DNA from: an uncultured delta proteobacterium
Lineage (GTDB): Bacteria; Desulfobacterota; Binatia; Binatales; Binataceae
Length of the DNA stretch: 64,000 bases
Direction of reading: 5' to 3'
Assembly (NCBI GenBank): GCA_963834535.1
Contig: CAWICC010000006.1
Coordinates: 51,438-115,437 of the forward strand
How positions within the stretch are numbered: position 1 is the first letter of the stretch; the number at the start of each line of letters is the position of its first letter. The notes under the pieces were generated by a model. That model made no database searches and was not told the DNA's origin. It was given only the letters and a program-made list of their open reading frames with translations. This document shows, piece by piece, positions 1 to 64,000 of the stretch. The translations under genes and the position numbers were made by a program.

Positions 1-1
1 G

Positions 2-301
2 AAGGCTCACGCCTGCGGGCTGAAAGTGATCCTCGGCATTCTTCCGATCAAGCGCGAGTCGATGGCCAACTATCTCAAGGATCGGATCGCCGACTTAAGC
101 GGCGCCGGGCAGCATCTTGATCGTTACGCCGGGATGTCGGAAGAGGAAGCGAGGCGCATGTCGATCGAAGAGAACATCAAATTGATGAGCACGCTGGCTC
201 GCGAGGTCGCGGGCTTCAATATCATGAGCGGCGGTGGTCCCTCGCTCGCGATCGAGCTTGCGCTCGAATGGAACCGCTATCAAAGTACGGCCGGGCATTA
301 G
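2..301 (+). CDS. C-terminal part of a probable methylenetetrahydrofolate reductase-like protein (5' truncated by window edge)
   Basis: Frame is open from the window start (KAHACGLKVILGILPIK...VAGFNIM), resembling the MTHFR C-terminal barrel; lies next to folE. Confidence 0.45.
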   Translation, partial: KAHACGLKVILGILPIKRESMANYLKDRIADLSGAGQHLDRYAGMSEEEARRMSIEENIKLMSTLAREVAGFNIMSGGGPSLAIELALEWNRYQSTAGH

Positions 302-322
302 CGCCGGACCGAGGTAAACAAC

Positions 323-898
323 ATGGCTGAAAACCGGGCATCGGTGGAGGAGGCGGTCCGCGTCCTCCTGAGGCATTGCGGAGAGGATCCCCAGCGCGAG
401 GGTCTGGCGAATACGCCCGAGCGCGTGGCCAAATCGCTCGAGTTTCTGACGCGCGGCTACGACGAGGATCCCAAGGTCGCGATCAACGGCGCGCTCTTCA
501 CCGAGGAAGACTACCAGGAGATGATCCTGTGCAAGAACCTCGATTTCTACTCGCTCTGCGAGCATCACATGCTGCCGTTCTTCGGCAAGGCGCACGTTGC
601 CTATCTGCCGAATCGCCGGATCGTCGGGCTGTCGAAAATCGCCCGCATGGTCGAAATCTACGCCCGCCGCCTCCAGGTGCAGGAGCGAATGACGACGCAG
701 ATCGCCCATACCATCATGGAGGAGATCGAGCCGCTCGGCGTCGCGGTCGTGCTCGAGGCCGAACATCTGTGCATGCGGATGCGCGGAGTTGAAAAGCAGA
801 ATTCGTACGTCACGACCTCGGCGATGCTCGGCGTCTTCCGCACCAATCACGAAACCCGGCAGGAGTTCATGAATCTGCTGCGCAACGCCAAGGCCTAG
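323..898 (+). CDS. folE: GTP cyclohydrolase I
   Basis: [48 protein letters not shown] motifs; GAGG RBS. Confidence 0.97.
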
Positions 899-920
899 CG
901 CGAACGAGAGTCGTGCACCG

Positions 921-1610
921 ATGAAGACCACCGCAGATGTCAATCTACTCGATGCGCTCGGCACCTACGCGCTGCGCTACTTCAAGCCGGGGCAGGCGAT
1001 TGGGCTCGGCACCGGCCGTGCTGCCAGCGCCTTCCTTCGCGCCCTCGGCGCTAGCGGGATGCCGGTGCGCGGCGTCGCGACCTCCAGCGGCGCCGCCGAC
1101 CTCGCCCGCTCGCTCAAGTTCAACGTCGTCGATCTGAGCGAAGCCCCCAGGCTCGCGACCGACTTCGACGGCGCCGACGAAGTGGACGGGCGCCTCAACC
1201 TGATCAAGGGCCTCGGCGGCGCGATGGTGCGCGAGAAAGTCGTCGCCGCCGCGTCGCGCAAGCGCATCTTTCTTGTCGGCGAGGAGAAGCTCGTGAAGCG
1301 GCTCGGCCAGCACGGCAATTTGCCGATCGAGGTGGTGCCGTTCGCGGCGGCGCTGGTCGAACGCCGGATTCTCAAGCTCGGGCTCAAGCCGAACCTCCGC
1401 AAGGACCCCAACGGCACCGCAATCGTCAGCGACAACGGCAACCTCATCTTCGATTGCGCAGTCGGTGAGATCCGCAAGCCGGCGCGACTGGAACGCGACC
1501 TTCTCGCAATTCCCGGCGTCGTCGGCACTGGACTCTTCATCGGCATCGCGGACCTCGTTCTGGTCGCGATGCACAACGGCAAGATCAAAACGATGCGCCG
1601 CAAACACTGA
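921..1610 (+). CDS. rpiA: Ribose-5-phosphate isomerase A
   Basis: GLGTG, DGADEVD, IKGLGGA..REK, IPGVVGTGLF motifs. Confidence 0.95.
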   Translation: MKTTADVNLLDALGTYALRYFKPGQAIGLGTGRAASAFLRALGASGMPVRGVATSSGAADLARSLKFNVVDLSEAPRLATDFDGADEVDGRLNLIKGLGGAMVREKVVAAASRKRIFLVGEEKLVKRLGQHGNLPIEVVPFAAALVERRILKLGLKPNLRKDPNGTAIVSDNGNLIFDCAVGEIRKPARLERDLLAIPGVVGTGLFIGIADLVLVAMHNGKIKTMRRKH

Positions 1611-1750
1611 TTCGGAGAGCGCACCGGCGGATCGCGGCGGAACGATCTAACGAGCTGCGACATGCGCGAACAGAGAATCTGAGATGCGACCTTTCGTGGC
1701 CTGGCGGGCGCCCCAATCATCGCAAGGCGCCAATCGCTGACTGACGCACG

Positions 1751-3121
1751 GTGTCCATCACCAACACAAGCTATCCACCGTCGCGCACCGGCGCCCGTGC
1801 CGACCTGATGCGTATTTATGCCGCCGCGGTCGCTGCCGTCGATCCCCATCGCATCATCGCGCGCGTGCTCAGCGAGGACGCTGCAGGACCATCCGCCGTT
1901 GTCCGTTCGCTGATCGATCGCGTCCATGGCGTGCGATTGCTCGCGATCGGCAAGGCCGCGATCGGCATGGCCGCCGCCGCCGAGGAGTGTCTCGCCGGGC
2001 GCATCATCGAGGGCCTCGTCATTGCTCCTGCCAGTATCGCGGCTGGCGGCGAGGCGGCGGCTTTGCGCTCGCGCGTGTTGCCATCCGCCCATCCCCTGCC
2101 CGACGCGACCTCCGTCGCGGCTGCCCGCGCAGCGCTCGAACTCGCCGCTCGCGCGCGCCCCGGCGAACTCTTGCTGCTCGCCCTCAGCGGCGGCGCGTCC
2201 GCCCTGGTCGCGATGCCCGCGGGCGCCGTCGCCCTCGACGACAAAATCGCGGTGACCTCGGCGCTGATGCGCGCGAGCGCGACGATTCGCGAACTCAATA
2301 TCGTGCGCAAGCATCTCTCCGCGATTAAGGGCGGCCGCCTGCTCGCCGCCACCGCCGACGGCGTCGAGGTCCTTACCCTCATCCTTTCCGACGTGCCCGG
2401 CAACGACCTCGCAACGATCGGTTCGGGTCCCACCGTCGCCGACCCGACCTCCTATACCGACGCGATCGGTGTGCTCAAGCGGCGCGGCGCGTGGGGGCGT
2501 GCGCCCGAAGCCGTGCGCGGCCATCTCGAACGCGGCGCCGCAGGCGAGTTCAGCGAGACGCTCAAGGTCGGCAATGCCGCCCTGGCGCGCGCGACCAACG
2601 TCATCGTCGGCGACAACCGGATCGCCGTGGATGCCGCCGCCGGCGCCGCGCGGGCGCTCGGATACCGTGTCGATCGCGCCCGGGAACTCGGCGGCGAGGC
2701 TAACGAACTGGGGCGCGCCATCGCGCGCCAGGCGAGCGAAATCGGCGCCGATCGCGTCTGCCTGATCGCCGGCGGCGAGCCCGTCGTGACGGTCACGGGT
2801 AACGGCCGCGGCGGGCGCGCTCAGCAATGCGCCTTGGCGATGGGTATCGAATTGGCCAGCCTCGCCGCCGGCCGCAAAAATACCCGGCGCGTGATCGCCC
2901 TCTTCGCCGGCACCGATGGTATCGACGGCCCCACCGACGCAGCCGGTGCGATCGCAGCCTCCGAGACCCTCGCGCGCGCGGCCGCAGCCGGCCTCGATCC
3001 GCAGGCGGCGCTGGTACGCAACGACGCCTACAGTTTCTTCAAGGCCCTCGGCGACCTCGTCATCGTTGGCCCCACCGGCACCAATGTCGCCGACCTCATG
3101 GTCGTCCTCGTCAACTATTGA
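1751..3121 (+). CDS. Glycerate 2-kinase (DUF4147/MOFRL, TtuD type)
   Basis: GKAA, HPLPD, LSGGASAL, RKHLSAIKGGRL, SDVPG..IGSGPT, GTDGIDG, GPTGTNVAD. Confidence 0.92.
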   Translation: MSITNTSYPPSRTGARADLMRIYAAAVAAVDPHRIIARVLSEDAAGPSAVVRSLIDRVHGVRLLAIGKAAIGMAAAAEECLAGRIIEGLVIAPASIAAGGEAAALRSRVLPSAHPLPDATSVAAARAALELAARARPGELLLLALSGGASALVAMPAGAVALDDKIAVTSALMRASATIRELNIVRKHLSAIKGGRLLAATADGVEVLTLILSDVPGNDLATIGSGPTVADPTSYTDAIGVLKRRGAWGRAPEAVRGHLERGAAGEFSETLKVGNAALARATNVIVGDNRIAVDAAAGAARALGYRVDRARELGGEANELGRAIARQASEIGADRVCLIAGGEPVVTVTGNGRGGRAQQCALAMGIELASLAAGRKNTRRVIALFAGTDGIDGPTDAAGAIAASETLARAAAAGLDPQAALVRNDAYSFFKALGDLVIVGPTGTNVADLMVVLVNY

Positions 3122-3202
3122 ACGGCCCGCGAGCGGTCAGCCGGCGCGATTTTTCGCTGACTCTTTCGCGATCGGCGGCGCTTCGCTATTGATCAATGTC
3201 CT

Positions 3203-3811
3203 ATGCCGAAGCTGCTGAAACGCTCACAGGCGGGAGACGGCCGTCTGCCGCCCGGACAGTACCTCACGACGAATTTCCCGGTCCTCAGCTATGGCCCCAC
3301 GCCGCGCTTCAATCCGCAGAAATGGGATTTCCGCCTTATCGGTTTAGTCGACGAACCCTTGCGTCTGACCTGGGAACAGCTTCGCGCGTTGCCGAAGTCC
3401 GATCAGGTTTCGGATTTCCATTGCGTCACCACCTGGTCACGCTACGATAACCGCTGGACCGGCATTCACATTCGCGACCTGATGAAAATGGTCACGCTCA
3501 AACCCGCGGCGAAGCATGTCTTTGTGCTGTGCGACGGCGGGTACACCACCAACCTGTCGCTCGCGGAGTTCCTCGACGACGACGTCATGATCGCGTGGGG
3601 ACACGACGGCAAAGATCTCCACCCGGACCATGGCTTTCCGCTGCGGCTGGTAGTGCCGAAGCTGTACGGATGGAAAAGCGCCAAGTGGGTCCGCGCAATC
3701 GAGTTCACGGTCAACGACCGGCGCGGTTTCTGGGAGGTTCGCGGCTACCACAATCACGGCGACCCGTGGACCGAGGAACGCTACTCTTTTCTGGAAGATC
3801 CCGAGGACTGA
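3203..3811 (+). CDS. Sulfite oxidase-like molybdopterin oxidoreductase
   Basis: RLPPGQ, DFHCVTTWS, HGFPLRLVVPKLYGWKSAKW, GFWEVRGYH. Confidence 0.92.
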   Translation: MPKLLKRSQAGDGRLPPGQYLTTNFPVLSYGPTPRFNPQKWDFRLIGLVDEPLRLTWEQLRALPKSDQVSDFHCVTTWSRYDNRWTGIHIRDLMKMVTLKPAAKHVFVLCDGGYTTNLSLAEFLDDDVMIAWGHDGKDLHPDHGFPLRLVVPKLYGWKSAKWVRAIEFTVNDRRGFWEVRGYHNHGDPWTEERYSFLEDPED

Positions 3812-5505
3812 AGCGGCTTCGCCGGACGAAATTTCACGCTCTCAACATCTCGAACGCCTGCGCACCCAGGCCTTCGATGTCGCCGTCGTCGGCGGCGGCA
3901 TCAACGGTGCCGCAATCGCGCGTGACGCCGCGATGCGCGGCCTGAGTGTCGCGCTCGTCGATCGCGGTGACTTCGCCGGCGAGACTTCGTCGCGGTCGTC
4001 AAAGCTGATTCACGGCGGTCTGCGCTATCTGCCTCAAGGGCAATTACGGCTGGTGCGAGCCGCTCTCCGCGAGCGCGAACGCCTCCGCCGTCTGACCGCG
4101 CCGCATCTCGTCCATCCGATTCGCTTCCTCTTCCCATGCTTTCGCGGGCGTGCGCCGCGCAGGGTTTCCCTCTGGGCCGGGCTGATACTCTACGATTTGC
4201 TCGCGCGCATGCCGCCGTCCGATCGCCATCGCCGGCTGTCCTCCGCCGCGGTGCGCGAGCAGGAACCTCTGATCGCCGCGGCCGGGATGACCGGCGGCGC
4301 ACTCTACTACGACGGCTGGGGCGACGACGCCCGCCTGACGCTCGAAAATGCCATCGACGCCGCGATTCATGGCGCGGCGATTGCCAACTACGTCGCGATC
4401 GAAGGCTTCAACCACGCCGACGGCAGAATCGCCGCCGCCTCGGCGCGCGACCTGATTGGCAACGCGGCTTTCGTATTGCGCGCGCGCCATTTCGTTAACG
4501 CCACCGGTCCCTGGCTCGATGAGGTGCGGAGGTTGGATGACCCCGGCGTTGCGCCGATCGTGCGGCTCACCAAGGGCGTTCATCTGGTCGTGAGCGCGGC
4601 GCGGCTGACGGTCCGTAATTCAATCGTGCTGAGCGACGAAGCGGGGCGCATCGTCTTTATCATGCCGCGTGGCGGCTGGGTGATGATCGGCACCACCGAC
4701 ACCGATTTCGACGGCGACCGCGAACGAGTCGCCGCCACCGGTGCGGATACCGCCTACTTGCTCGGCGTGGTTAATCGTGCGCTGCCTGCGGCGGCTGTGC
4801 GCACCGCCGACGTCGCCTACAGCTTCGCCGGCTTGCGCGCGCTGGAAAGAGGCGAGGGCGGCCGCGCGCCGTCGTCGGTCTCGCGTGAGGAGATCGCAAT
4901 CGAGAGCGCGTCGGGACTGACCTCGATAGCCGGCGGCAAGCTCACGACTCATCGCGAGATCGCGCAGAAGATTGTCAATCGGCTGATGAAGAAATTGGGC
5001 CGGCCCGCCCGCATTCTGTCCCACCCTCGACACGCCGTTGCCCGGTGCGCGTGAGCGCGATGACGCGGTCGCTGCGGACGGCATCGTTTCGGCCGAGATC
5101 GCAACGATGCTCGCGCGCCGCTACGGCTCGCGCGCAGCGCTGGTCGCAGCCATCGTTAGCGCGCGCCCTGAATTGGCCGCGCGGATAGTTCCCGATGCGC
5201 CTGCGATTCGCGCCGAAGTCGTGCATGCTATTCGGGTCGAAATGGCCCGTCGGTCAGCGATTTTCTCGTGCGGCGAACCTCGATGGTCTGGCGCGATCCC
5301 GCCGCGGCGATCGCCGCGGCGCCGGAGGTCGCGCGGCTGATGGGCGCGGAACTCGGTTGGAGCGATCGAGCGCGTCGCCACTGAGATCGACGATTTCTTC
5401 ACCCGCCACGCCTTGCGCGACCACCCTGCGAAACCGGGCGGAGAGCACTGCGTCAATGATTCCGGCGAGGATGCCGATGCGCGCATCGCGAACAAAATCG
5501 GATAA
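3810..5505 (+). CDS. glpD: FAD-dependent glycerol-3-phosphate dehydrogenase, interrupted by three apparent frameshifts (~5010, ~5249, ~5367)
   Basis: FDVAVVGGGING lies upstream of the called ATG 3933; TSSRSSKLIHGGLRYL, DDARL, IGTTD, GGKLTT; C-terminus recovered in other frames (PTLDTPLPGA, EMA, SVSDFLVRRT, ELGWS). Start uncertain. Confidence 0.8.
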
Positions 5506-6232
5506 ACGATCGCCGCCGCGATGGCCCCGCAAGGCTGCGGCGAAACCCGCGACCAAGTCGGCCGATCGCGCGCGGCGCATCGCCGCGACGCTTGCGCAGC
5601 TCTATCCCGAGGCGCGCATCAGCCTCGATTTCGCCACGCCCTGGCAATGCCTCGCCGCGACCATCCTGTCTGCTCAATGCACCGACGAGCGCGTCAATCG
5701 CGTCACGCCCGACTTCTTCCGGCTGTTTCCCGACGCGCCCGCGACCGCCGCGGCCTCGCGCGAACGAATGCAGGAGTTGATCGTCACGACCGGCTTCTTT
5801 CGCCAGAAGGCTAAATCACTGCAGGCCGCTGCGCAGGCGCTGGTCGATCGCTTCGGCGGCCGAAATGCCCGATCGGATGGAGGATCTCGTCACGCTGCCC
5901 GGCGTCGGCCGCAAAACCGCCAACGTGATTCTCGGGCATGTGCACGGCCTGCCCGGGATGGTCGTCGATACCCACGTGCGGCGCGCTGTCGCGCCGCCTC
6001 GGACTGACCCGTAATCAGGACCCGGAAAAGATCGAATTCGACATGCAGCGGCTACTGCCCTCAGCCGAGTGGACCCACTTTTCGATGCGCCTCATACTGC
6101 ACGGGCGCCAGGTCTGTTTTGCACGCGCGCCGCGATGTGCCGCAATGCGCACTGCTGCCGGATTGTCCGCAGGTGGGAGTCGCTGCCGCGATTCGCGCGC
6201 ACAGTCGCGATAAATTCCGCCAACGCCCGTAA
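5471..6232 (+). CDS. nth: Endonuclease III, interrupted by three apparent frameshifts (~5861, ~5985, ~6144)
   Basis: [48 protein letters not shown]....CP recovered by switching frames. Confidence 0.85.
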
Positions 6233-6399
6233 ATGAGCCGAAAATCGCCCTGAAGACAGCTCGAATAGCCCACCTTGGACGCGGCTTTGGATCTGCCTGC
6301 GGAGGCGCGGCGCGGCGAAATCGGTCGTGTCGGCGTATTGGAGCCTGATCGATGACATGTAATAATCGACACTTGCGCCCGCGACTGGTATCGGGCGTT

Positions 6400-6945
6400 A
6401 TGGCCGTGAAGCTTCGGGTAGATGATATAACGGCCGATGCGAAGGAAATTTCCTTCTCCGAGCCGGAAGGGGAGATCAATCGCGCACTCGGCTTGGGACC
6501 AATCAGGGAATATCGCCTGGAAGGACCGGTGAATGTCGCGTTGACCTACTATCGCGCGGGCACCGAACTGTTCTTTCGCGGTGAATTCACGGCAGCCACC
6601 GTGGCTACCTGCGCCCGCTGTACCGAGGAGTTTATCGCGCCGAGTGGACGGCCGTTTCGTTATGTCCTGGCCCCGCGCTCCATCGGCGACGATGGTAAAG
6701 GTGATCTGCGCACAGAGGACCTGGAGTTTTCGCTTTATGATGGAGAAGAGGTCGATTTGACGCCGCTGATTCGCGAACAGATGCTGCTGGCGCTCCCCAC
6801 CCGGCCGCTATGCCAGGAAGATTGCCGCGGATTGTGTCCGCAATGCGGTGCTAATCTTAACGATCGCGACTGCGGTTGCGTGGTCGAAACCACCGACGCC
6901 CGTCTCGCAGTCCTGAGCTCGCTCAAGGTTCGCCGGCCGAATTAA
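6400..6945 (+). CDS. yceD: DUF177/YceD ribosome biogenesis protein
   Basis: CARC, PLCQEDCRGLCPQCGANLN, DARLAVL; upstream of rpmF. Confidence 0.92.
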   Translation: MAVKLRVDDITADAKEISFSEPEGEINRALGLGPIREYRLEGPVNVALTYYRAGTELFFRGEFTAATVATCARCTEEFIAPSGRPFRYVLAPRSIGDDGKGDLRTEDLEFSLYDGEEVDLTPLIREQMLLALPTRPLCQEDCRGLCPQCGANLNDRDCGCVVETTDARLAVLSSLKVRRPN

Positions 6946-7046
6946 CCCCGGCGGCGCTCCATCACGCCTAATACCTATAACCCACAAGTATATTCGCCGG
7001 GAATTTCAGCTCGCTAAACTATTTCTGCCTTTGGAAGATAATCGCC

Positions 7047-7226
7047 ATGCAAGCACCCAAACGACGTACTTCACGTTCCAAGCGTAACATGCGCCGCGCT
7101 CATGATGCGTTGCGCCCGGTCAACCCCATCGCGTGCCCCAACTGCGGCGAGCCCGCGCTGCCCCATCGCATCTGCGGCCATTGCGGCATTTATCGCGGTC
7201 GTGAACTGGCCGCCGTCAAGGAGTAA
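7047..7226 (+). CDS. rpmF: 50S ribosomal protein L32 (not in supplied ORF track, 59 aa)
   Basis: Read manually: MQAPKRRTSRSKRNMRRAHDALRPVNPIACPNCGEPALPHRICGHCGIYRGRELAAVKE*; between yceD and plsX. Confidence 0.97.
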   Translation: MQAPKRRTSRSKRNMRRAHDALRPVNPIACPNCGEPALPHRICGHCGIYRGRELAAVKE

Positions 7227-7244
7227 GGCGGTAGAGGCGCAAAC

Positions 7245-8660
7245 GTGAAAATCGCGCTTGACGCGATGGGGGGCGACCTCGCTCCCGCCGCCGTGATTGA
7301 AGGCGCAGTTCTGGCCGCCCGCGACTTCGGCGTCGAGATCGTCCTCGCGGGTGATCGTGACATCATCGCGCGCGAACTCGCCGGCTACAAAACCGGCGGC
7401 CTCGCCATCGAAATCCAGCACGCCAGCGAAGTCGTCGCCATGGACGACTCGCCCTTGGAATCGGTACTGAACAAACCCGATTCCTCGATTCATATCGGCC
7501 TCGAGTTGGTCAAGCAGGGCCGCGCCGACGGCTTCGTCAGCGCGGGAAATTCCGGCGCGATGATGGCCGCGGCAATGGCTATCCTCGGCACCCTTCCCGG
7601 CGTTGATCGCCCCGCCATCGCTTCGCTGGTGCCGACCACCGCCGGCTTCGCCCTGCTCATCGATGCTGGCGCGAACACCGAGGTCAAGGCTCTCCACTTG
7701 ATGCAGTTTGGCGTGATGGGCAGCGTGTACTGGCATCGCGTGCACAATGGCGTCAACCCGCGCGTCGCCATTCTGTCCAATGGCGAGGAGGAGTCCAAGG
7801 GCACCGACCTGACCCGGGCGGCCGCTAACGCGCTCAAGCAGATGGCGCCCCGCATCAATTACATCGGCTACGTCGAGGGCCGCGACATCAACAAGGCCAA
7901 GGCCGACGTCGTCGTGACCGACGGCTTCACCGGCAACGTCGCCCTCAAGACGATGGAAGGGTTCGCGTCGTTCATGCTCGGCAATCTGCGCGAGATCTTT
8001 TCGAGCGGAATCATGCGCCGGCTCGCTTACCTGCTGGTCCGCAAGAAGCTCAATGCGGTGCGCGAGCGGCTCGACCCCGCGGAATATGGCGGCGCGCCGC
8101 TGCTCGGCGTCAACGGTGTCGCGATTATCGCGCACGGTTCGTCCAACGCCCGCGCCATTCGCAACGCTATTCGCGCCGCCGCCAACGAGTCGCTGGTGCG
8201 GCAGGTGAACTCAGACATTATCGAGATCCTCGCCGTGCACAGCCCCGCGACGATGATCGTGAAGCCGTCCAGCAAAGGCATTCGCGGGCTTTTCGTCCGG
8301 ATGCGCGAGCGGCTTCATATTCATCGCGAGGCTCATCCCGAGCGCAAGCCCGAACGCTTCAGCAAGGGCGAGAAATCCGATCGTCCCGAACGACCAGACC
8401 GTGGTGAAGCTTTTGACGCGGCACACCCAGGCGGCTTTGCTGCGGCTCCGGCCTCGCATCCGCACGACGACAGTCCTGCCGACGCGACCGCTCCTAAACC
8501 GGGTACCGGTGGATTTCCTTCGACCCTTGCGCCCAACGGCACCGCTGGCCCGACCGACGCGCACGGTGGCGGTGTCGATACGCTCGGACCCGATGCGGCC
8601 GATCGCGGTGGTGAACCGTCCTCACACGAAGGCCATCCGCCCAAGAGTGGAAATTCCTGA
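7245..8660 (+). CDS. plsX: Phosphate acyltransferase PlsX with long C-terminal extension
   Basis: IALDAMGGD, SAGNSGA, DRPAIA, DAGAN, NGEEESKG, DGFTGNVALK, GGAPLLGV, HGSS. Confidence 0.96.
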   Translation: MKIALDAMGGDLAPAAVIEGAVLAARDFGVEIVLAGDRDIIARELAGYKTGGLAIEIQHASEVVAMDDSPLESVLNKPDSSIHIGLELVKQGRADGFVSAGNSGAMMAAAMAILGTLPGVDRPAIASLVPTTAGFALLIDAGANTEVKALHLMQFGVMGSVYWHRVHNGVNPRVAILSNGEEESKGTDLTRAAANALKQMAPRINYIGYVEGRDINKAKADVVVTDGFTGNVALKTMEGFASFMLGNLREIFSSGIMRRLAYLLVRKKLNAVRERLDPAEYGGAPLLGVNGVAIIAHGSSNARAIRNAIRAAANESLVRQVNSDIIEILAVHSPATMIVKPSSKGIRGLFVRMRERLHIHREAHPERKPERFSKGEKSDRPERPDRGEAFDAAHPGGFAAAPASHPHDDSPADATAPKPGTGGFPSTLAPNGTAGPTDAHGGGVDTLGPDAADRGGEPSSHEGHPPKSGNS

Positions 8661-8672
8661 AAGAATGGCACG

Positions 8673-9635
8673 ATGATGAAGGTAGCTTTTCTGTTTCCGG
8701 GCCAAGGGTCGCAAAAGGTCGGTATGGGTGCCGATCTGGCGCGCGAATTTCCCGCTGCGCGCCGCGTCTTCGAGGAAGCCGACGAGGCTCTCGGCATGGC
8801 GCTTTCGCGCCTCTGCTTCGAGGGTCCGGAGGAGGACCTGCGCCTGACTGCGAATACGCAGCCGGCGACGCTCGCGACTTCGATCGCGGCACTGCGCGCC
8901 TTCACCTCCGAGTGCTCGATTACGCCGGCACTCGCCGCCGGCCACAGCCTCGGCGAATACAGCGCATTGGTCGCCGCGGGCGCGATTACGCTCGGCGACG
9001 CCTTGCGCGCGGTGCGCGAGCGCGGCCGCCTGATGCAGGAGGCTTGTCCGCCGGGGCAGGGTGCGATGGCCGCCCTCATCGGACTCGATCTCGCGGCAGT
9101 GCAGGAGTTCTGCGCGGTGGCCTCGACTGGTGGCGAAATCGCGGTGCCGGCCAATCTGAACGCTCCCGGCCAAATCGTGATTTCGGGTAGCGCCGGAGCG
9201 GTGCGCCGCGCGCTCGAAGCGGCCAAGACGCGCGGTGCGGGCGCGTCGGTCGAGCTGAAGGTCAGCGCCCCGTTCCATTGCCCGCTGATGCAGCCGGCGC
9301 GCGATGGCATGGCGCCGGTGCTCGACCGACTGACGATTAGCCCATTGCAGTTTGGCGTTATCGCCAATGTCACCGCCGCGGTCAATCACGACCCGGCGCG
9401 AGTCAAGCCGCTGCTGATCGAACAGATTACCGGATCGGTTCGCTGGGAAGAGTCAATGGCAGCGCTGGCGGCAGCGGGTATCGCGGAGACTATCGAATTC
9501 GGCGCGGGCCGCGTGCTGGCGGGTCTGATGCGGCGCATCAATCGCAACATCAAGGTGCGCGCCGCCGAAGATGCGGCGTCGGTGCGGGCGGCGATTAAGG
9601 CGCTGACTGCCAATTCCGCCGACGCCAGCGCATAG
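8673..9635 (+). CDS. fabD: Malonyl-CoA:ACP transacylase
   Basis: FPGQGSQ, TQPA, GHSLGEY, VSAPFH, VRWEES. Confidence 0.97.
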   Translation: MMKVAFLFPGQGSQKVGMGADLAREFPAARRVFEEADEALGMALSRLCFEGPEEDLRLTANTQPATLATSIAALRAFTSECSITPALAAGHSLGEYSALVAAGAITLGDALRAVRERGRLMQEACPPGQGAMAALIGLDLAAVQEFCAVASTGGEIAVPANLNAPGQIVISGSAGAVRRALEAAKTRGAGASVELKVSAPFHCPLMQPARDGMAPVLDRLTISPLQFGVIANVTAAVNHDPARVKPLLIEQITGSVRWEESMAALAAAGIAETIEFGAGRVLAGLMRRINRNIKVRAAEDAASVRAAIKALTANSADASA

Positions 9636-9893
9636 AAATAGCCGCAAGTGATCGAAAAAGTGTTAAATTCGCAAAGTATCGGCGCGCCGATGGGATCCGC
9701 AACTTGCCAGCGCACCTTCAAGTCCATAAGCTGCCCGCTTAACCGCTCCATCAGCGAGGATGATTTCCTTATATGAGAGCGCGTCCACAAAATTGGCTCC
9801 GACCCACACTTTTCTTCTCGCTTCCGGCGGGCGGCAGCTACGAATCCCGGCTATGGCAGCAAATGCCGGGCTGACAGGAGGAACGTAAGTACG

Positions 9894-10133
9894 ATGGCGA
9901 GTGATGTCGAAGCAAAGGTTCGGGAGATTATTAGCGAGCAGCTTGGAGTGGCGGCCGACGAGGTCACGCCGGAGGCTTCCTTTATCGAAGACCTGGGCGC
10001 AGATTCGCTCGATATCGTCGAACTGGTGATGGCGCTCGAGGAAGAGTACGGGATGGAGATTTCGGACGAGGACGCCGAGAAGATCCGCACGGTCAAGGAT
10101 GTCGTCACCTATATTGAGGCGCATAAGAGCTGA
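9894..10133 (+). CDS. acpP: Acyl carrier protein
   Basis: [19 protein letters not shown]; AGGAGG RBS. Confidence 0.98.
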
Positions 10134-10158
10134 GCGTCGTCGCCAACCTCTTACGGTC

Positions 10159-10203
10159 CGCAATGATTGGTGGCCGCGGGATTCCTGCGGCCATTGCGTT
10201 TTG
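10159..10203 (+). terminator. Stem-loop downstream of acpP, probable intrinsic terminator
   Basis: TGGCCGC..GCGGCCA stem (10171-10193) followed by TTGCGTTTT. Confidence 0.5.
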
Positions 10204-10329
10204 ATGTGGCCCATCTCACAGACTGCGGGCCGGCAGAGCTTTGGCAGGCGCGAACGTGCGCCTCTCCCCGGCTCGCCCACACCTATCTTGCGATGCGCAG
10301 ATTCGCGCAAATGCGATAGCATCTAGACG

Positions 10330-10845
10330 ATGCGCTGTCCCTTCTGCCGCCATAAAGGCAACCGTGTCGTCGATTCCCGTATGTCGGGCGATGGATCGAC
10401 TATCCGGCGCCGGCGGATGTGCTCCTCATGCAAGCGGCGGTTCACCACCTACGAGAGGGTCGAGGAGGCGGCGCCGATGGTGGTCAAGAAGGACAGCCGT
10501 CGCGAGCCCTATGACCGCCATAAGGTGATCGCCGGGATCAAGCGAGCCTGCGAGAAGCGTCCGGTTTCGATGGAGACGATCGAGGAGATCGCGGATCGAA
10601 TCGAGGCAGCGGCTGCGGAACTGGGCGGTAAGGAAGTGCCCAGTCAGTTTATCGGCAGCACCGTGATGAACGAGCTTCATGGGATCGACCAGGTCGCATA
10701 CGTTCGCTTCGCTTCGGTTTATCGCTCTTTCAAGGATATCGATGAGTTCATGCACGAACTCGAGGATCTCATTCGCCTGCGCAAGGACGGCGCGCTCGCG
10801 CCGTCATCACATCCGCCGGAGAAAAAGAGCGATTCGCTCTCCTGA
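10330..10845 (+). CDS. nrdR: Transcriptional repressor NrdR
   Basis: MRCPFC, RVVDSR, IRRRRMC..C..RFTTYE, ATP cone, [13 protein letters not shown]. Confidence 0.98.
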
Positions 10846-10956
10846 TCACGGTTCGTCCCGCAGGTCTCGCTGAGCAGCCGACCAGTGCCATCGCGATTAC
10901 CGTCGAATTCGTTGACTGCTGATATTGCTGTGACAGCGCGGATCTCAGTGGCAAGC

Positions 10957-12123
10957 ATGCGCGACGAGCGTTTCATGCGTGAGGCGCTCGAACTGGCGCG
11001 CGCGCAGTTGGGACTCACGACCCCGAACCCGGCGGTCGGGTGCGTGATCGTTCGCGGCCGTCAGATCGTTGGTCGTGGCGCGACTGGAGTCGGCGGCCGG
11101 CCGCATGGCGAGACCGTGGCATTGGCTGCGGCCGGCGTCCGTGCACGCGGCGCGACCGCCTACGTTTCGCTCGAACCATGCGCGCATACAGGCCAGACTC
11201 CGCCATGTGCGAAAGCCTTGGTGGGAGCCGGGATTGTACGCGTGGTAATCGGATGCCGAGATCCATTTCCGCAAGTAAATGGACGAGGTAGCGCAATACT
11301 TCGCGCTGCAGGTATCGAAGTCAGCGAGGGCGTGCTCGAAGATCAATGCCGCCGCCTCAACGAGGGCTTCTTCATGCGCGTTACGCGCGGCCGCCCGTTC
11401 GTCACGCTCAAACTCGCAATATCGCTCGACGGGCGGATTGCGGCGATAGGTGGCGACTCGCGCTGGATCAGTTCACCGGAGTCGCGCGACTTGGTCCATC
11501 GGTGGCGGCGCGAGGCTGACGCCGTGATGGTGGGAGCGGCGACGGTGATTGCGGACAATCCGCGACTCACTTGCCGCACCGAAGGCGGGCGCGATCCGGC
11601 GCGGGTCATTATCGACGGGCGGCTGCGGTCGCCGGCCGATGCGAAAGTGTTTCGTCAGCGCTCTTTGGCGCCGACGATGATCGTCACCACACCGGCAAAT
11701 CGCGAGCGCGCTGAGCGGCTCTATAAAGGCCTGGGGAAGAACGGTACCGCGGTCGAGGTCGTGACGGCTAAATCCGTTGGGAGCAAGATAGATCTGGTCG
11801 AGGTGATGAGGGAATTCGGCCGTCGCGGATGGTCGAAGGTATTGCTCGAAGGCGGCGCTAGCCTGGCGGGCGCCGCGCTGGCCGCCGGCGTGGTCGATCA
11901 TGTGGCATTCTTCGTTGCCCCGCGAATTCTCGGAGGCGGAATGCCCGCGGTCGAAGGACTGATCTTGCGAGACGTGCGCAGTTCAATTCGACTCGATCAG
12001 CTGCGCGTCATGCCCATCGGAGCCGACTTGTTGATTGAGGCCGAGGTCCCCGGACAATTGCGCAAATCATCGCCTGGATCGCCGCGCGAGAGCAACGGGC
12101 GCAGGCGTGGGCGTGGAAAATAA
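10957..12123 (+). CDS. ribD: Bifunctional pyrimidine deaminase/reductase RibD
   Basis: PNPAVG, HGE, LEPCAH..TPPC, KLAISLDG, DNPRLT, LLEGG. Confidence 0.96.
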   Translation: MRDERFMREALELARAQLGLTTPNPAVGCVIVRGRQIVGRGATGVGGRPHGETVALAAAGVRARGATAYVSLEPCAHTGQTPPCAKALVGAGIVRVVIGCRDPFPQVNGRGSAILRAAGIEVSEGVLEDQCRRLNEGFFMRVTRGRPFVTLKLAISLDGRIAAIGGDSRWISSPESRDLVHRWRREADAVMVGAATVIADNPRLTCRTEGGRDPARVIIDGRLRSPADAKVFRQRSLAPTMIVTTPANRERAERLYKGLGKNGTAVEVVTAKSVGSKIDLVEVMREFGRRGWSKVLLEGGASLAGAALAAGVVDHVAFFVAPRILGGGMPAVEGLILRDVRSSIRLDQLRVMPIGADLLIEAEVPGQLRKSSPGSPRESNGRRRGRGK

Positions 12124-12210
12124 GTCGGCGCCCGCGCAGTTCACGGTATGCTTGTGCGTGAATAAGATTTTACGCTTCTCGATAGCGGTGCTAGGATTGG
12201 CATTCGGAGA

Positions 12211-13431
12211 TTGAAACAAGTGATCGCATCTGCTTTGGAAGACGCCTTCAGCCAAATTCGCGCTGGCCGCATGGCGGTGCTGATATCCCACGACGGTGAG
12301 GACGCCGAGGGCGACCTCGTGATGGCGGCGGAGAAGGTTACTCCGCAACACGTCAACTTTATGGTGATTCAGGGGCGTGGCGTGGTCTCGGTCGCGTTGC
12401 CCGAAAAGCGCTTGCGCGAACTTGGAATTCCGCTCGTTCCGTCAAGCCTGGGCGGCGATTTGGTCGAGCAGGCGGGTGCGCTGGTCGAGGCGCGCGAGGG
12501 CGTCACCACCGGCATCTCGGCCGGCGACCGATCGGTGACCATAGGCGTCCTGGCATCGGACAAGTCCGGGCCGGAAAACCTCGTGATGCCAGGCCACATT
12601 CTACCGCTGATGGCGCTGAGCGGCGGCGTGATGATGCGCATGGGCCGTGCCGAGGGGGCAGTTGACCTCGTGCGCAGCGCCGGGATGCGTCCGGCCGCGG
12701 CGTTGTGCGCTATCCTGCGCGAAGACGGAGAATCCGCGCACCTGGCTGAATTGCAGGAGTTTGCGAAAGCGCACGAACTGCCGGTGGTCTTCGTCAGCGA
12801 TCTGGTCTCCTATCGGTTGACGAACGAGATCCTGGTGCAGCGGGTCGGGGAGAGCCGCTTCACGGTGCCCGAGGGCGAGCTGCAGGCGATTGTCTTTCGC
12901 AACATCGTTGACGGCCGCGAGCATCTGGCGCTGGTCAAGGGCACGGTCGGGAGCGGTCGTCCCGCGCTGGTACGCCTCCATTCGGAATGTCTCACCGGCG
13001 ACGTTTTCAGTTCCAATCGCTGCGATTGCGGCGAGCAGTTGGCGGTTTCGATCAGGCAAATAATGGCGGCGGAAGCCGGCGTGATCATCTACCTCCATCA
13101 GGAGGGGCGTGGGATCGGACTCGGCAACAAGATCAAGGCTTATGCGCTACAGGATCAGGGCCTTGATACGGTTGAAGCGAACCTCGAACTGGGCTTCAAA
13201 GACGACTTGCGCGACTATGGTATCGGCGCGCAGATCTTGCGTGATTTCGGAATTGGCGAAGTGCGCCTGCTGACCAACAATCCGCACAAGATCGAGAGTC
13301 TGGAGCGCTACGGCGTGACGGTTACGAGAGTACCGCTGGAAGTGGCTCCCCACATCGGCAATATCGATTATCTGCGGACCAAGAAGGAAAAACTCGGGCA
13401 TCTGTTCACGCAACTCAAGGTCGTTACCTGA
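12211..13431 (+). CDS. ribBA: RibBA fusion: intact GTP cyclohydrolase II with degenerate DHBP-synthase domain
   Basis: [32 protein letters not shown] intact; N-domain keeps EGDL, TGISA.DR and PGH but with catalytic substitutions. Confidence 0.93.
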
Positions 13432-13500
13432 CGATCGTGAGCATACGAGCGATGCCGTAGCTGACACGGCCGCCCGTGCTTCTGACGACGTATCCAAACC

Positions 13501-13953
13501 ATGGGAACCAGGCATATTGGCCGCGAGCTGGCCCTCAAAGCCCTCTATCAAATCGATCTTCGCGGCGGAGCCACCGCCGAGGATCTCGCGCTCTTCTTCG
13601 ACGCGTTTCCTGCCGAGGACGTCGCGCGCAAATTCGCAGTGAATCTGGTTGCGGGAGTGCGTGCCGAGCAAGTCGCTCTCGATCGGCATATCGCGGATGT
13701 GCTGGAGCATTGGTCAATTGGCCGGCTCTCACGCGTGGATCACAATATATTGCGTCTGGCAATTTTCGAACTGATGCGGTTGGAAGACATCCCGGCGCGC
13801 GTCACGATCGACGAAGCAATCGAATTGGCCAAGGCCTATGGCGATCAGGAATCGGGGCGTTTCGTTAATGGCGTGCTCGACCAGGTCGCTACGCGGCTCA
13901 AATTGAAGGACAAAGGTGAGGAAAGCAATCCGGCCAAGCCCCATCAGTCGTGA
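13501..13953 (+). CDS. nusB: Transcription antitermination factor NusB
   Basis: RELALKALYQ, DHNILRLA, IDEAIELAKAYG, FVNGVLD. Confidence 0.97.
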   Translation: MGTRHIGRELALKALYQIDLRGGATAEDLALFFDAFPAEDVARKFAVNLVAGVRAEQVALDRHIADVLEHWSIGRLSRVDHNILRLAIFELMRLEDIPARVTIDEAIELAKAYGDQESGRFVNGVLDQVATRLKLKDKGEESNPAKPHQS

Positions 13954-13990
13954 TCGAATCCGCGTAATGTTCAGCATGCGCGGGCAGCTC

Positions 13991-14599
13991 ATGCATCGTT
14001 CACGTCGACCGCTTACTCTTTTGCGCATCATCGTCGCCGCGATTGCGGTCTTGGCTTCGGGCTGCGGTTATCACTTCGCCGCCGAAGGCAGTGGACTGCC
14101 ACCCCAGGCGAAAACGATCTATGTCGAGAAATTCGGCAACCGTACGCGCCAGACTGGCATCAACGACGAGTTCATGCGCTACGTGGAAGACGAGATTGCG
14201 GATCGCAAACGGCTCCAGTTGGTGGATAGTCCAACCGACGCCGACCTCGTGCTTAGCGGCGATATTGTTTATTCCGATACCATCCCGATCGCGTTCAACT
14301 CGGCGGCGGAGCCTACCATCTATACGCAGACTATCAACGCCGACGCGGTCCTCACCGACGCGCATGACCATAAGGTTATCTGGGCCTCGCGCGGCCTCAG
14401 CAGCGCTCAGCAGTCGCCGGTCGTGGGGCAGGCGGTCGTCACCACTTCGCCGTACTTCCTCCAGCAGAACCTGCGCTCGCGCGATATCTCCAGCATGCAG
14501 GACCTTCAGGTTGCAGAGACCCAATCGGCTTCCTCAAAGGATGAGGCAATGCAGACCTTGGCAAAGAATCTGTACTCCTCCATGAGCGAAGGGTTTTAG
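13991..14599 (+). CDS. lptE: LPS assembly lipoprotein LptE family
   Basis: Lipobox LASGC-GYHF; position upstream of holA; start uncertain. Confidence 0.8.
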   Translation: MHRSRRPLTLLRIIVAAIAVLASGCGYHFAAEGSGLPPQAKTIYVEKFGNRTRQTGINDEFMRYVEDEIADRKRLQLVDSPTDADLVLSGDIVYSDTIPIAFNSAAEPTIYTQTINADAVLTDAHDHKVIWASRGLSSAQQSPVVGQAVVTTSPYFLQQNLRSRDISSMQDLQVAETQSASSKDEAMQTLAKNLYSSMSEGF

Positions 14600-14649
14600 C
14601 CGTCGCCGTTCCTTGCGCACTTGAGTTGTGACTGGCATGGGAGCGTGCG

Positions 14650-15762
14650 ATGGCGGCTGACAACGCGCTCAACTTCCTGCGCGACGGCGCGCGAACTCTG
14701 TCCCCAGCCTATCTGATCGCGGGACCGCAACCATTTTTGCGCGAATACACGCTCGAAGCTCTCCGCCTTCGGTTCGCCGCCGATGGCTTCCAGTACCGGT
14801 CGTTCCAGGTCGGCGGCGCGGATGGCTACGGCGCAACTATCGCCGAGATCGAGGGGGCGGATCTCTTCGCACCAAAGCGGCTGGTCGTTTGCCGTGTACT
14901 GAAAACCCATCGCCAGAGTGCGTCCGCTGACGACAACGATAACGGCGACGGCCTCGAAAGCCGCAGCGGTGGCGGCGCCGAGGAGTCGGCCCTTGGCGCC
15001 GCGCTCGAACGATTGCCGGTGCCGGTGCGGGTCGTGATGGTTTACGAGCGCGACAACGCGCCAATTAAGTTCCGCCGCATCGTCGAAAAGATCGGCACAG
15101 TGATTAATTGTATGAGGCCGTTCGACAATCAACTGGGACAGTACGCCGAGCTCTTCGCCCGGAACCTTGGGCTAACGCTTTCTCTCGAGGCGATCGATCT
15201 TCTGGTCGGTCGGCATGGCAGCGACCTCGCCGCCATCTCCAACGCGATCGCCAAGGCCGCTCTCACGCTCACGGGAGGCGTTAAGGTGGAAAGGGCGGAC
15301 TTCGGCGCGGGCGGCGCACGTACCCGCATTCCAGACCTGTTTGAGTTGGCGGAAAGCGTCGCGCGCGGCCGTCCGGGAGAGGCGTTGGCGTTGTTCGATC
15401 GTGCGATCGAGACCGGTCGCGATCCGATCGAACTGCTGGCTGTGGAAATTATACCGCTTTTGCGCCGGATGCTGGTGGCGGCGTCGCTATTGGAAAAGCG
15501 CAAGAGTCCGACGGACGTTGCAAGGGCGCTCGGGATGCCGCCGACGAGTCAGTTGATCGTTCGTGCGATCGACGGCGGCAAGCGATTCGGGGCGCAACGC
15601 CTGATGCGGGCGCATCGGCGCGCTTGCGAACTCGACGCGAAATTCAAAAACGGGATGATTCGCGAGCGCGAGCAGGCGATCTCGGGCCTACTGCTTGATC
15701 TGATGGCGCCGCCGGAATCTGCGCGTGTGACCGGTGTGGTTCGAGCAGGTGATCCCCGCTGA
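14650..15762 (+). CDS. holA: DNA polymerase III delta subunit
   Basis: PAYLIAG, LFAPKRLV, lptE-holA-rpsT synteny. Confidence 0.85.
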   Translation: MAADNALNFLRDGARTLSPAYLIAGPQPFLREYTLEALRLRFAADGFQYRSFQVGGADGYGATIAEIEGADLFAPKRLVVCRVLKTHRQSASADDNDNGDGLESRSGGGAEESALGAALERLPVPVRVVMVYERDNAPIKFRRIVEKIGTVINCMRPFDNQLGQYAELFARNLGLTLSLEAIDLLVGRHGSDLAAISNAIAKAALTLTGGVKVERADFGAGGARTRIPDLFELAESVARGRPGEALALFDRAIETGRDPIELLAVEIIPLLRRMLVAASLLEKRKSPTDVARALGMPPTSQLIVRAIDGGKRFGAQRLMRAHRRACELDAKFKNGMIREREQAISGLLLDLMAPPESARVTGVVRAGDPR

Positions 15763-15818
15763 GCCGACCCGCCGCCTGAGCGCGAGCCGGACGTCCACCG
15801 AAAACATTTCGAGGGCGG

Positions 15819-16127
15819 CTAGCTCTGCGATGCGGCGGGCGCTGATGTGGCCGCTTCGTGCGCGCGATGATATCGGCGCGAGAGCCGCGCGACTTTGCGC
15901 GCGACGGTGTTTTTGCGCAACGTGCCTTTGCTGGCGGCCTTGTAGAAGACCTTCATAGCCTTTTGCAGGGCGGTGGCTGCCGCTTCCTTGTCGCTGCCTT
16001 CGATCGCTTCAAGCGCGCTCTTGGCTGCTGTGCGGACACGGGTCTTGATAGCCTTGTTGCGCTGTTGGCGCTTCAGGCTTTGACGATGGCGCTTCTCGGC
16101 CGACGGATGAACTGGAATATGCGGCAT
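15819..16127 (-). CDS. rpsT: 30S ribosomal protein S20
   Basis: SAEKRHRQS..RNKAIKTRVRT, KAASKG..KNTVARKVARL. Confidence 0.96.
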   Translation of the reverse strand: MPHIPVHPSAEKRHRQSLKRQQRNKAIKTRVRTAAKSALEAIEGSDKEAAATALQKAMKVFYKAASKGTLRKNTVARKVARLSRRYHRAHEAATSAPAASQS

Positions 16128-16229
16128 AACCAGTCATAGATAACAGTCGGAGCGCTTACGATCAATATCTAACCTTTGCTCGGTGCTGACTTAATTTCCT
16201 TAGTGTCTTAGTTTGAAATGTCGAGTGGC

Positions 16230-16535
16230 TTATTTTGCCAAGCGCGGATCGTCGCTGGCTATACAAGCGGAATTGACATAACGCGGATAGTCCGACGAAT
16301 CTGGAAGCGCGAGTAACTGCGCTTGCACTGCTTGGCATTTAGCAGCGGTATCGAAAGACCCAAAGAGATTCCATCGCGCTAATGGCACGGACTCATCGAC
16401 AACTACCGTCCACCGTTTCAGCCCAACCGTCGCTTTGTCTTTGGTCTCTTGCAGCTTCATTTGAGGGAACATCAGGTACCAGCCCACGAGAGCGAGCGCA
16501 GCGGCGTGGCGCAGAGCGATTGATCTAGCGTTCAT
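16230..16535 (-). CDS. Small putatively secreted hypothetical protein with two cysteines
   Basis: MNARSIALRHAAALALVGWYLM...GSFDTAAKC...ACIASDDPRLAK; hydrophobic N-terminus; start overlaps the mazG 3' end. Confidence 0.7.
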   Translation of the reverse strand: MNARSIALRHAAALALVGWYLMFPQMKLQETKDKATVGLKRWTVVVDESVPLARWNLFGSFDTAAKCQAVQAQLLALPDSSDYPRYVNSACIASDDPRLAK

Positions 16536-17328
16536 TCGTAGTGCGTTTGGCTTCGTTCCAGAGCGCGTCGATTTCATCCGGACGAAGTTGCTTCAAATCG
16601 AGGCCGCGAGTCTCGGCGATACGTTCGACGGCAATGAATCGGCCAGTGAACTTGTCGCAGGCCCGGCGCAGAGTCTCCTCCGCATTGTGATCGATGAAGC
16701 GGGGTGCATTCGCGAGCGAGAGCAGCATGTCGCCGAGTTCGCCCGCAGCCGCATCGGTATCGTTCTCCGCGAGCGCGCCTTCAACCTCGTCCATCTCCTC
16801 GCGCACCTTGGCGAGCACGTCGTGAATATCGTGCCAGTCCATCCCGGCCTGACGCGCGCGTGAACCGAGCTTTTCGGCGCGGGCGAGCGCCGGCATCGAC
16901 CTCGCGATACCGTCGAGGGCCGAGGTCGCTCCCGCGTTTTTACGCTCTTCCTGCTTGATGCGATTCCAGTTGTCGAGGACCTCGGCGGAAGTCGTGGCAG
17001 CCGTATCGCCGTAAACGTGCGGATGGCGTCGCACGAGCTTGTCTGCGGCCCATTGGAAAATCTCCGCGATGCGAAAGCGCTGCGTCTCCTCGCCAATCAC
17101 GGCAATCGCCAGTATCTGTGCTAGGAGGTCGCCAAGCTCATCAACGATTGCGCTCCTATCGTCGCGCTCGATCGCGTCGAGCGTTTCGTACGCCTCTTCG
17201 ACCAGATGCTTGCCGAGGGTCGCGACGGTCTGCTCGCGATCCCATGGGCATCGATCGCGCAATTCGCGCAAGACGGTCAGCAGCCGGGCGAATTCCCGCC
17301 CGCCACCGCGTTCGGCGTCATCGCTCAT
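16525..17328 (-). CDS. mazG: Nucleoside triphosphate pyrophosphohydrolase MazG
   Basis: CPWDREQT, EEAYE, ELGDLL, KLVRRHPHV, second EE..E/ELGD repeat. Confidence 0.96.
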   Translation of the reverse strand: MSDDAERGGGREFARLLTVLRELRDRCPWDREQTVATLGKHLVEEAYETLDAIERDDRSAIVDELGDLLAQILAIAVIGEETQRFRIAEIFQWAADKLVRRHPHVYGDTAATTSAEVLDNWNRIKQEERKNAGATSALDGIARSMPALARAEKLGSRARQAGMDWHDIHDVLAKVREEMDEVEGALAENDTDAAAGELGDMLLSLANAPRFIDHNAEETLRRACDKFTGRFIAVERIAETRGLDLKQLRPDEIDALWNEAKRTTNER

Positions 17329-17971
17329 CGAGAACTTTTTCGATCAGAAAGGCAGATAGATCGCGGATGCCGTCGGCCGCCACCTCATGCCCGCAGTCGT
17401 ACTCCTTGAATATAACCGGCACCTTCAACTCGCGCAGCGACTCGACCGATTTGCGCGCACGCGTCATGTCGATCGCCTGGTCGGCGCGTCCATGCTGTAC
17501 CATCGTTGCCAGCCGCTGCACCGCTGCGTGATTCGTCACCTGGCTCGCCAGCCGCTCGGGGAACGCAGTCGCGATTCCCACCAGCGCCGCGAAACGCTCC
17601 GGCCATCGCAGCGCGAGGTTGTACGCCATCATCCCGCCCTGGCTGAATCCGGCCACGACGATCTTTTTCGGGTCAACCGGATACCGCGCACACGCCTCAT
17701 CGAGAAACTCCCGCAAGCCGTCAACCGCGGCATCCACCTTCTCCGGGTCGGGCTGCGATCCCATGCGCATCTGGTACCACCCGTAACCGTTGATCGCACC
17801 GATCTCGACCTCGAACGAACCCTGCGGGCAAATCACCAGGAAGCGTCCGTCAGCGACGTACGGCGCGAGTCCTTGCAGGTCCATCGCGTTCGAACCCCAG
17901 CCGTGCATTGCGAAGATTGTCGGGAACGGACCACTGCCCGACGGTTCCCAGGTGGCGTGAACCAGTTTCAT
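17318..17971 (-). CDS. Phospholipase/carboxylesterase (alpha/beta hydrolase)
   Basis: HGWGSN, GFSQGG, HG..D, GH catalytic motifs. Confidence 0.9.
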   Translation of the reverse strand: MKLVHATWEPSGSGPFPTIFAMHGWGSNAMDLQGLAPYVADGRFLVICPQGSFEVEIGAINGYGWYQMRMGSQPDPEKVDAAVDGLREFLDEACARYPVDPKKIVVAGFSQGGMMAYNLALRWPERFAALVGIATAFPERLASQVTNHAAVQRLATMVQHGRADQAIDMTRARKSVESLRELKVPVIFKEYDCGHEVAADGIRDLSAFLIEKVLDER

Positions 17972-18182
17972 GCGATGAGCCTCCTACCTTTGCGCGCACC
18001 TTCCGCGACGCAAGCATTACGCCGGCGATGCGCATTCGTTGCTGCCCGATAATAGACCGCCCGTCGCGCCAGCCGCCAGTTGCGCGATCGCTTTTAGAGC
18101 CGAGGCCGTTCATCTCTATTCGCCGGTGCGATATGTTACCTGCGCGTGCGATTGCCGCGTCAGATTATGTATTCGCAAAGAC

Positions 18183-21100
18183 ATGCGTTCCAATGACTGG
18201 GCGCCGCTGACCGCGGCTGGCTTGACGATCGCGCTCGTGGCCGCCACGCCTCGAGTCGCCCTGTGCGCTGAGTTCGAATCCGCCTCGGTTGCGAGTGGCA
18301 AGCTGCCCGGTATTTTCGCCGGGGCGATGCTCGCCGGGACCCTCGTCTACGCGCTATGGCTCCTTGCCCGCCCGCTCCTCCGCGAGGGTGCCGATCTCAA
18401 GCGCGTCCTCCTGCTGCTCACCGGCCTATTGATCATTAAGGCCTTCCTGTTGAAGTATTTCTCCGGCTTCAGCGTCGATCTCGGGACCTACGAGGCGTGG
18501 GCGCTCAAGATCGCCGCTCAGGGTCCCGCGCGCACCTACCAGGAAGGCTACTTCCTCGATTATCCACCCGGCTATCTCTACGCCCTCTGGGCCGCGGGCG
18601 CCTTCGTCGATGCGATCAACGCCGGCTTCGGCGTTGCTCTGAAGGTCATCATCGAGATGCCCCCGCTGATCGCTGATTTCGCCCTCTCGCTCGCCCTCTA
18701 TCTTTTCGTGCGGCGCATCAACGGTCCGCGCTCGGCCTGGATCGCCCTGGCGCTGGTCGCGCTTAATCCGGCGTTTCTCTTCGATTCCGTCGTCTGGGGA
18801 CAAACCGATTCGCCTCTCGCGCTCGCGCTCTTCCTCAGCGTCGCGATGATTCTCGACGGCGAGTACGAAGTGGCTTGGGCGCTCGCCGGACTCGCCATCC
18901 TGATCAAGCCGCAGGCCTTCTCGTTGATTCCGGTAATCGCCGTCTGGACGCTGTTGCGGCTCGATCCCCGAAATTGGTGGCGCGCCGTAATGGCCTTCGT
19001 CGCGATTATCGTGATCGGTGCCGCACCATTCCAAATCGGCCATCCCTGGGATTGGCTCCCCAATCTCTATTTCAGTGGCGCCGCCTACTACGACGAAACC
19101 TCCGTCAACGCCTTCAACCTGATGGCCCTCATCGGCGGCCTCCGCGTCCGCGATTCAGCAACGATCTTCGGCGTGTCGTATTTCGCCATCGGGATGTCCA
19201 TGCTCGCGCCGCTCTACGCCTTTGTCGCTTGGATCCTTTGGCGGCGCCCCGATCGCCGCAACCTTCTCTTTGCTGCCTTCCTCGGGATTTTCGGATTCTT
19301 CATGCTCGCTCCGCGCATGCACGAGCGCTATTTCTATGCGGCGGTCGTCTTCGCGCTGCCGCTCGTTCTCGATGATACGGTGATGCTCGCGGTCTTCGCG
19401 ATCCTCACGGCGACCTGCTTTTTCAATCTCGCTTACGTCCTGCGCACTTTGCAGACGACGGTCTTTCTCGATTCGCGCGATACCATCGCAATGGCCGTAT
19501 CGCTCCTGAATCTGCTGGTGTTCGCCGGCGTAGTCGCCTACGGCTGGGCGACCGCGGGCGTAGCGTCGAAGGAGACGGCCGAAGTGGAACAAGCCGCTAC
19601 GAAGTTGCGCGATGCGGCATCGCCTGTGGCAACGCCGAGCACGCCGCTGCAAGACGCGATCGGCGCCGCCGACGCGCGCAAGGCCCGCGCCAGGGATCTC
19701 GCCGCGAGTCGCAGGCCGGGCGCTGCTCTATCCCGATGGTTCCAGCTCCGGCCGCCACCGCCGGACACCTTCGTCCGCTTTCCCTGGCTCGGCCTTGACA
19801 CCCTCCTGCTCATCCTCCTGATGGCGACTGCGGCGCTCCTTCGCTTCTGGAATCTCAATCATCCCGCGGAACTGGTCTTCGACGAAGTGCATTTCGTCGG
19901 CCAGGCGCGCCACTACCTCCACGGCGAGACCTTCCTCGATCCCCATCCGCCCCTGGCCAAGCTCATCATCGCCCTCGGCATCAAGCTCTTCGGCGATGTA
20001 CCCTGGGCCTGGCGCGTCGGCGTCGCGATCATGGGTACGATTCTCTCAGGCGTCAGCTATCTGCTCGGGCGTCGTATGTTCCGCTCGCGCCTCGCCGCCG
20101 CCTTCGCCGCGATCTTCGTACTCTCGGACGGGTTCTTCCTCGTCGATTCGCGGATCGCCGTCATCGATATCGTGTACCTGACCTTCGCCGCTATCTCCTA
20201 CCTCCTGATGTTTCGCTTCATCCAGACGCCTGACTGGCGCGCCCGCCGTGGTATCTTGCTCTTCCTCGGCCTCTCGCTCGGACTTTGCCTCGGCTCGAAA
20301 CTATACGTCCCCGGCATCACGTTTCTGCTGGCGACCGGATTCGTCGCCTTCACGCTCGCACGTCCCGCGGCCGCAGGCGTCGATGCGACTACGGCAGGTG
20401 AACGCGGCCAGCGTGTGGCCGGCGCCGTTCTGATGATCGGGGGGATCTCCGCAGTCTTTTACCTCGCGTGCTTTCTGCCCCACTACTATCTGGGCTGGTG
20501 GGGCGGCATTGCGGACCTCTTCCACTACTACAAAGACGTTATGTGGTACGAAAAAAGCGTCTCTACCGCGACTCATCCTTACGCTTCGCCATGGTGGAGT
20601 TGGCCCCTGATGTTGCGGCCGGTTGCCTACTGGCAGGATTTCAAGGATCTCGGCCCCGTCGCCACAATATGGGGCGCCGGCAATCCGATCCTCTGGTGGG
20701 GCGTTATTCCCGCGATGTCCATCACCGCCGTGCGTGCGATCGAACGTCCCGGCCTGACCCGCACTTTTCTCGTGATTGCCTACCTCGCCAATTACGTAAT
20801 CTGGATTCCGATCGGCCGCATCCTGTTTCTCTACCACTACATGCCCTCGGTCTTCATTGGTTACCTGGCGCTCGCCGGGATCTTGGATGATTTCTGGCAA
20901 GGCGACTGCGAAATCTGGGAAACGATCGCGATGCTGTTCGTACTGCTCCCCGCGTTTGTGCTCGGCCTCGGCCATATCGCGGTCGCACTCAAACCCGGCT
21001 TCATCTCGGAAAACCATCGGCCGCTTGCCGGCTTGCCATTTCTTCTGCTGCTGACCCTCGGGTGGATTCCGCTGCGCCGCAATCCGAGGCTGAGCGGCCG

Positions 21101-21242
21101 GTACGTCTGTGTCGCCTTTCTCGCCTGCGCGCTGGCCGTTTTCATCTACTACCTGCCGATCTGGATTGGACTGCCGATCGCACGCGAAGGCTACTACGCC
21201 CGCATGTGGTTCGAAGGGCCCGGGTTGCGGAATTGGATTTGA
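18183..21242 (+). CDS. Polytopic glycosyltransferase with two GT-C modules (GT87/Gpi18-like plus PMT/GT39-like)
   Basis: N-module DYPPGYLY, WGQTDS, KPQ, MHERY; C-module VFDEVHF, HPPLAK, HPYASPWWSWP, GNPILWW, FLYHY. Confidence 0.85.
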   Translation: MRSNDWAPLTAAGLTIALVAATPRVALCAEFESASVASGKLPGIFAGAMLAGTLVYALWLLARPLLREGADLKRVLLLLTGLLIIKAFLLKYFSGFSVDLGTYEAWALKIAAQGPARTYQEGYFLDYPPGYLYALWAAGAFVDAINAGFGVALKVIIEMPPLIADFALSLALYLFVRRINGPRSAWIALALVALNPAFLFDSVVWGQTDSPLALALFLSVAMILDGEYEVAWALAGLAILIKPQAFSLIPVIAVWTLLRLDPRNWWRAVMAFVAIIVIGAAPFQIGHPWDWLPNLYFSGAAYYDETSVNAFNLMALIGGLRVRDSATIFGVSYFAIGMSMLAPLYAFVAWILWRRPDRRNLLFAAFLGIFGFFMLAPRMHERYFYAAVVFALPLVLDDTVMLAVFAILTATCFFNLAYVLRTLQTTVFLDSRDTIAMAVSLLNLLVFAGVVAYGWATAGVASKETAEVEQAATKLRDAASPVATPSTPLQDAIGAADARKARARDLAASRRPGAALSRWFQLRPPPPDTFVRFPWLGLDTLLLILLMATAALLRFWNLNHPAELVFDEVHFVGQARHYLHGETFLDPHPPLAKLIIALGIKLFGDVPWAWRVGVAIMGTILSGVSYLLGRRMFRSRLAAAFAAIFVLSDGFFLVDSRIAVIDIVYLTFAAISYLLMFRFIQTPDWRARRGILLFLGLSLGLCLGSKLYVPGITFLLATGFVAFTLARPAAAGVDATTAGERGQRVAGAVLMIGGISAVFYLACFLPHYYLGWWGGIADLFHYYKDVMWYEKSVSTATHPYASPWWSWPLMLRPVAYWQDFKDLGPVATIWGAGNPILWWGVIPAMSITAVRAIERPGLTRTFLVIAYLANYVIWIPIGRILFLYHYMPSVFIGYLALAGILDDFWQGDCEIWETIAMLFVLLPAFVLGLGHIAVALKPGFISENHRPLAGLPFLLLLTLGWIPLRRNPRLSGRYVCVAFLACALAVFIYYLPIWIGLPIAREGYYARMWFEGPGLRNWI

Positions 21243-21274
21243 TCGCGAACCGGACCATACGCACGACCCCTGCG

Positions 21275-21991
21275 ATGCGCACCATGCGGTCGCCCGCCGG
21301 GCGCGCATCCCTGACGCTGATCGCGCTCGCGATGAGCCTGATGATGGCTTCGGGCAGCGCACTCGCCGCAGCGAAAAACCTCCTCGACAACGGCGACTTC
21401 GCGCGTGCCGACGGTAGTCAATGCGATGGTTGGAGAACCGACGCCTGGGTGCTGACGCCCACCGCCACCGAGTTCACTTGGATTCGACCCACCGCCAGGG
21501 AGCCCGGCCAACTCGTCGTCGATACCTTCCACGATAATGACGCGCGTTGGCAGCAGACCGTATCGCTCGGTCCCGGATGGTACTACTTCAGCGTCGAGGC
21601 GCGCACCGAAAAGGTTTTGCCGTTCTTTATCGGCGCGACCATCAGCGTACTCGAGGACAGCGTCATGTCGGCCGACTTAAAGCGTACCACTAATTGGACC
21701 AAGCTCGGCTTCTATCTGCGCGTGGGACCGCAAGGCGGCGATGTTGACGTCGCGCTCAGGCTCGGCGGCTTCATGAACCTCAATCGCGGCAAGGCCTTCT
21801 TCCGCCACGCCAGTGTCGTTCGCGTCACTGGCCCGCCGCCCGGCGCGCAGCATGTCTTCGACCTCGAGCAGATTCGCAAGGACGAGGTCACTGGCCCTAT
21901 TGGCCGTACCTGGAGTCTGGTCGCGACCTTCATCCTACTCATCGTCCTCTCCGCCGTCGGCTGGTTGCTCTTCAGCGAAAACCGCGTATGA
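21275..21991 (+). CDS. Exported carbohydrate-binding-like (CBM/jelly-roll) protein with C-terminal membrane anchor
   Basis: Signal peptide, NLLDNGDF..GW, NDARWQQTV, LRLGG, C-terminal TM helix; alternative TTG start at 21239 overlaps the upstream stop. Confidence 0.65.
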   Translation: MRTMRSPAGRASLTLIALAMSLMMASGSALAAAKNLLDNGDFARADGSQCDGWRTDAWVLTPTATEFTWIRPTAREPGQLVVDTFHDNDARWQQTVSLGPGWYYFSVEARTEKVLPFFIGATISVLEDSVMSADLKRTTNWTKLGFYLRVGPQGGDVDVALRLGGFMNLNRGKAFFRHASVVRVTGPPPGAQHVFDLEQIRKDEVTGPIGRTWSLVATFILLIVLSAVGWLLFSENRV

Positions 21992-22006
21992 CGCCGGCCA
22001 CTGATA

Positions 22007-22531
22007 TCATCCGGTAGGTAGCTTGTAATGCGGCCGATGCTCTTGATGTGATTGCAGCTCAATCTGCTTGAGCAGCCGCGCCTCCTGCACACCTGTCGAT
22101 ACGCAATTCTCCGAGCTCATCGGTCGCAGCGGTATCTGCAGCGGCGACGTGAAAACCGCCTGAAGGCCTACGTAAGTGGCCTCGTCGCCGTGCGGTTTGA
22201 CCTCGAAATTATATACCGCCGATGATCCCGGATCGGGCTCCGCGCGATACTTGATCGCGATTCCGCGCACGTTCCCGCAATCCGCGTCCTTTAGACTGAA
22301 CCCTCCCACTGCCTGGGTCTCGATGATGCCGTTGTTGGGGTCCTCCGCGATCACTCGAAAGCCGTTTTGCGCGAGTACCTTGTGCACCGCCTCCCACGCC
22401 AGGTCGAACGGGATGTTGAGCGTGATCTGGGCGCTGTCCTCCGGCAGCGGCTTTGCCTGCGGCGGATAGAAGCATCCGGGGGCCGCCAGCGCAATGATGA
22501 GGAAATAGTTCCAGGACTTCATCGCCGACAA
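22007..22531 (-). CDS. Hypothetical lipoprotein (BamC/DUF3576-like fold possible)
   Basis: LAAPGC lipobox-like motif; PFDLAWEAV..L...D...GIIET pattern. Confidence 0.6.
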   Translation of the reverse strand: MSAMKSWNYFLIIALAAPGCFYPPQAKPLPEDSAQITLNIPFDLAWEAVHKVLAQNGFRVIAEDPNNGIIETQAVGGFSLKDADCGNVRGIAIKYRAEPDPGSSAVYNFEVKPHGDEATYVGLQAVFTSPLQIPLRPMSSENCVSTGVQEARLLKQIELQSHQEHRPHYKLPTG

Positions 22532-22849
22532 TCAATTATCATAACTGCACTTCGCGACTCGATCAGATCCCGATAAGCGAGCCATCTCTCTCATCGACGC
22601 CCTGTCGGTGAGCTTGACGCGATTGACCGCCAAGTATGCGCCACGGGCTTTTCGCCGGACTCATTCGATCAGCAAACCGATTCGACCACAATGGCGGCGT
22701 TACTCGACCGCTACTGCATAACGCTTGGACTTCGGTTTGGTTATCTGTCGCAACAGCCAGCGCCTTTACTTCGCCGATTCACCGGTTCAGCATTTGACCA
22801 GCGGGAGGTCTATCGTTCATTGGCGGCTGACGAATTGGCGGGAATCAAG

Positions 22850-23425
22850 ATGAGGCGTATTTGTGTGTTTTGCGGATCGAGTCCCGGCGCACGGCCCGAA
22901 TACCGGACCGCGGCGAGCAATCTGGGCAAGCTACTCGCGGCCCGCGGTATTGGCCTCATTTACGGCGGCGCCAACGTCGGCCTGATGGGCGAACTGGCGC
23001 ATTCCGTTCAGTCTGCCGGCGGCGAGGTCGTCGGTGTCATTCCGCAATCGATGGTCAAAAAGGAACTCGCCGGGCTGGCGGATTTGCGTGTGACGCAATC
23101 GATGCACGAACGAAAGGCCGTCATGGCGGACCTCGCCGACGGCTTCATCGCGATGGCCGGCGGACTCGGCACCCTCGAGGAGTTTTTTGAAGTCCTCACG
23201 TGGACTCAACTCGGCATTCACGAAAAGCCATCCGGCCTTCTCAACACCGAAGGCTATTTCGATACGCTGCTCACCTTTCTCGACCACGCCGTCGCCGAGC
23301 GGTTCGTTAAAGAGGCATACCGCTCGATGCTGATCGTCGATCAAGATCCCGCGCGCCTCCTCGATCGCTTCGAATCCTATGTAGCGCCCAAGGTCGAAAA
23401 ATGGCTCGACCGCTCGAAGCGCTAG
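22850..23425 (+). CDS. LOG family nucleotide phosphoribohydrolase (TIGR00730)
   Basis: ICVFCGSS, YGG.NVGLMG, MHERK, AGGLGTLEE, WTQLGIHEKP. Confidence 0.93.
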   Translation: MRRICVFCGSSPGARPEYRTAASNLGKLLAARGIGLIYGGANVGLMGELAHSVQSAGGEVVGVIPQSMVKKELAGLADLRVTQSMHERKAVMADLADGFIAMAGGLGTLEEFFEVLTWTQLGIHEKPSGLLNTEGYFDTLLTFLDHAVAERFVKEAYRSMLIVDQDPARLLDRFESYVAPKVEKWLDRSKR

Positions 23426-23623
23426 TCTGCGGCTCGAGCGACAATCGCTAGCCCGGGGATGTCAGCGAGTCACCAACGGTTTGGCCGGCACGCTGACCGC
23501 AGCGACAAGAACGTGCCGCCAGAGAATTGGCGAGTTGCGTTATCGATCACTTCATTCAGGATTACCGATCAAACAAGATGCGCTGAACATCGCGATCATC
23601 ATTCAAAAGAGGAGAACCGGAAA

Positions 23624-24643
23624 ATGAAGCTAGCCGAGATCGCATCGAAGCTCGGACTCGACTTGCGCGGCGACGGCGCAATCGAAATCGCGATGCCGGC
23701 GCCGATTGAGGCCGCTGGACCGGGCATGATCACCTTCGCGGTCGGCGCGAAGTATGCCGCCGCTCTCCGCGCGAGCAAGGCCGCCTGCGCAATCGTTCCG
23801 GCTGATCTGGCGGACGATGCGCCCGCCGCGACCCTGATCAGCACCAATCCGGCGTTTGACTTTGCGCGCGTGCTCGGCCTGTTCTTCCCGGCCTATCGTC
23901 CCGCGCCCGCTATCGACGCAACCGCGGTGATCGCTCCGGATGCGCGCGTCGGCGAAGGCGCCTCAGTTGGTGCATACTGCGTCATTGGCGCCGGCGTGCG
24001 GATCGGACGCAATGCCGTCATCCATCCGCATGTAACCATCTACCCGGGGGTTAACATCGGCGACGACTTCACCTGTCACAGCCAGGTCTCCATTCGCGAG
24101 GGCGTCACGATCGGTAACCGCGTGACGCTGCTCAACGGCGCCGTCATCGGCGCCGACGGTTTCGGCTTCGTCGAGCATCTCGGCGACCTGATGAAGGTGC
24201 CGCAGGTCGGCAGCGTGCTGATCGAGGACGACGTTGAGATTGGTGCGAACACCACCGTCGATCGCGCGACCATGGGCAACACGGTCATCCATAAAGGCGT
24301 GAAGCTCGATAATCTGATTCAGATTGGACACAATTGCGAACTCGGCGAGTTCTCACGGATGGCGGCGCAGTCCGGCCTGGCCGGGTCGGTGCGGATCGGC
24401 CGATGGTGCCAGTTCGGCGGCCAATCGGGATCGGCCGACCACGTGAAGGTGGGCGATCGCGCACGCGTGATCGCCCAAGCCGGCGTGCATAACGACCTTG
24501 ACGACGACGCCCTCGTGGGGGGCGCGCCGGCGATCGATCTGAGGGTCTTCCGCCGGATGGTCGCGGTCGAGCCGCGCCTGCCGGAACTCGCACGCCGCTT
24601 GCGCGCGATCGAGCAACGCCTCGGTCCTGGTAAAGGCGGCTGA
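23624..24643 (+). CDS. lpxD: UDP-3-O-acylglucosamine N-acyltransferase
   Basis: Hexapeptide repeats, IGADGFGF, KVPQVG.V.IEDDVEIGANTTVDR, KLDNLIQIGHN. Confidence 0.96.
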   Translation: MKLAEIASKLGLDLRGDGAIEIAMPAPIEAAGPGMITFAVGAKYAAALRASKAACAIVPADLADDAPAATLISTNPAFDFARVLGLFFPAYRPAPAIDATAVIAPDARVGEGASVGAYCVIGAGVRIGRNAVIHPHVTIYPGVNIGDDFTCHSQVSIREGVTIGNRVTLLNGAVIGADGFGFVEHLGDLMKVPQVGSVLIEDDVEIGANTTVDRATMGNTVIHKGVKLDNLIQIGHNCELGEFSRMAAQSGLAGSVRIGRWCQFGGQSGSADHVKVGDRARVIAQAGVHNDLDDDALVGGAPAIDLRVFRRMVAVEPRLPELARRLRAIEQRLGPGKGG

Positions 24644-24805
24644 TGAGTCGCGGCCGGCGCAGTGGCGGATTGTTTGGAGTTGGGGTTTAGCGCGGGGGTT
24701 GGTTAATGCGAGTTGGGTTTAGCGGAAGGGCGGCTTGCACAGACGCCGCCGCTTGCCCTTGAAGACGCAGGTTATTTGGGGGTCGGGTTTCGCGCGAGGG
24801 CCGGT

Positions 24806-25687
24806 TTATTTGGGGTCGGGTTTAGCAGGGTTTGGAAGTGCGGAAGTAGGAGGAGCGGAAGTTGGAGGAGCGGGGGCAGGAGGAGGGGGGTTGGGAACGG
24901 CGGCGGCGGAGAGGGCGGCGGCGGAGCGGCGCATCTGGAGGAAGGGTTCGAACATGTCGAGGGGGACGGGAAAGACGGTGGTGGAATTGTGGTCGGTGGC
25001 GATTTCGGCGAGGGTCTGGAGGTAGCGCAACTGTAGGGTGATGGGGCTTTTGCCCATGATTTCGGCGGCCTCGGCGAGGCGCTGGGCGGCCTGGAACTCG
25101 CCTTCGGCGGCGATAACTTTGGCGCGGCGCTCGCGTTCGGCTTCGGCCTGGGCGGCGATGGCGCGCTGCATATCCTGGGGCAGGTCGATGTTCTTGAGTT
25201 CGACCAGGACGACCTTGATGCCCCAGGGCTCGGTCTGGGCATCGATGACCTCCTGGATTTTGGCGTTGAGCTTGTCGCGCTGGCTGAGGAGATCGTCGAG
25301 TTCGGTCTGACCGCCGACGGAACGCAGGGTGGTCTGGGCGAGTTGCATCGTACCGTAGAGGTAGTCGCGGACCTCGGTGACAGCGCGCGACGGATCGATG
25401 ACGCGGAAGTAGAGCACGGCGCTGACCTTGACGGTGACGTTGTCGCGGGTGATGACGTCCTGGGCGGGGATGTCGAGGGTGACGGTGCGCAAATCGATGC
25501 GCATGGCGCGCTCGAGGACGGGGATGACGAAGATGACGCCGGGGCCGCGAAAGGGACTGAGGCGGCCGAGGCGGAAGACGACGGCGCGCTCGTACTCGTT
25601 GAGGATTTTGAGGCCGCTGAGCAGCACGATGACTGCGATTACGATAACGATGCCGATTCCACTGACCATTGAGATTCCTCCATTCAT
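24806..25687 (-). CDS. Slipin / SPFH (stomatin-like) protein
   Basis: EYERAVVFRLG, QDVITRDNVTV, AQTTLRSV, QAEAERERRAK, LQLRYLQTL. Confidence 0.95.
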   Translation of the reverse strand: MNGGISMVSGIGIVIVIAVIVLLSGLKILNEYERAVVFRLGRLSPFRGPGVIFVIPVLERAMRIDLRTVTLDIPAQDVITRDNVTVKVSAVLYFRVIDPSRAVTEVRDYLYGTMQLAQTTLRSVGGQTELDDLLSQRDKLNAKIQEVIDAQTEPWGIKVVLVELKNIDLPQDMQRAIAAQAEAERERRAKVIAAEGEFQAAQRLAEAAEIMGKSPITLQLRYLQTLAEIATDHNSTTVFPVPLDMFEPFLQMRRSAAALSAAAVPNPPPPAPAPPTSAPPTSALPNPAKPDPK

Positions 25688-25714
25688 AAGGCGATCGCCG
25701 ATTGCGGATCAGGA

Positions 25715-27115
25715 TTAACGGACCATCGGAGCGACCGGCGGCGGGACCTTGCCGAGGCGATCGCCTGGTACGGGCTGGACGGTGACCTGGAGTCCATTAA
25801 CGGCGGTAATGCGCGCATGGGCGCCGGCGGCGATGGACTGGTCGCTGACGGCGCGCCAGATTTCGCCGTTGACGAAGATCTGGCCGGGGGCATCGGGGGC
25901 GATGGGGCTGCGGACTTCGCCGACCTTGCCGATCATGCCCTCGCCGCCGGTCAGGACGCGGCTGCGGCGGGCGCGAATGACGATATAGCCAATGCCGAGG
26001 ACGATGGCGCTGAAGCCGATCGTGGCCCCGGCGATGACGCCGCGATTGATGCCGAGGTTGGTCTCGGAGGTATCGATGAGAAAGAGCGATCCGATAACGA
26101 AGGCGATGACGCCGCCGATACCGAGGACGCCGTAGCTGGTGACGAAGAGTTCGGCGAGCAGCATGCCCATCCCGATGACGATCAGGAGGAGGCCGGCGAG
26201 GTTGATGGGGAGGAGTTGAAAGGACGCGAGGGCGAGCAGGAGGCAGATGGCGCCGGCGACGCCGGGCAGGTAGGCGCCCGGGTGGGAGAACTCGAAGTAG
26301 AGGCCGATGACGCCGGCGATCATGAGGAGGTACATGATGTTGGGATCGGCGAGGCGATCGAGGACGCTTTGGCCGAGCGTCATGCGTGCGGAGCGGATGG
26401 CGGCGCCGGACAGTTGGAGCTTGAAGGAGCGGGCGCCGGCGACGGTGACGATGCGGCCGTTGGCTTTAGCGATGAGGTCGCCGAGGTCGTTGGCGACGAG
26501 GTCGATGACGTGGAGCTTGAGGGCGTCGTTTTCGCCGATGGAACTGCTTTTGCGGACGGCGTCCTCGATCCAGGCTTCGTTGCGGCCGCGCTGATGGGCG
26601 ATGGATTTGGCGAAAGCGGCGGTGAAGTTTTCCATTTTCTCGCCGACCTTGCCGGTCTCCTCGCCGCCATTGGCGTCGATCGGATGGGCGGCGCCGATGG
26701 TGGTACCGGGGGCCATCGCGGCGATGTTGGCGGCGGCGACGATGAAGGTGCCGGCGGAAGCGGCGGAAGCGCCGGCAGGGGCGACATAGACGATGATCGG
26801 GAGGGGTGCGTTGAGCATCGACTTGACGATGGTGCGCGCGGAGGTGAGCAATCCGCCGGGAGTATCGAGGCGAATGATGAGTGCGTTGGCACCGCCCGCC
26901 TGAGCTTTGGCGATGGAGTCATCGATGAAGTCGGCGGTGGCGGGATTGATCGAGCCGTCGATGTCGATGAGGTAGATCCAAGGCTGGTGCGGGGTGACGG
27001 TGGGCGCGGTGGCGGCGGCGCGGCCGCAGGCGACGAGCAGGAGGATCGCGGCGCAGAGGGCGAGAGCGGGCGTCCGCGGGGTCCGCAAGGGGAGAGTATT
27101 GGCGGGGCGGTTCAC
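25715..27115 (-). CDS. nfeD: NfeD membrane-bound serine protease (long form)
   Basis: LDTPGG, AASAG, MAPGTTIGAAHP, TM region, C-terminal OB fold GEIW.A; partner of slipin. Confidence 0.93.
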   Translation of the reverse strand: MNRPANTLPLRTPRTPALALCAAILLLVACGRAAATAPTVTPHQPWIYLIDIDGSINPATADFIDDSIAKAQAGGANALIIRLDTPGGLLTSARTIVKSMLNAPLPIIVYVAPAGASAASAGTFIVAAANIAAMAPGTTIGAAHPIDANGGEETGKVGEKMENFTAAFAKSIAHQRGRNEAWIEDAVRKSSSIGENDALKLHVIDLVANDLGDLIAKANGRIVTVAGARSFKLQLSGAAIRSARMTLGQSVLDRLADPNIMYLLMIAGVIGLYFEFSHPGAYLPGVAGAICLLLALASFQLLPINLAGLLLIVIGMGMLLAELFVTSYGVLGIGGVIAFVIGSLFLIDTSETNLGINRGVIAGATIGFSAIVLGIGYIVIRARRSRVLTGGEGMIGKVGEVRSPIAPDAPGQIFVNGEIWRAVSDQSIAAGAHARITAVNGLQVTVQPVPGDRLGKVPPPVAPMVR

Positions 27116-27144
27116 TTCGATCGTAGCGACTGCGGGAGCCGCGA

Positions 27145-27993
27145 TCACGCGCGCGGGGCGCGCTGCGGCAGGGGGCGGCCGAGCTCCTTCATCACGGCCT
27201 GGATATCGGACCAGACGAGGCGTTTGTCGCCAGGGTTGCGGAGCAGGTAGGCGGGATGGAACGTGGGCATCAGCTTGATGCCGCGCACCTGATGCCAGTT
27301 GCCGCGCAACTTGCTGATGGGGGTTTTGATCTTGAGGACGGCTTGGACGGCGAAGGTGCCGAGGCCGACGATGACGCGCGGACGGACGAGGTCGATTTGA
27401 CGAAAGAGGAAGGGTTCGCAAGCGGCGACCTCGTCGGCTTCCGGGTTACGGTTTTCGGGCGGGCGACACTTGATGACGTTGCAGATGAAGACGTTGGCGC
27501 GGGAGAGGCCCATACCACGCTCGATGATATCGGTGAGCAACTGGCCGGCGCGGCCGACGAAGGGCTCGCCACGGAGGTCCTCTTCGTGGCCGGGACCCTC
27601 GCCGATGAACATCAGATCGGCGTGCGGGTTACCGACGCCGAAGACGAGGTTGGTGCGCAAGGGAGCGAGCTTGCAGCGGGTGCATTCGCCGATGAACGCG
27701 CGGAGGGCGGCGAGGTCGGCGGTTTGTTGGAGGCCGGGATATTTGTCGGAGAGATTGGTTGAGGGCGGCGGCGGCGCGACCGCGAGGGCGCTCGCGGCCG
27801 GCTGCGGCGCGGCGGGGGCGCGAGTACGCGGGGCCGTCGGGGCGGGCTTGGGCGCGGCGGCGGAAGAGCCGGCGGCAGCGAGGGTGGCCGCGGCGCCGTC
27901 GAGGCCCTCGAGACCTTCCTCGCGGATTTGTTCGACGTAATCGCGGAAGGAAGCGAGCAGCGTCGCGCGGTCCGGAGGGGTGGACGGGCACAT
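27145..27993 (-). CDS. Family-4 uracil-DNA glycosylase
   Basis: CTRC, GEGPG..ED..GEPFVGRAG, KCRPP.NR.P, TFHPAYLLR. Confidence 0.94.
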   Translation of the reverse strand: MCPSTPPDRATLLASFRDYVEQIREEGLEGLDGAAATLAAAGSSAAAPKPAPTAPRTRAPAAPQPAASALAVAPPPPSTNLSDKYPGLQQTADLAALRAFIGECTRCKLAPLRTNLVFGVGNPHADLMFIGEGPGHEEDLRGEPFVGRAGQLLTDIIERGMGLSRANVFICNVIKCRPPENRNPEADEVAACEPFLFRQIDLVRPRVIVGLGTFAVQAVLKIKTPISKLRGNWHQVRGIKLMPTFHPAYLLRNPGDKRLVWSDIQAVMKELGRPLPQRAPRA

Positions 27994-28298
27994 GGCACAA
28001 TTGGCGCATATTAGGCGCCATCCCTGCAAGGGGAAAAACGGGGAGAGTTGTCGAGGAAGAGCGGGCGGCAGAGCGGAGTCCGCCGCCCGCTGAGCCGGCG
28101 TGGCCGGGCGGGGTTGTGGGGGTGGGCGGGGAGTTGGTTTAGTGGGCGCAGCGGGTCGCGTCGAGGCGTGCGCGGACTAATCGAACGGTGACGGAGCGGG
28201 CAGGATTAAGTGCCGGCAGTCACCGGCAACTGCGGGCAATACGGGCCAACGACCGTAATGCCGACAGCTACCATTAGTTATTAATAGCTACCCAAAGA

Positions 28299-28526
28299 TT
28301 ATTGGATAGGCGCGGTGTAGGTGGTGGTGCTGTGTTCGCGCTGCACGGCGCCGTCGTCGGTGCGGGTGGTCGTGGTGGTCGAGGACGAAGTCGCGACCGG
28401 CGGAGCGGGTTCGGTCACGGGGACTTCGGTCTGGACTTCCTTGTGACTGACGAAACATCCGCCGAGCACGGCGCAGACACCGGCGGTGGCGAGAGTAAGA
28501 CCAAAACGTTTGACGATATTAATCAC
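28299..28526 (-). CDS. Small Thr-rich lipoprotein
   Basis: LGGC lipobox after hydrophobic stretch; GGGAGA RBS; GTG start. Confidence 0.7.
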   Translation of the reverse strand: MINIVKRFGLTLATAGVCAVLGGCFVSHKEVQTEVPVTEPAPPVATSSSTTTTTRTDDGAVQREHSTTTYTAPIQ

Positions 28527-28567
28527 GGCTAAATTCTCCCGAGCAAACTTGCTCCTGCTAGTGAGGG

Positions 28568-28583
28568 AGCAATCGTGATGCCA
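28568..28583 (-). promoter_or_regulatory. Sigma-54 (-24/-12) promoter
   Basis: Minus strand TGGCATCACGATTGCT matches TGGCAY-N5-TTGCW with GG-N10-GC spacing, 41 nt upstream of the lipoprotein start. Confidence 0.7.
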
Positions 28584-28797
28584 GCTTGAAGAAGGGGACA
28601 GGGGCAGTAAGGAGCGTACTTTTCAGGGTGATTCGTGACTAAGGCAGGCTTCCTGGCCGGGGCGAGTTACTGAGTGTGAAATATATTCCGAGCGGAGTTC
28701 CGCGGGAGGAATTTTTCACGGTCGAAATTGGATTGCGGGCATTTCCGCGACTCACGAACGGATGAATTCGAGGCGGCGGGGGGCGGCAGGGCGACGG

Positions 28798-30030
28798 TTA
28801 ATGAGCGGCGCGCAGCGGAGCGGATTTGGATTTGGCGGCGCGCAGGGAGAGGAGGCGGTCGAGGATGACGTCGGCGACCTCGTCCTTGAGGAGCTTGGGG
28901 GTGGTTTCGACGCGGCCGTCGGCACTGAGCATGGTGACGATATTGGTATCGACGCCGAAGCCGGCGTCGGCGCGGGAGACGTCGTTGCCGACGATGAGGT
29001 CGAGTTTTTTGCGGCGGAGCTTGTCGAGAGCGTGGACTTCAAGGTCTTCGGTTTCGGCGGCAAAGCCGATGATGAGGCGGCCGGCCTTTTTGGCGGAGAG
29101 GCGGGGCAGCTCGTCGGCGATGGGCGCGAGATCGAGCATCAGGCCGCTGGAGTTTTTCTTGACCTTGTGGGGAGCGGGGTTGCGGGGGCGAAAATCGGCG
29201 ACGGCGGCGGCCATGATCAAGGCGGAGCACCAGGGGAAGTTGCGCGAGGTGGCACTGAGGAGATCGGCGGCGGTGAGGGTATCGATGCGTTCGACGCCGT
29301 GGGGCGCAGGCAGCGCGGAAGGGCCGGCGACGAGGCGCACGGCGGCCCCTCGACGCCATGCGGCGCGGGCGATGGCAAAGCCCATTTTGCCGGTCGATCG
29401 ATTGGAGACGAAGCGGACGGGGTCGATGGGTTCCTGGGTAGGACCGGCCGTAATCAGGATGCGCTCGCCGGCGAGGTCGCGGGGCGACAACATCCGTTCG
29501 ATTTCGTCGAGGATGACCGCGGGATCGATGAGGCGGCCCTTGCCCTCGTAGCCGCAGGCGAGTGCGCCCGCGCCCGGCTCGATAATGATGGCGCCGCGGG
29601 CGCGGAGCTTGGCGAGGTTCTCGGCGACGGTCGGATGATCGTACATGTGGACGTTCATCGCCGGGGCAAAAGCCAGCGGACATTGCGCGGCGAGGAGGAC
29701 GGTGGTGACGATGTCGTCGGCGATGCCGGCGGCGGCCTTGGCGAGGAGGTTGGCGGTGGCGGGCGCGATGACGATCGCGTCGGCGGAATCGGCGAGGCGG
29801 ATATGGCCGATCTCGGATTCCTGGGTGAGGCTGAAAGTGTCGGTGGCGACGGGATTGAGGCTGAGCGTCTGGAGCGTCAGGGGGGTGATGAAGTGGGCGG
29901 CGTTGCGCGTCATCATCACGCGGACGCGGGCGCCGCGCGTGACCAGCAGACGAATCAGTTCGGCAGCCTTGTAGGCGGCGATGCCACCGGAGACGCCGAC
30001 GACGATGGTTTTGTCCTTGAGCATGGACAT
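28798..30030 (-). CDS. coaBC: Phosphopantothenoylcysteine decarboxylase/ligase
   Basis: GGIAAYKA, HIRLA, APATAN, PAMN, LACG..G.GR, TAGPT.E.IDPVR..SNRSTGKMG, GFAAET. Confidence 0.97.
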   Translation of the reverse strand: MSMLKDKTIVVGVSGGIAAYKAAELIRLLVTRGARVRVMMTRNAAHFITPLTLQTLSLNPVATDTFSLTQESEIGHIRLADSADAIVIAPATANLLAKAAAGIADDIVTTVLLAAQCPLAFAPAMNVHMYDHPTVAENLAKLRARGAIIIEPGAGALACGYEGKGRLIDPAVILDEIERMLSPRDLAGERILITAGPTQEPIDPVRFVSNRSTGKMGFAIARAAWRRGAAVRLVAGPSALPAPHGVERIDTLTAADLLSATSRNFPWCSALIMAAAVADFRPRNPAPHKVKKNSSGLMLDLAPIADELPRLSAKKAGRLIIGFAAETEDLEVHALDKLRRKKLDLIVGNDVSRADAGFGVDTNIVTMLSADGRVETTPKLLKDEVADVILDRLLSLRAAKSKSAPLRAAH

Positions 30031-30129
30031 GGTGGGGAGATTGTAACCATGGAGAGGCGGGAAGGAAAATCCCCCGGCGAGGAATTGTAATCCGTTCGAG
30101 TGGGCCTCGCGGGCTTAGAGAGCGGAGAG

Positions 30130-30173
30130 CTCTTCCTCACCCTCTCCGAGGATAAGGAGAGGGGCAAGAAGAG
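30130..30173. repeat. REP-like palindromic element (CCCTCTCC...GGAGAGGG type)
   Basis: CTCTTC-CTCA-CCCTCTCC-gaggataa-GGAGAGGG-gcaa-GAAGAG hairpin between ino1 and coaBC. Confidence 0.5.
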
Positions 30174-30200
30174 GAGCGGCGAAGGAGGGCGTCGCCGGCG

Positions 30201-31304
30201 CTAGCGTTCGAGTTCGCCGGTGATGAACTTTTCGACGCGGTCGCGGGCGATGTCGTCGGGAATCTGGCGCGGCGGATGCTTCATCGTATAGGCGGAGATG
30301 GAGTAGAGGGGGCCGCCGATTTTACGGTCGCGGGCGAGCTTGAGGCAGCGGATGGCGTCGATGACGACACCGCCGGAGTTGGGCGAATCCTGCACGGACA
30401 TGCGCAGCTCGAGTTCGATGGGGATGCCGGCGAAGCCTTCGCCCTCGATGCGGAGGAAGCAGACTTTGTTGTCGTTCTGCCAGGGGATGTAATCGGAGGG
30501 GCCGATGTGAACGTCAACATCGGGCATCCGCTCGGGGAGGTTGGACTGGACGGCCTCGGTCTTGGAGGTGCGCTTGGAGCCGAGGCGGGCGCGATCGAGC
30601 ATATTGAGGAAGTCGGTATTGCCGCCGGTATTGAGCTGGTAGGTATGCTTGAGCTTGATGCCGCGGTCGGCGAACAGCTTCATGATGGTGCGATGGAGGA
30701 TGGTGGAGCCGAGCTGGGACTTGACGTTGTCGCCGACGACGGGGATTTTGCGCTCGGTGAATTCGGCCGCCCATTTTTCGTTCGAGACGATGAACACGGG
30801 CATGCAGTTGATGAGGCTGACGCCGGTTTCAAGGCAGGCGCGGGCATAGCGCTCGACGGCCTTCTGGCTGCCGACGGGCAGATAACAGAGCATCACCTCG
30901 GCGCCGCTGTCGCGCAGGCGCTTTTCGATATCGACGGGCTTGGCGGATGCGGGCAGGAAGGTGCGGTCGGCGGGATAGGAACTCATGTGTGGGGCGATGC
31001 CATCGTGGATTTCGCCCATATCGACGGTGACGCCATAAGAGGGGAGGTCGCGCCAGATGGTGACGGTGTTATTGGGTTGCGAGAAGCAGGCGTCCTCGAG
31101 CGGCCGGTCGATCTTGCGGGAGTCAACGTCGAAGGCGCAGGCGACTTCGATGTCGGCGGGGAGGTAGCCGCCGAGATCATAATGCATCAGGCCGACGGGC
31201 TTGTGGCGGGCGCCGTCGGAGGCATGCTTATAGAATTCAAGACCTTGGAGCAGGGAAGATGCACAGTTGCCTACCCCGACTATGGCGATCCGAATCTTGG
31301 ACAT
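30201..31304 (-). CDS. ino1: Myo-inositol-1-phosphate synthase
   Basis: IVGVGNCASSL, YLPVGS, KSQLG, YQLNTGGNTDFLNM, SKTEAV, DSPNSGG. Confidence 0.95.
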   Translation of the reverse strand: MSKIRIAIVGVGNCASSLLQGLEFYKHASDGARHKPVGLMHYDLGGYLPADIEVACAFDVDSRKIDRPLEDACFSQPNNTVTIWRDLPSYGVTVDMGEIHDGIAPHMSSYPADRTFLPASAKPVDIEKRLRDSGAEVMLCYLPVGSQKAVERYARACLETGVSLINCMPVFIVSNEKWAAEFTERKIPVVGDNVKSQLGSTILHRTIMKLFADRGIKLKHTYQLNTGGNTDFLNMLDRARLGSKRTSKTEAVQSNLPERMPDVDVHIGPSDYIPWQNDNKVCFLRIEGEGFAGIPIELELRMSVQDSPNSGGVVIDAIRCLKLARDRKIGGPLYSISAYTMKHPPRQIPDDIARDRVEKFITGELER

Positions 31305-31640
31305 TTCCCTCTTTAGTTGCGGTTGACGCTGCGTGCCATCAACAGCTCTCAGCCATGGACCCGGCCTTCGCTATTGGCGAAGAATAAGGGTCGGCGATCG
31401 TTAAGTTTTTATAGGACGGTAACATCAAAGTAAATTAGGCAGACTGATTCCTGTGCACAGACCGCAAATTGCGAATCGCGTAGGAAAGCGGTCATGGATG
31501 GTAGCATCCGCCGTGCGGCGGCAATCCCCTGCGGCCCCACATCACAGTAATGGCGATAATAGGCGGGATCGACGTTGGAAGCGAACGCTGGCGGCGGGAA
31601 TATCGGGGAGATGAGGCGGAATTTGTCGCGTTGGTGACAG

Positions 31641-32714
31641 TTATATTCGTTCGATAACCTCGCGGGCGAAGTCGTCAACAAATTCCGCGAATCCATCCAT
31701 CGGTGGATTAAGAATGATCTGGTTGAGTCCGGCGGTGTCCAAGGCCCGCAACTGTTCGATTACGTGATCGCGCGGGCCGATCAGAGTGGTGGCGCGGATG
31801 GTCTCGGGCGTGACGAAGCGGAGTTCGCGATCGGGTACGAAGGTGCAGTGACCGTTGTGCAGTTCGAGGTAGTGCTCGTCGGGCGGTCCCGGCAGGTGGG
31901 CGAGGTAGTCGGCGTAAGCGTCGTAAACCTTGCGGGCGTCGGCCGGGAGAGACCGCGGCTTGGCGTAGCCGGCGGCGATGGCATGGAGGCAGGTGATGAC
32001 CCAAGGCCCGACCATCTGGCGGACGCGCGGAGAGTCGATCGCTTCGCCGGGCCTGGTGACCATCACATGGGTGAGGGAAACGCAGGGGAGCGGATGATGG
32101 AGTTCGCGGCCGGCATTGCGGGCGCCTTCGGCGGCGTGGCGGAAAACCGCTTGGAGGCGTTCGGGCGTAGCGACGCCGGTGGTGATGATGCCGTCGCCGA
32201 ACTCGCCCGCGATGCCGAGCGTGCGGGGACCGTTGGCGGCGACGTAGAAGGGGATCGGATCGTCGAGATTGATGAAGCGGCGGTCGCGGTGGAGGTAGCG
32301 AATTCTGCGGCTTAAGCCCTCGGTGTTGTAGGTCGCTTCGCCGTGTTTGAGGAGGTCGCGAATGACGCGGGTCTGTTCGCGGAAATCGGCGAAGCGCACC
32401 GGCGGCAGGCCCATCACGCGGCGCCCGGTATGGCCGGTGCCGAAGCCGAGAATGACGCGGCCGGGGGCGATTTCGTTGATGGTGGCGATGGAGTGGACGG
32501 TGACCGGGGGAATGCGATTGGAAGCGACGGAGATGCCGGTGGCGAGCTTGATGGAGGTGGAGTTGACGGCGGCCAGCGCCATGCATGCGTAGACGTCGCC
32601 CCAGATCATCTGGGAATCGGCGAACCAGGCATGGGAAAAACCGCGCTGCTCGATGAGCCTGGTATCGCTGATGGCGCGTTGGGGCTTGGTGAAAATGAGC
32701 GTGCCAAATTCCAT
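31641..32714 (-). CDS. LLM-class flavin/F420-dependent oxidoreductase
   Basis: GFSHAWFADS, APGRVILGFGTG, YVAANGPRTL..AGEFGDG. Confidence 0.9.
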   Translation of the reverse strand: MEFGTLIFTKPQRAISDTRLIEQRGFSHAWFADSQMIWGDVYACMALAAVNSTSIKLATGISVASNRIPPVTVHSIATINEIAPGRVILGFGTGHTGRRVMGLPPVRFADFREQTRVIRDLLKHGEATYNTEGLSRRIRYLHRDRRFINLDDPIPFYVAANGPRTLGIAGEFGDGIITTGVATPERLQAVFRHAAEGARNAGRELHHPLPCVSLTHVMVTRPGEAIDSPRVRQMVGPWVITCLHAIAAGYAKPRSLPADARKVYDAYADYLAHLPGPPDEHYLELHNGHCTFVPDRELRFVTPETIRATTLIGPRDHVIEQLRALDTAGLNQIILNPPMDGFAEFVDDFAREVIERI

Positions 32715-32894
32715 CACAAGGGTCCCTCCGGCTCTACGCGAGGCGCAGCCGGCACCATAGCGAAAGCCGAGGGGATGATCTAACGGGAATTGCCTCAGGG
32801 TTGAGTCGCGGTCCCGCCGGCCGGTCATCCTGATACGTCATCCCACGCCGCAGGATCGCAGCGAATGGATGTTAAGGCGGCTGACGAAGCGGGG

Positions 32895-34217
32895 CTACAG
32901 CCAGTGGCGGAGGGGAGATCCGTGGTAGCGCATGCGCGGGCGAATGAGGCGGTTGTCGGCGGATTGTTCGAGGCTGTGCGCGATCCATCCGGCGGCGCGG
33001 CCGATAGCGAAGATGGCGGCGGGCATCCCGCGCGGAAAGCCGATTAGCCGCACGCAAACGGTCAGGTAGAAATCGAGATTGGGACGGAGGCGCGCGCGCT
33101 TCCAGACGGCGTCCTCGACCCTGAGGGCGGTCTCGAAGAGCTTGCGCCCCTTGCGTTTGGCGATGGCGCGGGCGACGCGCTTGAGGAGTGTCGCGCGGGG
33201 ATCGCCATGCGGGTAGATGGTATGGCCGAAGCCGGGCGGCAGCGAATGCCTGGCGCCGAAGGCGTCGAGGGCCTGGTCGATGCGGAGGCCGGCGTCGAGG
33301 TCGGCGAACATGCTCTCGATGCGATCGCAGGCGCCGCCGTGAATCGGTCCCGAGAGCGAGCATAGGGCGGCGAGGACGGAGGCATAGAGGTCAGCGCCGG
33401 TGCTGGCGACGACGCGGGCGGCGAAGGTGGAGGCGTTGAGCTCGTGCTCGGCGCAAGCGACGAGGACGCGGTCGAGTGCGGCGCGATCGGCGTCGGAGAA
33501 AGCGGCGAGGGCGCGGGCGCCGAGACTGGCGGCGACGCCGCGAGTCTCGGCGTCGGCGGCGGCGTCGTCGTGGGCGGCGGGCGGCAGGCCGAGCGGCAGA
33601 ACCGTGATGATGAGACGGGCCTGGTCGAGGCGCGAGCGCGCGGGGAGGCGATGCTCGGCGGCGGCGAGGCTGGGCATCATCACGGCGAGGCGGAGCAAGG
33701 GCGGCGCATCGGCGCCGACGGCCGCAAGGGCGGCGACGACCGGCGGTGGAATGCGCGCCGCGGCGATGGCGGCACAGAATAAATCGACCTCTTCGGGCCG
33801 CGGACGCACGCCGCTCCACAGCAGCAGGCAGACCTCTTCGAAGGAGGCGTGTTCGATCAATTCCTCGATCGGGTAGCCGCGATAGGCGAGCTTGCCTTCG
33901 ATAATCGAGCTGACGGCGGATTCGGCGACGATGACGCCGGTGGAAGATCCGTCGCTGGGCGGCTGGGCCACGGTAACCCATGAGGACGCGTCGGGGAGGG
34001 AGCGTGCGCGCACGCCGCGTTCGGGCGCGATTACTCCGCGCAGGGCCTCGATATCGGCGCGGCGATAGAGGGCCTGGCGCCCGACCTTGCGGCGATAGCT
34101 TTTAAGCCAGCCGCGGCTGACGTAGGCGTAAAGCGTGCCGAGCTTGACGCCGAGTTGCGCCGCCGCCTCGCCCGCCGTGAGCATCTGGGCTCCGGAGTTC
34201 GTCGGATGAGCCGCCAC
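32895..34217 (-). CDS. Citrate synthase-like protein with N-terminal helix-turn-helix
   Basis: LTAGEAAAQLGVKLGTLYAYVSRG (HTH); EHELNASTFAARV, GPIHGGA, PGFGH, DPRA, PNLDF. Confidence 0.9.
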   Translation of the reverse strand: MAAHPTNSGAQMLTAGEAAAQLGVKLGTLYAYVSRGWLKSYRRKVGRQALYRRADIEALRGVIAPERGVRARSLPDASSWVTVAQPPSDGSSTGVIVAESAVSSIIEGKLAYRGYPIEELIEHASFEEVCLLLWSGVRPRPEEVDLFCAAIAAARIPPPVVAALAAVGADAPPLLRLAVMMPSLAAAEHRLPARSRLDQARLIITVLPLGLPPAAHDDAAADAETRGVAASLGARALAAFSDADRAALDRVLVACAEHELNASTFAARVVASTGADLYASVLAALCSLSGPIHGGACDRIESMFADLDAGLRIDQALDAFGARHSLPPGFGHTIYPHGDPRATLLKRVARAIAKRKGRKLFETALRVEDAVWKRARLRPNLDFYLTVCVRLIGFPRGMPAAIFAIGRAAGWIAHSLEQSADNRLIRPRMRYHGSPLRHWL

Positions 34218-34537
34218 GCGCTGATCACGCCATCATGGCCGCCTCGCGTCAAGTATTCGCGGGCGACGCGGGTGGGCGCGAAATCCGAGACCGGTGAGGG
34301 GATGGTGGTTGGGGAACAAAGAACTCCATTTTTGGAGAAACCTTTGAAGGGTTTCACACTTCCCATTGTGAACGGTAAATGGCAGGGTCTTGCGGCCGGC
34401 GTCGATGAGACCCGGCGTGGTTCATCAAGCATGGATCACGCTGCAGCCGCGGAGTGAGGCGTGGGGCTTAGTGGAGCGAGGCATATTGGCGGTGCCTTCG
34501 GCACCGATGGCGGGAGGACGGCAGGGGTCCAAAGACT

Positions 34538-34589
34538 TTGACGGGAAGCGGCGCACAGTCGTATTAATAGCTGCTGGAGGCCTCCAGCA
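34538..34589 (+). promoter_or_regulatory. Putative sigma-70 promoter plus perfect 18-bp palindrome over the RBS
   Basis: TTGACG (34538) ... TATTAA (34562); TGCTGGAGG|CCTCCAGCA at 34572-34589. Confidence 0.5.
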
Positions 34590-34591
34590 CG

Positions 34592-35611
34592 ATGAAAGCG
34601 ATCGCGAAAACGCGGCCTGAACTGGGCGTGGAAATCGTCGAGGTGCCGGTGCCGAAGCCGGGCCCCGAGGAACTACTGGTGAAAGTGGCGGCCTGCGGCA
34701 TCTGCGGGTCGGACTTGCATATCTATTTGTGGGAGCTGGGGGCGGAGCGCGCGGTGCCGTCGATGCCGGCGGTGATCGGGCATGAGCCGGCGGGAGAGGT
34801 GGTGGAAGTGGGCAAGGGGGTGAGCGGTTTCAAGGTCGGCGATCACGTCGCGCTGGATCCGTTCGGACCGTGCGGGAGGTGCCCGGCGTGCACGTCGGGG
34901 CGGTTCAATTTTTGTCATACGCCGGGACGGCTGGGCGGGGCGTTTGCGGAGTACTCGATCGCGCCGGTACGCAACTCGTGGGTGGTGCCGAAGGCGATGG
35001 ACATGGAGCAGGCGGCGATGCTGGAGCCGTTCGCGACGGGGCTGCATGCGATCGAGGAATCGTCGCTGGGAGCGGGCGACAGCGCGGTAATCGAGGGGCC
35101 GGGGCCGATCGGCTTGTGCACGGCGTTGGCGGCGCGAGCGCTGGGGTTGTCGCAGATCGTAATCACCGGCCTGGCGGCCGATGCGGAGCGGCTGGCGCTC
35201 GCGCGGGAGATGGGTTTCAAGACGGTGTGCGCGTCCGATCGCGACTGGATCGACCAGGTCCGCGGGCTGCTGCCGGAGCATGGGGCGGACGTGGTTTTCG
35301 ACGCGGCGGGATTCCTCGACTCGGTGCGGCACCTGGTGAAGCGGGGGGGCGAAGTGGTCGAGCTGGGGTGGCCGGCGCGCGATATTCCGAGCGCGGAGAT
35401 GCGGTCGCTGTTTTTCCACGGAGTGAAGATAATCCCGTCGCGCGTGCGGATGCCCGAGACCTGGCGGCGGGCGGTGGCGATGGTGGCGAGCGGGGCGATC
35501 GACATGAAGCCGATGATCACGCATCGGTTCGACCTGGACCACGGGGTGGAGGCGTTCGAGTTGCTGCGCAAGCGCAAGGGCGTCAAAGCTCTGATCATGC
35601 CGCAACTGTAG
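34592..35611 (+). CDS. Zinc-dependent medium-chain alcohol dehydrogenase (Tdh/sorbitol DH-like)
   Basis: GICGSDLH, GHE..G, CGRC..C..G..NFC, GPGPIGL. Confidence 0.92.
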   Translation: MKAIAKTRPELGVEIVEVPVPKPGPEELLVKVAACGICGSDLHIYLWELGAERAVPSMPAVIGHEPAGEVVEVGKGVSGFKVGDHVALDPFGPCGRCPACTSGRFNFCHTPGRLGGAFAEYSIAPVRNSWVVPKAMDMEQAAMLEPFATGLHAIEESSLGAGDSAVIEGPGPIGLCTALAARALGLSQIVITGLAADAERLALAREMGFKTVCASDRDWIDQVRGLLPEHGADVVFDAAGFLDSVRHLVKRGGEVVELGWPARDIPSAEMRSLFFHGVKIIPSRVRMPETWRRAVAMVASGAIDMKPMITHRFDLDHGVEAFELLRKRKGVKALIMPQL

Positions 35612-35811
35612 TAGGAAGAGGCTCCATTGCGGGGAGCGCGCAGGGTCTCGGGCCGCTGATCAACTGACTATTGCGACGACTGCCTAAACGATGAGCGGCT
35701 GGACGAGGCGAGATTGCAGAGTTGGTAAAAATGAAGTAACGCGAATGCGGACTGACTATATCAACCGGACTATGCAGTTACATCAGGAAGGGTGAACTGA
35801 CTATTGAGGTG

Positions 35812-36191
35812 AACTGACTATGCGAAATGGATTCAAGATCGTCGCTACGGATTCTCATTTACATTAGGCGAGCATGCGAGCCGAGCAAACGAGTCTGCGA
35901 GGTGCGCTAAAAATTCGGAGTAACTGACTATGCGAAATGGATTCAAGATCGTCGATACGGATTCTCATCTACATTAGGCGAGCATGCGAGCCGAGCTAAC
36001 GAGTCTGCGAGGTGCGCAAACAATTCGGAGTAACTGACTATGCGAAATGGATTCAAGATCGTCGATACGGATTCTCATCTACATTAGGCGAGCATGCGAG
36101 CCGAGCTAACGAGTCTGCGAGGTGCGCAAACAATTCGGAGTAACTGACTATGCGAAATGGATTCAAGATCGTCGATACGGATTCTCATCTA
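35812..36191 (+). repeat. 110-bp tandem repeat, ~3.5 copies, containing the RBS and first 14 codons of the downstream gene
   Basis: AACTGACTATGCGAAATGGATTCAAGATCGTCG.TACGGATTCTCAT.TA recurs with ATG at 35820, 35930, 36040, 36150; copies 2 and 3 identical, copy 1 has 5 substitutions. Confidence 0.97.
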
Positions 36192-37268
36192 ATGGAACCG
36201 GAATGGCTCTGGGAGCGGTATATCGAGGACGAGTTCAAGGAGCGCGCGCCGAAGATCGGGCGGGCGCCTGAATCGAATCGGCGGACGTTCCTGGTGGAAG
36301 GCGAATCGTTCGTGCGGGAGAAGGGCAAGTATCCGATGGCGGCGCCGGCCTTTCTGAGCGCGGTCAGCAAGGCGATGAAACGCTTCGACACGGCCAAGGC
36401 GGACGGCTTCAGTGCGAAGAGCCGGCTGCACGATATGGACGAGCAGGGCGTGGACGTACAGATCATGTATCCGACGGTGGCGGGACAGATGCTGGGGCGC
36501 GAGTTTCGCGATATCAAGCTGCTGGCGGCATGTACGCGGGCATACAACGACTGGGCGTGCGACTATGCGTCGGCGGATCCGGTGCGGCTGAAATGGGCGG
36601 CGGGGTTGCCGATGCAGAGCGTCGAGGAGGCGATGAAGGAAGCGCGGCGCGCGGCGGACAAGGGCTGCATGAGCTACTACATGCGGCCGAACCCGGTGGG
36701 GGGTCATAACCTGTGGGACGACGCGCTGCTGCCGCTGTGGGACGAGATCGAGCAGATCGGGAAACCGATCTCGACGCACGAATCGGCGTCGTCGGCGGTG
36801 CCGGGCTTCGGCGACCGGATGGACACGCACGTGAGCGGGCACATCCTGTCGCATCCGTTCGAGGCGATGGCGGCGATGGCGGGGCTCATCTGGTACGGCA
36901 TCTTCGAGAAATTTCCGAAGCTGAAGGTGATTCACGTAGAGGCGGACGGCGGTTGGGTGCCGTACTGGCTGCAGCGGATGGAACAGCATTGGGAATTCAG
37001 CGGGAACGCGGAACATGAGTATTTGAAACTGCGTCCGACTGAGTATTTCAAACGCAACGTATGCGTGGCCTTCCGGGGCGACGAACCGACGATGAAAGCG
37101 GCGATCGAGCTGGTGGGGGCCGACAACTTCACGTGGGACACTGACTATCCGCATCCGGACGGCACCTATCCGTGGGGAATCGAGGCGATGCTGAAGCAGC
37201 CGATCAGCGACGAGGCGCGGCGCAAGATTTTCTGGGACAACGGGGCGCGGACGTTCAACCTGTCGTAA
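36150..37268 (+). CDS. Amidohydrolase family 2 protein
   Basis: IVDTDSH, DMDEQGVD...YPT, AYNDW, H..E, E...GW, TDYPHPD. Confidence 0.9.
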   Translation: MRNGFKIVDTDSHLMEPEWLWERYIEDEFKERAPKIGRAPESNRRTFLVEGESFVREKGKYPMAAPAFLSAVSKAMKRFDTAKADGFSAKSRLHDMDEQGVDVQIMYPTVAGQMLGREFRDIKLLAACTRAYNDWACDYASADPVRLKWAAGLPMQSVEEAMKEARRAADKGCMSYYMRPNPVGGHNLWDDALLPLWDEIEQIGKPISTHESASSAVPGFGDRMDTHVSGHILSHPFEAMAAMAGLIWYGIFEKFPKLKVIHVEADGGWVPYWLQRMEQHWEFSGNAEHEYLKLRPTEYFKRNVCVAFRGDEPTMKAAIELVGADNFTWDTDYPHPDGTYPWGIEAMLKQPISDEARRKIFWDNGARTFNLS

Positions 37269-37311
37269 CGCGGAAAAGCGGGCGGATGGTTGGGCCAAGA
37301 GGCGAAGATCA

Positions 37312-38505
37312 GTGGATTTTGAATACACTCCGGAGCAGGAAGCCTTTCGCCGGGAAGTGCGGACGTGGCTGCAGGAGAACCTGCCGCCCGAACTGTGCAT
37401 CGACGATCCGATGGACGAGCGGATCGCGCCGAATCGCGAGGTCTTCGAGCAGCGGCGGGCGTGGCAGCAGAAGCTGGCAGCGGCCGGATGGGTGGGGCTG
37501 TCGTGGCCGCAGGAATATGGCGGCCGGCAAGCCCATCTGATGGAGCAGGTGATCTTCGACGAGGAGTACTTCAAGGCGCGCGCGCCGGTGCTGCCGGGCT
37601 ATTCGGGGGTGGGCCTGTTCGGACCGACGCTGATGCAGTGGGGCACGGCGGAGCAGAAGGCCAAGTATCTGCCGCGCATCCTGGCGGCCGACGACGTGTG
37701 GTGCCAGGGCTATTCGGAGCCGGGCGCGGGGTCGGATCTGGCGGGCTTGCAGACGCGGGCGGAGCTGAAGGGCGACTACTTTATAATCAACGGGCAGAAG
37801 GTCTGGACGTCGGGGGCGCAGTACGCGGACAAGATGTTCCTGCTGGCGCGGACGGATCCGGACGCGCCGAAGCACAAGGGCATCAGCTACCTGATAATCG
37901 ACGACATGAAGAGCGCGGGGGTGGAGGTGCGGCCGCTGGTGGTGATGAACGGGCATCATCATTTCAACGAAGTATTCTTCGATAACGTGCAGATTCCGAA
38001 AGAGAATATCGTTGGGCCGCTGAACGAAGGGTGGAAGGTGACGATGACGACGCTGGCATTCGAGCGCGGGATGGCGGGCGGCGGCGGACATTCGGCGCAA
38101 GTACGGCGGCTGGCGGAGCTGGCGCGAGCGATCAAGATCGAGGGGCGTCCGGCGTGGGAGCAGGAATGGGTGCGGCAGGAGCTGGCGCAATTCACGATCG
38201 AATGCGAAGCGGCGAAGTACACGCGTCTGCGATCGCTGACGCGATTGCTCAAGGGCCTGCCGCCGGGACCGGAAGGATCGACGCTGAAGCTGGTCGGGTC
38301 GGAGCTGGGGGTGCGGATAGCGCGGTTCGCGAGTGAGTTATTGGGCAGCTATGCGATCCTGGGCGAGCCGACGGATGCGGTACCGGATGCGCCGCGGTGG
38401 CAGAATCGATTACTCAGTTCGCGGCAATATACTATTGCGGGCGGCACCAGTGAGATCCAGCGCAACATTCTTGGAGAGCGCCAGCTAGGCCTGCCCAAGG
38501 GATGA
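37312..38505 (+). CDS. Acyl-CoA dehydrogenase (FadE-like)
   Basis: WPQEYGG, WCQGYSEPGAGSDLA, NGQKVWTS, FNEVFFDNV, TIAGGTSEIQRNI. Confidence 0.94.
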   Translation: MDFEYTPEQEAFRREVRTWLQENLPPELCIDDPMDERIAPNREVFEQRRAWQQKLAAAGWVGLSWPQEYGGRQAHLMEQVIFDEEYFKARAPVLPGYSGVGLFGPTLMQWGTAEQKAKYLPRILAADDVWCQGYSEPGAGSDLAGLQTRAELKGDYFIINGQKVWTSGAQYADKMFLLARTDPDAPKHKGISYLIIDDMKSAGVEVRPLVVMNGHHHFNEVFFDNVQIPKENIVGPLNEGWKVTMTTLAFERGMAGGGGHSAQVRRLAELARAIKIEGRPAWEQEWVRQELAQFTIECEAAKYTRLRSLTRLLKGLPPGPEGSTLKLVGSELGVRIARFASELLGSYAILGEPTDAVPDAPRWQNRLLSSRQYTIAGGTSEIQRNILGERQLGLPKG

Positions 38506-38509
38506 GCAG

Positions 38510-39124
38510 CTAGTGGGCGGCGCGGTCGGTGCGATCCTGGCGATCGCCAGTTCGCCAGGGCTGCGCCTGTAGCTGCGAGGCCTCACGCGCGGCCTCTTCC
38601 GCGGTGGGCGGCTCGACGATGACCTCGCCGATCATCCCGTCGACCTCGTGCGACATGCAGAAGTAGCGGTACTTCCCGGGCGTCGTGAAGGTGTGGCGAT
38701 ACTTGCCGCCGGGCATCACGTTGCCGGAGGAGAAAGTTGGCACTTCGGCGGGGAGCGCGACGTCGTCGAGTTTGTTGGCGCGGGTAGGATCATCAACGAC
38801 CGAATGGCTGACCTGGCCGGTGTTGATCCACTCGACGGTTTGACCGACGCGAATAACGATGCTGTCGGGCTGGTACATCGGGGCGTCATCGCTCATCTTG
38901 ACGATGGCGGTGGGGCCGGGAATCGCGGATAGGTCAGGCGCGGAGTCATTGGTCGCAGTGGCCCGCACCGACGCCGGCGTATCCGGCGGCGTAGCGTGAG
39001 CACTGCCCGCCAGCAAAGGGGTAAGCGAGAGAATTCCAGCAATGAGCGCAATACTGCAAAAAAACGCGCACACCCCGGGTCCCCTTTCGGAGTTGGTCGC
39101 GAATATAGGCACGGCTAAATTCAA
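38510..39124 (-). CDS. Exported cupredoxin (plastocyanin/azurin family)
   Basis: Signal peptide; HSV and YFCMSHEVDGM type-1 copper ligands. Confidence 0.88.
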   Translation of the reverse strand: MNLAVPIFATNSERGPGVCAFFCSIALIAGILSLTPLLAGSAHATPPDTPASVRATATNDSAPDLSAIPGPTAIVKMSDDAPMYQPDSIVIRVGQTVEWINTGQVSHSVVDDPTRANKLDDVALPAEVPTFSSGNVMPGGKYRHTFTTPGKYRYFCMSHEVDGMIGEVIVEPPTAEEAAREASQLQAQPWRTGDRQDRTDRAAH

Positions 39125-39343
39125 TATGCAAAATTAGAGTCCCTACTGCAATGATAATCGCATCAGATGACAAGGCCGCTGAAAAGCCTTTTTAATCGAG
39201 GCCTATTTTCGCACTGAATCCGGTTCGGCGCGTTGGGTTGTTGTTTCCGACGAGCGTAACGAGGCGTGGCGGTTGGTGCGCGGAGGGTCAATCCTGCAGG
39301 GTGGCGGGAAACATGGTTGCGGCGCAGACGACGCGCGGAGACC

Positions 39344-39410
39344 GCCAGCGCGGCGGGCGCGGGTCAGCCAGCGCGGCGGGCGCGGGTCAACCAGCGAGGC
39401 GGGCGCGGAG
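39344..39410 (-). repeat. 23-bp tandem duplication of the gatB 3' end including its stop codon
   Basis: GCCAGCGCGGCGGGCGCGGGTCA at 39344-39366 and 39367-39389, then gene-end copy ACCAGCGAGGCGGGCGCGGAG. Confidence 0.85.
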
Positions 39411-40832
39411 GATTTCGTTGACGACTTTCGGGTTGCCCTTGCCGCCCATCGCCTTCATCACCTGGCCGACGAAGAAGCCGAAGAGCTTGTCGCGGCCGGC
39501 GCGATATTCGGCGACCTTGGACGGTTCGGCGGCGAGCACATTGTCGATGGCGGCGGCGATGGCGCCTTCGTCGGAAACCTGGACGAGGCCCAACTCGCTG
39601 ACGACGGCGGCGGCGGCTTTGCCCGACTTGCACATCGCGGCGAAGGCGGTTTTGGCGGCATTGAGGCTGAGGGTCGCATCCTCGACGAGCTTGAGGAGTG
39701 CGCCGGATTCGGAGGCGGGGGGCGCGGCCTCGGCGAGCGCGCGACCGCTTTCGTTGACGACGCGCAGGACTTCGGTCATGACCCAGTTGGCCGCGGTCTT
39801 CTGATTATTGAGGCCGGCGGCGAGCATCGTTTCGAAGTAATTTCCGATATCGCGATCCTCGGTCAGCACGGCGGCCTCGTAATCGGTGAGGCCAATTTCA
39901 CGGATAAAGCGCTTGCGCTTTTCGGCGGGCAACTCGGGCATGGCGGATTTGATTTCCTCGATCCAATCGCCGGTGACGCGGAGCGGCGGCAGGTCAGGCT
40001 CGGGGAAGTAGCGGTAGTCGTTGGCGAATTCCTTCGAGCGCATCGGGCGCGTTTCCTCGCGCACGGGATCCCAAAGCAGCGTTTCCTGCAGGATGCGTCC
40101 GCCGGCGTCGATGGTATCGATCTGGCGCGCGACTTCGTATTCGATTGCCTTTTCGACGAAGCGAAATGAGTTCAGGTTCTTGATCTCGGTCCGGACGCCG
40201 AACTCAGCGGCACCCTTGGGGCGCACGGAGATATTGACGTCGCAGCGCAGCGCGCCTTCTTCCATCTTGCCGTCGGAGGCATCGACGGCGCGCAGGATGC
40301 CGCGCAACTCACGCAGGTAGGCGCTGGCCTCTTCGGCCGAGCGGATGTCGGGCTCGCTGACGATTTCGACGAGGGGGACGGAGGAGCGGTTGAAATCGAC
40401 GAGGCTGCCGCCGGCTTCATGGATATTCTTGCCGGCATCTTCTTCCATGTGGATACGCACGAGGCGCACGCGGCGCGGCCCGTTGGCGTCGCTGAGGCCG
40501 GGGAGGTCGATATAGCCGCCCTTGCACAGGGGCAGTTCGTACTGGCTGATCTGGTAGCCCTTGGGGAGGTCGGGATAGAAATAGCTTTTGCGCGCAAAGA
40601 TCGACTCGTGGGCGATTTCGCAATGGGCGGCGAGGCCGGCGCGAATGGCAAGCTCGACGGCGTAGCGATTGAGCACCGGCAAGACCCCGGGCATCCCCAT
40701 GCATACCGGGCAGACGTTTTCATTGGGGCCGGCGCCGAAGGCGGCGGAACATCCGCAGAAGAGCTTGGAGCTGGTCAATAAATGGGTATGAACTTCGAGG
40801 CCGATCACCGCTTCATAATCTTCGGCAGCCAT
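39387..40832 (-). CDS. gatB: Asp/Glu-tRNA amidotransferase subunit B
   Basis: IGLEVH, PGVLPVLN, YFYPDLPKGYQISQ, HMEEDAGK, DYRYFPEPDLP, GFFVGQVMK. Confidence 0.98.
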   Translation of the reverse strand: MAAEDYEAVIGLEVHTHLLTSSKLFCGCSAAFGAGPNENVCPVCMGMPGVLPVLNRYAVELAIRAGLAAHCEIAHESIFARKSYFYPDLPKGYQISQYELPLCKGGYIDLPGLSDANGPRRVRLVRIHMEEDAGKNIHEAGGSLVDFNRSSVPLVEIVSEPDIRSAEEASAYLRELRGILRAVDASDGKMEEGALRCDVNISVRPKGAAEFGVRTEIKNLNSFRFVEKAIEYEVARQIDTIDAGGRILQETLLWDPVREETRPMRSKEFANDYRYFPEPDLPPLRVTGDWIEEIKSAMPELPAEKRKRFIREIGLTDYEAAVLTEDRDIGNYFETMLAAGLNNQKTAANWVMTEVLRVVNESGRALAEAAPPASESGALLKLVEDATLSLNAAKTAFAAMCKSGKAAAAVVSELGLVQVSDEGAIAAAIDNVLAAEPSKVAEYRAGRDKLFGFFVGQVMKAMGGKGNPKVVNEILRARLAG

Positions 40833-40900
40833 TACTCAGTAATCCTCACAGTAGCTATCGCAATAGTCATTGTATCAGTTAACGCCGGCGAGGTTGGTAC

Positions 40901-42367
40901 TCAGAGGATGGCGGAGCGGCGTTTGACGATGCCGGTACGCTCGAAGGCGTCGGCGGCGCGGAGGAGGGCTTCCTCGCCGAAGGCCGGGCCGATCAACTGC
41001 AAGCCGATCGGCAGGCCGTGGGTATCGAAGCCGCAGGGCACCGACATGCCGGGAAGGCCGGCGAGGTTGACGGAAATCGTGAAGATATCGGAGAGGTACA
41101 TCTGGAGCGGATCAGAGGTCTTCTCGCCGAGGGCGAAAGCGGTGGTGGGGGCGACCGGCGTGGCGATGATATCGCAGCTTTCGAAGGCGCGCTCGAAATC
41201 GCGGCGGATGAGGGTGCGCACCTTCTGCCCCTTGAGGTAGTAGGCGTCGTAGTAGCCAGCGGAGAGGACGAAGGTGCCGAGCATGATGCGGCGCTTGACC
41301 TCGGCGCCGAAGCCGCGCGCGCGGGTGCGGTTGTAAAGCTCGATGTTGTTGTCGCCGTCGACGCGGAGGCCGAAGCGGATGCCGTCGTAGCGCGAGAGAT
41401 TCGCGCTGGCCTCGGCGGTGGCGACGATGTAGTAGGCGGCGACGGCGTAGGTCGTATGCGGCAGGGAAATATCGACCAGCCGCGCACCCATCGCCTGGTA
41501 GGAATTGAGTGCCGCGCGGACGGCCTGTTCGACCTCGGGCGCGATGCCCGCGACGAAGAACTCCTTGGGCACTCCGACGCGCAGGCCCTTGATGCCGCCG
41601 GTCAGGGCCGCCTCGTAATCGGGGACGGGGCGCGCGGAGCAGGTGGAATCCCGCGGATCGAGGCCGGCGAGATCGTGCAGGAGGATGGCGGCGTCGCGCA
41701 CGGTCTTGGCGAACGGTCCGACCTGGTCGAGCGAGGAGGCGTAGGCGATTACGCCGTAACGGCTGACGCGGCTGTAAGTCGGCTTGAGTCCGACGACGCC
41801 GCAGAAGGACGCGGGCTCGCGAATCGAGCCGCCGGTATCGGTGCCGAGCGCGCCGAGACATTGATCGGCGGCGACGGCGGCGGCCGAGCCGCCCGAGGAA
41901 CCGCCGGCGACGCGCTCGACATTGTGGGGATTGCGGGTGGGGCCGAAGGCGGAGTTTTCGGTCGAGGAGCCCATCGCGAACTCGTCAAGATTGGCCTTGC
42001 CGACGAAGACCGCGCCGTTGGCGCGCAGCTTGGCAATGACGGTGGCGTCGTACGGGGGGACGAAGGTCTCGAGGATTTTCGAAGCGCAGGTGGTGCGCAC
42101 GCCCTTGGTCGCGTAGATGTCTTTGATGGCGAGCGGGATACCGCAGAGTGCGGGCGCATCGCCCGCGGCGAGGCGGGCGTCGGCGGCCGCGGCCTGTTCG
42201 TGGGCCTCGCGTGCGCATACGGTGATGAAGGCGTTGAGCTTGGGGTCGACCAGCTTGATCTGATCGAGACAGGCGCGCGTGAGATCGTGGGCGGAGATCT
42301 CGCGCTGACGCAGGAGGTCGCGCGCTTCGGTAATAGTCAGTCGATTAAGGTCGGAAGTCATTGCCAT
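40901..42367 (-). CDS. gatA: Asp/Glu-tRNA amidotransferase subunit A
   Basis: [50 protein letters not shown]. Confidence 0.98.
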
Positions 42368-42484
42368 GCGATAGGGCCTTTTTCACCGCGTAGAGTCGAT
42401 ACCGTTCGAGTTCATTCGGGGCACTGAAATCCGGTGGGTCTGCAGCGCGAAACGCATCCGGCAGGGTAGCGGACCTCGGCGCCA

Positions 42485-42802
42485 TCAGCCTTCGATGATC
42501 TTGGGCACCTTGAAGAAGTGGCCCTCGCGCGCGGGCGCATTGGCGAGCATCTCGTCGGGCAGATGGCGGTTGGTGACGACATCGTCGCGCATGGGAGTGC
42601 CGGCCTCGCCGACCTGGGCCGTGGGCGGAACCATGGAGGTGTCGAGTTGGTTGAGCTGATCGATATAGGTCAGGATCTCGCTCATGTTGGCTTGCAGGCT
42701 TTGTTCCTCGGCGGATGCGAGTTCGAGCCGGGCGAGGCGTGCGACGTGGCGCACCTGTTCGAGGCTGATTTTGCTTTCGGTGGCGCTGTGGTTGGCGGAC
42801 AT
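42485..42802 (-). CDS. gatC: Asp/Glu-tRNA amidotransferase subunit C
   Basis: VRHVARLARL, MRDD, NAP...FFKVPKII. Confidence 0.96.
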   Translation of the reverse strand: MSANHSATESKISLEQVRHVARLARLELASAEEQSLQANMSEILTYIDQLNQLDTSMVPPTAQVGEAGTPMRDDVVTNRHLPDEMLANAPAREGHFFKVPKIIEG

Positions 42803-42972
42803 GATGCAAGGAATCCTAACATCTGCGGCGGTCCAAGTCAGGCTGCGGCGTTCGCGCGGCGGCCAGGTAACGGCCAAGTGGCGGCCAGGTAACGGACCGA
42901 TCAGTACAAAGGCTGGCGATTGTGCGGGTTTTGCGATCACCTGTATAAAGGGCGACGAGGTCAGCGAAAAAG

Positions 42973-43617
42973 ATGTTAACCGTACATCATCTGAATAACT
43001 CCCGATCGCAGCGTATCGTGTGGCTCTGTGAGGAGCTGGGCATCGATTACAAGCTGGTCAAATATCAGCGCGATGCGGAGACGCAGCGCGCGCCCGAGTC
43101 GCTGAAGAAAGTTCATCCGCTGGGCAAGGCGCCGGCGATCGAGCATGACGGGAAGGTGATCGTCGAGAGCGATGCGATAATCGAATACATCTGCCACAAG
43201 ATCGCGGGCGGGAAATTGAGCCGCGGGGTCAACTCGCCCGAGTACGGCGAATATCTTGGGTGGCTGGCATTTCCGGAAGGGACTCTTTTCCCCGGGCTCG
43301 CAGTTGACCTGATTTATGCGTGGACGGGCGGCGGCAACGACGTCTTCATGGGATTTTTCGAGGCCGAACTCCAGAAGAACCATCAATATGTCGAGGACCG
43401 CGTGGCCAAGCGCGATTACCTGCTCGACTCCGGTTTCTCCGCCGCCGATATCAATCTCGGCTGGGGACTCGAGATGTCCGAGGCTCGCGGACGCCTGCGA
43501 TCGCGTCCCGCGTTGCAGAATTACCTGGGGCGTCTGCGTAATCGCGCTGGCTACAAGCGCGCGATCGAAAAAGGCGGTCCGCAGGATTTGAGTGTCTTTT
43601 CGGCCGGCGTGGTCTAA
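42973..43617 (+). CDS. Glutathione S-transferase
   Basis: NSRSQRI.W..EEL, HPLGKAP, ESDAI, FSAADI. Confidence 0.92.
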   Translation: MLTVHHLNNSRSQRIVWLCEELGIDYKLVKYQRDAETQRAPESLKKVHPLGKAPAIEHDGKVIVESDAIIEYICHKIAGGKLSRGVNSPEYGEYLGWLAFPEGTLFPGLAVDLIYAWTGGGNDVFMGFFEAELQKNHQYVEDRVAKRDYLLDSGFSAADINLGWGLEMSEARGRLRSRPALQNYLGRLRNRAGYKRAIEKGGPQDLSVFSAGVV

Positions 43618-43699
43618 GGCCCGGATGCGCGCGCGCTGGCCGGCTACTTTGGATGTGGCCGGCTCGGCGCGCTCTCGGTCATTCTCCCTCCGCCAGGCC

Positions 43700-44131
43700 T
43701 CACTCGGCGGCTGGTCCGGCCCACGGTCCGATACCGGCGAAGCGCGCCGGCGCAATCCGAGTAACGTAACCCGGAATGTTGCGCATCGCCGGCGGCGGAA
43801 AGTCGGCCTGCGGGCCCAGGTAAAGTGCGCCGAGGCGTTGGAGCAGGGGCACCGCGGCGCCTTCGGTAACGCGCGCATGGCCGTAAACCACGAGGTATTC
43901 GCGCAAGCCATGAGCGTTGGTGATGTCACTGAGCATCGAGAGCGCAACGCGCCCGTCGCGGCGGATGTTCTTGATCTTCTGATGATCCGCCAGATGGCCC
44001 ATGACGAACTCGTCGTTTTCGATTCCGACCCACACGACGGTGACCTGGGGACCGCCCTTTGAATTGAGGGTGGTGAGATGTGCGAGCGGTGCTTTGGCGA
44101 TCAGATCATGGATCGATAGTGGAATTTTCAT
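43700..44131 (-). CDS. PPOX-class (split beta-barrel) F420-dependent oxidoreductase
   Basis: LTTLN..GGPQVTVVW, KIKNIRRDGRVALS, YL.V.G.A. Confidence 0.85.
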   Translation of the reverse strand: MKIPLSIHDLIAKAPLAHLTTLNSKGGPQVTVVWVGIENDEFVMGHLADHQKIKNIRRDGRVALSMLSDITNAHGLREYLVVYGHARVTEGAAVPLLQRLGALYLGPQADFPPPAMRNIPGYVTRIAPARFAGIGPWAGPAAE

Positions 44132-44331
44132 AATGTTTCGATTCCTTCGCAGCCTTAAGGGGATTCTTTCAGGGCGCCGCCGCTGTCAGGACAATATCTC
44201 ATATATGCGATTGCGCGAGGCAATCGGGTCAGAGAGGGACGGCCGGTACAGCGACGCTTCGATGGGGCGCGAGTGGAACGAAGGGGCGCAGCGAGGCTGA
44301 AGGTGTTTCGGCAGTAAAAGAGAAGTCGAGT

Positions 44332-44730
44332 ATGACACAAAACGAACAGAAGGCTGCGGCGCTCAGGTTTATCGAGAACTTCAATCACGCCGATCCCAAG
44401 GTCTTCGAGGAACTGACAACCGAGGACTTCAAGTTCGAAATCGTTTCCGGACTGAGCGCGTTTCCGCCGATTCATGGCCGCCAGAACTTCGCCGCCACCG
44501 AGTCCGCGACGCTCAAGCGGCTGTTTCCCGAAGGGCTCAAGCTCAAGCTGGAGACGGTCATATCCGAGGGGTCGCAGGTGGCGGTGCTGGCGACGGCGGA
44601 TACGGTCGCCTCGAACGGCCGCAATTATCGGCAGCGGTATTGTTTCTATCTGCGCTTCGAGGGCGGTCTGATCGCCGAGGGGCGGGAATATAACGACACG
44701 AATCTGGTGCGCGAGGTGTTTCTGACTTGA
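44332..44730 (+). CDS. SnoaL/NTF2-like protein
   Basis: ISEGSQVAV, GRNYRQRY, GLIAEGREYNDT. Confidence 0.85.
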   Translation: MTQNEQKAAALRFIENFNHADPKVFEELTTEDFKFEIVSGLSAFPPIHGRQNFAATESATLKRLFPEGLKLKLETVISEGSQVAVLATADTVASNGRNYRQRYCFYLRFEGGLIAEGREYNDTNLVREVFLT

Positions 44731-44873
44731 GCGGACGGCGGTGCTGACGCGGCAGTGAGTCAGCGCGAGCATGGCGGCACGGTCCGGGCGTGGTGTGCTT
44801 AGCGGATGGGGTCGCAGGGGAGGGGAGGGTGCGTATAGAATAAATTGGCTCTGGAAGAGCGTGGGCGGCGAAG

Positions 44874-45311
44874 ATGGCGGTCCCGATGGCGGCGCGGCTG
44901 AGGCGGCGATGGGTGAGGGTGGGCGACTATATCGACCGCTGGTATGAGGAAATGCCGTGGCGGCGCGGGATTCCGTTGGGGCGGCGGGGCGAGGATATCG
45001 CAGGGCGGCATCTGCGGCGGTGCGGGTACCGGATTCTCGCGCGCAACTATTGCGCGGCCGGGGCAGAGATAGACCTGGTGGCGGCCGACCGAGAGACGCT
45101 GGTTTTCGTCGAAGTCAAGGCGCGGAGCAGCGCGGTTTTCGGCGCGCCAGCCGAGGCGGTGGACAGCCGCAAAGCGCAGCGTATCCGGCGGGCCGCATCG
45201 GTGTATTTGCGGCAGAACAAGGCGGAAGCGCGGGCGGCGCGCTTCGACGTGGTGGCGATTACTGGCGTAGGGCGGGCCTGCCGGCTGGAATTATTGAAGG
45301 ACGCATTTTGA
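44874..45311 (+). CDS. yraN: YraN family (UPF0102) predicted nuclease
   Basis: [35 protein letters not shown]. Confidence 0.92.
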
Positions 45312-45315
45312 GACG

Positions 45316-46590
45316 ATGCTTGATATCAAGCTGATTCGCGAACAACCCGACTTCGTCAAGGCCGAACTGGGCAAGGCGGGGGTGGATGAGGCAGAGATCG
45401 ACCGAATCTTGGAAGTGGACGGCGAGCGGCGCGCGCTACAACGGGAACTGGACGAGATGCGGGCGCGGCGCACGCGCGAGTCCAAAGAACTTGGACGGAT
45501 GGCGCCGGCGGAGCGCGAATCGAAGCGCCTGGAGATGCGGGCGCTGGGCGATCAGATAGGAGCGGGCGAACGGCAGCTCGCGGAGGCCGATCAACGCTTC
45601 AGCGAACTGATGCTGGGTATCCGCAACCTGCCGCGGCCCTATGTGCCGGTCGGGCGCGGCGAGGCGGACAACAAGATCGTGCGTGTGGAGGGCGCGCCGC
45701 GCGAGTTCGAGTTCAAGCCGGCGCCGCATTGGGAGCTGGGCGAAAGGCTCGGGATTATCGATTTCGAGCGCGGGGTGAAACTATCGGGGACGCGGTTTTA
45801 CGTGCTGGTGGGACTGGGCGCGCGACTCGAGCGGGCGCTGATCGCGTTTATGATCGACCTGAAGACGAGCGAGCAGGGCTACCTGGAAATCGCGCCGCCG
45901 TTGATGGTGAACACTGCGACGGCGACGAGCACGGGCCATCTGCCGAAAAACGCGGATACGATGTATCACGACGCGGAGGAGGACTACTGGTTCATCCCAA
46001 CGGCCGAGTTGCCGCTGACGAGCATGTATCGCGACGAGATACTGGAGGCGGCGCGGCTGCCGATCAATCTGGCGGCGTATACGCCGTGCTTTCGCCGCGA
46101 GAAGATGTCGGCGGGCCGGGATGTACGCGGGATCAAGCGGGGCCATCAGTTCGACAAGGTCGAGATGGTCAAGCTGGTGCGGCCTGAGACCTCCGACGGC
46201 GAGCTGCAAACGCTGGTCGAAAACGCGTGCGAGGTTTGTCGGCGGCTGGGGATTCCGTTCCGGGTGGTGCAGCTATGCACCGCGGACATCAGCTTTGCGA
46301 GCGCGGCGACTTACGATATTGAGATGTGGGCGCCGGGGCTGGGCGAATGGCTGGAGGTGAGTTCATGCTCGAACTGCACCGACTTCCAGATGCGCCGCGC
46401 GAACATACGTTATCGTCCGGAGAAGGGCGGCAAGACGGAATTTCCACACGCATTGAACGGATCGGGCCTGGGACTGCCGCGGACGCTGATCGCGGTGATG
46501 GAGAATTATCAGCAGGCAGACGGGAGTATCACAATTCCGGAGGTTCTGCGGCCGTACATGGGTGGTATCGACATTATAAAGCCAGCATAG
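45316..46590 (+). CDS. serS: Serine--tRNA ligase
   Basis: [50 protein letters not shown]. Confidence 0.98.
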
Positions 46591-46655
46591 CCATTTTACT
46601 GCACAGATAGGATGAATAACTGCCATAATGCAGGTTAACTGGCATTTTCCCCGCA

Positions 46656-46673
46656 TTTAATATTCCCGTAACA
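46656..46673 (+). promoter_or_regulatory. Possible Pho-box-like direct repeat upstream of pstC
   Basis: TTTAATA-N4-CGTAACA, 11-bp period, in AT-rich spacer before the pst operon; weak match. Confidence 0.3.
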
Positions 46674-46786
46674 ATTCGTCGTTACTGTCCCTGAAGAAAT
46701 GTGTTGTTGTGTGGTGGCGGCAGGATCCCATCATTAAGCAAACCGCTCGACAGACGGAACCTGAATTGGCTGAACTGGCGAATACT

Positions 46787-47764
46787 GTGACTGAGCAAGT
46801 CGCGGTGGCGCGGAGCAATACGCGGCGCCACCGATTTGGGGGGCGATCGGCGGGCGATCGCATTTTCAACTGGAGCACGCTGGCCTTGGCGCTGATTATA
46901 CTGGCGCTGCTGTTTGGTCTGACGCTGCAATTGTTTACGCACGCGCTGCCTTCAATCAGAGCTTTCGGGTGGCGGTTTCTGATCAGCACGGACTGGGATC
47001 CGAGCAATGACCAGTATGGGGCGGCGCCGTTCATCTACGGGACGGCGGTATCTTCGTTTCTGGCGCTATTGATCGCGGTGCCGCTGGCGCTGGGAGTAGC
47101 GCTGTGCCTGAGCGAGATGGCGCCGGCGTGGCTCAGCCATAAGCTGGGCTTCCTGGTGGAGTTGCTGGCGGCGATTCCGAGCGTGGTCTATGGCCTGTGG
47201 GGGGTGTTCGTGCTGGGGCCGTGGCTGCGCGATCACGTCGATCCGATTCTCGCGAAGTACCTGGGCTTCCTGCCATTTTTCCAGGGCCCGCATATCTCGG
47301 TGAGCATGTTCACGGCGGCGGTGGTGCTGGCGATCATGGTATTGCCGTACATCTCGGCGGTGTGCACGGACGTATTTCGAGTGGTGCCGCAGACGCAGCG
47401 CGAGGCGGCGTTCGCGCTGGGCGCGACGAAGTGGGAGATGGTGCGGATGGCGGTGCTGCCGTTCGGGGTCTCGGGGGTAATCGGTGCGGTGATCCTGGGA
47501 CTGGGGCGCGCGCTGGGCGAGACGATCGCGGTGGCGATGGTGATCGGCAACCGCCCGGAGATATCGGCGTCGCTGTTTATGCCCTCGACGACGCTGGCGA
47601 GCGTGATCGCCAACGAGTTCGTCGAGGCGACCTCGGAGCTGAACCTGGCGGCGCTGGTAGAGCTTGGCCTGATCCTGCTGGTGTTGGGGCTGATTCTGAA
47701 CATCGCGGCGCGGACCCTGGTTTATAGCGCCACGCAGCGCCATTTCGACAAGGGCAAGCGATGA
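46787..47764 (+). CDS. pstC: Phosphate ABC transporter permease PstC
   Basis: IYGT, VELLAAIPSVVYGLWG, REAAFALGATKWE, GRALGETIAV; start uncertain. Confidence 0.96.
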   Translation: MTEQVAVARSNTRRHRFGGRSAGDRIFNWSTLALALIILALLFGLTLQLFTHALPSIRAFGWRFLISTDWDPSNDQYGAAPFIYGTAVSSFLALLIAVPLALGVALCLSEMAPAWLSHKLGFLVELLAAIPSVVYGLWGVFVLGPWLRDHVDPILAKYLGFLPFFQGPHISVSMFTAAVVLAIMVLPYISAVCTDVFRVVPQTQREAAFALGATKWEMVRMAVLPFGVSGVIGAVILGLGRALGETIAVAMVIGNRPEISASLFMPSTTLASVIANEFVEATSELNLAALVELGLILLVLGLILNIAARTLVYSATQRHFDKGKR

Positions 47765-48627
47765 AGGACACACTGGTGCGGCGCCGGTACGACAGTTACC
47801 GCAGGTTGAAGAGCAATCTGATGGTGGGCTTGACGATTGCAGCGACGGCAGTGGCGCTGATCCCGCTGTTTTTTGTGCTGGGTTACCTGGCGAGCAAAGG
47901 GGCAGCGAGCGTTAACTGGGACTTTTTCACGAAGATGCCGGTGCCGGTGGGGCAGGTGGGCGGCGGCATGGCGAACGCGATTATCGGAACCTTCGAGCTG
48001 GTAGGGATTGCGACCATGATCGGAGTGCCGATCGGGGTCGGCGCGGGGATCTACCTGGCGGAGAATCGGGGCAGTCAACTGGCGCAGGTGATTCGCTTCG
48101 CGGCGGATGTGATGATGGGGATTCCGACGATCGTCGTAGGCATTTTCGCGTATGAGATATTCGTCAAGCCGTTCTACGGATTTTCGACGCTGGCGGGCGC
48201 GATCGCGCTGGCGATAATCATGATTCCGCTGGTCACGCGCACCGCAGAAGAGATGATCCTGCTGGTGCCGCACGAGTTGCGGGAGGCGGCGCTGGCACTG
48301 GGAGTGCCGCGCTGGCGGACGACGATTTCGGTGGTCGTGCGCACGGCGATCAGCGGAATCGCGACGGGAGTGATCCTGGCGGTGGCGCGGGTGGCGGGCG
48401 AGACCGCGCCGCTATTGTTTACGGCGTTCGGCAACCGGTTCTGGTCAACGTCGCTATTTCAACCGATCTCGTCGCTGACGGTGCAGGTTTACACGTACGC
48501 GATTTCGCCCTTTGCCGACTGGCAACGGCAGGCCTGGGCAGGGGCGCTGGTGCTGACGGCGATCGTGCTCGCGATGGAACTGGGCGTAAGATGGATGACG
48601 CGAGGATCGGCGCGCGTGGCAAGGTAG
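47761..48627 (+). CDS. pstA: Phosphate ABC transporter permease PstA
   Basis: [35 protein letters not shown]. Confidence 0.96.
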
Positions 48628-48629
48628 TC

Positions 48630-49391
48630 ATGCCGGACAAGGTAATAGTCAAGCACCTGCGAGCGTTCTTCAATAAGAACGAAGCGTTGCACAACGTCAG
48701 CCTGAACTTCGCGGAGAATCGGGTGACGGCGATAATCGGGCCGTCGGGCTGTGGAAAATCGACGCTGGTGAGGTGCATCAATCGGATGCACGAGGTGGTA
48801 CCGGGAGCGACGTGCACCGGGGAAGTGATCCTGGACGGCGAAGACATCTACGCAGCGTCGGTGGATCCGGTACAGGTGCGGCGGCGGATCGGGATGGTCT
48901 TCCAGAAGCCGACGCCGTTTCCGACGATGTCAATCGAGGACAATGTAGCGGCCGGGTTGAAGCTGAACGGGATTCGGCTGGCGCGGGCGGACCGCGACCG
49001 GCTGGTGGAGCAGAGCCTGCGGCGATCGGCGCTGTGGGAGGAGGTCAAGGATCGGTTGGGACGGCCGGGCGCGAGTCTGTCGGGCGGACAGCAGCAGCGC
49101 TTGTGCGTGGCCCGGGCGCTGGCGGTGGAGCCGGAGGTGCTGCTGATGGACGAGCCGTGCTCGGCGCTCGATCCGATCTCGACGGCGCGCATCGAGGAGC
49201 TGCTGCTGGAACTGAAAGAGAGCTACACGATCATCATCGTGACGCACAACATGCAGCAAGCGGGACGGTGTTCGGACTATACGGCGTTCATGTATGCGGG
49301 CGACCTGATCGAATGCGGCGAGACCAAGCAGATATTCACGACCCCGGCGCGGCGTGAGACGGAAGATTACATAACCGGACGCTTCGGTTAG
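48630..49391 (+). CDS. pstB: Phosphate ABC transporter ATPase
   Basis: [39 protein letters not shown]. Confidence 0.98.
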
Positions 49392-49409
49392 TAGTCGGGG
49401 AAGGTGGCG

Positions 49410-50099
49410 ATGGAAAACTCTCAGCCGCAACACACGAATCGTCAGTACGAGGAGGAGTTGCGCGGTCTGCGGGCGGGTCTGCTCAAGATGGGCGGGTTGG
49501 CCGAGCGTCAGATCGCGGAGGCAATCGAATCGCTGGTGGATCGCAACACCGGGCAGGCGCGCACGACGATCGAGCGCGACGGGGAAGTAAACCGGATGGA
49601 CACGGAGATGGACGAGCGGTGCATCCGGCTGCTCGCGCTGCATCAGCCGGCAGCGAGCGACCTGCGTTTCATCACGACCGGGCTGAAGATCACGACGGAT
49701 CTGGAGCGGATCGGCGACAACGCGGTGAATATCTGCGAGCGGGCGATCGAGTTGAACGAGGAGCCGCAACTGAAGCCATACATCGACATACCGCGGATGG
49801 CGGAGATTGCGCAGTCGATGGTGAAGGACAGCCTGGACGCGTTCATGCGCGACGACACGACCTTGGCGGAAGAGGTGATCGAGCGGGACGACGAGGTCGA
49901 TCAACTCAACTACCAGATCTATCGCGAACTGCTGAGCTACATGGCCGAGGATCCGCAGACCATCCCGCGCGCAACGCGGATACTGTTTGTCTCGAAATAT
50001 CTGGAACGGATTGCAGACCACGCGACGAATATCGCGGAGATGGTGGTGTTTATGGTCAAGGGGAGGACGATCCGGCACATGGAAAAGAAAAAGCCATGA
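49410..50099 (+). CDS. phoU: Phosphate signalling protein PhoU
   Basis: QPAASDLR, DLERIGD, DDEVD, LERIADHATNIAE. Confidence 0.97.
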   Translation: MENSQPQHTNRQYEEELRGLRAGLLKMGGLAERQIAEAIESLVDRNTGQARTTIERDGEVNRMDTEMDERCIRLLALHQPAASDLRFITTGLKITTDLERIGDNAVNICERAIELNEEPQLKPYIDIPRMAEIAQSMVKDSLDAFMRDDTTLAEEVIERDDEVDQLNYQIYRELLSYMAEDPQTIPRATRILFVSKYLERIADHATNIAEMVVFMVKGRTIRHMEKKKP

Positions 50100-50839
50100 A
50101 TGCGCAGGCGGCCGAGGCGCAACGGGAGCGGGTGCGGCAGAAGATCCTGGTGGTCGAGGACGAGGCGGACATCCGCGAACTTCTGCGCTACAACCTGGCA
50201 CAGGAAGGCTTCACGGTGGAGGAGGCGGGAGACGGGGCCGAGGCGCTGGATCGGATCGGGCGACGAGCTCCGGACCTGCTGGTGCTCGACCTGATGCTGC
50301 CGCAGATGTCGGGGCTCGAATTGTGCAGGCGGATGAGATCGAATCCCGAGACCGCGCGGCTACCGATCCTGGTGGTGACGGCGAAGGGCGCGGAGGTCGA
50401 TCGGATCCTGGGCCTGGAGATGGGCGCGGACGATTACGTGGTGAAGCCGTTCAGTCCGCGCGAGGTGGTGGCGCGGGTCAAGGCGCTGTTGCGGCGGGCA
50501 AATCCGCTGAACGAGCAGGAGTCGCCGGGTGCCTATGAACGAGGGCGGCTGAAGATCGATTTCAGCACGTACGAGGTATTCGTCGCGGGCCAGCGCAAGG
50601 AATTGGCGCTGCGGGAATTCGAGTTGCTGCGCTTCTTTGTGCAGCATCCGATGCGGGTGTACAGCCGGGAGCAATTGCTGGATCTGGTGTGGGGGCGGGA
50701 CACGTTCGTGGAACCGCGGACGGTGGACGTTCATGTGCGGCGTCTGCGCCAGCAGGTGGAGCGAGACGACGCGAACCCGGAGCTCATCCTGACGGTGCGC
50801 AGCGTGGGTTATCGCTTTAATCCGGAGGGTCTTGGGTAG
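50096..50839 (+). CDS. phoB: OmpR-family response regulator PhoB
   Basis: VVEDE, LDLMLP, GADDYVVKPFSPRE, RTVDVHVRRLR; ATGA overlap with phoU. Confidence 0.93.
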   Translation: MNAQAAEAQRERVRQKILVVEDEADIRELLRYNLAQEGFTVEEAGDGAEALDRIGRRAPDLLVLDLMLPQMSGLELCRRMRSNPETARLPILVVTAKGAEVDRILGLEMGADDYVVKPFSPREVVARVKALLRRANPLNEQESPGAYERGRLKIDFSTYEVFVAGQRKELALREFELLRFFVQHPMRVYSREQLLDLVWGRDTFVEPRTVDVHVRRLRQQVERDDANPELILTVRSVGYRFNPEGLG

Positions 50840-52265
50840 GCGGCTTTTCCTGCGCCTAGCGACGGTGGTGGTCGTCAGCGTGGGGCCGGCGGCGATCAGC
50901 CTGATCGCGTTGAGTATCAGGGGGAGCATCGCGCCCGGATGGGCGGCGCTGGCGATTGGCGGGGGTGTGGCTGGGGGGGTTGCGGCGGCAACCGGGCTGA
51001 ATCGGATGCTAACGGGCCGCGCCGAGAGGTTTGCAGCCGTAGCCGACGCGCTCGATCACCGGCGGCTTCCATCACATTTATTATCGGACGAAGGGGACGC
51101 GATGAGCCGCGCCGAACGGCGGCTGCTCGACGCCGCGGATACGGTCGTGGCGACGATCGGATCGCTGGATCGGCAGCGCGAGGAATTCGAAGCGATATTG
51201 CGCGGGATGATCGAGGCGGTGGTGGTAACCGGGGTGCGCGGCGAAGTGGTGATGATGAATGGGGCGGCGCGGCAGGTATTCGGACTGTTGCCGGAGACGG
51301 ACTACCGCAATCGCGACTTTATCGAGCTGTGCCGCGACCCGCGCCTGCAGGAGTTCGTGGGACGGGCGACGGCCTCGCAGAGTGGCGAGGTGATGACGGC
51401 CGAATTTGCATTGCAGCAGCCGGTGGCGCGACATCTGCAGGTCAGTGCGGCGCCGGTGCGGCGCACTGATGGGGCTGCGGCGGTGCGCGTATTGGTGTTT
51501 CATGACGTCACGCGGCTGAAATCGTATGAGACCGCGCGGGCCGACTTCGTCGCCAATCTGACGCACGAATTGAGGACGCCGCTGGCGGCGATTTGCGGTT
51601 ACGCGGAGACGCTGAACCAGGGCGTTGAGGATCGCGAAACAGAGCGGCGCTTCATCTCGATTATCGAGCGCCAATCGCGGCGGCTGGCGCGGCTGATCGA
51701 CGACCTGGTCTCGCTGTCGGATCTGGAACGCGGGCTGAGTCCGCTGAAGCTCGAAGCGTTCGAGCCGCGCCGGGTCGCGGAGGAGGCGGCGGAGCTGATG
51801 AGCGAGACGGCGCGCCGCACTGGCGTCGAGCTGGAGGTGCGTTGCGGCGCGGCGCTGCCGCTGGTCATGGGCGACCACGATCGCATCACGCAGGTGATGG
51901 TCAATCTGCTCGACAACGCGCTCAAGTACACGCCGCGCGGCGGGACCGTCACGCTCGAAGCCCGCGCGCTTGCAGCAGCGGGCACGAATGGCGCCGCGAC
52001 CAGCGATACAGGCAAGGCGGGTGTGGAATTTATGGTGGCCGACACCGGAGAAGGGATTCCGCCGGCGGACATTCCGCGGTTAACCGAGCGGTTCTATCGC
52101 GTGGACCGGGCGCGATCGCGCGAACTGGGCGGCACGGGTCTCGGCCTGGCGATCGTCAAACACATCCTGCAACTCCATCAGGGCACGTTGAAGATCGAGA
52201 GCAGGTTGCGCGAGGGCACGACGGTTACGGTCTGGTTGCCCGCCGCGACTGCGCCTCCAAGTTAG
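50832..52265 (+). CDS. phoR: Sensor histidine kinase PhoR
   Basis: PAS, DFVANLTHELRTPL, NLLDNALKYT, ERFYRVDRARSRELGGTGLGLAIVKH. Confidence 0.94.
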   Translation: MGRRLFLRLATVVVVSVGPAAISLIALSIRGSIAPGWAALAIGGGVAGGVAAATGLNRMLTGRAERFAAVADALDHRRLPSHLLSDEGDAMSRAERRLLDAADTVVATIGSLDRQREEFEAILRGMIEAVVVTGVRGEVVMMNGAARQVFGLLPETDYRNRDFIELCRDPRLQEFVGRATASQSGEVMTAEFALQQPVARHLQVSAAPVRRTDGAAAVRVLVFHDVTRLKSYETARADFVANLTHELRTPLAAICGYAETLNQGVEDRETERRFISIIERQSRRLARLIDDLVSLSDLERGLSPLKLEAFEPRRVAEEAAELMSETARRTGVELEVRCGAALPLVMGDHDRITQVMVNLLDNALKYTPRGGTVTLEARALAAAGTNGAATSDTGKAGVEFMVADTGEGIPPADIPRLTERFYRVDRARSRELGGTGLGLAIVKHILQLHQGTLKIESRLREGTTVTVWLPAATAPPS

Positions 52266-52409
52266 GTCGCCGGGACGGAAACGAGGAGCTCGCGCGAACC
52301 TTGCAGCGCGGCGCATTTGGCAACTGATTGAGTTTGAATGAACCGGTGCGCGCCTTTCGAGTGTCTTGCGGCGCCGCGCGCAATGTGGAGAATGGAAGCT
52401 CCTCGGCGC

Positions 52410-52486
52410 GCGCCCTTAGCTCAGCGGATTAGAGCATCAGACTACGGATCTGAGGGTCGGGGGTTCAAATCCCTCAGGGCGCGCCA
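52410..52486 (+). tRNA. tRNA-Arg (anticodon ACG)
   Basis: GCGCCCT acceptor pairs with AGGGCGC; D arm GCTC/GAGC; TCAGA-CTACGGA-TCTGA anticodon arm; TTCAAAT T loop; encoded CCA; 77 nt. Confidence 0.97.
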
Positions 52487-52905
52487 ACCCTAAACTCATC
52501 GAAAATACTCAGGAATTCCCGCTTTCAACCGGCGTTCTCGATCCTGAAAATGGGATCGCGGAAGGTCGTAGGGAGCCGGCAATGCAATCGCCGTATCGCC
52601 GAGTACGCCTTTTAAGCCGGTGGTTGCCGATCATCAGCTCGACTATCGGCGACCTTGGGATACGATAACGACGGCCGCCGGCAAAGCCTCAAGTAGCGGA
52701 GCGATAGGATTCGCCACTGGTGAGCACGTTGAGATGAGGAAGTCATTTTGGGACCATTTGACGGCCACGCTGGAGGCCGGTTATTGCAGAATCGAGTACG
52801 CTCGGAGCGGATCGTTCGAAGCGCGGCATCTTTGGGCCGCGCGGCGTTCCTTGAAAGCTTCGGTCCAATAGTTGAGTTCGCACGGCTCCGCACGGAGGAT
52901 TAACG

Positions 52906-54108
52906 ATGCCTGGCGATGATCACAGGTTCACCACTACTGGGCGGGTTCAGGGAGAGGCGAAGTATATTGCGCCGCTTCTCGGTAACATCGCGGCGCAGGC
53001 CGCGGAGGCCGATCGAACTCGCTCGGTCGCTGCGGGCCTGATTACGTCAATCAAGAAGAACGACATCATGCGGATGTCGGCGAGTCGCGAGCTTGCGGGC
53101 CTCGAGGAGTCAATCGTCGCTATCGCGAATGAACTCCGCGCGATCGCACCGCGATGCGGCTCGACGGCGTGGTGCTTGTGGAATCATCTGTGTGTCTTTC
53201 ACCATTTCGCTGGAATTCTCGGCCCGGCGAATGCCCCCGTTTTGGCGGATATCGTTTCAAAGGGCGAATGGGTCTGCTTTCCCGCTGGCGCTTCGTCCCA
53301 GGTGACTGCAGTCGATGACGGCGGCAAAACCATCCTGTCCGGAGAGGCCGCATTCGGTTCCGGCGGACGTTATTCGGAGTGGGCTGGCGTCGTTTTCGTC
53401 AAGGACGGCGTCAAAGTGCCCCAGTTCACTCTCGTCGATCTTCGGCACCAGAAGGTGAGGATCAGAGAAACGTGGGACGGAAGTGCTCTCCGCGCGTCGG
53501 CCACCGATCATATCTGCTATGAGGGTGTTGACGTTCCACGCGAACGCGTGGTGCCTGCGCCGGCAAAGTACCGCGCACTCTACCGGCTGCCCGACTATCC
53601 GATGATTCATCACCGCTATCGAGAAGACTGGGTTGCGATCTCGGTGATGTGGCTCGGCGCGATGGCGACGGGTGTGGCCGAAGCATCGATCGAAGATACG
53701 GCGCAGAGCATCAGAGATCGAATCGCAATCTTTGGGACTAAAATGGTCGAGAAACCTACGATTCACGTGAACCTCGGTCGCGCCCGAGCCCTCATCAACG
53801 CGGCGACTGATACGGTATACGCCGCAATGGCAGAAACTGACGCGCGGATCGCGGCTGGCGGGATACCGACTGAAGGAGATTATTTCCGGCAGACCTCGGC
53901 CGGAATGCAGGCCGTCAGGCTGTGCGACGATGCGATGCGGCTCATCCTTCGCGTCCTCGGCGGTAACGGACTACGCGAGGGCACCGACTTCGAGCGCCGC
54001 TATCGGGATTTTCAAGCGATGCCGCTGCACATCAACGGGCACGTCGACCGTATAACTGAACAATTGGGACGCATCTCTCTGGGGCTGGATTCGCAGAATC
54101 CATTCTAG
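52906..54108 (+). CDS. Acyl-CoA-dehydrogenase-fold flavin-dependent monooxygenase (HsaA/C2-like oxygenase)
   Basis: A.EADRTR, CGSTAW, FGSG...W, WDGSALRASAT, ERRYRD; GGAGG RBS. Confidence 0.8.
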   Translation: MPGDDHRFTTTGRVQGEAKYIAPLLGNIAAQAAEADRTRSVAAGLITSIKKNDIMRMSASRELAGLEESIVAIANELRAIAPRCGSTAWCLWNHLCVFHHFAGILGPANAPVLADIVSKGEWVCFPAGASSQVTAVDDGGKTILSGEAAFGSGGRYSEWAGVVFVKDGVKVPQFTLVDLRHQKVRIRETWDGSALRASATDHICYEGVDVPRERVVPAPAKYRALYRLPDYPMIHHRYREDWVAISVMWLGAMATGVAEASIEDTAQSIRDRIAIFGTKMVEKPTIHVNLGRARALINAATDTVYAAMAETDARIAAGGIPTEGDYFRQTSAGMQAVRLCDDAMRLILRVLGGNGLREGTDFERRYRDFQAMPLHINGHVDRITEQLGRISLGLDSQNPF

Positions 54109-54437
54109 TCGTCGGTGTTGGAGATAGTCGGGCGGCGACAAATCTGTTACCAGCCCGAAAGCTACTGGGTAACAGCCACGAAAGCTCTCGAACGGCCCCT
54201 CGACAGCGCGCGAAAACGCAGTCATTTCGTCGGATGGATCAGTTGCCGGCTATTCGGACCGAGGCCCCATTTTCACGCAACTGCGTTTTGCTGGAAGTTT
54301 CTGCGGGGCAAAGGCTCGCCGTCACGGCGCGCAGGTATCGAGGTTTTCTGCTCGTCGCACATGGCACAGCCAACTTATGACGCACACGACCTGTGTCGCG
54401 AAAAAGAACGCTTCACGCGGAGGGTTATCTAACGGTC

Positions 54438-55313
54438 TTAGTCGCCGAAAACGTTACCCTTGATGAGTTTCGGGATAACCGGAGTTACCGCGAATTGGAG
54501 GTTCCACTTCTGGCCGAACACATCGGGATGGACCGGCATGTACTGGCCTTGGACCGCCAGTTTCACTGGCAACAGGCCGATTTTAATCACCTTACTGATT
54601 TGCAGACCGATCGGAAACGTGATCTCGTTGCTGCTCTTGTTCGCGTACCAGTTCAACAGCATATTCGGCGACGTACCGATTCCCCATCCACCGCCAGGAA
54701 AATACTGGAAGAAGTATTGGATGTTCATTTGGCTCACGGTCTGCGAACCTGGGCCGCCGACCGAGAACCACTGTTGCGGAAATACTCCCGCGATCCATTT
54801 GCCGCCGAGGTATCCGAAAACGCCCGCCGGTCCCAACTGCCACTTATTCTGTCCGAGCCGCGAGTTGCTCGCTGTAGGAAAGATAAAGCTGGGTCCAGCG
54901 CCGAGCAGCCACGGACCGGCAACCTTCGGACTCGGGGAGATCAACGTTGCGAGGATCGTGTCGCCGAAACCGGTCACGCGATGTAGATTGCCGCTCTCAT
55001 TCACGTATGGCGAAGAGTTCATCACCTGGAATACTGGACGGGTGATTAGATTCCAATCGTCGGTCAGCGCCAGCGGCAACACCGGCTGAAACTGGAGGTT
55101 CACGGCATTGCGCTCGGGTTTGTTCAGCCAGTAGGTATTCTCCTGAAGCTGGAGCGCCCAGATACTGGAGATCGGATTCGAGAGTTGCTTGTTTACCTCG
55201 TCGAGTGATTTGTCATCTGCGGTCTGCGCCGAAGCATTCGCGACCGTCAAGAAGCCGAGGAATCCGATCAAGGCGATCAGCCTCACGTATTGATATTTCA
55301 ATTGCCTGCTCAC
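54438..55313 (-). CDS. Probable outer-membrane beta-barrel / transporter ('neuromedin U'-annotated family)
   Basis: Signal peptide, LSNPIS, QPVLP, NLITR, GFGD, PTAS...LG.NKWQLGP; GTG start after GGGAGAAGG. Confidence 0.7.
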   Translation of the reverse strand: MSRQLKYQYVRLIALIGFLGFLTVANASAQTADDKSLDEVNKQLSNPISSIWALQLQENTYWLNKPERNAVNLQFQPVLPLALTDDWNLITRPVFQVMNSSPYVNESGNLHRVTGFGDTILATLISPSPKVAGPWLLGAGPSFIFPTASNSRLGQNKWQLGPAGVFGYLGGKWIAGVFPQQWFSVGGPGSQTVSQMNIQYFFQYFPGGGWGIGTSPNMLLNWYANKSSNEITFPIGLQISKVIKIGLLPVKLAVQGQYMPVHPDVFGQKWNLQFAVTPVIPKLIKGNVFGD

Positions 55314-55332
55314 CCTTCTCCCGGCGTCTGTC

Positions 55333-57384
55333 CTAGAAGCCGCGCGCTGGGCCGATCTGCGGCGAGCGCACTGGCTTAGCCATACCGTAGAAGACCACGA
55401 CACCCTGTCCACCGCAGCGAGTCGAAAGCGCCTCGTTGGGCGTACCGATACAGCTATCGATGTCCTGCCAGTTGTTGGTGACCCAGACGTTGCCGGCCGG
55501 ATCCAAGTCGACATCGACTTCCATCTGCAAGCCACCGCCGACGTAGCCGAGGGGAGGCGAGATCGGATCGCCGGTCTTCATGCCGGGAGGGCAGTTCTCG
55601 GTTCGCGTACCGCATAGATGCGCGATCTGGCCGGAGGCGCCGGCGAAATTCGAGACCCAGACATTATCATCGCCGTCCACCGCAACCGCCCACGGCCCAG
55701 GCAGACTGGGACCGGTGAACGGAGAACCGGGATACGCGGAGCCGTCCGGCCGCAGCAGGATCATGCTGCCACCTTTGCGGCCACCCTTTTGCTCGGACAT
55801 CGTCTTGGTCAGATAGTCGGAAGCCGACGTCAGGCCATGGAGCTTCAGGCGAACACCCATATCAACCAGATGCATCATGCCCTCCAGGCTGTTGCCGAAG
55901 CGCGCCGTGATCCAGACGTTGCCGCGGCTGTCGATCGCCAGGCCGCTGGTGTTGAAGCCGCTCTTGAAATTCTCCGCTTTGGCGGGATCCGCAGCCGGGA
56001 AGCGCGTGACGTGGTTGATCCCGCTGTTCGAGACCCAGATTCGATCCTGTCCATCGATAGCGAGATGGAATGGCGCTGCGAACGACTTGCAAGGCTCCGC
56101 GTCGGCGCCTTCGCACACGATCCGGCCCTTCGTGAGATCTCCTTTGGGAAAGTAGACTAGCTGTTTCTTCTCGATACCGAGCACCCAGACATCACCGCTT
56201 GGCGCAACGATTACACCTTGCATCAATCCCAACCGGCCGTTGAAGTTGATACCCTCGGGCGGGGTCAGGGGCTTGCCCTCCTTGTCGAACACCACGATCG
56301 CCTTGGTGCCATAAGTCGTGAACCATGCGTTATCCTTGGCGTCGACCGCGGCGCCGAACGTGCCGCCTTCCATCCCACCGCCGCTAAAGCCGCTGGTCAT
56401 CGGCGATAGCGTCTGGCCGTTAGGCGCGAACTTGCTCGCGGTGCCTTCCCACAGCGAATCTTGACCCTGCCAGCCCACCGAGAAATTGTCGCCGACCCAG
56501 AAGTTACCCTCGCTGTCGAACATACCCTTGCCGCCCGCATGGTATCCGCCGCCGTCGAACTTCAGCGGCAGCACCCATGCGCTCGGCTGCCAATTGAGAT
56601 ACGGCATGTACGGAACGGGGCGCAGGTTCTTGCCCTGCGGGATCGGATAGAACGCATTGAGCAGAGCATAGATTCGCCCGGGGCGGTACCATGGATTGCG
56701 CGCGATCGCTTCCGCCGCGGTCAGCGTGTCGGTCGGAGCGTCACCCTTCGGCGGCGTGGCGGCTGCGAAAAGCTTGTCACACGCATTGGGTGTAACCCGC
56801 GTGACGCAGCCCGCGAGCGCGTCAGCCAGCGTCGCGAAATTCGCCATCGTCGGAGTCTGGCCGCTGTTGAGCGGGTCCTGAATCGCGGACCCCCAGCCAC
56901 CCGTTTCGAGATTGACGAAGTTCGGCACATTGCCAGCCGCGATGCGGAGACCGAGCGGGTTGCCTTTGATCGTAGTGCCGGCGATGAACTGCGCGTTGGT
57001 CCATATCGACGCAACGGTCGTGAACTCGTTGATCGTGACCTTGGCGGGCGGGTTGTTGCCGATCACCGCTAGCAGCACGATCGCCGGGTTGTCGCCGCCT
57101 CCCTTGTTCGCAGTCGGTTGACCACCGGTCGCAACCAGATAGAGGATGTTGTCGGGCGATCCTTCACCGCTAAAAGTGAAGCGGCCGTCATCGCCAGTTT
57201 GGGTCTGCGCAAGCTGCTTGGGCTCGTCTGCACTCGCAGACCATAGCGTCACCGTTGATTTGGCGATCGGGGCACCGCTCCCGAGGACTACTCCATCAAT
57301 GGAGCCGGCCGCGACAGCTATTCCACTTGCTGAGGTCGTGAAGAGTAGCGACAGCAAAACCGCAAACATCAATCTCCGATTCAC
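55333..57384 (-). CDS. Large secreted protein with NHL/Vgb-like beta-propeller repeats
   Basis: Signal peptide; repeated AID..GN.W / AVD..DN.W blades; GGGGAGGT RBS before GTG 57384. Confidence 0.8.
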   Translation of the reverse strand: MNRRLMFAVLLSLLFTTSASGIAVAAGSIDGVVLGSGAPIAKSTVTLWSASADEPKQLAQTQTGDDGRFTFSGEGSPDNILYLVATGGQPTANKGGGDNPAIVLLAVIGNNPPAKVTINEFTTVASIWTNAQFIAGTTIKGNPLGLRIAAGNVPNFVNLETGGWGSAIQDPLNSGQTPTMANFATLADALAGCVTRVTPNACDKLFAAATPPKGDAPTDTLTAAEAIARNPWYRPGRIYALLNAFYPIPQGKNLRPVPYMPYLNWQPSAWVLPLKFDGGGYHAGGKGMFDSEGNFWVGDNFSVGWQGQDSLWEGTASKFAPNGQTLSPMTSGFSGGGMEGGTFGAAVDAKDNAWFTTYGTKAIVVFDKEGKPLTPPEGINFNGRLGLMQGVIVAPSGDVWVLGIEKKQLVYFPKGDLTKGRIVCEGADAEPCKSFAAPFHLAIDGQDRIWVSNSGINHVTRFPAADPAKAENFKSGFNTSGLAIDSRGNVWITARFGNSLEGMMHLVDMGVRLKLHGLTSASDYLTKTMSEQKGGRKGGSMILLRPDGSAYPGSPFTGPSLPGPWAVAVDGDDNVWVSNFAGASGQIAHLCGTRTENCPPGMKTGDPISPPLGYVGGGLQMEVDVDLDPAGNVWVTNNWQDIDSCIGTPNEALSTRCGGQGVVVFYGMAKPVRSPQIGPARGF

Positions 57385-58155
57385 CCTAACACCTCCCCAA
57401 AGAATCAACCGGCCAAAACATCCGCTGCAAAAACCAGCTCCGATAGATCGCATGACACGTCTCTATATCTGGTCAAATGTCGGCGCTTGAAGACGTTTAG
57501 TCTTGATCGCTCAGCGCCACGCCCGATCGCTATCGTCGCGCACTCACCGCTCGCTTTGCCAATCAGCCATATCGTCCAAATCCCATTTATCTAAAGGCTT
57601 CCCGATATGACTTCCCCCTAACATCGCCGGCGCGGCTCAACGAAACCACGTTCTTCCAAGGTGGGCGTGCGTTCGGCTGCATCAAACCTGAGGAGATCAG
57701 CAACCGAGATTCTGACAGAGCCACGGAAACCCCTGGGGCCCGAAGAGGGAGAATTCGTATCCGAGTTCGACGCGCTACGCGAGAGAGGATACGCGACCGT
57801 CTGCCATCAACATGCCAGTGCTTCCGGTATGAGCCCCGGGAAGTCAGTGGGAGGTGTCACCAGAATCGATGGGGAAAACGGCGCCTTCAGCCATCCAAGA
57901 CCCGCCCGACGCGAAATCGGCCACCTCCGCAACTACTGGGAACACTGCGAACAAAGTCGGCTAAAGCCTTGCACAGGAAGGCCGTTCGGGCTATCGAACG
58001 AGTTGGAATCGGAAAGTCAAAAGGAAATCCCGGATTATTACGTCGGTAGTGGCGGCGGCGGCAGGGGAGGGGCAGGCGCCGGGTGGCCTTCATCTGCACC
58101 GGGGGCACGACGCAGATCAGGTATCAGTAGGCGCGAGAGCGCGAGGGGGCGATCG

Positions 58156-59427
58156 ATGCACACGATCCCGCACACCTTAGGCGCGATCCTCTGCACCGCG
58201 ATCTTTTTCTGCGGCACGGGCGAAGCGGCTCAGAAGCTTTGCGTCGACCCGTCGAATACTGCGAAATGCTCGGCGACCATCCAGGAGGCGATCAATAAAG
58301 CAAAGTCCGGCGCGGTGATAACGGTCGTCGCCGGCACCTTCTTGGAAAACGTCACTATCAACAGTGGCCCAAAGCCGAAGGGCATCACGCTCTTGATTGA
58401 GGGTGCGGGCCCCGGCACTACCATCATCGACGGCGACGGCGCCGGCATCGTCTTCGACGTTGGCCGCAAAGCCGCGCTGACGCTCGCGAACATGACGATC
58501 CAACATGGCAAGAATACTGCGAACCAGGGACTCGGGGGCGGCGTGAGTGCGGTCGGGACCAAGCTCACGATCCAGGGCTGCGAGATTAACGACAACACGG
58601 TGACCGATGGCGGCGGCGGCGGGGTGGGCGTCGAGGCAGGGCCGCTTACCGTCGTCAACTCAACGATCAGGGACAACAACGCCTCCAGCGGGGGCGGGCT
58701 GTTCTTCGCCTCGGCCGGGAAAACCGCGACCATCAGCAATTCGACCATCACGGACAACGTGGCCAACGAAGGCGGAGGCATCTTGGTCGGCGGCCTCGGC
58801 AAGGGGACCATCCGCAATAGCAGTATCGACGACAACCAGGCCGAGGAGGTAGGTGGTTCGCCGGCGCTCGGCGGCGGCATCTTTGTGGACGGCAAGAGCG
58901 TGACAATCCTCGACAGTACGATTAGCGACAACCTGGCGCGGACAGATCAGGCGATGGCGTCGCACGGCGGCGGTATCGACAATCTGAACTCCACGGTGAC
59001 GCTCAACAACGTGACCATCGCCGAGAACAATGCGTCGGTCGGCGGCGGTATCGACACGCACGTCGGGAAGAGCTTCATCAGCAGCAATTCGATCATCGCG
59101 GACAACTTTGACACGGTCTCCTCGGCGGATTGCGCGGGGACCGTCAAATCGGCGGGCTACAACCTACTTCTCGATCCGAGCGGATGCGAGGTGAGCGGCA
59201 AGACCTCGAGCGACATCATCGGCGAGGATCCGGTCTTGGCGGATTTGGTGCTGAATCCGCCCGGCACGACCGAGACGCGGGCGCTGGGGACGGGGTCACC
59301 GGCGCTGGAAAAGGGCAATCCCGGCAGTCCCACCGGCACAGGCGGCCACTGCCTGCCAACCGATCAGCGCGGTGTGAAGCGCCCGGCGGGCAAATGCGAC
59401 ATCGGAGCATACCAGTCCAGCTCGTGA
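58156..59427 (+). CDS. Secreted right-handed beta-helix protein with choice-of-anchor Q C-terminus
   Basis: TIQEAIN, repeated GGGI / STI.DN.A, SAGYNL, DQRG..R...CDIGAY; GAGGGGG RBS. Confidence 0.85.
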   Translation: MHTIPHTLGAILCTAIFFCGTGEAAQKLCVDPSNTAKCSATIQEAINKAKSGAVITVVAGTFLENVTINSGPKPKGITLLIEGAGPGTTIIDGDGAGIVFDVGRKAALTLANMTIQHGKNTANQGLGGGVSAVGTKLTIQGCEINDNTVTDGGGGGVGVEAGPLTVVNSTIRDNNASSGGGLFFASAGKTATISNSTITDNVANEGGGILVGGLGKGTIRNSSIDDNQAEEVGGSPALGGGIFVDGKSVTILDSTISDNLARTDQAMASHGGGIDNLNSTVTLNNVTIAENNASVGGGIDTHVGKSFISSNSIIADNFDTVSSADCAGTVKSAGYNLLLDPSGCEVSGKTSSDIIGEDPVLADLVLNPPGTTETRALGTGSPALEKGNPGSPTGTGGHCLPTDQRGVKRPAGKCDIGAYQSSS

Positions 59428-59641
59428 CGGGGGCTGAGGTTTCCAGGAGCACTTCTTCGCTACGGAAGTAAGATGTCTTGCAACTTGGGCGATGGTGGCT
59501 GGTAGGCTGAAACGATTGCGAAGCACGCCGGCGATGCTGTTCGCCAACAGAATCAGTTCATTGATAGTGGCAGCGCAGCGCTCGAAGGGCCGAGCATATA
59601 CAGGGGCGAGCCAGTGGCCCCATGATATCTGCTCGGGGTTC

Positions 59642-60799
59642 TCATTTTTCGTCCGCAGGTGTGACCGATCGGAACTGAGCGAGCAGCAGCGCGTCGTAAA
59701 TCAGCTTGCACGCGCCGCCAAGAATAAGTGGCCATCCGAAGAGTGAGTAATCGAGCAAGGCGCCCGCGGGCAGCGGCGCCATCGCGGTCGCCAAGCTACG
59801 CGGTACGTTGGTGACGCTCGCCGCCGCCGCGCGCTCTTCGGGGGGCACCACGGCCATCACGTAGGACTGGCGCGCCGGCACGTCCATCGAAGACATCGAA
59901 GCGCGCAAGAGCAGAAACGTCAGCGCAAGCCCGACGTTAGGCATCATCCCGGCGATCATCAGGCACAGGTTCGCTGGAATGTGAGTGTAGGCCATCGTGC
60001 GGATACGTCCGATTCGCGCGACGAACCAGGATGAGGCGAGTTGCGAGAACGCGCCGAGCAATCCGGAGACGAAGAAGAACGAGGCCGCGGCTCGAAGCGA
60101 GAGCTGAAAGCGGCGAAACAGCCACAGCGCCAGCAGGGACTGGATCGCAAGTCCGCCGCCGAATGAATCGAGGCTGAAGAGCGCCGCCAGACGGATCACG
60201 ATGGCGCGCGACTGCGCGAGCGGCCTCGCGCCGGGCACCAGTGGTTCGGCTTCAATAGCCGGTGTGAGCGACCAGTAGATGGTTGCAGCTATGAGGGCGA
60301 GGATGGCATACGCAATGAAGCCCCAACGTTCGGCGGCAACTGCGTTCGAATGCATCCGGGCGGCGACAATCGAGGGAAGGCCGCTGGCGAGGGCACCGAT
60401 CGCCCCGGCCATCGCGCCGGCGACGTTGTAGCGCGAGAAGATCGCAGTCAGATCGCCTGCCGCGACGGTTTCAACCAGCGCCGCCTGCTCGACCGGGAGG
60501 AAGAGGCTAACGTCGCCGGCCGAGGGATTGAGCGTGCCGATAACGGCAATGACAAAGAGCGGCCAAAAGGCGGTGACGGTCGCGAAGCCGATGCCGGTAG
60601 CGAACATCAGGGCGCAGGACGCCAGCATTACGCGGCGGCGTCCGAGTCGATGAGCCGCCAACCCAATCCATAGGGTGAGCGTAGCAGAACCGATCAGGGT
60701 GCCGAATACAATCGCGCCGACACGCAGAGAATTGAAGCCGATGGCCGTCAGGTAGCTCGGCAGTAGCACGCTGACGGCGCCGTCGGCGAGTCCGCGCAA
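59642..60799 (-). CDS. MFS transporter (true start may lie up to ~60875 across a possible frameshift)
   Basis: GRRRV loop, GTLNPSAGDVS.FLP.EQA, LFSLDSFGGG, MDVPARQSYVMAVV. Confidence 0.88.
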   Translation of the reverse strand: MRGLADGAVSVLLPSYLTAIGFNSLRVGAIVFGTLIGSATLTLWIGLAAHRLGRRRVMLASCALMFATGIGFATVTAFWPLFVIAVIGTLNPSAGDVSLFLPVEQAALVETVAAGDLTAIFSRYNVAGAMAGAIGALASGLPSIVAARMHSNAVAAERWGFIAYAILALIAATIYWSLTPAIEAEPLVPGARPLAQSRAIVIRLAALFSLDSFGGGLAIQSLLALWLFRRFQLSLRAAASFFFVSGLLGAFSQLASSWFVARIGRIRTMAYTHIPANLCLMIAGMMPNVGLALTFLLLRASMSSMDVPARQSYVMAVVPPEERAAAASVTNVPRSLATAMAPLPAGALLDYSLFGWPLILGGACKLIYDALLLAQFRSVTPADEK

Positions 60800-61098
60800 C
60801 GCCCGCGTCGCGAGTAGGCGCTTGCCGTCGGCGGTGGTGCTGTCGCGGATACCAGAGGTTAGACGAACTCAGCATCGATGCGGCGAAATTTATGCGGGTC
60901 GACCAGGCACCGTATCCGGCTGCATAACGGGAAATCGGGCTGCGCTCAAGCGCCGCGACTTAGCGCGCGCGATTACAGCGCCAGGCTTTGACACTTGAAG
61001 CAACGCATAACGCTTGCGGGCGATATTGCCGATTGCATGGAGATGAGAGCGCAACAGCCGGTACTGACAGAAGTTCTTGCCGAGTCTTTGGCAATGAA

Positions 61099-62067
61099 TC
61101 AAATCCGCTCGACTTCAATTGTCAGATGAGACAGCGACGCGAAGCGAGCGAGCAGGTTTCGATAGAAACGCGGGGTGCGAGCATGGACGGTCGTGACGGA
61201 AACAATGGCACCCAAATGGCCAGGTCCCAGTCGCCAGAGATGGAGGTCTGCCAACCCGTCGCCTTCTGATTCGATAGTTTGCCGAATGTCCTGCATGATA
61301 TCCGCGTCCGGAGTCATGTCGAGCAAAATAGCGCCAGTATCGCGAATCAGCCCATACGACCAACTGGCGATCACGCAGGCACCCACGATACCTGCCAATG
61401 GATCCATCCAAAGCCACCCGAACAGGCGGGCAAAGGTCAGGCCCACGATGACGAAGAACGATACTGCAGCGTCCGCAACAACGTGGATGATAGCCGCACG
61501 CATATTGTTGTCCCGGTGTGCGGCTCCATGGTCGCGAGCATGGGCGCGTTCCTCCTTCTCCGCGTGCAGATGCGGGTGTTCATGATCATGTCCTGAGGAA
61601 TGATGACCACCGCTCAACAGCCAGACGCTTGCGACGTTCACCGCCAAGCCCAGGCACGCGATCGGGATAGCCTCTGCAAAGTGGATCGGCACCGGAGAAA
61701 AGAACCGGCGGACCGCCTCGTAGCCAATCAGTAAGGCAATCATTGCCAGCACAATGGCGCTGCTGAATCCCGCGAGATCCCCGAGTTTTCCCGTTCCGAA
61801 CGTGAATCGGCGATCGCTTACATGCTTGCGGGAATAGCTATACGCCAACGCGGCCAGCAGTAAAGCGGCAGCGTGCGTACTCATATGCATGCCATCAGCC
61901 ACCAATGCGATGGAGCCGAATATGATGCCGCCGATAACCTCGATCAGCATCATGCAGGCGCAGAGCGCGATTACGCCCCAGGTCTTACGCTCGTTGCTTT
62001 CATGGCCTTCGCCGAGAAAGACGTGACTATGTATTGCGCGCGAAGAGAGAACCGCCGTTTCGGTCAT
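61099..62067 (-). CDS. dmeF: CDF-family Co/Ni efflux transporter DmeF
   Basis: ALVADGMHMSTH, FTFGTGKLGDLAGF, His-rich loop, HRDNNMRAA..HV.ADA, DLHLWRLGPGH. Confidence 0.92.
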   Translation of the reverse strand: MTETAVLSSRAIHSHVFLGEGHESNERKTWGVIALCACMMLIEVIGGIIFGSIALVADGMHMSTHAAALLLAALAYSYSRKHVSDRRFTFGTGKLGDLAGFSSAIVLAMIALLIGYEAVRRFFSPVPIHFAEAIPIACLGLAVNVASVWLLSGGHHSSGHDHEHPHLHAEKEERAHARDHGAAHRDNNMRAAIIHVVADAAVSFFVIVGLTFARLFGWLWMDPLAGIVGACVIASWSYGLIRDTGAILLDMTPDADIMQDIRQTIESEGDGLADLHLWRLGPGHLGAIVSVTTVHARTPRFYRNLLARFASLSHLTIEVERI

Positions 62068-62074
62068 CTGGGCC

Positions 62075-62353
62075 TCATTTCAGATAAGTGCGAATGACAT
62101 CGAGCAGTTGCCCGGCAGCCTCACCGTTCAGCGCACCCGGATGCTCTCGGTCATTGACGAGGTGGGTGCGGATGTGGTCCTCGACGACCTCGGCCATTAA
62201 CCCGGCCATTGCGCCGCGAGCGCCTGCAATCAGATGCATCACCAACTCGCAGCCGGACTCTTTCTCCAGAGCCCTTTCGATGGCCTCAACCTGTCCCCGA
62301 AGCCGGCGTACACGAGCCAGGAGTTTCTGTTTCTCGCGAACCGTGTGTGACAC
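62075..62353 (-). CDS. dmeR: RcnR/FrmR/CsoR-family metal-sensing repressor DmeR
   Basis: MSHT.REKQKLLARVRRLRGQVEA, C, EDHIR.H, IRTYLK; upstream of dmeF. Confidence 0.9.
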   Translation of the reverse strand: MSHTVREKQKLLARVRRLRGQVEAIERALEKESGCELVMHLIAGARGAMAGLMAEVVEDHIRTHLVNDREHPGALNGEAAGQLLDVIRTYLK

Positions 62354-62362
62354 CTTTCTAAA

Positions 62363-62384
62363 ATAGCTTAGGGGGGTATCCTAA
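62363..62384 (-). promoter_or_regulatory. DmeR/RcnR-type operator
   Basis: ATA-GC-TTA-GGGGGG-TAT-CC-TAA: G6 tract flanked by AT inverted repeats, 9 nt upstream of dmeR. Confidence 0.75.
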
Positions 62385-62664
62385 ACAAGCATCTATCTGG
62401 AGTAAATCAGGTGCCTGTATTTGTTCGTAATCCCAAACTCTCGCTCTGTCATCCCGCCAAAATTCCAACAAAGCGCACATCGACTTGGCGCGACTGGTCG
62501 CGCGCGTTGCTCGAGCTTGCTCTTGCGGTGCCGACATCAAATCGTAAGCCGTAACCACGATTTAACTTTTCAATGACCCAGCGGACACAAGGCAACCCAG
62601 GTCTTGCGCTAGGCTAGCGGGCGCCGGAGCCAAGCTTGACTTATAGCCGGCCAAGGATGACCAA

Positions 62665-63801
62665 ATGCTAAAACTCCCGTTCGCAGCCCTTCTCAAAGCC
62701 TTTCGCACCACCGCCTGTCCGATCATTCTGTCCGGCGCCATCATTGGGATGATGCCGGCCAGCAGTCGCGCCCAAGTCGTACCGGTCGCGCCGTACAGCG
62801 TCACAACCTTCGCCACCGCACCGGCGGGCCTCAGCGCCCCAGATTCGGTAACCTTCAGCTCAACCAACATATTTATAGGTTATGGCAATGGGGGAATGCC
62901 CGACGGTTCCGGCGGAGCAATGAGCAATGCGGTCGAGTATGACTTCAAAGGGAACTTGATAAAGACTTTTACTATCGTCGGTCACAACGACGGACTCCGC
63001 TTCAATCCGAAGACTAACGAGCTTTGGGCGCTGCAGAACGAGGATGGCAATGCGAATCTGTCGATCATCGATCTAAAGAGTGGGAAACAGAAGATATACC
63101 AACTCGGCACCGGACCACAAAAAGGTGGCTACGACGACATCGACTTCAACAACAAGGAAGTGTACGTGAGCGCTTCCGCTCCGACGATCAACCCGAATAC
63201 GGCGCCAGCGATTGTAACGCTAAAGCTGGCCGGGAAAAAGGCGGTTTTGACAGGGATTCTCAACGGTGATGCGTCTGCTACCAATGTGACTACTGGCGAC
63301 ACGGAGACCTTGAATCTTCAGGACCCCGATTCGATGATAGTCGATCCGCTGGGCGAACTGGTGATGACCTCGCAGGGTGATGGCGAATTGATTATCGTGC
63401 AGCATCCCGGCCTGAAGTGTCAAAATGCGTTGCTTGTTCCGCTAACCTCGGATGCAGGCGGGTCCACTATCGGAAACACTCAGCTTGACGACACGGTATT
63501 CACTACTCAAAGCGCCGGAGAATTGTTGGTAGCGGACAAGGGTAGTAACACGGTTTACAAGATCACGGCACCGTACTTCGCGGCGAGCGCTTATTCGGCC
63601 GTGAGCGTGTTTTCCACGCCTACCGCAAATAATCCAATAGAGTCATTCGTTGGACAAACCAACCTTACGACCGGCTTCGTGACTCCGATCGTGAATGGGA
63701 TGTCGAATCCTGGTGGCATGGCATTCATTCCCTCCGGTGTGGATTTATCGAAGTTTATCAAGGCATCTGCGCAGATTCCTGAAGTCTGTCCTGCGAGCTA
63801 A
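62665..63801 (+). CDS. Secreted hypothetical protein, probable beta-propeller
   Basis: Signal peptide; PDS, GHNDGLRF.P, WALQNEDGN, GGYDD, DPDS, LDDT acidic motifs. Confidence 0.7.
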   Translation: MLKLPFAALLKAFRTTACPIILSGAIIGMMPASSRAQVVPVAPYSVTTFATAPAGLSAPDSVTFSSTNIFIGYGNGGMPDGSGGAMSNAVEYDFKGNLIKTFTIVGHNDGLRFNPKTNELWALQNEDGNANLSIIDLKSGKQKIYQLGTGPQKGGYDDIDFNNKEVYVSASAPTINPNTAPAIVTLKLAGKKAVLTGILNGDASATNVTTGDTETLNLQDPDSMIVDPLGELVMTSQGDGELIIVQHPGLKCQNALLVPLTSDAGGSTIGNTQLDDTVFTTQSAGELLVADKGSNTVYKITAPYFAASAYSAVSVFSTPTANNPIESFVGQTNLTTGFVTPIVNGMSNPGGMAFIPSGVDLSKFIKASAQIPEVCPAS

Positions 63802-63813
63802 TCCGTCACGTTT

Positions 63814-63867
63814 GTGGCTCGCGCCCGGTATCGCGCAATGAGTGTTTGCCGGTGCCGGGCGCGCCAC
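63814..63867 (+). terminator. Long GC-rich stem-loop after the 62665-63801 gene
   Basis: GTGGC(T)CGCGCCCGGTATCG pairs with CGGTGCCGGGCGCGCCAC. Confidence 0.5.
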
Positions 63868-64000
63868 TGCTCTTATCTTCACGGCCGCACGCCGGCCCTG
63901 TTGCGGACGAGCGAACCCATTTCAGTTCGCTTTGGCTACCGCGGTGCAATTAGCTCGCATCGCCGCGTGACTGGGGGGCTCGCCTATTGCGCTTACTGCG

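Follow-up and report, generated by a model that had tools for sequence, protein, structure and literature searches.

A dispersed 60-bp repeat alternates with copies of an amidohydrolase gene start in a tandem array of a Binataceae genome

The array at the amidohydrolase gene start

The window, i.e. the whole 64,000-nt stretch of DNA that was analysed, comes from a metagenome-derived genome (G000; 4.2 Mb, 10 contigs, 79.64% complete). At the locus of interest, a gene of the amidohydrolase-2 family, which has no NCBIfam match, is preceded by a dehydrogenase gene whose best NCBIfam match, tdh, falls below the cut-off (Table 1). In the nine relatives' loci included in our tree (see below), the amidohydrolase is preceded by this dehydrogenase gene, too. 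Between these genes, the upstream part of the intercistronic region holds three extra copies of the motif ACTGACTAT (at 35662, 35750 and 35795) and a conserved box, GCAGTTACATC. Farther upstream, at 32895–34217 on the minus strand, is a gene whose product combines a citrate synthase domain (PF00285, E = 1.3e-84) with a DNA-binding domain of HTH_17/MerR type at the N terminus.

Table 1. Features at and around the array (positions in the window)
Feature	Position	Strand	Basis
Zn-dependent alcohol/threonine-dehydrogenase-like protein, 339 aa	34592..35611	+	ORF; Pfam ADH_N, ADH_zinc_N
Upstream intercistronic part; native SD GAGGTG directly before unit 1	35612..35811	+	Sequence, motif scan, relatives
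A1, distal decoy gene start; 2 substitutions vs true start	35812..35861	+	Copy comparison
B1, dispersed-repeat copy; 3 substitutions vs B2/B3	35862..35921	+	BLAST, nhmmer, copy comparison
A2, decoy gene start, identical to true start	35922..35971	+	Copy comparison
B2, dispersed-repeat copy	35972..36031	+	nhmmer, copy comparison
A3, decoy gene start, identical to true start	36032..36081	+	Copy comparison
B3, dispersed-repeat copy, identical to B2	36082..36141	+	nhmmer, copy comparison
A4, true initiation region and first 14 codons, ATG at 36150; array ends, gene runs on	36142..36191	+	ORF, comparison
Mini-ORF A, 15 aa; stop TAG from B 5' end	35820..35867, 35930..35977, 36040..36087	+	Translation
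Mini-ORF B, 17 aa; ATG within B, stop TGA within TAACTGACTATG	35874..35927, 35984..36037, 36094..36147	+	Translation
Amidohydrolase-2 family gene, intact, 372 aa	36150..37268	+	ORF; Pfam Amidohydro_2 PF04909, E = 1.2e-27
Acyl-CoA dehydrogenase gene, co-oriented, downstream (operon context)	37312..38505	+	ORF, Pfam, NCBIfam

TRF reports the interval 35812–36191 as a tandem array with a period of 110 bp (3.5 copies, 98% matches, 0% indels), and its score of 725 is the highest among the 41 TRF rows of the window. Other tandem repeats of the window lie at 39344–39408 (23 bp × 2.8, 95%) and 27765–27863 (45 bp × 2.2, 78%). A script parses the 380 bases of the array into A1-B1-A2-B2-A3-B3-A4, where A is 50 nt and B is 60 nt long. 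Each A consists of 8 nt (AACTGACT), the ATG and 13 further codons of the amidohydrolase. Three A copies (A2, A3 and A4) are identical, with A1 differing at two positions; B2 and B3 are likewise identical, with B1 differing at three. Because repeat units 2 and 3 match at 110/110 positions, the array is beyond chance. The initial annotation had proposed a 110-bp period composed of a gene-start part and a spacer, identical copies 2 and 3, and five substitutions in the distal copy. We recover this layout exactly, with three A-B units followed by the true start at 36150, and count two of the five substitutions in A1 and three in B1.

The segment 35820–35927 translates to MRNGFKIVATDSHLH, a stop, ASMRAEQTSLRGALKIRSN and a second stop, such that both mini-ORFs share one frame and stand two codons apart. 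Mini-ORF B ends 2 nt before the next ATG in every unit. This agrees with the chain of six mini-ORFs (15 and 17 aa) described at the outset, and both frames are still open in the diverged distal unit. The longest plus-strand ORF wholly within the array spans 43 aa. Judged from sequence comparison, the mini-ORF peptides are not conserved, and it is unlikely that they are functional. All three changes between B1 and B2 are non-synonymous, and the corresponding mini-ORF B in a related genome (G004, see below) has a TTG start, a TAA stop and a different frame relation. The ATG of mini-ORF B is restricted to the array locus; other copies of the repeat family have TTG or CTG there.

GGAG, a putative ribosome binding site, stands 9 nt 5' of the ATG in each internal unit. 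It aligns with the usual 3' tail of the B repeat family (..CTCTGAG), and the native SD region is similar as well; hence, its origin is ambiguous. The heptamer TAACTGA lies about 2–4 nt before each internal ATG (GAGTAACTGACTATG) and, together with the TAG in B, closes the frames ahead of it. A promoter and terminator scan of 35400–36400 returned no promoter-like, sigma-70-like or terminator-like sites.

We also looked for the locus in public sequencing data. Seven runs were candidates, each with at most 0.11 of the sampled words. Four of the seven yielded pieces of 28–43 nt on B cores, 152–195 nt in the gene body and 55–185 nt in the upstream gene and spacer, with no contig spanning the array. 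One RNA run gave short pieces of 90–99% likeness, none across the array, which probably represent RNA of relatives. Scans of metagenome contigs for the A/B junction and for the B-to-A junction gave 0 stretches each.

A dispersed repeat family in the Binataceae

The two parts of the repeat unit are distributed very differently. A short-word BLAST against the source genome found A only at the array locus (the next best match covers 14 nt) and the core of B dozens of times, on both strands and on 7 of the 10 contigs. With nhmmer and one iteration round, we located 62 copies of a ∼47-bp core of B at 34 loci of this genome. Based on a crude gene finder (3,652 calls, 82.5% coding), 33 of the 34 loci are intergenic. 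By hand tally over the same calls, B is co-oriented with its neighbours at 19 of the 26 loci where the flanking genes run in the same direction (binomial P = 0.029). The spacer is thus a dispersed, lineage-specific repeat and not a private 5' UTR, which supports the initial annotation's view of it as a small element. A plain local tandem duplication of native sequence is rejected, since B is dispersed genome- and genus-wide and 8 of 10 orthologous loci lack it (see below).

The repeat is modular, with a 5' part (ACA)CYAGGCGAGCYTGCGAGCCGAGC, a middle part TAACGAGTCTGCGAGGTGCGCA and a tail ..AAGACTCTGAG; copies differ in how these parts are combined. RNA folding of element copies gave no stable structure compared with shuffles (z = 0.70, 0.34 and 0.31 for the plus strand, –0.78 for the minus strand), and an overlapping palindrome of 11 nt is the sole inverted repeat in B. 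Since the ends of B (ACACYAGG.. and ..GACTCTGAG) are not inverted copies of each other, it lacks terminal inverted repeats, which rules out membership of the MITEs. No consistent short target duplications were seen at B copies. A search for a Y1/RAYT transposase (PF01797) gave no matches in the 79.64%-complete genome; the control search was positive in 6 of 14 well-known genomes. Rfam had no match in 35000–37000 of the window and none in 13 loci of the family, and hence a known structured RNA is unsupported.

An exact 24-mer of the B core retrieved 35 stretches from a collection of genomes of 185,579 species, all from five assemblies titled Candidatus Binataceae or uncultured delta proteobacterium (soil MAGs). 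We also searched a sample of 40 relatives with a query of 489 bp, made up of the array and the initial 151 nt of the gene. It had multiple matches in 6 of 12 congeners (G001, G003, G004, G005, G006 and G008) and in G021, which belongs to another genus of the same family; the remaining matching genomes gave one match each, and many of the matches span the core only. Among the papers listed on the Binataceae lineage or on start-codon tandem repeats, none describes this family by title or abstract opening, and the main Binatota genome paper (PMC8262859) contains no occurrence of the words repeat, interspersed, repetitive or tandem. By its distribution, B is a newly seen short interspersed repeat family in the uncultured soil lineage Binataceae.

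The initial annotation further suggested that the element duplicates gene starts on insertion, and asked whether its core sits between duplicated starts of different genes. To assess this idea, we scanned the flanks of 127 core matches (62 in the source genome and 65 in the 35 loci retrieved with the 24-mer; about 70 loci). Long duplicated flanks outside the element were seen at three places only: the window locus, its orthologue L042/L060 (L042 being identical in sequence to the G004 locus), and C7:90350–90589, where a 45-bp non-coding flank alternates with B at a period of 112. All other B arrays consist of head-to-tail element copies at periods of 56–63 bp, with 2–11 units in the source genome (56 bp × 11, 63 bp × 6, 57 bp × 3.3, 59 bp × 6.7 and others). 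Arrays in relatives have mostly a 59-bp period (five arrays), with further TRF rows at 82, 98 and 303 bp. Of the arrays of period ≥40 in the source genome, none but the window array ends in a partial unit that contains a confidently called gene start. These data argue against a general duplication of gene starts by the element.

The largest of the head-to-tail arrays is informative about turnover. At C5:634302–634916, 11 B units follow one another with a 56-bp period and 99% match, 124 nt upstream of a gene. B is present in 0 of 9 relatives at the orthologous site, which indicates that the B family is mobile and expands on the time scale of species.

Two other repeat types were encountered. 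One is a CRISPR-like array at C4:528242–530528 of the source genome, in which a repeat of 28 nt (GTTTCCCCCGCGCTCGCGGGGATAGACC) recurs every 61 bp. A CRISPR-like reading of the window array is rejected, as the pieces between its cores are identical flank copies, not unique spacers. The other is a second dispersed family, a hairpin element made up of GGGAAGTCTGAAACC, a short loop and GGTTTCAG, followed by ..AGTTC..GTTCCTCGACCA, with 56 matches genome-wide at ≤2 mismatches. Ten of the 56 copies hold a tail-less B in the loop, always in the same relative orientation, and this is the sole composite with inverted arms. Rfam had no match for nine hairpin loci with B in the loop. One hairpin copy lies in the window on the minus strand, from ∼34364 toward lower coordinates (G000:C6:85801).

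The orthologous locus and known repeat systems

The genus comprises 13 genomes, and the orthologous locus could be recovered in 10 of the 12 congeners. It is empty in eight of these (G001, G002, G005, G007, G008, G009, G011 and G012), which have one start, preceded by ..GCAGTTACATC..GAGGTGAACTGAC(T)ATG. The GCAGTTACATC box and GAGGTGAACTGAC(T)ATG recur in 11 species with small variants. The box lies 15–55 nt upstream of the start in empty loci; in the 230 nt before the start at loci L059–L069, it also occurs as the variant GCGGTTACATC and, in G004, truncated to GCAGTTAC. A 17–23-nt duplication of the segment from SD to ATG (GGTGAACTGACTAT..) is seen in G000, G001 and G005.

G004 has one unit, A-B-A, with the junctions at the same points as in the source genome, one of them 8 nt ahead of the ATG and the other following codon 14. 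Its two A copies are identical to each other (50/50) and differ from the A of the source genome at 9 of 50 positions, showing that the decoy tracks the true gene start within each species; its B is 61 nt long. The gene copies of the two genomes differ by about 15–16%. In G006, B lies in the 5' UTR between ..ACTGACTAT|TAAA and ..CTCTGAGGTAATACAC|ATG, and the gene start is not duplicated. The B tails at this locus (gcgttaaaacttccgaggtaa in G004, ..gtgcgttaaagctctgaggtaa in G006 and gcgcaaacaattcggagtaa in G000) resemble one another and are unlike the usual tail of the family, which suggests common descent of B at the locus; those of G004 and G006 have ..GCGTTAAA(A/G)CT..GAGGTAA in common. The 3' junction of B (..GAGGT/GGAGT + AA..) is common to all three species, so that the founding event would predate them. 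Thus, states of zero, one and three units are seen across species, and only the distal unit is diverged. What we describe is a real, changeable repeat array, with three units as assembled.

A tree of the two flanking genes, built for 10 genomes from 2,150 aligned columns, gives (G000,(G008,(G005,(G006,(G001,G004))))), with G002, G009, G021 and G024 outside and inner supports of 48–99. Because G000 and G004 do not group together, at least three losses plus a rearrangement in G006 are required if the array arose only once. Losses should be easy by recombination between perfect A copies, which makes the persistence of the structure notable.

How does the array relate to known repeats? MIRUs are elements of Mycobacterium genomes and have a common consensus sequence. 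The initial annotation took the array for a MIRU-like element. Passages of PMC3184786 describe MIRUs as intergenic units of ∼40–100 bp, some 40–50 per genome, whose ORFs overlap at their ends with the stop and start codons of neighbouring genes in a polycistronic mRNA. Orthologous sites may be filled or empty, with tetranucleotide direct repeats at filled sites (PMC3184786). Measured against these passages, B is similar in size (∼60 bp), copy number (62 copies at 34 loci) and location (33 of the loci intergenic). The locus also resembles a MIRU site in lying between co-oriented genes, in having filled and empty states (8 of 10 loci being empty) and varying tandem copy number, and in its small ORFs beside a gene start. 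There are several differences, however, from the elements as described there. The lineage is Binataceae; the array unit is 110 bp, of which 50 bp come from the downstream gene itself; filled sites have a direct repeat of 50 bp rather than 4; the last mini-ORF B stops 2 nt before the ATG without overlapping it; and 200 nt separate the dehydrogenase stop from unit 1. Furthermore, the named records that bear the core are all Binataceae-labelled MAGs, and hence B is not filed as a MIRU. The part of the proposal that holds is the VNTR behaviour, evident from the empty sites and from one unit versus three; a general copying of gene starts does not. By analogy, then, the array is a MIRU-like VNTR and not a member of the MIRU family.

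Other known systems are more distant. REP/BIME elements with RAYTs are imperfect palindromes that form a stable stem–loop and have a cognate Y1 (IS200-like) transposase, according to passages of PMC2817692 and PMC3184786. B resembles them in being high-copy, intergenic, modular and clustered in tandem, but its units are all head-to-tail, whereas those of REP/BIME alternate in orientation. Membership as defined in those passages is rejected, given that B has no stable stem–loop and that no Y1/RAYT gene was found in the (incomplete) genome. STAR elements of staphylococci are direct repeats interspersed in intergenic DNA, and related genomes differ in how many they contain (PMC3532100, abstract opening). 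B shares these properties and differs from STAR in sequence, unit structure and lineage; gene-start capture is not mentioned in that abstract opening.

Heptamer direct repeats of TAACTGA have been reported upstream of start codons in Beggiatoaceae, Cyanobacteria and Bacteroidetes, as two or more adjacent heptamers that mostly end a few nucleotides before the start codon (PMC4679880, in part). Similar features here are the heptamer before each internal ATG and the direct-repeat clusters of ACTGACTAT, some of them just before start codons. In contrast to the repeats of that report, each unit of the array has one heptamer, 110 nt from the next, and the ACTGACTAT motifs are spaced 12–18 nt apart elsewhere and only weakly enriched. 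With no directly adjacent heptamers in the array, membership as described there is rejected, and the resemblance may be coincidental, a loose analogue.

Origin of the array and alternative readings

The reading we favour, with a probability of roughly 0.6, is that the array is a minisatellite (VNTR) in which a one-off duplication placed B between direct copies of A, followed by turnover of the units. A-B-A cannot be derived from a single A and a single B by tandem duplication, and hence one event must have duplicated A with B at the joint. Either a replicative template switch or an insertion that duplicated a long target could have been this founding event, the two being indistinguishable here. 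A return switch could have been guided by the likeness of the usual B tail (..CTCTGAGG) to the native SD region (..TTGAGGTG). Thereafter, slippage or unequal exchange between perfect repeats of 50–110 bp would expand, contract, delete and homogenise units. The same turnover would explain the three units, the losses, the identity of the proximal copies and the divergence of the distal edge unit. Some observations sit less easily with this reading: it would be surprising for an unstable A-B-A to last through about 15% gene divergence if neutral; B has neither terminal inverted repeats nor a stable fold, with no Y1 transposase in the 79.6%-complete genome; and the tree separates G000 from G004.

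If the array is transcribed, the mRNA would carry three decoy start sites, and ribosomes should start on them. Each decoy would open a 15-codon ORF closed by B's TAG, followed by a 17-codon ORF closed within TAACTGA. Conceivably, the array is a selected translational device, in which decoy starts and coupled mini-ORFs set amidohydrolase output as a relay or decoy sink and the number of units acts as a tunable contingency switch. A deletion-prone structure kept in two species whose gene copies are 16% apart, decoys that track the true start in each species, and stops (TAG and TAACTGA) that close all frames before each ATG, with mini-ORFs open even in the diverged unit, are consistent with this idea. 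We nevertheless regard it as doubtful: the array is missing from 8 of 10 orthologous loci, the peptide of mini-ORF B shows no conservation, with another frame and stop in G004, and concerted evolution by unequal exchange accounts for the identity of the copies without selection. On the favoured reading, an effect of copy number on amidohydrolase translation, as suggested by the initial annotation, is plausible and would be expected to be modest at most.

Alternatively, an active, non-autonomous B may target this site, perhaps the ACTGACTAT/GAGGT region, and may have inserted independently in G000, G004 and G006 with target duplications of ∼50 bp. G000 and G004 are indeed not sisters in the local tree, and the A copies are identical within each genome, as would be expected after a recent event. 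The second A-B-A array, with its 45-bp non-coding flank at C7:90350, fits as well, as do the 10 of 56 hairpin elements that have B in their loop. B in G006 is flanked exactly by two copies of a ACTGACTAT-type motif, and in G000, G001 and G005 the motif is doubled with 3–9 nt between, which could be a footprint. Yet a long flank duplication is present at only 3 of ∼70 loci (127 matches), one of which is the orthologue, and the atypical B tails and B-to-A junction common to three species suggest descent. Together with the lack of a transposase, terminal repeats or consistent short target duplications, this makes recurrent insertion unlikely.

One can also combine elements of these views. A selfish 60-bp repeat might have been domesticated to supply stops and spacer, with the start copies selected and homogenised as a copy-number-tunable relay or sink in at least two species, a contingency locus that would act on translation initiation; we consider this distinctly unlikely.

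What the array multiplies could instead be an operator or promoter, with ACTGACTAT as a putative protein-binding site. The motif occurs nine times in the window at ≤1 mismatch versus 0.89 expected; seven of these lie within 490 bp at the array, one in every A copy and three upstream. For ACTGACTA, 53 of 113 occurrences are intergenic by the crude gene calls, compared to ∼17.5% of the genome, and they often form clusters of 2–4 direct repeats 12–18 nt apart. However, the enrichment of ACTGACTA is weak (113 occurrences, compared with 78 on average and up to 552 for permuted octamers), and 35400–36400 contains no sigma-70-like promoter, making a multiplied operator or promoter improbable. Intergenic clusters of ACTGACTAT-type motifs are also seen at G000:C6:352746–352780, C4:69695–69900, C5:407623–407770 and C10:278836–278856, and one three-motif cluster ends 23 nt before a called start; such clusters are possibly candidate protein-binding sites.

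That the repeat number, or the whole A-B-A, was misassembled in a metagenome-derived genome is very improbable: although the assembly has 10 contigs at 79.6% completeness, units 2 and 3 are identical, and no public run with the locus was found, the same architecture is seen in a separate genome from a second species, built there around an A particular to that species, and the five differences in unit 1 mean that at least two distinct units exist.

As compared across these genomes, the unusual twist of the array is a unit with a captured gene start, homogenised and present also in a second species. The locus shows that short interspersed repeats can capture the start site of a gene and copy it in series. 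With four start sites, three of them identical, start calling and assembly become error-prone at such loci. Decoys that track the true start in each species provide a small, clean case of concerted evolution. As B arrays differ among related genomes, they are potential VNTR markers for strain typing in soil metagenomes. If copy number alters expression, the array would represent a simple natural design for the tuning of translation.
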